Part shown: piece by piece, positions 1-40,659 of the stretch
Position numbering within the stretch: the stretch's first letter is position 1
Layout: every line of letters starts with the position of its first letter
Virus record (IMG/VR): IMGVR_UViG_3300048848_000255
Location: 1-40,659 of that record
Reading direction: 5' to 3' (one strand)
Length of the DNA stretch: 40,659 bases
Source: a virus
Taxonomy: Duplodnaviria; Caudoviricetes
Notes under the pieces: generated by a model
The model's input: the letters and a program-made list of their open reading frames with translations, nothing else
Told to the model about the DNA's origin: nothing
Databases searched by the model: none
Position numbers and translations under genes: made by a program

Positions 1-1359
1 ATGTCACTGAACAATTTGACCGAGAAGAAGTGTGCAACCGCCAAGGCGGGCACGACCGAGCTGCGCCTGTTCGATGGGGGCGGGCTCTACCTTGCCGTGC
101 GGCCGACCGGCTCCAAGTCCTGGAAGCTGAAATATCGGGTGCAAGGGGTGGAGAAGAAGCTGACCCTCGGCCCCTATCCGCTGATTTCCCTGCGCGATGC
201 CCGCGACGCGCGCGACAAGGCGCGCCTGGAGGTTCTTGCAGGCACCGACCCGTCCGCGATCAAGAAGGCGGCGCGCCGGCGGGTCGAGCTGGGCGAGACC
301 TTCGAGCAGATCGCCCGAAGCTGGCATGCCGGCAAGAAGGCGAAGCTGACCGACCGCTATGCCAAGCATGTGCTGCGCAGGCTGGAGGCGAACGTCTTTC
401 CCCAGCTCGGAGCCAAGGCGATCCGCGACATCACGCCGGCGGATGTGCTGGACTGCACCCGCAAGATCCAGAAGCGCGGCGCTCTCACCATGGCCCAGGA
501 AGTGCGCGGTCATATGTCGGAAGTCTTCGTCTGGGCGATCGCTTCCGATTTGGCGGACACGGACCCTGCGGCGATCATCCGCAAGGCATTGCCTACGGGC
601 AGCGCAGGGCGCCGGCCGGCGCTCCTGAAGATCAAGGACGCGCGCGCGCTGATCGCGGCGATCGATGCGGTGCCTGGAGCGGAAACCGCAACGAAGCTGG
701 CGTCGCGCCTGCTGGCACTCACAGCCGTTCGACCGGGCGTTCTGCGCTTGGCGGAGCGGCACGAGTTCGAGGATCTGGACGGATCGCTGCCTCTTTGGCG
801 CATCCCTGCGTCGAAGATGAAGCTGTCCAAGGAGCGGAAGGGCGACGCGACCTTCGATTTCATCGTGCCGCTGTCCGAACAGGCGGTGGCAACAGTGTGC
901 GCCGCGATGACGGCCAGCAGGCATCCCAGCTTGCTGTTCCCTGGCCCGCGCGCGACCAAGGCGATCAGCGACTCTACGCTGAGCCAGCTGTACCTGGATG
1001 CAGGCTATCGGGATCGGCATGTGCCGCATGGCTGGCGAGCCAGCTTCAGCACGATCATGAACGAACGGGCGGCTCAGGAGGGCCGCGAGGGCGATCGTGC
1101 GATCATCGACCTGATGCTCGCTCACGTGAAGGGCGATGTGGAGGCAGCGTACAATCGCGCCTCGTACATGCCGCGCCGGCGCGCGCTGTCGCAGGCATGG
1201 GCGGATCTGCTGCTGGAAGGCCTGCCCTCGCCCGACACGCTGCTGAAGACTGCGGAGACCGGTCGTGACCGCCCGCCCCTTCGACGCGCAGCCGTTCGGC
1301 CTGATCGCCGCCGGCCTCGCCAAGGCTGCACTCAGCCGCAAGACACGGGCGCGGCTTGA
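1..1359 (+). CDS. int: P4-type tyrosine recombinase/integrase with N-terminal arm-binding domain
   Basis: N-terminal LFDGGGLYLAVRPTGSKSWKLKYR...LTLGPYPLISLRDAR arm-binding signature; catalytic R (VRPG), HxxR (HGWR), H (LAH), Y (AAYNR). The last ~30 codons overlap the next gene. Confidence 0.95.
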   Translation: MSLNNLTEKKCATAKAGTTELRLFDGGGLYLAVRPTGSKSWKLKYRVQGVEKKLTLGPYPLISLRDARDARDKARLEVLAGTDPSAIKKAARRRVELGETFEQIARSWHAGKKAKLTDRYAKHVLRRLEANVFPQLGAKAIRDITPADVLDCTRKIQKRGALTMAQEVRGHMSEVFVWAIASDLADTDPAAIIRKALPTGSAGRRPALLKIKDARALIAAIDAVPGAETATKLASRLLALTAVRPGVLRLAERHEFEDLDGSLPLWRIPASKMKLSKERKGDATFDFIVPLSEQAVATVCAAMTASRHPSLLFPGPRATKAISDSTLSQLYLDAGYRDRHVPHGWRASFSTIMNERAAQEGREGDRAIIDLMLAHVKGDVEAAYNRASYMPRRRALSQAWADLLLEGLPSPDTLLKTAETGRDRPPLRRAAVRPDRRRPRQGCTQPQDTGAA

Positions 1360-2107
1360 GCGCGGCGACAGCCCGCGTACTGGCGAGCGGGTCTGGCGCA
1401 ACAGCTACACGGTTGGCCAGATCGAGGACCGCATCTGGAAGCCTATCAACGGCGGCAAGCTGCGTGCGGGCAAGCGCTGGACCGGCGCGCTGCTGAAGGC
1501 AGCCAAGGCGCTGGAACTGCGCACCAGGGCGGAGCGGCGGGTGAACGAACCCGGCGCCCGCAATGGCGCGCTCGGTGCCGTCGGCCTCGCCGTGTTGGAA
1601 TACCTGTACGACATGGTCGATTATGCGACTGGCCGACTGGATCCGGCAATTCGCACGATTGCCGATGCAATCGGTCATGCCTACTCGGCCGTGCACGATG
1701 CGCTTGTGCGCCTGCGCCATCACGGCTTTCTCACCTGGGCACGTCGATCCAAGCCGATCGAGAACCCGGAGCCGGGCGGGCAGCAGGTGGAGCAGGTCAG
1801 CAACGCCTACGGCTTGCTCGTCCCCGCCGGCATGAAGGCATGGCTCGCGCGCCTGATCGGCAATGCGCCAGCTGCAGCGTGCGAAGAAGACCGCGCGCGA
1901 CGCCGCAAGCAGGACCTGCAGCAGATGCTGGCCGGGCTCAGCGCCAGCGACTATCAGAACCAGCCCTTCAACGACGGCGCCCTGTTCGGCCCCACCCTCA
2001 AGAGCATCGCCGCCGCTATCGATGCCCGCGAAGCAACTAGGGCGAATCCTCCGGGGCCGATGAAACCGGGGGATCATTCTGATCCTGAGAAGGAATGGGA
2101 GCGCTAG
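1265..2107 (+). CDS. Putative replication initiator (winged-HTH, plasmid RepA-like)
   Basis: GTG start with GGAGA RBS at 1254-1258; wHTH-like segment GRLDPAIRTIADAIGHAYSAVHDALVRLRHHGFLTW followed by QVSNAY; no P2 gpA-type gene elsewhere in the window. Confidence 0.65.
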   Translation: MTARPFDAQPFGLIAAGLAKAALSRKTRARLERGDSPRTGERVWRNSYTVGQIEDRIWKPINGGKLRAGKRWTGALLKAAKALELRTRAERRVNEPGARNGALGAVGLAVLEYLYDMVDYATGRLDPAIRTIADAIGHAYSAVHDALVRLRHHGFLTWARRSKPIENPEPGGQQVEQVSNAYGLLVPAGMKAWLARLIGNAPAAACEEDRARRRKQDLQQMLAGLSASDYQNQPFNDGALFGPTLKSIAAAIDAREATRANPPGPMKPGDHSDPEKEWER

Positions 2108-2118
2108 GGCGCTCCCAT
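2095..2118. repeat. Perfect 10-bp inverted repeat (ATGGGAGCGC-TAGG-GCGCTCCCAT) over the rep stop codon
   Basis: Read directly; first of several inverted repeats in the 2045-2270 region (possible terminator or origin element). Confidence 0.6.
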
Positions 2119-2448
2119 GCTCCAGTTTGTCACTCCGCCCGGCTGACAGGACGTTACGAACCTCCACCGAACCACCGGGTTGAACCGGAGGACGAGGCGG
2201 CTTGCGCCGCCTCATGGCTCGGCAGGGGGCGGAGGAGCAAAGGGCGTGCCAACCTTCCGCCGAAGCACTGGCCGTGAGGTAGTGCGCCCAGGCCATCCAG
2301 CTCGTTATACTTGGACGACAGCTTCCGCCCTCCACTACGGTCGCGTCGGGCGGGAGCAGGCATGGTGCCGCGCGCCGCGAGACGATCGGCAGCGTACAGA
2401 ACCAAACCCTGTCATTTACACGTTCGGCATCGCAGGTATGCGCGCCGA

Positions 2449-3252
2449 ATGAAGCATCTATTCCTCGCCGCCGCGGCACTCACCAGCATCCTCCCCTCGG
2501 CCGCCAGTGCCTGGGGCCAGCTCGGTCACCGGATTGTTGGCCAGCTGGCAGAGGAGCGGATCAGCGGCAGGACACGCGCCGAGATCGCGCAGATCCTCGA
2601 AGCAGAAGATCTGGCCGAGATCTCGACGTGGCCCGATGATGAAAAATCCAATCCCGATCCGTTCTGGCAGAACGAGGCCAGCCCCTGGCACTACGTCACC
2701 GTGCCGCAGGGGCAGACCTATCCCCAGGTTGGAGCGCCTCCGGAGGGCGACGGCATTGAAGCCCTCGCCCGGTACGCCGCAGTTCTGCGGAACGACGGGG
2801 CAACCCGGGAGGAGAAGGAACTCGCGCTAGCCTTCGTCATCCACATCGTGGGCGACCTCCACCAGCCTCTGCATGTCGGCAATGCCACCGATCGGGGCGG
2901 TAACGAAGTCAGCGTGACCTGGTTCGGCCGCGCGACCAATCTGCACAGCGTCTGGGACAGCGCGATGATCGAGGGACGTTCGCTTGGCTATACCGAGTAT
3001 GCCGTTCGGCTCGGGCGGGCCATCAAGCCGGCAGAGACGATCGCCTGGTGGGCGCCCGATCCGCAGGTCTGGCTTGTGGAGAGCGCCGCCATCCGCGACA
3101 CGATCTATCCGGCACCCGCGGCCGAAGGTGAGACGCCGCGGTTAAGCTACGACTATTCGTATCAGCACTTGGGCACCGCCGAGCAGCGGCTGAAGCAGGG
3201 CGGCGTTCGCCTCGCCGCCTATCTCGACTGGATTTTCGCTGATCCGCGCTGA
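2449..3252 (+). CDS. Secreted S1/P1 nuclease
   Basis: Signal peptide MKHLFLAAAALTSILPSAASA then mature N-terminus WGQLGH; motifs WPDD, WHY, HIVGDLHQPLH, DRGGN, NLHSVWDS, GGVRLA. Start moved from 2311 to the ATG at 2449. Confidence 0.93.
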   Translation: MKHLFLAAAALTSILPSAASAWGQLGHRIVGQLAEERISGRTRAEIAQILEAEDLAEISTWPDDEKSNPDPFWQNEASPWHYVTVPQGQTYPQVGAPPEGDGIEALARYAAVLRNDGATREEKELALAFVIHIVGDLHQPLHVGNATDRGGNEVSVTWFGRATNLHSVWDSAMIEGRSLGYTEYAVRLGRAIKPAETIAWWAPDPQVWLVESAAIRDTIYPAPAAEGETPRLSYDYSYQHLGTAEQRLKQGGVRLAAYLDWIFADPR

Positions 3253-3261
3253 GGCACTCGC

Positions 3262-3289
3262 TTGCGCATGGGCCGCACCGGCGTACGCT
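3262..3289 (+). promoter_or_regulatory. Candidate sigma70 promoter (TTGCGC-N16-TACGCT) giving a leaderless SRAP mRNA
   Basis: The -10 hexamer ends 6 nt before ATG 3296 and there is no Shine-Dalgarno. Confidence 0.4.
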
Positions 3290-3295
3290 GAACCC

Positions 3296-3898
3296 ATGTG
3301 CAACCTCTACCGCATGGACACGCCTCACGCCGAAGCCGCCCGCCTATTCGGCGCTGGCAGTGCGCAGATCGGCAACGCCGCCGCCGAGATCTACCCGGGC
3401 TATCCCGGCCTGGTCGTCGCCGGTGGCGAGCTGCGCAGCATGGCCTGGGGCTTCCCCCTCGCGCAAACGAGCAAGAAGTCTGGCCAGCCGCTGAAGCCGC
3501 GACCGGTGAACAATGCCCGGGCGGATAAGCTCGACAGCTTCATGTGGCGGTACAGCTTCCAGGAGCGGCGCTGCCTGATCCCGGTGACCGAGTTCGCGGA
3601 GGCCGAGGGTGAAAAGGGGGCCATGACCCGCACCTGGTTCGCGCTGGCGGATCAGCCGACCTTCGCTGTTGCCGGCATCTGGCGCGACACGGACGAATGG
3701 GGCCCCGCCTACAGCATGGTGATGACGGAGGCCTGCATCCACGTCGCCGATGTGCACGATCGCATGCCAGTCATCCTGGCACCGGCAGACTGGCAGCGCT
3801 GGACCGACGGCGCGGTAGACGAGGCGCTGCAGCTGTGCCGACCCTATGCGGGCGAGATGACGATCAGGCGGACCGGCGATCGGTGGTCCGGGCGCTGA
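3296..3898 (+). CDS. SOS response-associated peptidase (SRAP/HMCES/YedK family; abasic-site protection)
   Basis: Catalytic Cys2 (MCNLY), WG, NARAD, RRCLIPVTEFAE, FAVAGIW, HDRMPVIL. Confidence 0.93.
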   Translation: MCNLYRMDTPHAEAARLFGAGSAQIGNAAAEIYPGYPGLVVAGGELRSMAWGFPLAQTSKKSGQPLKPRPVNNARADKLDSFMWRYSFQERRCLIPVTEFAEAEGEKGAMTRTWFALADQPTFAVAGIWRDTDEWGPAYSMVMTEACIHVADVHDRMPVILAPADWQRWTDGAVDEALQLCRPYAGEMTIRRTGDRWSGR

Positions 3899-3977
3899 AG
3901 GTCAGCCAGGGTTACGCTTCGTTAAAGCATCGCGCCTATGGTTAGTTCGTCCAAGATCGTCCGTTAGACGACCTGGT

Positions 3978-4016
3978 GAGGGCCGCGCATCACTCATCCT
4001 GGGGCGGCCCTCTTTT
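3978..4016 (+). terminator. Intrinsic terminator-like hairpin
   Basis: GAGGGCCGC...GCGGCCCTC followed by TTTT, downstream of SRAP. Confidence 0.55.
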
Positions 4017-4172
4017 CCTCTCACCTCATCGCCGGCCAATGTGAACGCGAACCGTCGCCTATCTTAAGGTTTCGGCAGCTTCTTCGGTCCTAAGCGATCC
4101 CCTGCTCAGGCGGCTGAGCGTTGCGCGGTGCAACAGCGCTGGCCGTCCTCCAACCCAGGTAGGCGTGAACAG

Positions 4173-4358
4173 ATGGCGGACGGCATTCTCAATCTCGGCG
4201 GCGCTCTGGTACTTGTTGGATCGATGTTGGCCGCAGCTTTGCTCATCTTGTGGATTTCGATCCGACCCCTTCCGCCAAGCGCCAGGGCTGATTGGCAGCA
4301 ATCACTTCGTGACGAGGAAGAAGCGCTCGACCTGCAAAGCAGCAAGATCGTTCCGTAG
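4173..4358 (+). CDS. Small single-TM membrane protein
   Basis: MADGILNLGGALVLVGSMLAAALLILWISIRP hydrophobic stretch followed by an acidic tail. Confidence 0.45.
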   Translation: MADGILNLGGALVLVGSMLAAALLILWISIRPLPPSARADWQQSLRDEEEALDLQSSKIVP

Positions 4359-4365
4359 GCAGTGC

Positions 4366-4596
4366 TCACCGCCCGGGCGCCCCGATGCGTTCCGGGCGGC
4401 CGCCGCAGTTCGAGCACTTCATGCGGTTCGCCAGCGGCGCGAAACTGACGATGCCAATGCCGCGCCTCCGGCACTCCTCCAGCAGCCATCGAGGGTCCAG
4501 CATTGCCCGGTGCCCGCAGCGGCAGGCAATCCGGGCCATGTAACCGCGGGCGATTAGGGCTGAGAGGGTGTCGAGGCGATCGTTATGGCCCATCAA
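4366..4596 (-). CDS. Small zinc-ribbon protein
   Basis: CRCGH...CSNCG cysteine pairs; 4-nt overlap with the upstream minus-strand gene. Confidence 0.6.
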   Translation of the reverse strand: MMGHNDRLDTLSALIARGYMARIACRCGHRAMLDPRWLLEECRRRGIGIVSFAPLANRMKCSNCGGRPERIGAPGR

Positions 4597-4865
4597 ACCG
4601 GGGCATCCCAGCCGTCATCCCGGCAGGCCTTGGCGATGTGGTAGTACGGCTCGCGGCAGGTTTCCCACGGCTGCGGCGCGCGTTCACGCTGGGCGCGCTC
4701 CAGGTAGAACTTCAGTCCGTTCCGATCCGATAGCATGCACCACAGGACCGCCAAGGCGAGCCGCACCGGAACCGTGTCGACTCGCTCTGTCCTAGAGCGA
4801 TATGCCGCTTCGTCCAGCACAGCGAGCGCCAGCGTCACTACCCGCTGGCGAGAACCTCGCTTCAT
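4593..4865 (-). CDS. Hypothetical protein
   Basis: Translationally coupled to 4366-4596; divergent from the LexA-boxed gene. Confidence 0.5.
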   Translation of the reverse strand: MKRGSRQRVVTLALAVLDEAAYRSRTERVDTVPVRLALAVLWCMLSDRNGLKFYLERAQRERAPQPWETCREPYYHIAKACRDDGWDAPV

Positions 4866-4923
4866 GGCGCGCCAGCGGGGTCATCTACGTCAGGGGCGTG
4901 TGCCGGCATGCGCTTTCCTTGCA

Positions 4924-4949
4924 GAACAGATGCAGAACATTCTATGTTC
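4924..4949. promoter_or_regulatory. Alphaproteobacterial LexA (SOS) box GAAC-N7-GAAC plus an overlapping GAAC-N7-GTTC
   Basis: GAACAGATGCAGAAC at 4924-4938, then ATTCTATGTTC; lies between divergent small genes. Confidence 0.75.
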
Positions 4950-4983
4950 GCTGCATCGGTGAGTCGGCAAGAGGAAAGCCGTC

Positions 4984-5223
4984 ATGATGGTTGAGGAAGT
5001 AGAGCAGGAGCTGCACCTGCAGGAGCCGTTCGGAGCTTGGTTGCTGTCACAGATCGACCGCGGCGATTGGATCGATGGGCTGGCTGCAGCGGCCCGTGCC
5101 GACCGCGGCTTCCCGAAGCGGGGCGGCGTCGAGCAGGTTCGGGAGCGGATGCGGGCGCAAGGCGCTGATGGCGACGCCTTCGCAGCGCTGGACGATGCCG
5201 AACTGAATTGGCGCAGTTACTGA
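4984..5223 (+). CDS. YozE/SAM-like small protein, probably SOS-regulated
   Basis: FGAWLLSQ..RGDWIDGLA..ARADRGFPK pattern resembles the YozE family; directly downstream of the LexA box. Confidence 0.65.
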   Translation: MMVEEVEQELHLQEPFGAWLLSQIDRGDWIDGLAAAARADRGFPKRGGVEQVRERMRAQGADGDAFAALDDAELNWRSY

Positions 5224-5356
5224 TGACGCTCGGCTCTACATGCATCCCAGAGCCAAACTGTTCATCTTCGATCCGGAGGTGCCACAACGCTTTGGCAAGC
5301 GCTGCTCGACAACGCGACTACGCGTCGCCCGCACGAAATCACTCCCTACCCGCTTC

Positions 5357-5488
5357 TTACTTTTTGCCAACAAGCCCACGATGCCCAGCGCGGCGCAAGA
5401 GCCAGTCGACTGCACCCAAAGCGTATAGAACCGGCATGGTGGCGGCTGCCACGGCCAGAGCGACGTGGCGCCAAATTGCTTCGTTCAC
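5357..5488 (-). CDS. 43-aa hydrophobic peptide (not in the ORF track)
   Basis: GTG start preceded by AGGAG and AAGGA; MNEAIWRHVALAVAAATMPVLYALGAVDWLLRRAGHRGLVGKK. Confidence 0.45.
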   Translation of the reverse strand: MNEAIWRHVALAVAAATMPVLYALGAVDWLLRRAGHRGLVGKK

Positions 5489-5725
5489 GGGTGGTTCCTT
5501 GCTCCTACTGCCTCGACTGGATCGACGTAGGTAGGCTCGCCGATGTGTTCGGATGATTGATGGCGCCTAGAGATTAAGGACTCGCTATTTTCATCGTCAG
5601 AGCATCCTTCCAGGTGCATCAAATCGCATCACGGCAAGAGATTGGCTGATCCGCGTTCGGCCCAGGAAAACCGTGGACCAGAGAAGGCAGCTGCGATGCA
5701 TCAAAACTCACACATAAAGCGCGCG

Positions 5726-5747
5726 GGCGAGGCGGGGGGAAAAGCGC
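5726..5747 (+). other. cos (cohesive-end/packaging) site, P2-type
   Basis: GGCGAGGCGGGGGGAAAAGCGC resembles the P2 cohesive end GGCGAGGCGGGGAAAGCAC, with the same orientation and position beyond the 3' end of the minus-strand portal gene. Confidence 0.8.
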
Positions 5748-6305
5748 GTTGCGAGGGGTAGCGGTCCTGCTCAGCTCCCGCGCAACATTCTTACACGGCC
5801 CCAGCGCCGCGCACAGATCGGTACACAGGCATTCCTGCGTCATCGTTCAATTTTTTGTTCTCGTGCCGCTTGCGATTTGGATCGCTGGACCATCATGAGG
5901 TCCGAAGCCATGCGCCAGGTAAACGAAGACGGGTCGATCCTTGTGCTGGCCTTCACGATGGCAAACACTAGCTTGGCTTTGCTCAAGCAGCTTGGCAACG
6001 GCCGGCAGGCGGTAAAGGACGGCGCTCAGTATGCCGCGGCCAGGATCGTCGCTGGAACGCTGGCGCGATGAGATCCTGTCCAACGCACCGCTGCCTCCGT
6101 CGTTCTGGGATATATCCAGCAGCGTTTCAGGCCTGCCGCAGGTGAACGCCTGATGACCCACCGGCAGAACTAGGCACTGTTTCAAAGCGGGACCACGGCC
6201 CCAGCGAGCCCTGCCGTGGGTTTGCCTAAGTACGTTTAGAGTGCAGGGCGGCTTCTGCCGCTACCTCCATTCGAACCTCCCGCCCCGCTAGGCGGTGGAG
6301 CAAAC

Positions 6306-6694
6306 ATGAACGATCTTCCGAGCTTCTTCGTCGCCCTATCCAATGCTGCCGTTCTGACAGTGGTGTTGGCGCTCTATCGGAACTACGACCCGGACCGTTG
6401 CGTGGACGATAAATCGGACTGCGAACCTGAAATGCGCTGCTTGGTGTGCGAAGATCTGGCCAATTGGTAATGGCATCGCCGGCGAGGCCCGCCTTTGTAG
6501 ACGGCGGCCCCTATGCTGCGCCGGCCAGCCTAGAACAGGAACTGCAGAGCGACGACCTGACGATCGTGCGCGTCCGCAAAAATAGATATGACCGCACATC
6601 GGCGACGATGCTTGCGGGCGGCAAGGGTCTGTCCTGCCGCCAGTTCGGCAAGGGGCACGCGATTCATAAGGCAGATTGGACGACCGCGGCCTGA
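6306..6694 (+). pseudogene. Degraded thermonuclease (SNase-like) gene
   Basis: RBS + ATG at 6306 with a signal-like N-terminus; fragments in different frames (PEM; VDGGPYAA..SLEQ..DLTIVRVRKNRYDRT..LAGGKGLSC..GHAIHKADW) match the DRYGRTLA region of SNases but are broken by stops and frameshifts. Confidence 0.55.
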
Positions 6695-6716
6695 TCGCCG
6701 CAACCTGTCCAGAGCG

Positions 6717-7772
6717 CTAGGCCGCCGCCTTCACCCGCTCCCGGAAGCGCACCACGTCGGCGCCGAGTTGGTCGTTCAGCTCAAGGAACACGGACTGCAG
6801 CGGCTCCAGCTCCAGTTCGAAGAACGCATCGAGCGCCTTGGCTGGGTCGCCAAACCCGCCGGTGTTTGCCGGCACGATGCCGAGGAGCTGCGGCGGCACC
6901 CGGTGCGCGGCCAGGACGTCATCGCGAGTCGCGTTCTTGATGTTCAGGAAGTCGTCCTTCGCGCCTACCTCGGCGATCGGCAGCAGCTTGATCGCGTTCT
7001 CCTTCCCCTGCGGCGCATGCACGAACATGTTGCGGAAGTTGCCCGGCCCCTTCGACCGCTTCAGCGCGTCGCGCATCGCATCGATGTCGCCGTCAGCGAA
7101 GGCGCCGGTGGCGTAGAGGATGTAGCCCGCGTGACTTCCGTTCTCGTAATAGCGCCGGCGGAACAGGGTGGCGTTCTCGTTCAGCAGCGCCGATTGCAGC
7201 GCCGACAGGTACTCCGGCAGGCCGTAGATCTCCTGGTTGATGTCGGGCGCGGACAGCTGGTGGACCGTGCCCGGCTCGAATTCGGCTTCCGGCACATGGC
7301 CGGGCACCCACCACATGCTGCCTGGCGTGACGCCGCGGCGGGTGTATTTAGCGAGGGGGTGATCGATCCGCATTAACCCGCCCAAGCGGTTGCGCACCTC
7401 CTGCGCATAGGCGGTGCCGAACACCAGATAGTCCTGCACCATGGCGGAGAACGTCCGGCGGCTCAGCACCGCGTTCGGCTCCAGGCTGGCGGCCAGCATG
7501 TTGCGCTTCAGGATGATGGCGCTGCTGTGATGCGGTGAGGCGCGGAACGCGCGCGCCAGGCCGGCGAAAGACAGCGGCGGCTCGTACCAGCGGCCGTTGT
7601 GCCAGCACTCCAGCATGTCGAGCATGGTCGCCCGGCTCAGCACCGGCTCCGGATCGCCGAAGGTGAAGGCGTGGATCGGCCCGCCACTGGCATTGTCGTT
7701 GCTGGCCACGATCGCACCCTTCGACGCGTCGGCCGCCTCCCGGCGGTTCATTCGCTGCGCGCGCTTGGTCAT
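6717..7772 (-). CDS. Q: Portal protein (P2 gpQ / PBSX family)
   Basis: FTFGDPEPV, WYEPP, HHSSAI..KRN, QEIYGLPEY, LNENATLFRRRYYENGSHAG, AAHRVPPQLLG. Confidence 0.97.
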   Translation of the reverse strand: MTKRAQRMNRREAADASKGAIVASNDNASGGPIHAFTFGDPEPVLSRATMLDMLECWHNGRWYEPPLSFAGLARAFRASPHHSSAIILKRNMLAASLEPNAVLSRRTFSAMVQDYLVFGTAYAQEVRNRLGGLMRIDHPLAKYTRRGVTPGSMWWVPGHVPEAEFEPGTVHQLSAPDINQEIYGLPEYLSALQSALLNENATLFRRRYYENGSHAGYILYATGAFADGDIDAMRDALKRSKGPGNFRNMFVHAPQGKENAIKLLPIAEVGAKDDFLNIKNATRDDVLAAHRVPPQLLGIVPANTGGFGDPAKALDAFFELELEPLQSVFLELNDQLGADVVRFRERVKAAA

Positions 7773-9625
7773 TCCATAATCTCCATCGTGGCCGTCGGCG
7801 CTTCCTTGCCGTCCAGCGGTTCGTTCATCAGGATGTGCATCGTCGCCCAGGCAAGGTCAGCATGCCCGTCATCGCCGCCGCGCCCGGCCTTGAAGGTGAC
7901 GTTGCGACCGCTGGTGGTCAGCGTCTTCTTGATGCTGACGAAGGCGGAGACGAGATCCAGCAGCGAGCTGTCGAACAGCAGGCGACCGCGGCGGATGACG
8001 TTCTGCGCCTTCATGATCATGCCGGCCTTCACCTCCAGGCTGTATTCGATCTTGGCGACCGAACAGCCGGGCAGCTCGCCGGGCTTGGCCAGCAGCTGGT
8101 AGACCCCGGCGCCGACGCCCTGCGCATCGACGCCGAGATAGGTACAATTGTAGCGGCTCAGCACCGCCTTGATGAACTCGGCCTGCTGCTGGAAATCGAG
8201 GCCGCGCAGCTGGTGGCGCTCCAGGATGCGAAACTGGCCGCCCTCAACCAGCGGCGGCGCGGCGATCACCAGCGCGGCATTGTCGCCGGTCTCGCTCGCC
8301 TGTGGATCGTACCCGGCCCAGACCGCGCGATTGCCATAGGGCCGCGCGCCTTCCTGGTCGAAGTCGATCCACTCGACCAGGCTGTCGCACTGGCAGGCGA
8401 TCATGTCGTTGAACTTGAACGCCGACATGCTGTCGTCGACGAAGTCGCACAGGAACAGGTTGGCGAACTCGTCCGGCGCGTATTCGTCGCGCAGCTCTTC
8501 GATATCGAACAGGTCGCAGCCGCCCCGCTCGGCATCCTCGATGTTGACGATGTGCCGCCAGACCCGGTCCGGCCCGACGCTGCCGATCGCCAGCGCGTCA
8601 TGGCTGACGTCGATCGAGATCCGGTCTTCCTTTTTGCGCCGGCGATTGCGCCGCTCGCCGGTCCAGTACGGATAGGCCGGATGCGCGATGGTCGACGGCG
8701 TGCTGAAGTAGGTCTTTCGCCACTTCTTGTGGGTCGCCATGCCGGAGGCGACCTTGTTCAGCTCCTCGAAGCTGTGGACCCAGAAGAACTCGTCGAAGTA
8801 GAAGTTGCCGTGCCGCCCCTGCGCGGTGCGGAAGTTTGTGCCGAGGAAGTGGAGCTCGGCCGCCGCCTCCTCCGCCGGGCGCAGGTCGGACGTGATCAGC
8901 ATCGGATCGCCGGTCAACGACACGCCGACCAGCTTGGCGAAGCTGACGATGTAGGTCTTGAACTGGTGTGCCTGCGCCTTCGACGCTGACAGGAAGATCT
9001 GGTTACGCCCGGTCTCGATCGCGTCGATCAGGGCCTCGAAGGCGAAGTAGTAGGTCGCGCCGATCTGGCGCGACTTCAGGATCATGCGGGTGCGCTGGCT
9101 GAGCGCATTCCACCAGGTCAGCTGATAGTCGTACAGGCCGTCGAGGAAAATTCGCTTCAGCTCTTCCGCCTGCTCGGCGGTGAAGTGGTTCTTCCTCGCC
9201 TTCTTCCGCTCGCCGGCATTCCGCTTGCCGACGTTCTCGTTCAGGTCGCCAGCATGGCCGCCCGGCTCCTGGTACCGGCGGACGCGCGCCAGGCTCTCGA
9301 TCTGCCGCGCCAGCGCATCCATCTCGACCAGGTCGCCAGCGGTCTTCTTTTCCTTGGCGATCAGGGTGAGGAGCCGGATCTCCAGCCCATCCTCGATCTT
9401 GGCGATCGACGACGCCTCATCCCAGCGATCGCGCTGCTTCCACGCCTCGATCGTCGCGCGCGGGATCGCGGTGCCCTTGTCGCTGACGACGCCATGCAAC
9501 GCGAACTCGTCCGCGATCTGCGTGATGCCCCAGCCTCGCCAGTAGAGGCTGCGCGCATGGCGGCGCGGGTCGAACTGCCAAGCGGCGGCCTGGGCGCGGA
9601 CAGCGGGGGCGGATTGCGGGATCAT
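7769..9625 (-). CDS. P: Terminase ATPase subunit (P2 gpP)
   Basis: ARSLYWRGW, ILKSRQIGAT (Walker A), YFDEFFW (Walker B), FSTPS, GYDP, HADLAWA. Confidence 0.97.
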   Translation of the reverse strand: MIPQSAPAVRAQAAAWQFDPRRHARSLYWRGWGITQIADEFALHGVVSDKGTAIPRATIEAWKQRDRWDEASSIAKIEDGLEIRLLTLIAKEKKTAGDLVEMDALARQIESLARVRRYQEPGGHAGDLNENVGKRNAGERKKARKNHFTAEQAEELKRIFLDGLYDYQLTWWNALSQRTRMILKSRQIGATYYFAFEALIDAIETGRNQIFLSASKAQAHQFKTYIVSFAKLVGVSLTGDPMLITSDLRPAEEAAAELHFLGTNFRTAQGRHGNFYFDEFFWVHSFEELNKVASGMATHKKWRKTYFSTPSTIAHPAYPYWTGERRNRRRKKEDRISIDVSHDALAIGSVGPDRVWRHIVNIEDAERGGCDLFDIEELRDEYAPDEFANLFLCDFVDDSMSAFKFNDMIACQCDSLVEWIDFDQEGARPYGNRAVWAGYDPQASETGDNAALVIAAPPLVEGGQFRILERHQLRGLDFQQQAEFIKAVLSRYNCTYLGVDAQGVGAGVYQLLAKPGELPGCSVAKIEYSLEVKAGMIMKAQNVIRRGRLLFDSSLLDLVSAFVSIKKTLTTSGRNVTFKAGRGGDDGHADLAWATMHILMNEPLDGKEAPTATMEIME

Positions 9626-9672
9626 CGCGGCCGACCATGGCGCGCGGATCAGCCCCTATCGCTGGCACTCAG

Positions 9673-9692
9673 CGGGACAGCCGCCCGGCCCG
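9673..9692. promoter_or_regulatory. Late-promoter activator site CGGG-N12-CCCG serving the divergent P and O operons
   Basis: CGGGACAGCCGCCCGGCCCG; near-identical copies at 18704 and 27756. Confidence 0.75.
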
Positions 9693-9785
9693 ATGGCGTC
9701 CCTTGGCTTCCCCGGATCTTCGGCCCTTTCTGGCCTCACCAACGCACACCCGCACCGCCCTGCAAGCCGAGGAACCGGACCGATC

Positions 9786-10601
9786 ATGGCCACGACCAAG
9801 TTTTTCCGCATCGCCGTCGAAGGCGCCACCGTAGATGGCCGCACGATCGAGCGTGCCCACCTGGAACAAATGGCCGCCAGCTATGACCCGGCGACCTATA
9901 CCGCGCGGATCAACTGCGAGCATATCGCCGGCTACAGCCCCGAACGCCCGTTCAACGCCTATGGCTCCGTCCTGTCGCTGAAGACCGAAGAGGTCGAGCT
10001 GTCGATCAACGGTGCGCCCAAGAAGCTGCTGGGCCTCTATGCCGAGATCGACGCCAACGACCAGCTGGTCCAGATCAATCGGGCCGGGCAGAAGCTGTTC
10101 ACCAGCTGCGAGATCCACCCCAACTTCGTTGGCGAAGGCAAGGCTTACCTGGTCGGCCTGGCTGTCACCGACATGCCGGCATCGCTGGGCACCGAACCGC
10201 TGAAGTTCGCGGCACTGTCCCGCGCTAACCTGTTCACCGTCGCCGAAGAGGTGACGATCGAGTTCGCCGCCGCGTCGCAGGTCGACGTCGTCGAAGCGGC
10301 GAAGACCGGCTTTTTCTCCGCCCTCACCGACTTCTTCAAGAGCGGCACCACGGCCGCCACCAACGACAACCCGCCCGTCACGCCGCCGGCCGCGAACGAC
10401 AACAGCGTCGATGTCGAAAAGCTGGCGGCCGTGATGGGCCAGCAGTTCGCGGCCGCGTTGAAGCCGACTGCCGACGGCTTGGCCGCGCTGGAGACCCGCT
10501 TCGGCACGATGGAAGCCCAGCTCTCCAGCACCGAACAGTCTGCCAGCTTCAAGCGCACGCCCGCCACTGGCGGTGCGAACGCGGTCGTCACCGACTGCTG
10601 A
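9786..10601 (+). CDS. O: Capsid scaffolding protein/protease (gpO)
   Basis: KFFRIAVEGATVDGRTI, YDP..YTARINCEH, YLVGLAVTD.PASLGTE, C-terminal TDC; start set at ATG 9786. Confidence 0.96.
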   Translation: MATTKFFRIAVEGATVDGRTIERAHLEQMAASYDPATYTARINCEHIAGYSPERPFNAYGSVLSLKTEEVELSINGAPKKLLGLYAEIDANDQLVQINRAGQKLFTSCEIHPNFVGEGKAYLVGLAVTDMPASLGTEPLKFAALSRANLFTVAEEVTIEFAAASQVDVVEAAKTGFFSALTDFFKSGTTAATNDNPPVTPPAANDNSVDVEKLAAVMGQQFAAALKPTADGLAALETRFGTMEAQLSSTEQSASFKRTPATGGANAVVTDC

Positions 10602-10661
10602 TCAGCGCGCCCCCCGCACAACGCCCCCGCCACCGTCCCCGCCTAACCGGAGCCTGCCCCC

Positions 10662-11741
10662 ATGCGCAAAGAAACCCGCGCCCACTTCAAGGCCTATGTC
10701 AGCCAGATCGCGCAGCTGAACGGCATCGATGCCGAAGACGCCGTCGCCCGTTTCAGCGTCGCCCCGGCGGTCGAACAGAAGCTGGAAGAGAAGATCCAGG
10801 AGTCGAGCGACTTCCTGCAGCAGATCAGTGTTGTGCCAGTCGTCCAGCAGCAGGGTGACAAGGTTGGTGTCGGCACCACGCGCCCGCTGGCCGGTCGCAC
10901 GGACACGGCGGCCGGACAGCGCCGCACGCCCACTGATCCGACCGACACCACCGACGATGGCGGTTATCACTGCCGCCAGACCAACTTCGATCACGCGATC
11001 AAGTATGCGAAGCTCGACGCCTGGCGCCACAAGCCCGAGTTCCAGACGCTGCTGCGCGACGTCATCCTGAAGCAGCAGGGTCGCGACCGCATCATGATCG
11101 GCTTCAACGGCACCTCGGCCGCCAAGCAGACCGATCGCGCAGCGAACCCGCTGCTGCAGGACGTCAATGAGGGCTGGCTGCACAAGATCCGCACGCATGC
11201 CCCGAACCGCGTCCTGTCTGAAGGCGAGCTGGGCGAAGATGTGATCTATGTCGCCGCCGGCGTCGAAGTGGTCGATGGCGATGCCACGAACGTGGACATC
11301 GCCGAAGCCGATTACGCCAATCTCGATGCGCTGGCATTCGACGCGCTGGACCTGATCGACCCGTGGCACCGCGGCGATACCGACCTGGTCGTGATCGTCG
11401 GTTGGGAGCTGGTGAAGGACAAGTACCTGAACCTGCTGCAGGCCGCCGGTGACACCGCGACCGAGCGCGAGGCGGCCCACCGCATCCTGACCCTGCCCAA
11501 GCAGCTGGCCGGCAAGCGCGCGGTTATTGTGCCCTTCTTCCCGGAAACGTCGCTGCTGATCACCAGCCTCGATAACCTCGCCATCTATTGGCAGGAAGAG
11601 ACCCGCCGCCGCCTGATCAAGGATGAGCCGGCGCTCGACCAGATCGAAAACTACGAGTCCGTCAACGAGGACTACGTAGTGGAAGATTACGGCCGCGCCG
11701 CGCTGGTCGAAAACGTCCGCATGGGCCGCAAGCCGGCCTGA
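10662..11741 (+). CDS. N: Major capsid protein (gpN)
   Basis: FSVAPAVEQKLE..IQESSDFL, QTNFD, LDAW, DRIMIGFNG, NPLLQDVNEGWL, YESVNEDYVVEDY. Confidence 0.97.
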   Translation: MRKETRAHFKAYVSQIAQLNGIDAEDAVARFSVAPAVEQKLEEKIQESSDFLQQISVVPVVQQQGDKVGVGTTRPLAGRTDTAAGQRRTPTDPTDTTDDGGYHCRQTNFDHAIKYAKLDAWRHKPEFQTLLRDVILKQQGRDRIMIGFNGTSAAKQTDRAANPLLQDVNEGWLHKIRTHAPNRVLSEGELGEDVIYVAAGVEVVDGDATNVDIAEADYANLDALAFDALDLIDPWHRGDTDLVVIVGWELVKDKYLNLLQAAGDTATEREAAHRILTLPKQLAGKRAVIVPFFPETSLLITSLDNLAIYWQEETRRRLIKDEPALDQIENYESVNEDYVVEDYGRAALVENVRMGRKPA

Positions 11742-11791
11742 GCCGGCGCTGCCCTACCCCCGCATCCACTCCGCCCACGGGACATCCGCCA

Positions 11792-12577
11792 ATGAGCCTC
11801 GCTCGACGCAAGCGTGATCGCATCCTCGCCGCCCAGACCATTAGCGCGGCGACTGCACCTGTGCGCGGAGTGGCCGCCGCCCCCGCTGCCTCCCCTCCCC
11901 GGGCAGCGGGGGCGAATGCCTCCCCTGCGGATCGCGCCGCCGCCCAGATCGCCTTGCGCCTGACGCACGACTTGCGCCGGCTGAAAGAGATCCGCTCGAT
12001 CGACAAGAAGATCGAGGCCAAGCGCGAGATGCTGCCCGAATACCGGGCCTGGCTCGAAGGCGTGCTGGAAGCCGATGCCGGCCTTGGCACCGGCCTTACC
12101 GCCGAAGTGCTGCCGACCTGCATGGTCTGGCTGATCGACATCGGTGAATATGCCCGCGCGCTCGATCTGGCGGACTTCATGCTGCGCCACAACGCGCCAA
12201 TGCCCACGCGCTACAAGCGCGATGCTGCCACCATCGTGGCCGAGGAAGTCGCAGACGCCGCCGCCAAGGTCCAGAATGCCGGCACCGCGTTCCCCCTCAA
12301 CGTGCTTTCCCACGCGAACGATCTGACGGCTGACCTCGACCTCCACGACCAGGTTCGGGCGAAGTTGCTTAAGGCGATCGGCGTCGAGCAGCTGCGTATC
12401 TCCGAACGGATGGTGGCGGAAGATAGCGGGCCGTCGCTCGAAGCAACCCTTGCCACTCTTCGCGAGGCACAGCGTCTGCACGAACGCGTCGGCGTGAAGG
12501 ACCGTATCAAGCGCGCCGACAAGCTGCTGGCAGCACTCCCCGCGCCCGAACCGAACACCAGCGGCACTGCCGCCTGA
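11792..12577 (+). CDS. M: Terminase endonuclease subunit (gpM)
   Basis: LKEIRS..KIEAKREMLPEY, MVWLIDIGEY, DQVRAKL.KAIG, VGVKDRI. Confidence 0.95.
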   Translation: MSLARRKRDRILAAQTISAATAPVRGVAAAPAASPPRAAGANASPADRAAAQIALRLTHDLRRLKEIRSIDKKIEAKREMLPEYRAWLEGVLEADAGLGTGLTAEVLPTCMVWLIDIGEYARALDLADFMLRHNAPMPTRYKRDAATIVAEEVADAAAKVQNAGTAFPLNVLSHANDLTADLDLHDQVRAKLLKAIGVEQLRISERMVAEDSGPSLEATLATLREAQRLHERVGVKDRIKRADKLLAALPAPEPNTSGTAA

Positions 12578-12587
12578 CCAGCTCGCC

Positions 12588-12674
12588 CCCGGCGCTCAGG
12601 GGCGGATCGCGCGATGCGGGAGGTCTTCGGGCCGCAGGGCCGCATCTGACCCGATCCCCACCCCTGTAGCCGGG
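12588..12674 (+). other. Rod-like structured RNA element in the M-L intergenic region
   Basis: Five nested helices: CCCGGC/GCCGGG, CAGGGG/CCCCTG, GGATCG/CGATCC, GATGCGG/CCGCATC and GGTC-TTCG-GGCC (cUUCGg loop). Confidence 0.6.
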
Positions 12675-12694
12675 CGCGCCGACCGGAGATCCGC

Positions 12695-13174
12695 ATGTCC
12701 TTCGTCGCCCTTCCGTCCGTGCCCTCCAGCGCGCAGCCGCCGGCGGCAGAGGCGATCGTCTACAATGACGGGTTCTTCCCCGACATCGATCCTGCTGCCG
12801 TGCGCGAGGCCGCGCGCATCCCGTCCAACATCACCGCGGCCCGCCTGCGAGCGGCGATCATCGGCGCGATTATGACCGCCGCTTACGATCTGACCGGGTT
12901 CGTCAGCACCGCTGCCGCTGCAGGGCATCATACACTCGCTGACCTGCCCGCGCCTGAGCTGGATCGGCAGAGCGTCCAGGTGCTGCGCTACCAGCGCGCC
13001 GTCGCGCTGCTGACCAAGGCCGAGCTGATCGAGCGGCATGCCGACTACGACACGACCGCCGCCGGCGGCGATGCCGATGATCTTACGCCGACGGTCGACC
13101 AGTTGCGCCGCGACGCCCAGCATGCCCTGCGCGACATGCAGGGTCGCGCCCGCACCATGGTGGACCTGATCTGA
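12695..13174 (+). CDS. L: Head completion/stabilisation protein (gpL)
   Basis: NDGFFPDID, RLRAAI, YQRAV, YDTT, C-terminal VDLI; position after M. Confidence 0.93.
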   Translation: MSFVALPSVPSSAQPPAAEAIVYNDGFFPDIDPAAVREAARIPSNITAARLRAAIIGAIMTAAYDLTGFVSTAAAAGHHTLADLPAPELDRQSVQVLRYQRAVALLTKAELIERHADYDTTAAGGDADDLTPTVDQLRRDAQHALRDMQGRARTMVDLI

Positions 13175-13410
13175 TGGCTGGCGCCGTCACCACCTTGCGC
13201 GCGCTGCAGGGCGACACGCTGGATCTGCTGCTGTCGCGTGATACCGGCCTTGGCCCGGCGCACCTGACCCGCGTGCTGGATAGCAATCCCGGCCTCGCCG
13301 AGCTGGGGCCGATCCTGCCGCTCGGCACGCGCGTCATCCTGCCCGCGCAGCTCGTCCGCAGCGCACCCGCCACCACCCCCGTCCGCCCCCTCGTCCAACT
13401 CTGGAGCTGA
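13174..13410 (+). CDS. X: Tail protein X (LysM-like)
   Basis: ALQGDTLD...VLDSNPGLAELGPILPLGTRVILP...VQLW. Confidence 0.92.
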   Translation: MAGAVTTLRALQGDTLDLLLSRDTGLGPAHLTRVLDSNPGLAELGPILPLGTRVILPAQLVRSAPATTPVRPLVQLWS

Positions 13411-13415
13411 ACCCT

Positions 13416-13751
13416 ATGGACCTGCGCACCCTCGTCGAAGCCGGTTTCGAAGTGATCGGCTCGCTTACCCCCTCGCTCGTCGGCTCCGCCGTGGCCCAAG
13501 CGTGGAAGCCTGCCCTGCCGTGGCGCCAGCGCGTGCTGCAGTGGATGGTCGGCTCGACGGTCAGCTACTACGCCACAGTCGGCATCATCGAGGTGACCAG
13601 CTGGGGCACCTTCGTCGCGCAGTCGATCGCCTTCGCGATAGCCCTGCTCGCCTTTGACGCCACCCCCAAGATCGTCGCCGCTGCCACCGACACGCTGACG
13701 GGCGTGCCGGCGCGCATCGCCGATCGCATCCTCGGCACGAAGAAGGACTGA
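13416..13751 (+). CDS. Putative holin
   Basis: 111 aa, 2-3 hydrophobic segments, basic C-terminus; lies between X and the endolysin. Confidence 0.7.
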   Translation: MDLRTLVEAGFEVIGSLTPSLVGSAVAQAWKPALPWRQRVLQWMVGSTVSYYATVGIIEVTSWGTFVAQSIAFAIALLAFDATPKIVAAATDTLTGVPARIADRILGTKKD

Positions 13752-13756
13752 CCGGC

Positions 13757-14209
13757 ATGAAGCTGTCTCCCAACTTCACCCTGGCCGAGTTCACCGCCAG
13801 CGCGACCGCGCAGGCCAAGGGCATCAAGAACGATCCGACGCCCGGCCAGATCGCCGCGCTGCAGCTGCTCTGCGCCAAGGTGCTGGAGCCGGTGCGCGCC
13901 CACTACGGGAAGCCGGTGCGGATCACGTCCGGCTTCCGCTCGGTCAAGCTGTGCCTGGCGGTCGGCTCCTCGTCCGGAAGCCAGCACGCGCGAGGCGAGG
14001 CGGCCGACTTCGAGATCACCGGCGTCGATAACGTCACGGTCGCGAAGTTCATCCGCGATCGCCTGCCGTTCGACCAGCTCATCCTGGAAAATTACGTCCG
14101 GGGACAGCCGAACAGTGGCTGGATCCACGTCAGCTATCGGGACGGCCGGCTGCGCCACGACGTGCTGACCTTCTCCCGCCGCAGCTACTTCAAGGGACTG
14201 CTCGCATGA
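13757..14209 (+). CDS. Endolysin, peptidase M15 family
   Basis: LSPNFTLAEFT.S, ITSGFRS, SQH..GEAAD and WIHVS zinc-ligand motifs. Confidence 0.9.
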   Translation: MKLSPNFTLAEFTASATAQAKGIKNDPTPGQIAALQLLCAKVLEPVRAHYGKPVRITSGFRSVKLCLAVGSSSGSQHARGEAADFEITGVDNVTVAKFIRDRLPFDQLILENYVRGQPNSGWIHVSYRDGRLRHDVLTFSRRSYFKGLLA

Positions 14210-14424
14210 TCAAGCTGCTCATCTTCGTCGCCGCCTGGTTCGTCGGCTTCCTGCTGCTGCAGCTGCTGACCAGGCTCCTGCTGCGACACGAGCCGACAGC
14301 GCACGGCCAGATCGTTGGCCGGCAGATCGGCCGCATTGTCGGTCTGTTCTGGCCGGTCGCCCTGCCAGCGCTGATCCTGTGGCTGGGCTGGCACGCGCTA
14401 CGCGAATGGTGGGCGGCGCGATGA
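14206..14424 (+). CDS. Small 2-TM protein in the lysis cassette (LysA/antiholin position)
   Basis: Two hydrophobic segments; 4-nt overlaps with both neighbours. Confidence 0.55.
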   Translation: MIKLLIFVAAWFVGFLLLQLLTRLLLRHEPTAHGQIVGRQIGRIVGLFWPVALPALILWLGWHALREWWAAR

Positions 14425-14819
14425 TCGGCCTGTCGCATGTTGCGCTTGCCGGCGCGCTGGCCGCCTGCCTCGCTGGCATTGGCGGCTATGTGCACGGCAC
14501 CCGCGTCGGCGTGACGCAGGAACAGGCCGCGCAGGCCCGCGCCGACGCTGCGGCCGACAAGGCGCGCGCCGAGCTGCAGGGCAAGATCGATGCCGTCGGC
14601 ACCGCCCACCAGGAATCGGAATACGGCCGCCAGGTCGAAGTCAGGGAGATCACCCGTGAAAGTCAGCAGATCATCGAGCGCCCTGTTTATCGCGATGTGT
14701 GCATCGATGCTGATGGTGTCGGCCTGCTCGACCGGGCCGCGGCCGTCGCCAACGGAACCGCGAGTGTCCAGCCACCTGCTGGCGACGCCGGCGGAGTTGC
14801 CGCAGGTCCAGCGGACTGA
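14421..14819 (+). CDS. Inner-membrane spanin (Rz-like)
   Basis: N-terminal TM (ALAGALAACLAGIGGY), Ala-rich coiled coil, IIERPVYRDVCID. Confidence 0.75.
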   Translation: MIGLSHVALAGALAACLAGIGGYVHGTRVGVTQEQAAQARADAAADKARAELQGKIDAVGTAHQESEYGRQVEVREITRESQQIIERPVYRDVCIDADGVGLLDRAAAVANGTASVQPPAGDAGGVAAGPAD

Positions 14820-14973
14820 GACCGGCGAGATGACCGGCGCCGATGCCATCAGCAGCATGCTGGTGCTGTATGACGTCGCCGGCCAGATCCGCGCTGCCTA
14901 TATTGCGCTGCAGGACCAAGTGCGCCTGATGCTCACCCCCGTGTCGGTGGATGGCGATGCGCAAGGCCGATAG
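14656..14973 (+). CDS. Outer-membrane lipoprotein spanin (Rz1-like), overlapping Rz in the +1 frame
   Basis: GTG start at 14656 with GGAGA RBS; signal peptide ending in lipobox VSA-C; Pro-rich mature region. Confidence 0.7.
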   Translation: MKVSRSSSALFIAMCASMLMVSACSTGPRPSPTEPRVSSHLLATPAELPQVQRTETGEMTGADAISSMLVLYDVAGQIRAAYIALQDQVRLMLTPVSVDGDAQGR

Positions 14974-15439
14974 TCTCCGCAGCTTCATCACCGCGTGCCT
15001 GCCGGAGTTCGCCACCCATCCCGATCGACTGCAGCTTTACGTCGACGCCGGCCAGATCCACGCGCAGCAATCGGCCACGCTGTCGTTCACCTATGCCTAC
15101 GCGCTGAAGCTGCTGGTGACCGACTTCGCTGGCTCGGCCGATCGGCTGATGGTGCCGCTGCTCGCCTGGATCGCCCACGAACAGCCGCAGCTTTTGCGGG
15201 GGAATGGCCAGCCTTTCACCTTTGAAGCCGAGCTGCTGGATAGCACCACCAGCGATATCGAGATCTCGCTCGATCTGACCGAAAGCGTGGTGGTTACCCC
15301 GCGCGCTGACGGCAGCGGGCATGATGTCAGCCACCCTGTCGAGAAGAAGCCCGGCGCGACCGATTGGGATCACATGTTCCCCGATCCGCCCGGCACCTTC
15401 GCCAACCTGTTTGACGGGCTGGGTCAGCTCTACCCGTGA
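14957..15439 (+). CDS. R: Tail completion protein R
   Basis: MRKADSLR, PDRLQLYVDAG, LSFTYAY, VPLLAWI..QP.LL, FEAELL, DIEISLDLTESVVV. Confidence 0.9.
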   Translation: MRKADSLRSFITACLPEFATHPDRLQLYVDAGQIHAQQSATLSFTYAYALKLLVTDFAGSADRLMVPLLAWIAHEQPQLLRGNGQPFTFEAELLDSTTSDIEISLDLTESVVVTPRADGSGHDVSHPVEKKPGATDWDHMFPDPPGTFANLFDGLGQLYP

Positions 15440-16131
15440 CCGACGATCTAGCCGAAGTGGAGCGGATCGCCGGCGCACTGCTGCGCGGCCTGTCCGCCAG
15501 CGGTCGCCGCACCATGATGCGCCGCATGGCACGCGAGCTGGCGATCAGCCAGCGCACCCGCATCACTGCGCAGAAACAGCCAGACGGCTCCGCCTTTGAA
15601 GCGCGTAAAGCCAAGGCGCCGCCGGTCAGCGGCCGGGGCGCGGCCTGCTTCCTCTATCCATCCGGCAGCGGCGAGCCGCGCCGGGTGATCATGAAGAGCT
15701 TCACTTGGGGCACCGGTCGGATGCTGACCGGGTTCGATATCGAGGCCGGCGGTATCCGTTCCTTCGAGTTCGACCGGATCGTCAAATGGCTCCCCGTTCC
15801 GGAAGAGCATCGCAATGCAGGCGCCGGTCAGCGGCGCCGTCGTGGCGGGCTGCGCCGGCGCGCGATGTTCCGCCGCTTGGCCTCGTCCCGCTTCCTGAAG
15901 ACCGGCACCGACGATAGCAGCTTCTGGGTCGGCTTCAGCGGCAAGGTGTCCGAGATCGCCCAGGTCCACCAGCATGGCCTGCGCGATCGGCCATCCCTGC
16001 GCGCCAAGACCGTGCCCTATGCCAGACGCGAACTGCTCGGCGTCTCAACCGATGATCGAAACCGCCTGCTAGATACGCTTCACGCGCGACTACATTCGTC
16101 CACAGCGTCACTCAGCCGGATAGCATTCTGA
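15436..16131 (+). CDS. S: Tail completion/virion morphogenesis protein S with an internal insertion
   Basis: SQRTRITAQKQPDGSAFEARK and MFRRL...IAQVHQHGLRD...YARRELLG; about 60-80 extra central residues. Confidence 0.88.
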   Translation: MTDDLAEVERIAGALLRGLSASGRRTMMRRMARELAISQRTRITAQKQPDGSAFEARKAKAPPVSGRGAACFLYPSGSGEPRRVIMKSFTWGTGRMLTGFDIEAGGIRSFEFDRIVKWLPVPEEHRNAGAGQRRRRGGLRRRAMFRRLASSRFLKTGTDDSSFWVGFSGKVSEIAQVHQHGLRDRPSLRAKTVPYARRELLGVSTDDRNRLLDTLHARLHSSTASLSRIAF

Positions 16132-16141
16132 CCACATAAAT

Positions 16142-16161
16142 TGTTATCAAGCTTGATAACA
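16142..16161. promoter_or_regulatory. Perfect 20-bp palindrome TGTTATCAAGCTTGATAACA upstream of the ATPase-HNH pair
   Basis: Read directly; function not determinable from sequence. Confidence 0.55.
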
Positions 16162-16234
16162 CCGAAGGCTTTGCGGCTAGTGATGCCGTCGGTAGAAGGG
16201 TGACCGGCAGCGCGGTGACGGAGTTTTTTAGGGC

Positions 16235-17764
16235 ATGTTGTTTCGCGTCATTCCGTGGAACGGAAACCTTCCGACTTCTGGCAACAATGAAGTCTATCTT
16301 AGAATTGACCGATGGAACGACTACTCATTCGTTACGATGTTCCAAGTCTATTTATTTGATGAAATCGGTAAGTTAATAGAACTTGGCAGTGTAAAGATTG
16401 GGTTTTCCGGGCAGACCACTGACACCGCCACCCATATTGCATTAGGTCAAAGCTTCACTTCCCTTCCATCGCCATTCTTTTCCCTCGGCACGGACGTATC
16501 TTATTATCGGAAACTCGGAACTGAGGTTGGGCCGGTAGTCAGAGAATCGTACTGCCAAGCGCTGAGGGACGTGGTCTTCGACGAGAAATCGTTTGAAGTG
16601 GCAACAGGTGAACAAGTTTTCAAAACATCTCTACTTAGAGATAGTAGTTTGTCAGCTATACATGGACAATACAAACGCGTTCTGGCCGGGGGCGTTCCAC
16701 TGACAGACTTCATATTTCACTACAAGATTCCGCAATCCCATGATTTTGGCGGCTTAGAACTGCAAGTAGAGGTCACAGCAAATTCAAAGCCAAGGACCAA
16801 CGTTCATGCGATCATCGGTCGCAACGGAGTTGGGAAGACGACCATACTGAATGATATGATTTCGGCCGCAATCGACCCTGAGCGCGCACGTGGCAACTTT
16901 ATGGCTAGATCAATCTTCACCGATACTCCGATTGGCGACGATTACTTTAGCAGCGTCATATCCATATCGTTCAGCGCCTTTGACCCGTTTGACCCGCCAC
17001 GAGATCGACCGGATCCGGAATCTGGACCAGCTTACCATTACATTGGCCTGAAAGACACCGAAGGCGACGCACACACGAACCTCAAAGGCTTACCTAGGCT
17101 GCATGGCGAGATTGCTGGAAGCCTGCGCAAGGTGTTCAGCGAAACTGCGTCTCGCGAAAGGTGGGTCGCAGCGATCAAGACGCTTGAGTCTGACGAAAAT
17201 TTTGCCGCGATGAACCTAACCGACCTGTTAATGTACAACGGCGACTTCGACCAGAATGTGTTCCGTACTCTCAGAAGGATGAGTTCAGGCCACACGATTG
17301 CCATGTTAATCATGGCTCGACTTGTAGAAACTGTCCAAGAGAAAGCTTTGGTCCTTATCGACGAGCCGGAAAGTCACCTCCACCCTCCTTTGCTATCGGC
17401 GCTGACGAGATCCATAAGTGATCTTTTGTTTAATCGTAACGGAGTGGCTATCGTCGCCACGCACTCACCAGTCGTCTTACAAGAAGTTCCTCGGTCCTGT
17501 GTTTGGAAGATAACAAGGTCCAAATTGGCGGTGGCATTATCTCGACCTGAGATGGAGACATTCGGTGAGAATGTTGGAACTCTGACACGTGAAGTTTTCG
17601 GCTTGGAGGTGAGCAAATCAGGTTTTCATTCATTACTTGCTTCCGAGGTGAATTTGGGGCGAAGCTTTAATGAAGTACTAGAAGATTATTCCGGTCAGCT
17701 TGGCTTCGAAGCGCAAGCGATCTTGCAGGCGATGATAACTCAACGAGATCTGAAAGCGTCCTAA
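16235..17764 (+). CDS. ABC/AAA-type ATPase, Septu PtuA-like anti-phage component
   Basis: Walker A GRNGVGKT, signature MSSGH, Walker B/D-loop LIDEPESHLHP, H-loop ATHSP; AT-richer than the flanks. Confidence 0.8.
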   Translation: MLFRVIPWNGNLPTSGNNEVYLRIDRWNDYSFVTMFQVYLFDEIGKLIELGSVKIGFSGQTTDTATHIALGQSFTSLPSPFFSLGTDVSYYRKLGTEVGPVVRESYCQALRDVVFDEKSFEVATGEQVFKTSLLRDSSLSAIHGQYKRVLAGGVPLTDFIFHYKIPQSHDFGGLELQVEVTANSKPRTNVHAIIGRNGVGKTTILNDMISAAIDPERARGNFMARSIFTDTPIGDDYFSSVISISFSAFDPFDPPRDRPDPESGPAYHYIGLKDTEGDAHTNLKGLPRLHGEIAGSLRKVFSETASRERWVAAIKTLESDENFAAMNLTDLLMYNGDFDQNVFRTLRRMSSGHTIAMLIMARLVETVQEKALVLIDEPESHLHPPLLSALTRSISDLLFNRNGVAIVATHSPVVLQEVPRSCVWKITRSKLAVALSRPEMETFGENVGTLTREVFGLEVSKSGFHSLLASEVNLGRSFNEVLEDYSGQLGFEAQAILQAMITQRDLKAS

Positions 17765-17768
17765 GGTC

Positions 17769-18623
17769 ATGCGGCGGTTAGATGTTCCACTCAACGACCC
17801 AGGCCTGCTTTTCGACGCATGCGTGGCGGAGCTCTCAGACCCAGCAAGCGAGGCCAGATTTGCTGCCGAGAAAGCCAATGTAGTAGGTGCTTACGCGCTA
17901 TACGATGTCGCCTCGGCTGCTAGATCTTGGCATGCTCTGCCCCGCTGCAGAAGAGGCGAGCCAGATCAAGTTGTCGTAGGAACTCTAACGAAAGGGGAAA
18001 TCAGGGCCTTATATTCAGAGTGCATGGTTGCGTCACGCGGCCCCGCTCGCGATGCTTATGATAGCATATTGGTCGCTGCCGCAGGGCGATGCCCTTATTG
18101 CGGCGGCATCGGACACGCGGCAACTCTCGACCACTATTTGCCCAAGGCTTATTTCCCAACCTATGCGGTTAAACCTCAGAATCTCATTCCGAGTTGCCAA
18201 GACTGTAACAAAGGACTTGGCTCATCATTTCCAACTACAGCCAACAAGCAATCGCTCAACCCATATTACGACGATGCTAAATTTTTCAACGAAAGGTGGA
18301 TCAAGATAGAGTTCTTTAGTAATAGTATTTACAAGTTTCGGTACAAGGTTGAACCACCGCTCGGGTGGTCAAACATAGATAAAGATCGAGCGCTGTCCCA
18401 CTTCGATGCATTTAAGTTAGAGAATCGTTATGCCGTAGAAGCAGCAGCTGAGATAACTAATGTACTCTTTCTTAAATCAACATTAGGGGCCGGCTACACG
18501 CCTGATAACATGGAAAGAATAATTGATGTACAAGCACGATCTCCGGCTTTTGATCTTAATGGGTGGAGACGTACATTTTACGAGGGGCTAAAAGCAGAAA
18601 GATGGTTTTTTGAAAATATTTGA
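17769..18623 (+). CDS. HNH endonuclease, Septu PtuB-like
   Basis: CPYCG...TLDHYLPK..FP....NLIPSCQDCNKG, LNPYYD; starts 4 nt after the ATPase stop. Confidence 0.82.
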   Translation: MRRLDVPLNDPGLLFDACVAELSDPASEARFAAEKANVVGAYALYDVASAARSWHALPRCRRGEPDQVVVGTLTKGEIRALYSECMVASRGPARDAYDSILVAAAGRCPYCGGIGHAATLDHYLPKAYFPTYAVKPQNLIPSCQDCNKGLGSSFPTTANKQSLNPYYDDAKFFNERWIKIEFFSNSIYKFRYKVEPPLGWSNIDKDRALSHFDAFKLENRYAVEAAAEITNVLFLKSTLGAGYTPDNMERIIDVQARSPAFDLNGWRRTFYEGLKAERWFFENI

Positions 18624-18703
18624 TCATCTCTAGAAGCAACACGGCATTATAGACTATGTTCTTGCAACCGCTTTCTTACAGGCGTTGCTGAATGCGTAAT
18701 CAT

Positions 18704-18723
18704 CGGGACAGCCGCTCTACCCG
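18704..18723 (+). promoter_or_regulatory. Late-promoter activator site CGGG-N12-CCCG upstream of J
   Basis: CGGGACAGCCGCTCTACCCG, 46 nt before ATG 18770. Confidence 0.7.
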
Positions 18724-18769
18724 CTGCCCGGCGTAGCCGGGCCGCCCTCGCATCAGCGACATGGCCGGC

Positions 18770-19663
18770 ATGGCTGGCCCCACCTACACCGCTGTCGATC
18801 TATCGCGCCTGCCCGCGCCGGACATTATCGAGCCGCTCGACTTCGAAGCGGTCTACGCTGACGCCGTCGCGCAGCTGCAGCTGCTGTGGCCGGAGTTTGA
18901 GGCGCGCGACAGCGACCCGGTCGCCAAGCTGCTGCAGACTTTCGCCTACCTCGCCCAGCTGCTGCGCCAGCGGGTCAACGATGCCGCCCGCGCCGTCATG
19001 CCCGCCTTCGCCGTCGGTTCGGACCTCGACAACATTGCCGCATCCTTCGGCATCGCACGCCTGCTGATCACGCCGGCCGATCCGCAGCTCGGCCTGCCGG
19101 CGGTGATGGAGAGCGATGCCGACTTCCGCCGGCGCATGGTGCTGGCGCCCGAAGGCTATTCGGTGGCAGGTCCTGAAGGTGCCTATGTCTTCCATGCGCT
19201 GTCAGCGGATGGCGACGTGCTGGACGCCAGCGCCACCAGCCCCTCTCCCGGCGCCGTGCTGGTGTCTGTGCTGGCGCGCGCGGGCGACGGCACCGCTTCG
19301 CCGGCGCTGCTGGACGCGGTCGCGACCTATGTGTCGGACGAGACGCGCCGCCCCCTGACGGATTTCGTCACCGTCCGGTCGGCCGAGATCGTGCGCTACG
19401 CCGTCGACGCGACGATCACCACCTTCAGCGGTCCCGATGCCGGCGTGGTGCTGGCTAACGCCCGTGCGGGATTGGACGCCTATGTGGCCGAGAGCCACCG
19501 CATGGGCCGCGACGTCACCCGTTCCGGCCTGTTCAGCGCCATCCACGTCGAAGGCGTGCAGAACGTCGACCTGGCCTCGCCGGCCGACGACATCGTCATC
19601 GGCCGCACGCAGGCGCCGCACTGCACCGGCATCACGCTGACCCATACGGGCACCGGCGAGTGA
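18770..19663 (+). CDS. J: Baseplate protein J
   Basis: VDLSRLPAPDIIEPLDFE, RQRVNDAARAVM, ESDADFRRR, SVAGPEGAY, RPLTDFV. Confidence 0.95.
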   Translation: MAGPTYTAVDLSRLPAPDIIEPLDFEAVYADAVAQLQLLWPEFEARDSDPVAKLLQTFAYLAQLLRQRVNDAARAVMPAFAVGSDLDNIAASFGIARLLITPADPQLGLPAVMESDADFRRRMVLAPEGYSVAGPEGAYVFHALSADGDVLDASATSPSPGAVLVSVLARAGDGTASPALLDAVATYVSDETRRPLTDFVTVRSAEIVRYAVDATITTFSGPDAGVVLANARAGLDAYVAESHRMGRDVTRSGLFSAIHVEGVQNVDLASPADDIVIGRTQAPHCTGITLTHTGTGE

Positions 19664-20211
19664 CCTATCCGTCCATCCTGCCGCCCGGCTCCACCCCGCT
19701 GGAGCGCGCGCTCGAACAGGTCGCCGCGCGCCTGCTGGACATGCCCACGCCGATCCGATCGGTCCGCTCGGCCGACACCTGCCCGATCGCGCTGCTGCCA
19801 TGGGAGGCCTGGGGTCGCTCGCTCGACAATTGGTCTGCCAGCTGGAGCGAGCCGGTCAAGCGCGAGCGCGTGCGCCAGGCGATCCCGATCGCCCGGCAGA
19901 AGGGCACCGCGGCGGCCGTGCGCTCCGTTGTGCAAAGCCTCGGCGGTTCGGTGGCGATCCGCGAGTGGTGGCAGATGGAGCCGCCGGGCGAGCCGCACAC
20001 CTTCGAGCTGGTGCTGAACCTGGAACGCGAGGGCGTGCCGGCGTCTGCCGCCTTCGTCGATCAGGTCATCGCCGAAGTTGCCCGCGCCAAGCCGGCGCGC
20101 AGCCACTTCAATTTCACCCAGGGGCTTAACTCGCGTGGCGGCATCGGCCTCGCCGCCGTCGCACGCCCTTCGATCTACGCCCGCCTGTCCTGCCTGGCAG
20201 CGGCGGCCTGA
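19660..20211 (+). CDS. I: Baseplate/tail protein I
   Basis: ILPPGSTPLERAL, CPIALLPWEAW, KGTAAAVR, EWWQ..P.GEPHTF, AKPARSH. Confidence 0.95.
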   Translation: MTYPSILPPGSTPLERALEQVAARLLDMPTPIRSVRSADTCPIALLPWEAWGRSLDNWSASWSEPVKRERVRQAIPIARQKGTAAAVRSVVQSLGGSVAIREWWQMEPPGEPHTFELVLNLEREGVPASAAFVDQVIAEVARAKPARSHFNFTQGLNSRGGIGLAAVARPSIYARLSCLAAAA

Positions 20212-20222
20212 CAGGAGCATCC

Positions 20223-21764
20223 ATGGCCCTCACCCTGATCGTCACCGATGCCGGCCGCGCCGCCCTGGTCAACGCCAGCAACTCCGGCACCGCAGCCGTT
20301 ACCATCGCGCATGTCGGCGTCTCCGCCAGCGGGGTCGCGCCTAGCAGGACCGCCGCCGCATTGCCGGGCGAGATCAAGCGCATCGCCACCCTTTCCGGCG
20401 ACGTGGTCGCGGCGGACACCATCCACCTGATCGTGCGCGACGAAAGCAACGATGCCTACAGGCTACGCAGCTTCGCGCTCTACCTGGCGGACGGCACCCT
20501 GTTCGCCATCTACGGACAGCCGGATGTCATCCTGGAGAAATCGTCGCAGGCGCTGATGCTGCTGGCGATCGACGTCCAGTTTCCCGACATCGCCGCCACG
20601 CAGCTTACCTTCGGTGACACCAACTTCCTCAATCCCCCTGCCACGACTGAACGGCAGGGGGTGGTTGAGCTGGCGACGGTCGCCGAAGCGCGGGCCGGTG
20701 CCGACGCGCTGCGCGCACTGACGCCCGCCGCTGCGAAGGCGGCGATCCTGGGCTGGCTGCTTGGGCAGGATGGATCCGGGTCCGGTCTGGATGCCGACCT
20801 GCTCGATGGCCAGCAGGGCAGCTGGTATGCCAATATCCCGCAGCGGCTCGGCTACAGCCCCGCCAACGCCGGCGGCCAGATCTTCGGCGGTCCGGTCGGC
20901 CGTGCGCCGTCCTTCTACCTCGATATGCTCGGTGACAATCCAATCATCGTGTTCTCGCCGAGCGCGAACATCACGCAGGGCCGCGCGCTCGAAGAACTCT
21001 GGTTCACGCTTGGTGGCAGCATCCGCCATACGATGACGAAGGACGCGCTGGTCATCGGCGGCAACGCCGCCTGGCACGCGGGCAATGATGGGTCGGGCTC
21101 GGGCCTGGATGCCGACCTGCTCGATGGCCAGCAGGGCAGCTGGTATGCGAACATCCCCCAGCGGCTCGGCTTCAGCCCCGCCAACGCCGGCGGCCAGATC
21201 TTCGGCGGCCCGGTGGGGCGTGCGCCCTCCTTCTATCTCGATATGCTCGGGGACAATCCAATCATCGTGTTCTCGCCGAGCGCGAACATCACGCAGGGCC
21301 GCGCGCTCGAAGAACTCTGGTTCACGCTTGGTGGCAGCATCCGGCACACGATGACGAAGGACGCGCTGGTTATCGGCGGCAACATCGCCTGGCACGCGGG
21401 CAATGACGGGTCCGGCTCCGGCTTGGACGCCGATATGGTCGATGGCTTCGACGCTTCGGCCTTCCTCCGCGACGTCGGCAGCTCGTTCGGCGAGAACGGC
21501 TATCTGCGCCTCAGCAACGGGCTGATCCTGCAATGGGGCACGATCGCCGGCACGTTCGCCGCGCACCAAGACATCTACGTGACCTTCCCCATCCGCTTCC
21601 CCAGCGCGACGCTCAGCCTTGTAGGCGCCAACAGCGACGTGGCGGCGCAGGCATCGGCCGTGGTCGGCTTCAACTACTCGCCGCCGCCCGGCCCGGACGG
21701 CTTCAACTTCCGCACCAGCGTATCGGGTCAAAACCGGCTCAATTGGTTCGCCATCGGGTTCTGA
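20223..21764 (+). CDS. H: Tail fibre protein H with two 106-aa repeats
   Basis: N-terminal baseplate anchor (TDAGRAAL, DGTLFAIY, NPPATTERQGVVELAT), three DGSGSGLDAD(L/M)(L/V)DG motifs, C-terminal NGYLRLSNGLILQWG...FPIRFP domain. Confidence 0.9.
   Translation: MALTLIVTDAGRAALVNASNSGTAAVTIAHVGVSASGVAPSRTAAALPGEIKRIATLSGDVVAADTIHLIVRDESNDAYRLRSFALYLADGTLFAIYGQPDVILEKSSQALMLLAIDVQFPDIAATQLTFGDTNFLNPPATTERQGVVELATVAEARAGADALRALTPAAAKAAILGWLLGQDGSGSGLDADLLDGQQGSWYANIPQRLGYSPANAGGQIFGGPVGRAPSFYLDMLGDNPIIVFSPSANITQGRALEELWFTLGGSIRHTMTKDALVIGGNAAWHAGNDGSGSGLDADLLDGQQGSWYANIPQRLGFSPANAGGQIFGGPVGRAPSFYLDMLGDNPIIVFSPSANITQGRALEELWFTLGGSIRHTMTKDALVIGGNIAWHAGNDGSGSGLDADMVDGFDASAFLRDVGSSFGENGYLRLSNGLILQWGTIAGTFAAHQDIYVTFPIRFPSATLSLVGANSDVAAQASAVVGFNYSPPPGPDGFNFRTSVSGQNRLNWFAIGF
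20790..21446 (+). repeat. 318-bp tandem repeat (2 copies plus the start of a third) inside the tail fibre gene
   Basis: Units begin at 20790, 21108 and 21426; mostly synonymous differences and an identical central block. Confidence 0.9.
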
Positions 21765-21775
21765 GGGGTCAGCAC

Positions 21776-22156
21776 ATGCTCTATTTTTCCGCCAGCTCGG
21801 GCGGGTTCTATGACGACCAGCTCCACGCAACTCTGCCGGGCGATGCGGTGAAGGTATCGCGGGAGAGGCACGGAGAATTGCTCTGCGCTCAATCCGCCGG
21901 GCTGATGATCGTCGCGGATGGCAACGGCGCGCCTGTCGCCGTCCCCCGCCCCGGCCCGACACCGGCGGACATGGGTGCCGATCTACGCAAGCAGCGCGAT
22001 GCGCTGCTGACCGCCTCGGACTGGACGCAGATGCCTGACGCACCTCTGACCAAGGCCGAACGCGACACCTGGCGCGCCTATCGCAAGGCGCTTCGCGATC
22101 TGCCCGCAACCACTCCCGATCTCGCCGCCGTCGTGTGGCCGGTCGCGCCTGCCTGA
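21776..22156 (+). CDS. Tail fibre assembly chaperone
   Basis: YFSASSGGFY...LPGDAVKVS; LRKQRDALLTASDWTQMPDAPL...WRAYRKALRDLP...WPVAP. Confidence 0.85.
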   Translation: MLYFSASSGGFYDDQLHATLPGDAVKVSRERHGELLCAQSAGLMIVADGNGAPVAVPRPGPTPADMGADLRKQRDALLTASDWTQMPDAPLTKAERDTWRAYRKALRDLPATTPDLAAVVWPVAPA

Positions 22157-22168
22157 AAGGACACGAAC

Positions 22169-22405
22169 ATGACCATCGCCACCACCATCGACGGCTATGA
22201 TGAAAGCACGCGCACCGTCGCTGTCACCTTCACCAACGGCGAGATCGTGCACAAGCGCAGGGTGAACGCCGTGCTGGCCGAACATGGCGGCTATGACGAA
22301 GCCGCCACCGCCGTCCGGGTCGAGGAAGTCGCCCGCGGCGTCGCCGTGAAGATCGGCCTTGGCGTCATCGCCGCCCCCTCCATCGACACGGACGAAGAGG
22401 TCTAA
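22169..22405 (+). CDS. Small phage hypothetical protein
   Basis: AAGGA RBS; co-oriented within the tail operon; host-like codon use. Confidence 0.7.
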   Translation: MTIATTIDGYDESTRTVAVTFTNGEIVHKRRVNAVLAEHGGYDEAATAVRVEEVARGVAVKIGLGVIAAPSIDTDEEV

Positions 22406-22410
22406 GCACC

Positions 22411-25400
22411 ATGGCATTCCGTCACGGCATCACCGTTACCGAGATCCCGTCCGGCATGGCCGGCGGCGGCTCCCCCAGCGCCCCGAACATCACCAGCGTC
22501 GATCCCGGCGGCAGCTTCCCCGAAGGGCAGGCCGTCGCCGGCAGGCTCACTGCCACCGTCCCGGTGACCTGGAGCGTGATCGGCACGGACGCGGGGAAGG
22601 TCACGCTGGATGCGACCACCGGCGCATGGTCGCTGGAGCCGACCAATCACGGGGTCAAGGCGAGCTACGCATGGACCTTCATCGCGACGGATGCGACCGG
22701 ACAGACGGACCAGCAGCCGGTGACGATCGCCATCACCGATGTCGTCAGCGTCACGCTGGCCGCGCTGACGCTGTCCGCTTCCGTCCTGGCCGAAGGTGCC
22801 GCACCGGGCGCCACGGTCGGAACCCTGCAGGCGATCAGCAGTGGATCCACGCTGTTGCTCATGGCTAATGCCGGCGGCCGCTTCCAGCTTGACGGCACCG
22901 CCATCCAGGCCGGGCCGACCGCGACCGATTACGAGACCGGCGCACTGCACCAGGTGACCGTGCGCGAGACGCATCCGGACGCGCCTGCGCCCGGCTACCG
23001 CGACACCACCCTGACGATCGCCATCGGCAATGTCGCCGAGCAGCCTGCGCTGGGTGCACTGCTGCTCAGCACCACCAGCCTCACCAGCGGCCAGCTGGTC
23101 ACGATCAACATCACGGGCGCGACCGCCGGCAGCACGATCACGGTTGCCAGCGGTGCGCTCAATGCAGGCCTGGCGCTCAACAGTGCGGCGCGGACCATCA
23201 CCGGCACTCCGACCGCGCTGGGCAAGGTGGACTTCGAGCTGAACGAAGCCCTGCCCGATAGCCCGACGCCCAACCGCAGGTCGCCGCTCTCGCTGACCGT
23301 CACGGCAGCGGCACCCGCGCCGGCGCTGACGCTGACCGGCCCGCTGGCCTATGAGGCCGATGCGGCTGCGGGCACCACCGTGGCGAACATCGGCAACGTC
23401 CCTGCGGGCTCCACGCCGACGATCACGCCGAACGATGGGCGGTTGGCCGTCGCCGGCAACGCCGCGGATGGCTGGCGCGTGGTCAAGGGTCTGACCGCTT
23501 CTGCCGCTGGCACCTTCAACCTCACCGCGGCCGCTGCCGGCGCCACTTCCGCAACGGCCGCGGTGACCGTCACCGCCGCCGCTGCCACGGGCTGGGCGAT
23601 GGGCCTCGCCCGCACCCCGGCCTATGTGCCGCAATGGACTCGCCCGGCCACGATCGCGGCGGGCAAGGCCAACGGCTCGATCCCGGCCGATGCGATCGAG
23701 TTCGAGACGGGCAACAATGGCGGACCGTTCAGCGCCGACGCAGCAGGCTGGGCGGCCTTCATGGATGCGTGCAACGCGGCCGACAAGCCGGGAGCGATCC
23801 AGACGCCGCTGCCTGCGCTGACCGGCGTAGCCCGCAAGTATCTGTACCGGGGCCTTTACGGCGCTGGTCCGCAGGATGTGCTGATCAAGCGAACCGATCG
23901 GACGACCGGCACCCGCACCTCCCTGTGGATGGTCTGGAAGAACAAGCCGATCATCCGCGGCATCGAGTTCGACAGCCATGCCGGCATCATCGGTGTCACC
24001 TATCCGCGGCATCGCCTGGCCAAGGTGGAGAAGGTCAACGACGTAGACACCTGGCTCTCCCACGGGAACCCGTACTTCACCAGCACCGAACCGACCCAGC
24101 AGTCATTCGGTGCTGTTGCGACGACGTTCCCGGTCGGGCAGCTGGGCACGATCATCCTCAACGGCAACGTGAACATCACCGGGCTGAGCGTTGTCTACCA
24201 GCGGGCAACCACCGTCGACGTTGGACAGCCTGACCCGACGGGTCCGCGCATGACGGCGAAGATCCTGGACACGGATTGGTATGCTGAATGCGAGACGGTT
24301 CAGCTGTTCGCGGCCGGGCAGGCCGCCTGCACTACCCATGCCCAGGTGCGCGATGCGATCAATGCCAACAGTGCCGCGACTGGCTACCTGGCGGAACTGA
24401 ACGACGCCGGCCAGGTCCGCCTGACACACGACAGCGTTACGCTGCCCCGGGCGCCTGACGAGATCAATGCCGCTTACAGTGGCAGCGGAACCGTCTCGAC
24501 TTACAACCGCACGCCTGATTTCGACCTGAGCCACAACACGCTGACGGACTGCAATCAGGGCTATGGCGCGGTGCTGGACGCGCTGGAGCTCGGCTTCGTC
24601 ACGATCTGCAACAACAAGTGCCCTGGCACCTGGAACCTGCTGTCCGCGCCGGTCCTGCGGTGGTCTGGACTCCATGCGGCAGGCAACCACTGGTCCGATT
24701 GCATGCTGACCCGGCCGACTGCGGTGGGTCGCACCAACAGCCGCTTGCCGCGCGGGTCAAGTCTGACCGGACACAACACCCTGTTGTGGCTCGGCAACGA
24801 TAGCAACGCCCGCATGCGCTACCACGGCGCGATGGGCGGGAATATCTGCCTGATCGAGAACAACCAGGTGGAGAACGTCGAGAGCGCCAACGACACCGAC
24901 ACGGTGAACGCGGCGGTGCTGGCTGACATTCGCAACGCCTGGCAGAACACCGCGCTGGGGCGGATCGTGCGTCGAGCTTACAACCACGTCGTCCACCTGG
25001 TCGGCGTGGTCGGACCGATCGACTGCAACGTCTTCTACAGCAAGGATCGCGGCGGCTCCTACGTCGCGAACTACATGCGGGACTTCGGTGCTGCCTACTA
25101 CGATGCCAATCGCAAGGGCTCGGAAGCTGCTGCCATTCTGAAGAAGAACCCCGGCTCCTACTATTCGACTGTTGCCGGCGTTGCGGCGTTCGGCATTCCC
25201 GGCAACGCAGCGGCGCCGGGCGGTGGAGCCGAGCCGGAACCGATGGTCTACCGAGGCAACACGATGATCGACGGACCGGATGGGACCGCCTGGGTCAAGA
25301 GTGACGAGGACGGCGCCTACACCATCATCGAGCAGAACCTGTTCGATGGCTGGGACAACCAAAAGGCCGGTGTGGATCAGACAGGCGGCAGCACTTCCGG

Positions 25401-25827
25401 CCTGATCCGCGTGACCACCCACCAGTTTGGCGGGCAGGTGAACGGTAATTTCTTCATCCGCTGCAACCCGCGATCGTCGACCAAGCGACTGATCAACTTC
25501 TGGAACATCACCGCCGTCGGTACGCACGATGGAGCGCGCTGGCAGGTGAGCGGGAATCAGTTCCAGCAGACGGACACCGCCTACACCGCCGATACTCCCC
25601 TGGTCACCTACAACGGCACGACGGTGAACAGCCTGCGGTCCAATTTCCGGGTCGGCACCAATCCCATCCTTGATGCTTCTGAGGCGCCAACCGGGTTCAA
25701 GTTCCTGCTGGTCGAGGACAGCAACGCGGTCTTCAACGGCACGCCGGTCGCGCAAGCGCCCCTTTACGGGTCGGCGGACTTCCTTGCAGCATATGGCGTC
25801 GATCCGATGCCGTTGCTGGCAGCCTGA
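22411..25827 (+). CDS. 1138-aa probable virion appendage (cadherin/Ig-like repeats + beta-rich C-terminal domain; possible adhesin or depolymerase)
   Basis: Thr/Ala/Gly/Val-rich beta-sandwich repeats (EGAAPGATVGTL, GRFQLDG, TDYET; putative-Ig motif VASGALNAGLALNSAARTITGTPT); Asn-rich repeats (IENNQVENV, YRGNTMID, IEQNLFDG, VNGNFFIRC, VSGNQF) suggest a beta-helix. Confidence 0.65.
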   Translation: MAFRHGITVTEIPSGMAGGGSPSAPNITSVDPGGSFPEGQAVAGRLTATVPVTWSVIGTDAGKVTLDATTGAWSLEPTNHGVKASYAWTFIATDATGQTDQQPVTIAITDVVSVTLAALTLSASVLAEGAAPGATVGTLQAISSGSTLLLMANAGGRFQLDGTAIQAGPTATDYETGALHQVTVRETHPDAPAPGYRDTTLTIAIGNVAEQPALGALLLSTTSLTSGQLVTINITGATAGSTITVASGALNAGLALNSAARTITGTPTALGKVDFELNEALPDSPTPNRRSPLSLTVTAAAPAPALTLTGPLAYEADAAAGTTVANIGNVPAGSTPTITPNDGRLAVAGNAADGWRVVKGLTASAAGTFNLTAAAAGATSATAAVTVTAAAATGWAMGLARTPAYVPQWTRPATIAAGKANGSIPADAIEFETGNNGGPFSADAAGWAAFMDACNAADKPGAIQTPLPALTGVARKYLYRGLYGAGPQDVLIKRTDRTTGTRTSLWMVWKNKPIIRGIEFDSHAGIIGVTYPRHRLAKVEKVNDVDTWLSHGNPYFTSTEPTQQSFGAVATTFPVGQLGTIILNGNVNITGLSVVYQRATTVDVGQPDPTGPRMTAKILDTDWYAECETVQLFAAGQAACTTHAQVRDAINANSAATGYLAELNDAGQVRLTHDSVTLPRAPDEINAAYSGSGTVSTYNRTPDFDLSHNTLTDCNQGYGAVLDALELGFVTICNNKCPGTWNLLSAPVLRWSGLHAAGNHWSDCMLTRPTAVGRTNSRLPRGSSLTGHNTLLWLGNDSNARMRYHGAMGGNICLIENNQVENVESANDTDTVNAAVLADIRNAWQNTALGRIVRRAYNHVVHLVGVVGPIDCNVFYSKDRGGSYVANYMRDFGAAYYDANRKGSEAAAILKKNPGSYYSTVAGVAAFGIPGNAAAPGGGAEPEPMVYRGNTMIDGPDGTAWVKSDEDGAYTIIEQNLFDGWDNQKAGVDQTGGSTSGLIRVTTHQFGGQVNGNFFIRCNPRSSTKRLINFWNITAVGTHDGARWQVSGNQFQQTDTAYTADTPLVTYNGTTVNSLRSNFRVGTNPILDASEAPTGFKFLLVEDSNAVFNGTPVAQAPLYGSADFLAAYGVDPMPLLAA

Positions 25828-25875
25828 CGGAGACGATCTGGCCGGCAACACGCCCAGCCTTCACGCCAAGCAATT

Positions 25876-26001
25876 CCCCCTTTACGGAAGGGGGTCTCGG
25901 ATGTCCCCACATCCCTGAAACCAGCGAGCCTGCACTCGCACTCTATGGGCAGCGCGCCTGCCCCCATTCGAGTACCCTTCCGCGTCACAGGCGCGGAAGG
26001 G
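25876..26001 (+). promoter_or_regulatory. Five-hairpin structured leader upstream of the adenine methylase
   Basis: CCCCCTT/AAGGGGG, GGATGT/ACATCC, GCGAG/CTCGC, GGGCAG/CTGCCC, CCCTTCCGCG/CGCGGAAGGG. Confidence 0.55.
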
Positions 26002-26022
26002 GCTTCGTGCAGGAACATCATC

Positions 26023-26841
26023 ATGTCTACCCCTTTTGTTCTCGTTTCCCCAACTGCGCCTGCTGCCGGCTACATCGGCGGCAAACGCAACCTTGCTAAG
26101 CGTGTCTGCGCCCTCATCGATGCCACTCCGCATACCAGCTACGCCGAACCGTTCGTCGGCATGGGCGGCATCTTCCTGCGCCGCACGCGCCGTCCCCGCG
26201 CCGAGGCGATCAACGATATCTCCGGTGACGTGGTGGGCCTGTTCCGCTGCCTGGCAGAGCATTACCCCTACCTGGTCGACATGCTGCGCTTCCGGGTCAC
26301 GAGCCGGGCGGAGTTCCAGCGCTTGCTGGCGGTGGCGCCGGAGACCCTGACGGATCTGCAGCGCGCCGTGCGCTTCCTCTACCTCCAGCGCCTCGCCTTC
26401 GGCGGCAAGGTGTCGGGGCGCAACTTCGGCGTCGACGCCGCCGCGCCAGCGCGGTTCGATGTTGGCAAGCTGGAGCCTATGCTCGCCGACATCCACGATC
26501 GCCTGCAGTCCGTCGTGATCGAGCGCCTGCCCTATGGCGACTTCATCCGCCGCTACGATCGTGATGGCGCCCTGTTCTACCTCGATCCGCCCTATTGGGC
26601 CTGCGAGACGGACTATGGCCCCGATGTCTTTGCGCGCGAGGACTTCGCCGCACTGGCGGCGCAGCTCGCCGGCATCAGGGGCAAGTTTCTGATGTCGCTG
26701 AACGACACGGACGGCGTTCGCGAGACCTTCGCCGCCTTCGAAGTGCAGGCGATCGACACCACGTACACGGTTGGCAGCAAGGCCCGGCCGGCGCGCGAGG
26801 TGCTGATCAGCAACTATCCGCTGGCCGCCAACGACGCCTGA
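26023..26841 (+). CDS. Phage N6-adenine DNA methyltransferase (D12 class)
   Basis: YIGGKRNL, YAEPFVGMGGIF (motif I), INDIS, FYLDPPY (motif IV), EVLISNY; ATG 26023 with AGGA RBS. Confidence 0.92.
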   Translation: MSTPFVLVSPTAPAAGYIGGKRNLAKRVCALIDATPHTSYAEPFVGMGGIFLRRTRRPRAEAINDISGDVVGLFRCLAEHYPYLVDMLRFRVTSRAEFQRLLAVAPETLTDLQRAVRFLYLQRLAFGGKVSGRNFGVDAAAPARFDVGKLEPMLADIHDRLQSVVIERLPYGDFIRRYDRDGALFYLDPPYWACETDYGPDVFAREDFAALAAQLAGIRGKFLMSLNDTDGVRETFAAFEVQAIDTTYTVGSKARPAREVLISNYPLAANDA

Positions 26842-26947
26842 CTCGATGCAATCTTGACCTCTCACCGGCAGCGGACGCTGGATGTCCGCTGTCGGGTGAT
26901 GGTGATCGAGGCCGACTGGCCAAGATGGGTGGTTAGCGGACGTAAGT

Positions 26948-27238
26948 CTACATAACGCGGAGGGTTATCAACGCTGCCAAAGCGATGGACCAGCTTGCTG
27001 CAAATAAGACGGCGGTCAGGCCAACGCTGTGCTTGGATAGCTTGAGACCAAGATACAATGCCGCCGGGGAGAGAAGGAGGGCCGTCTGTAAGGTCAAGCC
27101 AGCGACATTTGACTCAGTCGTCCAGATCGTAAAGCCGGATCCCACAACGAGCATCAACCAGAAGAGCGCGATCAACGCGGCTGCGACCAGTAGCACCCAA
27201 AGGGACATTCTCATCAAGGGAAGGATGTTCGCCGGCAT
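26948..27238 (-). CDS. Small 3-TM membrane protein (accessory)
   Basis: Almost entirely hydrophobic; AT-richer; start may be ATG 27214. Confidence 0.6.
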   Translation of the reverse strand: MPANILPLMRMSLWVLLVAAALIALFWLMLVVGSGFTIWTTESNVAGLTLQTALLLSPAALYLGLKLSKHSVGLTAVLFAASWSIALAALITLRVM

Positions 27239-27372
27239 CGTGGCAGATTACCGCATACGGCGAATGTCCGCAAAGGGGCGTGAGCGGCCGGTCAGCTTGC
27301 GGCATGCTCAACGGCCGGCCAAATGGACAGAAGTGGGTGGTTAGCTGCCTTTCAATACGCTACGCGAGAAGC

Positions 27373-27630
27373 ATGAAAAGCAGCACGGCAAGGCTTCTTC
27401 TGTTCCTCGCGCAGCTCCTCCCTGCAGTCGTGTTTATAGAGTTGGTCCTTGCGCACTCAATCTGGACTGCTCCGCTAGCGTTCGCCGCTATATTTTTGCT
27501 TTTCGGAGTAAAATGTAGGCACTGCGGCCTGCCTGGATGGGACAAAAGCGTCATGGGCACGCGCGTCCCCGTCAGATTAGGCGCGTTCGATGTATGCCCA
27601 CGTTGTGGGCATCAGATGCTGCTAAACTAA
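27373..27630 (+). CDS. Small 2-TM protein with a C-terminal zinc ribbon (accessory)
   Basis: Hydrophobic N-terminal half, then CRHC...CPRC; the stop codon runs into a repeat copy. Confidence 0.6.
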   Translation: MKSSTARLLLFLAQLLPAVVFIELVLAHSIWTAPLAFAAIFLLFGVKCRHCGLPGWDKSVMGTRVPVRLGAFDVCPRCGHQMLLN

Positions 27631-27755
27631 CGTCCGATATGGGGCGTGAACGGACTGGCGGCTTTTGGGCCGAAGTCGCAGATTGCAGACGTCGGTCTTC
27701 GCCTCGGCAGCAGAGCTTCGGTGCCAGCGTACCTCTAACGTCCGCGTAGCGGCAG

Positions 27756-27775
27756 CGGGCCGGGCGGCCGTCCCG
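27756..27775 (+). promoter_or_regulatory. Late-promoter activator site CGGG-N12-CCCG upstream of V
   Basis: CGGGCCGGGCGGCCGTCCCG is the reverse complement of the 9673 site with one mismatch; 46 nt before ATG 27822. Confidence 0.75.
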
Positions 27776-27821
27776 CTGCGGGGCCGCGCATGGACGCCGC
27801 AGCGTCGCCATGGTCGCGATC

Positions 27822-28394
27822 ATGGCCCGTTCCGTAGATCCTGCTCAGCTGACCGGCGAAGTCGTCCAGATCGGCACGATCGCGTCCGTCGACCACGCAT
27901 CCGGCACCTGCACCGTCATCATCGGCGACCTGACCACCGGTGATCTGCCCTGGCTCGCCCCACGCGCGGGCGGCGTGAAGATCTGGTCGCCGCCATCCGT
28001 AGGCGAGCAGGTGATTGTGCTCTGCGCGGAAGCCGATCTCGCTTTGGGGCTGGTGCTGCCCGGTATCACTTCTAACGCCAACCCTGCCCCGTCATCGTCA
28101 GCCGACCTGGTGCTGATCGAGATGCCGGATGGCGCCACCCTGTCATACGATCATGCGGCGCATGCACTGGCGGCCATCCTGCCTGCTGGCGGCACCGCTA
28201 CGATCGACGCGCCCGGCGGGCTGACCTTCAATGCCGATGTCACGATCAACGGCCGCACGATCATGAACGGCGACGTCGATGTCGACGGCAAGGTTGCCGC
28301 CAGCACCGACATGACCGCCGCCGGCATCAGCCTGAAGTCGCACCTGCACCCCGGCGTCCAGGCCGGCGGCGCGAAGACCCGGCCGCCCGAATGA
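27822..28394 (+). CDS. V: Baseplate spike protein V
   Basis: GTIASVD, LPWLAPRAG, WSPPSVGEQV, PDGATLSYD, C-terminal SLKSHLHPGV (HxH). Confidence 0.95.
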   Translation: MARSVDPAQLTGEVVQIGTIASVDHASGTCTVIIGDLTTGDLPWLAPRAGGVKIWSPPSVGEQVIVLCAEADLALGLVLPGITSNANPAPSSSADLVLIEMPDGATLSYDHAAHALAAILPAGGTATIDAPGGLTFNADVTINGRTIMNGDVDVDGKVAASTDMTAAGISLKSHLHPGVQAGGAKTRPPE

Positions 28395-28738
28395 CCGGCA
28401 TGTCGCGCACCGGCGGCGCCGAGATCGACGGCCTGGACCATATCCGCCAGTCGGTCGGCGACATCCTCGGCACCGCTGTCGGCACCCGCGCCGGCCGCCG
28501 CGACTATGGCTCGCTGCTGCCCCGCCTGATCGATCAGCCGATGAACGGCGCAGGCCTGCTGCGCGTCTATGCCGCCACCGCGTTGGCGCTGGCCCGGTGG
28601 GAGAACCGCATCCGGCTGCGCCGTGTGCAGCTCGCCGCCGGCGAGAAGCCCGGCGCCGCGACCCTGATCATCGATGCCGTGCGGACGGACACCGCCGCCG
28701 GCGACGCCGCCCGCCTCGTCCTGCCCCTCAAGCCCTGA
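28391..28738 (+). CDS. W: Baseplate protein W (gp25-like)
   Basis: GMSRTGG, DHIRQSVGDILGT.VGTR..RRDYGS.LP.LIDQP, ALARWENRI. Confidence 0.95.
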   Translation: MTGMSRTGGAEIDGLDHIRQSVGDILGTAVGTRAGRRDYGSLLPRLIDQPMNGAGLLRVYAATALALARWENRIRLRRVQLAAGEKPGAATLIIDAVRTDTAAGDAARLVLPLKP

Positions 28739-28756
28739 CCCTTCAAGGAACTGCCC

Positions 28757-29932
28757 ATGGCCTTCAAGCACGGAATCACCATTGCCGAGATCACCAGCGG
28801 CGCCCGCACGCTGACCGCGATCTCCACCGCCATCATCGGTCTGGTCGCTACGGCCGACGATGCCGACCCCGTCACCTTCCCGCTGGATACGCCGGCGCTG
28901 ATCACCGATATCGAGACGGCAATCGGCAAGGCAGGCAAGGAAGGCACGCTCGCGATCGCGCTGCGCGCCATTGCCGACCAAACCCGCCCGGTGATGGTGG
29001 TGGTGCGCGTGGCGGAAGGGGACACCCCTGCGGCGGTCGCCAGCAACACCATCGGCATCACGCTGCCCAATGGTCGGCGAACCGGCATGCAGGCGCTGCT
29101 GGATGCAAAGGACATCCTGGGCATCAAGCCGAAGATCCTCGGCACACCGGGACTGGAATCGCAGGCGGTCACCACCGCGCTGGCCGTGGTGGCGCAGAAG
29201 CTGCGCGGCTTCGGCTATGCCCGCGCGATCGGCACCACCGTTCCGGAGCTGACCGCCTATCGCGCCCTGTTCGCCGCGCGCGAGCTGATGCTGCTGGCGC
29301 CCGACTTCATCGCCTTCGATCCGGTCGCCGAAGCCAACGTCACCAGCTATGCCGCCGCCCGCGCCATGGGCCTGCGCGCGCTGATCGATGAACAGGTCGG
29401 CCCGCACAAGACGCTGTCCAACACCGCCGTCGCCGGCGTGCTGGGCGTCACGCAGCCGATGCGCTGGGATATCGAGGATCAGTCGACCGATGCTGCCCTG
29501 CTGAACGCTGCCGAGGTGACCGCCGTGGTGCGCACCGATGCCGGCTTCCGCTTCTGGGGCAACCGCACCGCGGCGGAGAGCGGCAGCCCGTTCGCCTTCG
29601 AAGGCACCGTGCGCGTCGCCCAGCTGCTGACCGACACCATCGTGCACGGCATGCTGTGGGCGATCGACAAGCCGCTGACGCCCAGCCTGGCGAAGGACAT
29701 CATCGAGACCGTCAACGGCCTGTTTCGCGGGCTGAAGGCCGCCGGCGTGATCCTCGGTGCCACGGCCTGGTTCGATGAGGCGAACAACGACATCGCCGGC
29801 CTGCGCGCCGGCAAGCTGCGGATCGACTTCGACTACACCGTGCCGCCGCCGCTGGAAGACCTCGGCTTCAACCAGCACATCACTGACAGCTACTTCGCCG
29901 ATTTCAGCGCGCAGCTGGCGGCCGACGTCTGA
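28757..29932 (+). CDS. FI: Tail sheath protein FI
   Basis: HGITIAEI, TAIIGLVATADDAD...FPLDTP, KPKILGTPG, ARAMGLRA.ID, HKTLSN, GFRFWGNRT, DYTVPPPLEDL. Confidence 0.97.
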   Translation: MAFKHGITIAEITSGARTLTAISTAIIGLVATADDADPVTFPLDTPALITDIETAIGKAGKEGTLAIALRAIADQTRPVMVVVRVAEGDTPAAVASNTIGITLPNGRRTGMQALLDAKDILGIKPKILGTPGLESQAVTTALAVVAQKLRGFGYARAIGTTVPELTAYRALFAARELMLLAPDFIAFDPVAEANVTSYAAARAMGLRALIDEQVGPHKTLSNTAVAGVLGVTQPMRWDIEDQSTDAALLNAAEVTAVVRTDAGFRFWGNRTAAESGSPFAFEGTVRVAQLLTDTIVHGMLWAIDKPLTPSLAKDIIETVNGLFRGLKAAGVILGATAWFDEANNDIAGLRAGKLRIDFDYTVPPPLEDLGFNQHITDSYFADFSAQLAADV

Positions 29933-29979
29933 TCGCCCGCACCGCCTGATCACCCCCGCTTTCACAGGAGTTTGTCACC

Positions 29980-30492
29980 ATGGGTATGCCCCGCGTCCTG
30001 AAGGACATGATGCTGTTCAACGAAGGCCTCGCCTACCAGGGCGAGGCGAAGACCGTCACCCTGCCCACGCTGACCCGCAAGATGGAGGAGCATCGCGGCG
30101 CCGGCATGAGCGGCGCGCTGCAGATGGACATGGGCATGGAGGCCATGGAGCTGTCGTTCACCTGCGGCGGGCCGATGCGCCAGGTGCTGCGTCAGTGGGG
30201 CGTGCCGACCATCGACGGCGTCTACGTCCGCTTCGCCGGCAACTATCAGCGCGATGACACCGGCGACATCGACCACATCGAGGTGATCGCGCGCGGTCGC
30301 CATTCCGAGATCGAGATGGGCGACCAGGAGACCGGCGAGGCCAGCGACTTCAACGTCACCATGGCGCTCGCCTACTTCAAGCTGGTCTGGAACGGCCGCG
30401 TCGAGATGGAGATCGATCCCATCAACATGATCGAGTTGGTCAACGGCATCGACCGCTTGGCCGAACGCCGAGCCCTGCTCGGCGTCTACTAA
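29980..30492 (+). CDS. FII: Tail tube protein FII
   Basis: MPRVLK..LFNEG, LPTLTRKMEEHRGAGM, RFAGNYQRDDTG, RGRHSEIEMG, EIDPINM. Confidence 0.97.
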   Translation: MGMPRVLKDMMLFNEGLAYQGEAKTVTLPTLTRKMEEHRGAGMSGALQMDMGMEAMELSFTCGGPMRQVLRQWGVPTIDGVYVRFAGNYQRDDTGDIDHIEVIARGRHSEIEMGDQETGEASDFNVTMALAYFKLVWNGRVEMEIDPINMIELVNGIDRLAERRALLGVY

Positions 30493-30508
30493 TCGCCTCC
30501 CTGAGCCT

Positions 30509-30537
30509 CGGCCCGGCCCAGCGCCGGGCCGCCTTTT
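30509..30537 (+). terminator. Intrinsic terminator-like hairpin after FII
   Basis: CGGCCCGGC-CCAGC-GCCGGGCCG then CCTTTT. Confidence 0.55.
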
Positions 30538-30563
30538 CCCGCATCTGATCTCCGGAGCCTGCC

Positions 30564-30866
30564 ATGACCGCCGCCGTCCTGTCCCCCATCATCACCCTCG
30601 ACACGCCGATTCAGCGCGGCGAAACCACCATCGACACGCTGCAGCTACGCAAGCCCAAGTCGGGAGAGCTGCGCGGCTTGTCCCTGGTCGATCTTGGCCA
30701 GCTGAAGGTCGATGCCCTGACCAAGATCCTGCCGCGCGTCGCGCTGCCCACCATCACCGAAGCGGAAGCGGCCGATCTCGACCCGGCCGACCTGCTGGCC
30801 TGCGGCGCGGAGATCGGCGGTTTTTTGCTGCAGAAGTCGCAGCGCACGGATGTCCTCGATCAGTAG
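30564..30866 (+). CDS. E: Tail assembly chaperone E
   Basis: ITLDTPIQRGE, LRKPKSGELRGLSL, LPRV..P, LDPADL, GFLL. Confidence 0.93.
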   Translation: MTAAVLSPIITLDTPIQRGETTIDTLQLRKPKSGELRGLSLVDLGQLKVDALTKILPRVALPTITEAEAADLDPADLLACGAEIGGFLLQKSQRTDVLDQ

Positions 30867-31012
30867 ACGACGCGATGGCGGACGTGGCGATCATCTTCCA
30901 CTGGCCGCCTGCTGCAATGGACGGGATGGGCCTGTCCGAACTGATGGGCTGGCGCGCGCAGGCCGCGCGCCGGTCGCAAGCCCCTGACAAACCGAAGCCC
31001 GGGAAACGCTGA
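30821..31012 (+). CDS. E': E' extension reached by a programmed -1 frameshift (gpE+E')
   Basis: TTTTTTG slippery site at 30821-30827 as in P2; the -1 frame is open through MADVAIIFHWPP...LSELMGWR to TGA 31010-31012. Confidence 0.88.
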   Translation, partial: FFAAEVAAHGCPRSVDDAMADVAIIFHWPPAAMDGMGLSELMGWRAQAARRSQAPDKPKPGKR

Positions 31013-33459
31013 TGGCCGACCGCAACCTGCGCATGCAGATCATCCTAGAAGGCCTGGACAAGCTGACCGCCCCGCTTCGCCAGATCTCCGGCGCCTCCAC
31101 CGGCGCGCGCGCCGATCTGGCGAAATTGGGGGCCGAGCTGAAGGACCTGGAGAAGGTGCAGCGTCAGGTTGGCGAGTTCCGCCACCTGAAGATCGGCCTG
31201 CGCGACAGCGAGACGGCGATGCAGCAGGCGCAGGCGCGCGCCACCGCGCTCGGCCGCGACCTCGCCCAGACGGAGAACCCCACCCGCAAGATGCGGCAGG
31301 AATTCGAGAAGGCGCGCCGCAGCGCCGAGCAGCTGAGCGATAGCCATCGCCAGCAGCAGGTGCGCCTCAATGCACTGCGGTCCGACCTGTCGGCCGCCGG
31401 CATCTCGACCCGCGACATGGCGAACGAGGAACGGCGGCTGCGCGGCGAGATCGACCGGGTGAACGATGCCATGCGCGAGCGCACCACGCATCTGGAGCGC
31501 GCCGGCCGGGCGCAGCGCGACGCGCAGAAGCTGCAGGATCTGGGCGGCAAGGCAACCGGCGCCGGCATCGGCATGATCGCTGCCGGTACCGCCACCGCCG
31601 CGCCGCTGTTCATCGCCACCGAACAGGCCATGACGCTGGAAAGCGCGATGGCCAATGTGCGCAAGGTGGTGGATTTCCCCACGCCCAAGGCCTTCAGCCA
31701 GATGTCGACCGACATCTTGGACATGAGCACCCGCATTCCGATGGCGGCGGAAGGAATCGCGCAGATCGTCGCCGAGGCCGGGCGCGCCAATGTGCCGCGC
31801 AAGGAGCTGCTGGCCTTCGCCGAGGATGCCGCCAAGATGGGCGTCGCCTTCGAGATGGAGGCGGCAGACGCCGGGCAGACCATGGCCAAGTGGCGCACGG
31901 CCTTCGGCATGACGCAGGCCCATACGGTAAGCCTGGCCGATCGCATCAACGCGCTGACCAACGCCTATGGCGGCAATGTCGGCGCCGTCACCGAGATGGT
32001 CACTCGCATCGGCCCGCTCGGCAATGTCGCCGGCGTCGCCGCGCCGCAGATCGCGTCCATGGCGCAGCTCCTGTCCGCCGTGGGCGTGGAAAGCGAGATC
32101 GGCGCCACCGGCATCAAGAACATGATGCTGGCGCTGACCAAGGGCGAGGCCGCCACCAAGTCGCAGAACGAGGCATTCTCCGCGCTGGGGCTGAACGCCG
32201 TCCAGGTGGCGAAGGACATGCAGCGCGACGCTGGCGGCACGATCCTCTCCGTCATGCAGCGACTGCAGGCGCTGCCCAAAGAAGCGCAGGCTGGCATGCT
32301 GACGGAGCTGTTCGGCTCGGAAAGCGTGGCCGCGATCGCGCCCATGCTGACCAGCCTCGATCAGATGCGGACGAACTTCGCCATGGTCGGCGACAGCAGC
32401 AAGTATGCGGGATCCATGAACCGGGAGTTCCTGGCCGCCACCGCGACCACCGCGGGCGCCACCGGCCTCGCCGGCAATGCCCTGTCCGCGCTCAACATCA
32501 CCATGGGTCAGATGCTGCTGCCCACCGTGGTCGCGATCTCGGAAAAGGTCCGCAGCGCGGCGAACGTCCTGCGAGGATGGGCGGCGGAGAACCCGCGCCT
32601 GGCCAAGGCGGTGATGATCTTCCTGGCGGTCGGCGCTGGCCTGCTGATCCTGCTGGGCGGTCTCGCCCTCGCCTTCGGTGCGGTCGCCGCCGCCACTGCG
32701 CCGCTGGTCGCCATCCTCGGCATCACCATCGGCGCACTGTTCGGATGGATGATCGCCATCGTCGCCGCGGTCGCCGCCGTCGCTGCTGCGATCTACATGG
32801 TCTACGACAACTGGGACGCGATCACCGGATGGTTCGCCAATCTGTGGGCCGGGCTGAAGGCGATCGTCAGCGATGCCCTGGCCGCGTTCGTGCAGTCGTT
32901 CCTGTCGTTCACGCCGCTCGGCCTGCTGATGTCCGCCTTTGCCCCTGCCCTCGCCTGGCTGCGCGGTCTCGACTTCGGGCAGATCGGTCGCGACCTGATC
33001 AACGGCCTGATCCGCGGCATCACCGGAAGGCTGGCCGCGCTGCAATCGACCGTGATCAACGTCGCCAGCTCGGTCGCCAACTGGTTCAAGCAGAAGCTGG
33101 GCATCCACTCGCCATCCCGCGTCTTCGCCGGCCTGGGCGGCTTCGTGATGGATGGCCTCGATCAGGGCCTCGCCGACAACAGCGGCGGCCCGCTCGGCCG
33201 CATCACCGATATAGCCGGGCAGATGACCCGCGCGCTGGCGGTCGGGGCCGGCAGCAGCGCGATCGCCGCATCGATCACGCCGGCGGCCGCGCAGGCCGGA
33301 CCAGCTTCCGCTGCTTCCACGACCGGCGATCGATACGAGTTCCATATCCATGTCGGCGCTGGCGCTGATGCGCAGGACATCGGCGCAGCGATCCGCCGTG
33401 AACTGGAGCAGATCGAACGCGAACGCCGAGGTCGCGGCTTCGGCGATGACGGAGATTGA
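31012..33459 (+). CDS. T: Tail tape measure protein T
   Basis: 815 aa, Ala-rich helical; ESAMANVRKVVDF, LFGSES, KLGIHSPSRVF. Confidence 0.95.
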   Translation: MADRNLRMQIILEGLDKLTAPLRQISGASTGARADLAKLGAELKDLEKVQRQVGEFRHLKIGLRDSETAMQQAQARATALGRDLAQTENPTRKMRQEFEKARRSAEQLSDSHRQQQVRLNALRSDLSAAGISTRDMANEERRLRGEIDRVNDAMRERTTHLERAGRAQRDAQKLQDLGGKATGAGIGMIAAGTATAAPLFIATEQAMTLESAMANVRKVVDFPTPKAFSQMSTDILDMSTRIPMAAEGIAQIVAEAGRANVPRKELLAFAEDAAKMGVAFEMEAADAGQTMAKWRTAFGMTQAHTVSLADRINALTNAYGGNVGAVTEMVTRIGPLGNVAGVAAPQIASMAQLLSAVGVESEIGATGIKNMMLALTKGEAATKSQNEAFSALGLNAVQVAKDMQRDAGGTILSVMQRLQALPKEAQAGMLTELFGSESVAAIAPMLTSLDQMRTNFAMVGDSSKYAGSMNREFLAATATTAGATGLAGNALSALNITMGQMLLPTVVAISEKVRSAANVLRGWAAENPRLAKAVMIFLAVGAGLLILLGGLALAFGAVAAATAPLVAILGITIGALFGWMIAIVAAVAAVAAAIYMVYDNWDAITGWFANLWAGLKAIVSDALAAFVQSFLSFTPLGLLMSAFAPALAWLRGLDFGQIGRDLINGLIRGITGRLAALQSTVINVASSVANWFKQKLGIHSPSRVFAGLGGFVMDGLDQGLADNSGGPLGRITDIAGQMTRALAVGAGSSAIAASITPAAAQAGPASAASTTGDRYEFHIHVGAGADAQDIGAAIRRELEQIERERRGRGFGDDGD

Positions 33460-33462
33460 CCC

Positions 33463-33873
33463 ATGCACCTGATGGCCCTTGGCATGTTCCTCTTCCAGAT
33501 CGGAACGCTCGGCGTGGACGAGCTGCAGCGCCGCAGCGACTGGCAGCACGCCCGCAGTCCGCGCATCGGTGCCCGCGACGCTGCGCAGTTCCTCGGCCGG
33601 GGGGACGAGACGATCAGCCTGTCAGGCACGATCTACACCGAACTGGCGGACGGGCGGGTGTCGCTGGACGAGCTGCGCACCATGGCCGATGCCGGCGAGA
33701 CGGTGCCGCTGGTCGGCGGCGATGGCACGATCTGGGGCAGCTTCGTCCTGCTCTCGATCGATGAGAAGCACACCAGCCTGATGACGGACGGCACGCCGCG
33801 CCGGATCGACTTCGGCATTGAGCTGCTGCGCCTGGACGATCCGGCGCCGGCGGCGGCGGAGCCAGCGGCATGA
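33463..33873 (+). CDS. U: Tail protein U
   Basis: LMALGMFLF, LQRRSDWQH, QFLGRGDETISLSG, DGTPRRIDF. Confidence 0.93.
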   Translation: MHLMALGMFLFQIGTLGVDELQRRSDWQHARSPRIGARDAAQFLGRGDETISLSGTIYTELADGRVSLDELRTMADAGETVPLVGGDGTIWGSFVLLSIDEKHTSLMTDGTPRRIDFGIELLRLDDPAPAAAEPAA

Positions 33874-34886
33874 TCTCCAACGTCCCCGATTGGCGCGTCA
33901 CGCTCGACGACGTGGATCTGACCGATCGCATCCGCCCGCGCCTGGTCTCCCTCACCCTGTCGGAAAAGCGCGGCGACGAAGCCGACCAGCTCGACATCGT
34001 CCTGTCCGATGCCGATGGGCGCCTCGCCATTCCGCCCGAAGGCGCGGTGCTGCGCGTCCACCTGGGCTGGCTGCAAGGCTCGGACGTCACGCCCGGGCTG
34101 ATCGACAAGGGCGCCTTCAAGGTGGACGACGTCACCCATTCCGGCCCGCCCGATCGGATCGCCATCAAGGCGCGAGCGGTCGACTTCAACAGCGACATCC
34201 GCAACCGCCGCTCGCACAGCTGGACGCGCACCATGCTGGGCACCGTGCTGCAGGCGGTCGCTGGACGCAATGGCCTCAGCGCCCGCGTGGCGGCCGATCT
34301 GGGCGCGATCGCACTGCCGGCGGTCCACCAGAGCCGCGAAAGCGATATCGCCTTCCTGCGCCGTCTGGGGCGCGAACACGACGCTGTGGCGACCATCAAG
34401 GCCGGCGCTCTGATCTTCGCCCGCACCGGCGCCGGGCGGACTGCCAGCGGGCAATCCCTGCCGTCGCTCACCCTGACCCGCCGCGATGGCGACGGGCATA
34501 GCTGGCAGCGGCAGCAGCGCGACGGGCAGACCGGCGTCACCGCCAGCTGGCACGATCGCGCCGGCGCCAAGCGGCAGACGGTGACCGTAGGCAAGGCGGA
34601 CGGTGCAAAGCGCCTGCGCCGCGTCTACCCGGACGAGGCCAGCGCCCGGCGCGCGGCCGAAGCGGAACGCGCCCGCCTGGCGCGGGCGCCGGCCACGCTG
34701 GATATGCGCCTGGCGCTCGGTCGACCCGATAGCTTCCCGGAAGCACGGGTCACTGCCACTGGCTTCAAACCAGAAATCGACGCAACCACCTGGTTGATCA
34801 GCGAGGTGACGCACCGGCTCGACAAGAGCGGCGGCTTCCGAACCGATTTGCGAATGGAGACCGTCAACTTACCGCCAATCGGCTAA
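33870..34886 (+). CDS. D: Baseplate hub / late control protein D
   Basis: RLVSLTLSEKRGDEADQLDI, KGAFKVDDVTHSGPPD, QSRESDIAFLRRL, GFKPEID..WLI.EVTH. Confidence 0.95.
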   Translation: MISNVPDWRVTLDDVDLTDRIRPRLVSLTLSEKRGDEADQLDIVLSDADGRLAIPPEGAVLRVHLGWLQGSDVTPGLIDKGAFKVDDVTHSGPPDRIAIKARAVDFNSDIRNRRSHSWTRTMLGTVLQAVAGRNGLSARVAADLGAIALPAVHQSRESDIAFLRRLGREHDAVATIKAGALIFARTGAGRTASGQSLPSLTLTRRDGDGHSWQRQQRDGQTGVTASWHDRAGAKRQTVTVGKADGAKRLRRVYPDEASARRAAEAERARLARAPATLDMRLALGRPDSFPEARVTATGFKPEIDATTWLISEVTHRLDKSGGFRTDLRMETVNLPPIG

Positions 34887-34937
34887 TTCGGCGAAATGCG
34901 TGCAGGGGCTAGACGAGCCTCACTTTGGCTGCTGAAT

Positions 34938-35789
34938 ATGGCCGAAAGGGGCCAATCGATCGTGCGTGTAAATGTAAGTCCGTTTCTGAAATGGGCGGGC
35001 GGCAAGCGTTGGCTGAGCCCGGCCTTCGTGGATCAATTTGCCGAGTTGCACGGCACTTATCGGGAGCCCTTCCTAGGTTCAGGCGCGGTGTTCTTCCGGC
35101 ATCTGCCCCTCAAAGCGAGCCTCTCCGACGCCAATGCGGAATTGATCGAGTGCTACAAGGCAATTCGCGACGACGCGATTGCTGTTATGCAAGCACTGGA
35201 AGTCCTAGCCGATCGTCACCCGGATGAAGCTTACTATGAGGTCCGGTCAATGAAGCCCGAGTCCATCGCGGCGCGTGCGGCCCGCTTCATATACCTTAAT
35301 CGAACCTGCTGGAACGGTCTCTATCGAGTCAACTTGAAAGGTGACTTCAACGTACCCCGCGGCACGAAAAGCCGCGTTCTGCTAGACGATGATAACTTCT
35401 TGGCTGTAGGAGCTGCGCTGGCCAACGCAGATGTCCAATCTCGTGACTTCGAAGAGAACATAGATGAGGCCGTCGCTGGTGACCTGATATTTTGTGACCC
35501 GCCGTATACCACAGCTCACAATTTAAATGGCTTCATCAAGTACAATCAGCGGATTTTTAGTTGGAACGATCAGCAAAGATTAGCGGCTGCAGTGAAGCGG
35601 GCGATCGTTAGAGGCGCGATCGCTATTGTGACAAACGCTGATCATCAAGACGTTCGGGAACTCTACGCCGATTTCCAAACGGTTCGATCTGTTGGGCGAG
35701 CTAGCGTGATTGCGGCGGCATCTGCCAATCGTAGACGAACCACCGAGTTAGTTATATCAAACACTGCTCTCGCTTTGGAGCAGGTGTAG
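34938..35789 (+). CDS. dam: Dam-type N6-adenine DNA methyltransferase (probably GATC)
   Basis: PFLKWAGGKRW, YREPFLGSGAVF, SDAN, YLNRTCWNGLYRVNLKGDFNVP (EcoDam/DpnM-like recognition hairpin), DPPY; the start may be GTG 34962. Confidence 0.88.
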   Translation: MAERGQSIVRVNVSPFLKWAGGKRWLSPAFVDQFAELHGTYREPFLGSGAVFFRHLPLKASLSDANAELIECYKAIRDDAIAVMQALEVLADRHPDEAYYEVRSMKPESIAARAARFIYLNRTCWNGLYRVNLKGDFNVPRGTKSRVLLDDDNFLAVGAALANADVQSRDFEENIDEAVAGDLIFCDPPYTTAHNLNGFIKYNQRIFSWNDQQRLAAAVKRAIVRGAIAIVTNADHQDVRELYADFQTVRSVGRASVIAAASANRRRTTELVISNTALALEQV

Positions 35790-35802
35790 GAACTCCGCGC
35801 TG

Positions 35803-36363
35803 ATGAACTTGGATAATTTTCCAATCTTGAAGACGCTTAGTGTCTGCACGCGATCTGCGCGGAGAAGCGCAAGAGTCGAGTTATTATGGAACATCGGATT
35901 TGCCTTCATTCCCGTTTTTATCGTGATCATGATAGTCGTGTTTACTGAAAACATAGCTGGCATGCTCAAACAGGTATTCGCCGTTTTGGGACGAGGCGAG
36001 CTAATGGTATATGCAGCGTCAGTATGTGGAGCAACACTTTACGCGTTGCGTCATAGCATTGACGGACCCCTGCCAGAAGGCATCAAGCATCGGGTAACTC
36101 CCTTAGGAACTCTCTCCACCGTCACAGCAGTCTGTATGGTCGTTGCCCTAATATCCTACCTCGTACGACGAATGGGCGATCTCTACAACATCGCCGTAAA
36201 CGAGTATCTACTTAACACACTGTCAATACTTGCATTACTGTTCTCCGTGCTGGTGGCATATGTAGTCTTTTCCTTGAAGTTCTCACTGGATAGCGGCGCC
36301 GCACGAGCATCTTACGAGCAAACAGAAGACTTCAAGACGCAATGGGAGCAGAGAGATGCTTGA
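35803..36363 (+). CDS. 4-TM membrane protein of unknown function
   Basis: Four hydrophobic segments; 13 nt after the dam stop and overlapping the next gene by 8 nt. Confidence 0.8.
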   Translation: MNLDNFPILKTLSVCTRSARRSARVELLWNIGFAFIPVFIVIMIVVFTENIAGMLKQVFAVLGRGELMVYAASVCGATLYALRHSIDGPLPEGIKHRVTPLGTLSTVTAVCMVVALISYLVRRMGDLYNIAVNEYLLNTLSILALLFSVLVAYVVFSLKFSLDSGAARASYEQTEDFKTQWEQRDA

Positions 36364-37516
36364 GCTTCCTGATCCTGTCGACGCGACCAATATATCTCTC
36401 GAAATTACCGCCATTCGCGCCCGCCAACCGATCGGCGACATCTACATCGGCTCAGTCGACGCTGCGACCTTGGTGAAGATCACCGACTTTGACGTACGAA
36501 GGGTTATCGGAGAGGAGCGAGACGTCGAGCGATACCTTGGTATCCAACGGCCACTTGATAAGCGTCGAGTTGGGCAGCTCGAGAATTATGTGAATTTTCG
36601 AGATGCAACATTTCCTACAGCTTGCATCCTCGCGATTGAAGTGGATTACGCAGACTACAATGAAGACACTAAACTGCTGGAGATACGGAACTTCAGGGAA
36701 GGCGACCCGACTCCATCTAAGAGCATCCGGCACATCGCAAGGGTGCTGGACGGCCAGCACCGCATCGCCGGTTTGAAGAGCTTCAGCGACGGCATTTTCG
36801 AAGTGCCTGTCGTGTTCTTTGTTGGTGCCGATATCGCTGAACAAGCTAACATATTTTCTACCGTTAACCTTGAACAGAACAAGGTTGGTAAAAGCTTGGC
36901 CTATGATTTGTTCGCATTGGCAAAAACACGTAGTCCGCAAAGGCTCGGGCATCAGATTGCAGTCGCTTTTGACTCTGATCCTAAGAGCCCCTTCTACAAG
37001 CGCATCAAACGCCTAGGTGTCGCAACCCCTGGTCGATATAAAGAGACAATCTCACAGGCTCAGTTCGTTGAGGCTTTGCTCGATCTTATCTCGAAAGATC
37101 CCAAGGTTGATCGCGACATCCTCTTGAGAGGCGAATCTATACCGCGCCCTGACGCGAAAGAAGCCGAGCGGTATATCTTCCGGGATATGTTCATTACCGG
37201 CAGAGACATAGACATTGCGCGGTCACTAGATGCGTACTTTCAAGCTGTGCGCGACCAATGGCCAGACGCTTGGGACGCTTTTGGGAAAGGTTATGTTCTA
37301 AACAAGACAAATGGCTTCCGCGCCCTGATGAAGCTTTTACGCCCTGTTTACCTGCACCTTTATGGAATGAACGACGTGATGCAGCGCGACGATGTGAAAC
37401 TATTGCTGGAAAATTCCAAAATTAAGGATGATTATTTTACTACTGAGGTGTTCAAGCCAGGCACGTCTGGCGAGTCACAACTCTTCAAAGAGCTTCGCGA
37501 TTCAATAGGGGTCTGA
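36356..37516 (+). CDS. DGQHR-domain protein (DndB/ParB-Srx-like fold)
   Basis: GIQRPLD..RV, FP...ILA, VLDGQHRIAGL, EQANIFSTVNLEQNKV.KSL.YDL. Confidence 0.9.
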   Translation: MLELPDPVDATNISLEITAIRARQPIGDIYIGSVDAATLVKITDFDVRRVIGEERDVERYLGIQRPLDKRRVGQLENYVNFRDATFPTACILAIEVDYADYNEDTKLLEIRNFREGDPTPSKSIRHIARVLDGQHRIAGLKSFSDGIFEVPVVFFVGADIAEQANIFSTVNLEQNKVGKSLAYDLFALAKTRSPQRLGHQIAVAFDSDPKSPFYKRIKRLGVATPGRYKETISQAQFVEALLDLISKDPKVDRDILLRGESIPRPDAKEAERYIFRDMFITGRDIDIARSLDAYFQAVRDQWPDAWDAFGKGYVLNKTNGFRALMKLLRPVYLHLYGMNDVMQRDDVKLLLENSKIKDDYFTTEVFKPGTSGESQLFKELRDSIGV

Positions 37517-37542
37517 CTAAGTTATGGCCTCACTTCGGGCGC

Positions 37543-37959
37543 CTAGTCGTCTGGCCAAACTTCATCCGAATAGAACCCCACATTGGCCATTGAAGCTGGA
37601 TCCAACTCCTCAACCTGGACCAGCATCGCCTCTGTCATTACCGGCACCTCACCATCAAACGCCACCCTGATCCAGGCCCCGAACTCAGCCGCCCGTTGGA
37701 ACACCGCCTGCACCTCCCGCTCGCCCAGCAACGCGCCGATGCGCGGTGCGCGCTCGGCCGAGAGGTAGCCAAGCTGGACGCCGCGGCAGGATAGGACGGC
37801 GATCGCGTGCGGGTCGAACTTGTTGCGGGGTTCCGGGTGCAGCTCCACCGGCTCGCCTGGTTTGCAGAGCAGGATCTCGAAGCGGCGATTTGAGCCGTCG
37901 GCATTGGGGAACTGTGCGCCGACCACCGCCAGCGAAATCGAAGGAACGGGTTCTGGCAT
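37543..37959 (-). CDS. HIRAN-domain protein
   Basis: LAVVG..F, GEPVELHPEPRNKFDPHAIAV, QLGYL; start set at ATG 37959. Confidence 0.85.
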   Translation of the reverse strand: MPEPVPSISLAVVGAQFPNADGSNRRFEILLCKPGEPVELHPEPRNKFDPHAIAVLSCRGVQLGYLSAERAPRIGALLGEREVQAVFQRAAEFGAWIRVAFDGEVPVMTEAMLVQVEELDPASMANVGFYSDEVWPDD

Positions 37960-37979
37960 TGTAGGTCCAGCTATACTGA

Positions 37980-38312
37980 TCAGCGTGAACGGCGGCCGGC
38001 GAGCACCCATCTGACCGCCACAACACATACGGCAACCACCGCCCAAAAGGCGACTGCGGCCCCTGCAGCAATCCCGAACGACATGGCTAGGATGCCGATC
38101 TCGCTCATCGAAACCCAATCTGACAAGCAGGATTGCTGGTCGGCGCGGCAATACTGACCGGCGTAGCGCAACTGCTCGGCCTTCGCGCTGGATAGGCCGA
38201 GGTAGGCTATGACGCTATAAGCCAGCAGCCAGAGTGCGGTTACGACAATGCCAGCTCGCTGCCAGACACCGTGCCGCAGCCCCATGCCGCTCTGTTGTCC
38301 TACCTGGATCAT
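37980..38312 (-). CDS. 2-TM membrane protein co-transcribed with cI (possible superinfection exclusion)
   Basis: Two hydrophobic helices around a loop with a Cys pair; 4-nt overlap with the cI stop; the start may be 38285. Confidence 0.55.
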   Translation of the reverse strand: MIQVGQQSGMGLRHGVWQRAGIVVTALWLLAYSVIAYLGLSSAKAEQLRYAGQYCRADQQSCLSDWVSMSEIGILAMSFGIAAGAAVAFWAVVAVCVVAVRWVLAGRRSR

Positions 38313-38968
38313 GTCCGCCGGAACACGCCGGCCACCCGGCCTATAACGAACAGCTCGCCATCGGTTGCCATCTCTGCCTCAACCTGCGGATTGTCCGCCA
38401 TCAGCTTGTGCCGGCCGTCCGGTAGCACCCGCACGCGCTTAATCGTCCCAAAGCCGCCGAAGACCAAAGCCCAGATGCCGTCGACACGATCAATGGCGCG
38501 CTGCGATCGGTCGATCAGCACTAGATCGCGGTCATTGATGGTCGGATACATGCTATCGCCGACCGGTCGCGCAATCGAAAGCAGCGCGGCCGGGGAGTTG
38601 GTGAAGTTGCGGACCCAATCCTCGGGGATCCAGCGCTCTACCGAGGTGACATGCTCGTCAAGGAAAGCGGCTCCCATGCCTATGGTGAGGTCGATCTCCT
38701 CGACCTTGATGAGGCCCATCTCTGCGGCGATCTCGGCCGGGGTCGGCGGTATGAACGCGTTCTCACTGGGATCATCGATTTCTCCGATCAGGTATGCCGC
38801 GGTCGTTTGCAAAGCGCGTGCGATCTTGTGCATGTGCGGCGAACCGGACTGCATATCGCGTTCGAGCTTGGCTATCGTCGGCTGCTTGATACCAGCAAGG
38901 CGAGCTAGCTCCGTCTGGGACAGTCCCAGCTCGTGCCGTCGGGCTGCTATCCGCTCACCAGTGGTCAT
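38309..38968 (-). CDS. cI: CI-like repressor (XRE HTH + S24 autopeptidase)
   Basis: LSQTELARLAGIKQPTIAKLE HTH; GMG cleavage-region motif; GDSMYPTINDRDLVLID (Ser) and IKRV (Lys). Confidence 0.95.
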   Translation of the reverse strand: MTTGERIAARRHELGLSQTELARLAGIKQPTIAKLERDMQSGSPHMHKIARALQTTAAYLIGEIDDPSENAFIPPTPAEIAAEMGLIKVEEIDLTIGMGAAFLDEHVTSVERWIPEDWVRNFTNSPAALLSIARPVGDSMYPTINDRDLVLIDRSQRAIDRVDGIWALVFGGFGTIKRVRVLPDGRHKLMADNPQVEAEMATDGELFVIGRVAGVFRRT

Positions 38969-38978
38969 AGCCGCTCCT

Positions 38979-39043
38979 TATTCCGGTTGGAATATACTGG
39001 AAGCGCGCAATCATCCTTGACTCTCCTATTCCGTTCGGAATAG
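38979..39043. promoter_or_regulatory. Two repressor operators TATTCC-N4-GGAATA and the cro promoter (TTGACT at 39017-39022)
   Basis: TATTCCGGTTGGAATA (38979-38994) and TATTCCGTTCGGAATA (39027-39042), 48 bp apart, between divergent cI and cro. Confidence 0.85.
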
Positions 39044-39050
39044 ATGGGCC

Positions 39051-39380
39051 ATGGCTGATGCTCTTACCCCGTTTGAGGCGCTGTGTGAGGCGTACGAGAT
39101 CGCCGGCTCTCAGCCCGCGCTCGCTGCCATCTGTGGTGTGACGCAAGGCACCGTCTCCAAGTGGCTCAACAAGAGCAAGCGCCTTCCTCCCGAGCATGTG
39201 ATCCCTGTCGAGGCTGCCACCGGCGTCTCCCGCCATCTGCTGCGTCCCGACATCTACCCCCTTCTGCCGCGCGAGGGTGAAGACCCTGGCGAGGATTGCG
39301 GAGCCATTCTGGCCAAACGTGATCCCGCTGTCGCCTTCGATCGGGAGACCGAAACGAAGCTGTCAGGTACGAGCCAGTGA
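39051..39380 (+). CDS. cro: Cro-like repressor (YdaS-type HTH)
   Basis: AGSQPALAAICGVTQGTVSKWL...VEAATGVSRHLLRPDIYP; divergent from cI. Confidence 0.88.
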   Translation: MADALTPFEALCEAYEIAGSQPALAAICGVTQGTVSKWLNKSKRLPPEHVIPVEAATGVSRHLLRPDIYPLLPREGEDPGEDCGAILAKRDPAVAFDRETETKLSGTSQ

Positions 39381-39883
39381 CCAAGGTCCGCGATCCTTAT
39401 GACTTCCCCAAGGCGATTCAGACCATCGGCAAGATGATCGGGTGGGACGTTGCCGGCGCCATGTTCGGCGTGACCGGCCGAGCAGTCGAGTTTTGGGGCG
39501 ATGACGATCACGCGGCGCTGCCGACACTGGTGCAGGCTTTCGCGCTCGACGCTGCCTATGTGGCCGCTGGCGGCAACCATGCTCCCATTCTGGAAAGCTA
39601 CGCTCGCCAGTTCGACGCCAAGCTGGTGCAGGCCACCGCGTGCCGCGCCTTGTTGGCGGAAGACGTCGCGAACCTGACGCGGGAAACTGGCGAAGCGCTG
39701 AGCCACTGCATCGTCGCGCTGAGCCCCAGCGCCACGCCGTCCCAGCTGCGGAAAGCACTTACCGAACTGGAGCAAGCAGACGCGATCATCCCGCGCATTG
39801 TCCGTCGGATCCAAGCCCTTCTGCCCGGCAACGGGGCCGGCCGAAGACTACTGAGGGGGGAACTGGCCTGTGAGCCGTCCTAA
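39377..39883 (+). CDS. Phage regulatory protein, CII-like
   Basis: Follows cro with a 4-nt overlap; N-terminal HTH-like segment and a C-terminal RETGEA..ELEQA helical pattern. Confidence 0.5.
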   Translation: MTKVRDPYDFPKAIQTIGKMIGWDVAGAMFGVTGRAVEFWGDDDHAALPTLVQAFALDAAYVAAGGNHAPILESYARQFDAKLVQATACRALLAEDVANLTRETGEALSHCIVALSPSATPSQLRKALTELEQADAIIPRIVRRIQALLPGNGAGRRLLRGELACEPS

Positions 39884-40169
39884 TCAACTACCGCATGTCA
39901 CCTGCCCGGCCTGCGCCGGCCGCGCCTTTGCCCGCACCGTGGGCAAGACCAGCGCGCTGTTCCGGGAAGTCTATTACGAGTGCCGCAACCCTGACGCCTG
40001 CGGCCACAAATTCGTGGTGGAGCTGGCCGCCGTCCGCTCCGTCCGCCCCAGCCGCTACCCCCGGCCGCTGCATGTCCTGCCGATGACGCAGTGGCGCAAG
40101 GCGGCGAACGACCGGGCGGAGAACGACAATGCGCCGCCGCCATCACCGGAAAGCGTCGCCGGCACCTGA
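39870..40169 (+). CDS. ogr: Ogr/Delta-family zinc-finger late activator
   Basis: CPAC...R.....S...REVYYECRNPDACGHKF...RSVRPS. Confidence 0.88.
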   Translation: MSRPNQLPHVTCPACAGRAFARTVGKTSALFREVYYECRNPDACGHKFVVELAAVRSVRPSRYPRPLHVLPMTQWRKAANDRAENDNAPPPSPESVAGT

Positions 40170-40281
40170 CCGCCTGACCTGATCGCGCCCGCCGCGATCT
40201 GATCCCCTCCCCTGCTGTTTTTGCCCGGCCCGCTTCCGGGATCGCCCCCGCTTTGCCTTGTCACCCTGCTGGAGAACCGCG

Positions 40282-40659
40282 ATGTTCCTGCCGCTCGCTA
40301 TCAGCCCCGCGCCGCTCACCACCTTCACCTACATCTGCCACTGCTGCGATGCCGAGGAGAACCGCCCGCTGCCGCTGCTGCCCGGCAGCTGGAGCGTCGG
40401 CATCATCGACGGTATTGAATGCGCCATCTGCCCCGACTGCACCGCCGCCACCCGGCAGGCCGCGCAGGCGGTGATCGACGCGCAGGCGGACGCTGATGCC
40501 GGTGCCGCCCGGGCTGACCACGCCGCCGCGCTGGAGCGCCAGGTGGAACTCGGCCGCCAACTGCTCGATCGCGGCATGCCGATCCTCTACCGCACCATCG
40601 CCGTCCTATTCGGAACCGGCCTGGCCGCGCAGATCGGCAAGCTGGGCGGCATCCTGTGA
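40282..40659 (+). CDS. Hypothetical early protein with Cys clusters
   Basis: GGAGA RBS; CHCC...CPDC motifs. Confidence 0.6.
   Translation: MFLPLAISPAPLTTFTYICHCCDAEENRPLPLLPGSWSVGIIDGIECAICPDCTAATRQAAQAVIDAQADADAGAARADHAAALERQVELGRQLLDRGMPILYRTIAVLFGTGLAAQIGKLGGIL

What the first reader, a model, noticed from the sequence alone, without database searches (positions are those of the whole stretch)
34938..37516. Dam methylase + 4-TM protein + DGQHR protein: candidate undescribed methylation-linked defence system
Seen: three tightly coupled genes (13-nt gap, 8-nt overlap), AT-richer than the phage backbone, inserted between gpD and the immunity region, with no recognisable restriction endonuclease beside the methylase. 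Known: DGQHR/DndB-type domains are ParB/Srx-fold nucleotide-binding modules used in DNA-modification-linked systems (Dnd, Pbe); small multi-TM proteins are common abortive-infection effectors; P2-like prophages carry defence cargo; alphaproteobacteria normally use CcrM rather than Dam. Inference: Dam marks self DNA, the DGQHR protein senses unmarked DNA or loss of the methylase, and the membrane protein triggers arrest. This would be an RM-like system with a membrane effector in place of a nuclease. I do not recognise this trio as a named system, but a relationship to a described DndB-domain system cannot be excluded.
Basis: partly seen in the sequence, partly recalled or inferred. Interest (0 to 1): 0.85.

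Follow-up and report, generated by a model that had tools for sequence, protein, structure and literature searches.

The report
Methylase-guarded membrane defence cassette
Three coupled genes (a DNA adenine methylase, a small membrane protein and a ParB-like "DGQHR" protein) sit in a prophage's defence-gene slot and recur across many bacterial phyla with an exchangeable methylase; they likely form an undescribed immune system in which DNA lacking the host's methyl mark would set off the membrane protein instead of a DNA-cutting enzyme.

Summary
Among 151 non-redundant relatives of the DGQHR protein, the membrane gene lies directly upstream in 127 of 132 testable loci. A DNA amino-methyltransferase is adjacent in 85 of 92 loci with both flanks.

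The methylase is exchangeable: Dam-like 65, MT-A70 14, long D12 5, N4/N6 1. The tree forces at least 12 changes of the MT-A70 label, so the link likely runs through the methyl mark, not a protein contact. The Dam keeps its GATC-reading residues. The substitutes often sit beside BglII/BstYI-family nucleases, hinting at a shared GATC core (untested).

The closest prophage relative has an empty site here; others carry CBASS, PARIS or true Dazbog genes in the same slot. The cassette is not Dazbog or Dnd/Dpd, matches no PADLOC 2.0 system, and was not found in ten literature searches.

Best reading (inferred, 0.45): unmarked DNA activates the DGQHR NTP switch, which triggers the membrane protein and arrests the cell. 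No function or complex was tested; the complex-prediction queue was full. The scan noted this module before on another genome (e1-726010).

The parts
34938..35789 (+). Dam/DpnM-like D12 N6-adenine DNA methyltransferase, 283 aa, of a clade tied to DGQHR modules; predicted GATC specificity (alternative in-frame start 34896)
   Evidence: PF02086, TIGR00571, PDLC03266 297 bits; best PDB match DpnM/M.DpnII 168 bits, E. coli Dam 96 bits; K18, N126, L128, R130, N132, P140 align with EcoDam K9, N120, L122, R124, N126, P134 (their role in GATC reading is recalled); conserved in 59-61 of 61 clade members
35803..36363 (+). Four-helix membrane protein, 186 aa, of an unnamed fast-evolving family; inferred effector
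   Evidence: No consistent Pfam, PADLOC or NCBIfam family over 122 members; hydropathy; AlphaFold pLDDT 93, pTM 0.83; upstream of the DGQHR gene in 127 of 132 loci
36356..37516 (+). DGQHR protein, 386 aa: ParB/Srx-fold nucleotide-binding domain (about 20-176, DGQHR at 132-136) plus helical C-terminal domain (about 188-386); inferred DNA-modification sensor
   Evidence: TIGR03187 191 bits, TIGR04172 175 of cut-off 450, PF14072; model matches PadC Z 7.3 (rmsd 3.2, 100 aligned), KorB Z 5.9, sulfiredoxin Z 5.3; C-domain resembles that of TIGR04172 proteins, TM 0.79
33870..34886 (+). P2-type gpD tail gene, left boundary of the insert (context, not part of the system)
   Evidence: PF05954, phrog_52
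37543..37959 (-). HIRAN-domain gene, right boundary of the insert (context); follows gpD directly in the empty-site relative L178
   Evidence: PF08797

Best explanation
The cassette is likely a methylation-gated anti-phage system in which the methylase is predicted to mark GATC-containing sites in the cell's own DNA, the DGQHR protein would detect DNA lacking that mark, and it would then switch on the membrane protein to arrest or kill the infected cell. Shown: gene content, linkage of the pair to a methylase in 85 of 92 loci, repeated methylase exchange, location in a defence slot, intact catalytic and nucleotide-binding motifs, ParB/Srx fold. Inferred: the GATC target (strongly for the Dam clade, weakly for the substitutes), NTP binding and DNA loading by the DGQHR protein, contact between DGQHR and membrane protein, and membrane damage as the output. 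The trigger could be incoming unmethylated phage or plasmid DNA, or host DNA that becomes unmethylated when a phage blocks the methylase or destroys SAM. The second case would make the pair a back-up for R-M, which fits loci where it sits beside a full MT-A70 + BglII-family pair.
For: (1) Linkage: membrane gene upstream in 127 of 132, methylase adjacent in 85 of 92 (82 of 85 within 300 bp), after clustering 164 loci at 90%. (2) Exchange: four methylase families; on a 121-row DGQHR tree the MT-A70 label needs at least 12 changes and long D12 at least 4 on starred branches; position and strand vary. This points to the DNA mark rather than a protein contact. (3) DGQHR and membrane-protein distances co-vary (Spearman 0.58, permutation maximum 0.16) much more than DGQHR and Dam (0.21, maximum 0.20), n=61 (kinship inflates such values). 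(4) Of three GTDB loci with an intact pair, wide flanks and none of the four methylases, two genomes hold the same MT-A70 clade elsewhere (354 and 394 bits) and one a Dam (167 bits); the MT-A70 clade occurs in 14 of 200 sampled Alphaproteobacteria. (5) Reverse test: all 3 hits of this Dam clade in 400 sampled Alphaproteobacteria adjoin a DGQHR gene, two with the membrane gene and one fused to a NERD nuclease; so a nuclease and the membrane protein fill the same slot. (6) The same prophage slot holds CBASS (L196), PARIS AriAB (L194), Dazbog (L223), DUF262 + HEPN + C5 methylase (L181) and PDC-M66 (L185). (7) ParB/DUF262 domains sense DNA modification and gate effectors in SspE and GmrSD/BrxU (passages of PMC10952713 and PMC12065111). 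(8) L139 holds an intact DGQHR gene with both the Dam and most of the membrane gene missing, against its 99.7% twin L140 (a single case, misassembly possible).
Against: No phenotype, expression or binding data exist. 7 of 92 informative loci have none of the four methylase families; L108 and L159 are intact pairs on metagenome contigs where supply in trans could not be checked, and of five genomes searched one (G005, locus L051 with a short flank) had neither family. The sites of the MT-A70, long D12 and N4/N6 substitutes are not established, and RGATCY can be marked as m4C (R. blasticus, PMC6256690), so the mark need not be the same base. The membrane family has almost no invariant residues (median identity 19% against 48% for DGQHR), which fits an anchor or phage-protein sensor equally well. 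In SspE the self-mark stimulates the NTPase, the opposite polarity. GATC is not depleted or strongly enriched in the prophage (420 seen, 378 expected).
Confidence: 0.45

Rival explanations
1. The DGQHR protein is itself the restriction factor (clamping, nicking or NTP depletion on unmethylated DNA), and the membrane protein only anchors it or alerts it at the DNA entry site; the cell survives.
For: The DGQHR protein is the conserved part, with many invariant charged residues outside the motif (D46, R48, Y60, R65, D252, R253, R276). ParB/Srx proteins are described with nuclease and NTPase activity (PMC10853773). The membrane protein is highly variable. Kiwa and Zorya as membrane-anchored models are recalled, not from a call.
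Against: Related DGQHR proteins next to the same Dam clade carry a separate NERD nuclease domain (L253), suggesting the DGQHR domain needs an added effector. Only 1 of 122 members weakly hits KwaA (E 0.007).
Confidence: 0.2
2. Reverse polarity: the methyl mark switches the DGQHR NTPase on (as phosphorothioate does for SspE), or the pair senses foreign modification (as proposed for Dazbog), and a separate phage cue fires the membrane protein.
For: SspE NTPase is triggered by the self mark; Dazbog is toxic with a phage cytosine methylase. A few intact pairs lack a neighbouring methylase.
Against: Sensing foreign marks would not need a co-encoded methylase in 85 of 92 loci. Licensing by the self mark is not excluded.
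Confidence: 0.13
3. A selfish addiction module: after the cassette is lost, methylation dilutes and the pair kills the cell; any phage defence is a side effect.
For: Patchy, mobile distribution (prophage, plasmids, low-GC islands); rare (0 of 400 other genomes of the G002 class). The same biochemistry as the best reading would give this effect.
Against: It occupies a slot filled by bona fide defence systems in sister prophages, and it also sits beside R-M pairs that would already be addictive.
Confidence: 0.1
4. A regulatory module: the DGQHR protein is a DndB-like NTP-dependent repressor that tunes the methylase, with the membrane protein as signal input; no killing.
For: DndB is reported as an ATP-dependent repressor of modification genes. 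Distant DGQHR proteins with a similar small membrane gene sit inside Dnd clusters.
Against: The methylase lies upstream, downstream or on the opposite strand, and the same methylases function in type II R-M pairs without the module (11 of 14 sampled MT-A70 genes have a BglII-family neighbour and none the pair). DndB models score only 15-20 bits.
Confidence: 0.1

Closest known systems
SspE (SspABCD-SspE), GmrSD/BrxU and DndI: ParB/DUF262 NTPase modification sensors
   Same: A ParB/Srx-fold domain with a DGQxR motif followed by a helical domain, linked to a DNA modification state.
   Different: Those carry an HNH/DUF1524 nuclease and read phosphorothioate or modified cytosine. Here the family is PF14072, not PF03235; there is no nuclease; the partners are a membrane protein and an amino-methyltransferase. 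DndI was seen only in a search listing.
Dazbog (DzbA-DzbB)
   Same: A ParB-like protein plus a partner; abortive infection tied to DNA methylation; found in the same prophage slot (L223).
   Different: No hit to DzbA or DzbB models; profile comparisons with L223 DzbA and DzbB give probabilities 0.2% and 0.08%. Dazbog responds to a foreign cytosine methylase, and its first gene is the DUF262 protein.
TIGR04172 'DNA phosphorothioation-associated DGQHR protein 1' and DndB/DpdB
   Same: Full-length similarity (175 bits) and a similar C-domain; in five Dnd-linked loci a 176-206 aa hydrophobic gene also lies directly upstream.
   Different: Below the cut-off (450), 24-27% identity; no dnd or dpd genes here. 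Their membrane gene is not detectably homologous (HMM scores within the shuffled range; hhalign probability 6%). TIGR04172 is itself only a hypothetical equivalog.
Type II R-M: DpnII/Dam-type and MT-A70 + BglII/BstYI-family pairs
   Same: The same methylase families; the pair adjoins MT-A70 + BglII-family genes in 8 of 22 MT-A70 loci.
   Different: No endonuclease in this insert, nor a BglII-family one in 52 wide-flank Dam loci; a two-gene sensor/membrane pair takes its place.

Membership tests
Dazbog | DzbA (DUF262-type) matching PADLOC PDLC03835 | tested here: not met
   No hit at E<=0.1 or in 10 related DGQHR proteins at E<=0.05, while true DzbA at L223 scores 383 bits; hhalign 0.2%
Dazbog | DzbB partner | tested here: not met
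   No DzbB hit in 122 membrane proteins; hhalign 0.08%
Dazbog | Toxicity triggered by a phage cytosine methylase | not testable with these tools
   Needs experiment (paper passage)
Dnd / Dpd modification systems | dndCDE or dpdA/C modification genes in the locus | tested here: not met
   The insert holds only three genes; no such family recurs in 3 or more of 82 loci
Dnd / Dpd modification systems | DndB, DpdB or TIGR04172 equivalog above its curated cut-off | tested here: not met
   14.8 of 328, 73.1 of 300, 175.5 of 450 bits
DGQHR domain family (TIGR03187/PF14072, ParB/Srx fold) | Family score over cut-off, DGQHR, QR and FxxxN motifs, ParB/Srx fold | tested here: met
   190.8 of 58.85 bits; Q64-R65, D132-R136, F167/N171 invariant; PadC Z 7.3, rmsd 3.2, 100 aligned
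DGQHR domain family (TIGR03187/PF14072, ParB/Srx fold) | NTP binding or hydrolysis | not testable with these tools
   One DndB-like protein binds ATP and GTP (passage of 10.1101/2025.10.10.680097); not shown for this clade
GmrSD / SspE / DndI | DUF262 domain fused or paired with a DUF1524/HNH nuclease | tested here: not met
   No PF03235 or HNH hit in the three proteins at E<=0.1; the C-domain model is helical
Type II R-M (DpnII/MboI type) | Active GATC N6-adenine methylase | tested here: inconclusive
   DPPY, the FxGxG motif and the recognition hairpin are intact; activity and site not measured
Type II R-M (DpnII/MboI type) | Cognate endonuclease gene adjacent | tested here: not met
   None in the insert; BglII family in 0 of 52 wide-flank Dam loci; no other recurring nuclease family
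Kiwa or CBASS/retron/SLATT membrane effectors | Sequence match to KwaA, 2TM/4TM effector or SLATT models | tested here: not met
   At most 1 of 122 members per model, E 0.002-0.007
Kiwa or CBASS/retron/SLATT membrane effectors | Shared fold | tested here: inconclusive
   Only generic helical bundles, best Z 8.3
Systems in DefenseFinder or catalogues after 2023 | Match to their models | not testable with these tools
   Only PADLOC-DB 2.0.0 (2023) and NCBIfam 20.0 are held

The most novel reading that the evidence does not exclude
A restriction-modification logic wired to a membrane effector: a ParB-like NTP switch reads the methylation state of GATC-core sites regardless of which of four unrelated methylases wrote the mark (even one encoded elsewhere in the genome), and converts 'unmarked DNA' into membrane damage. 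With the nuclease-fused and Dnd-linked versions, it would be one branch of a modular family of DGQHR sensors with plug-in modification writers and plug-in effectors.
Probability: 0.4. Interest if true: 0.87.

Novelty: new variant of a known kind. Interest (0 to 1): 0.7.

Why it matters
It would be a self/non-self system that uses ordinary adenine methylation but needs no nuclease, and a guard against phage anti-restriction tricks. It gives a testable function to the large, poorly understood DGQHR/DndB family, and explains a clade of seemingly orphan Dam genes in alphaproteobacteria as system components. The test is cheap: isogenic dam+ and dam- laboratory E. coli and dam+/dam- grown phage give a direct yes or no.

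Tried and rejected
Rejected: Dazbog, Dnd/Dpd, GmrSD/SspE, Kiwa and classical type II R-M membership (see membership test). Rejected: that Dam is a chance neighbour (85 of 92 loci have a methylase; all 3 clade hits in 400 genomes adjoin DGQHR genes). Rejected: that the partner must be Dam.

No fused or longer forms of the membrane protein were found (weak by the tool's own note). The DGQHR profile has no PDB sequence match. Foldseek gave no match at E<=0.001 for either model. VIA-align gave only generic helical matches for the membrane protein and the DGQHR C-domain; the C-domain was not modelled alone. The ESM Atlas gave only unnamed clusters for the membrane protein.

The complex prediction (DGQHR + membrane protein) never ran because the queue was full; no verdict. 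No RNA holder was listed. No sigma-70-like promoter was found in 34300-38300. The specificity of the MT-A70 clade could not be fixed: no paper held both 'MT-A70' and 'RGATCY'; the BglII-family neighbour had no PDB match; M. capsulatus MCA0246 (651 bp, RGATCY) fits by size only. Homology of the Dnd-linked membrane genes to this family was tested and not shown. IMG/VR holds only one other copy with these queries.

Literature searches: Dazbog+DndB, DGQHR, Dazbog, PF14072 (38), DndB+adenine methyl+transmembrane+anti-phage+abortive infection, MT-A70+RGATCY, RGATCY+methylome+alphaproteobacteri, DndB+phage+transmembrane+methyltransferase, MT-A70+BglII+others, DndB since 2023 (40 of 59 listed). None showed this trio.
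Full report
Observation. The three ORFs, the 13-nt gap and the 8-nt overlap are as reported. The window is a P2-like prophage (integrase, portal, terminase, major head, sheath, tape measure, gpD). The 2.65-kb insert has GC 0.51 against 0.68 for the tail genes. The closest prophage found, L178, aligns at 88% through gpD and has the HIRAN gene 9 bp after it, so the cassette is a discrete insertion.

The slot is a defence hotspot. I fetched 59 gpD relatives and scanned 41 hand-picked, mostly low-GC genes downstream of gpD from 20 of them. Ten of the 41 hit PADLOC at E<=1e-8: a CBASS cyclase with 4TM effector (L196), PARIS AriAB (L194), Dazbog DzbA and DzbB (L223), a DUF262 + HEPN + cytosine methylase trio (L181; domains), a second DUF262 gene (L190), PDC-M66A/B (L185) and one weak hit (L203); I count L181 as two hits. 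Most of these phages are distant relatives (gpD 43-48%); L181 is close (76%).

The parts. The methylase is a D12 enzyme closest in the PDB to DpnM (168 bits) and E. coli Dam (96 bits). It keeps DPPY and the positions matching EcoDam K9, N120, L122, R124, N126 and P134, with W or F at Y119, in 59-61 of 61 clade members. That these residues read GATC is recalled knowledge. The DGQHR protein models well (pLDDT 88): a ParB/Srx domain (PadC Z 7.3, rmsd 3.2, 100 aligned; KorB 5.9; sulfiredoxin 5.3) and a helical C-domain shared with TIGR04172 proteins. PMC12065111 (passages) describes a conserved helical domain after the ParB domain in DndB, GmrSD and SspE; I did not test that this is the same domain. 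The membrane protein belongs to a coherent family: a profile of 48 seeds recovered 28 of the other 29 upstream genes at E<=4e-9. It has no known family.

Conservation of the module. I left out L002 (duplicate of L001) and L086-L091 (24-28% identity). The membrane gene lies directly upstream in 127 of 132 loci with enough flank. Of the five misses, L065 and L085 have a hydrophobic gene of the right size below threshold, L060 and L062 have truncated DGQHR genes, and L139 is a truncated cassette. Among 92 loci with both flanks, 85 have a methylase: Dam-like 65 (56 upstream on the same strand, as here), MT-A70 14, a long D12 type 5, N4/N6 type 1; seven have none. The methylase profiles were built from members of this same set and classed by Pfam and PADLOC. 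Named hosts span 13 phylum labels on the tree. The module is rare: none in 400 other genomes of the G002 class and two in 400 Alphaproteobacteria found through the Dam query.

The methylase is exchanged, the pair is not. On the DGQHR tree (121 rows, quick method, SH-aLRT only) the MT-A70 label needs at least 12 changes on starred branches, and sister pairs such as L011/L012, L020/L148 and L046/L058 differ in methylase. DGQHR and membrane distances correlate at 0.58, DGQHR and Dam at only 0.21, although nearest neighbours agree about equally (50 and 49 of 61). Unrelated enzymes in varying positions are unlikely to share a binding surface, so I infer that the pair depends on the methyl mark. BglII-family nucleases accompany 8 of 22 MT-A70 loci and two long-D12 loci, and none of 52 wide-flank Dam loci. 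BglII and BstYI cut GATC-core hexamers (recalled), which hints that all writers converge on GATC. I could not establish this.

Loci without a methylase. For L033 and L063 the genome holds the same MT-A70 clade on another contig (394 and 354 bits), and for L054 a Dam (167 bits) plus a large NPPF-motif methylase-like ORF 750 bp downstream. Background for the MT-A70 clade is 14 of 200 Alphaproteobacteria, which is not the class of L063 or L054. L044 also has it, but its contig ends 934 bp upstream, so it may be adjacent. L051's genome gave neither family. L108 and L159 are intact pairs that could not be checked. These are small numbers.

A wider family. All three members of this Dam clade in 400 sampled genomes adjoin a DGQHR gene; the one without a membrane gene has a 798-aa NERD nuclease-DGQHR fusion. 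One MT-A70 gene adjoins another DGQHR gene with an unclassified 447-aa partner (L248), while 11 of 14 sit in ordinary BglII-family pairs. Distant DGQHR proteins in or beside Dnd-type clusters also have a small four-helix membrane gene upstream (five loci), though homology to this family was not shown. I followed that lead from scan note e1-726010, which reports this same module in another genome; notes on nuclease- and HEPN-bearing versions shaped the 'effector slot' wording. I had found the methylase exchange before reading them. They are leads, not support.

Mechanism. Best reading (0.45): mark, sense the absence of the mark, fire the membrane protein. Every step after gene content is inferred. 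Rivals: DGQHR as the effector with a membrane anchor (0.2), reverse polarity as in SspE or Dazbog (0.13), addiction (0.1), regulation (0.1). Anti-invader function in the broad sense I put near 0.8. The complex prediction did not run, so contact between the two proteins is open.

Known or new. It is not Dazbog, Dnd/Dpd, GmrSD/SspE, Kiwa or type II R-M by the tests listed, and ten literature searches did not show it. What I saw of papers: passages of 10.1101/2024.10.26.620412, PMC12065111, PMC4619093, 10.1101/2022.08.27.505566, PMC10952713, PMC11711589, PMC13390346, PMC10609329, PMC4738411, 10.1101/2025.10.10.680097 and 10.1101/2025.10.09.681413; section 10 of 10.1101/2022.05.11.491447; abstract, passages and sections 16-17 of PMC10853773; the whole of PMC6256690; listings only for the rest. 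No supplements were opened; neighbourhood tables there, subscription papers, and DefenseFinder models could already list the pair. Verdict: a real, undescribed, well-bounded candidate system, a new variant of modification-linked ParB-sensor defence. Interest 0.70.

Noticed in passing
window 16235-18623 (+): A second low-GC insert (about 0.50) among the structural genes: ATPase (PDC-M01A 654 bits, PtuA 600 bits) + HNH protein (PDC-M01B 301 bits), a Septu/PDC-M01-like defence pair.
   Followed up: partly
window 25945-26841 (+): The prophage has its own second DNA methyltransferase (phrog_56, DPPY), only 25% identical to the cassette Dam; its site is unknown.
   Followed up: partly
window 37543-37959 (-): A HIRAN-domain gene conserved beside cI in related prophages (L176, L178, L185); weak PDC-M03B hits.
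   Followed up: partly
window 22411-25827 (+) and 37980-38312 (-): A 1138-aa ORF in the tail region with no PHROG hit at 1e-10, and a 110-aa hydrophobic ORF just downstream of cI with no family.
   Followed up: no
L087-L091: TIGR04172-like DGQHR genes in or beside Dnd-type clusters each have an unannotated 176-206 aa membrane gene upstream; in L091 the pair lies between dptH and dndE. A parallel, phosphorothioate-linked version of the same architecture.
   Followed up: partly
L253 4387-6783; L248 1005-3886: The same Dam clade next to a NERD nuclease-DGQHR fusion; MT-A70 next to a DGQHR gene plus an unclassified 447-aa partner.
   Followed up: partly
L139 4825-6385 versus L140: A truncated copy (end of the membrane gene + intact DGQHR gene, 99.7% identical) in another context, flanked by two copies of a 155-bp repeat.
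   Followed up: partly
L086 3479-5104: Bacillus plasmid: a four-helix membrane gene + DGQHR gene (28% identity) with no annotated methylase or dnd gene beside it; membrane homology not significant.
   Followed up: partly
L181 7811-10672; L190 10438-12214: DUF262 + HEPN (+ cytosine methylase in L181) cassettes in the same prophage slot: the same sensor-effector-writer logic with other parts (L190's second gene not classified).
   Followed up: partly
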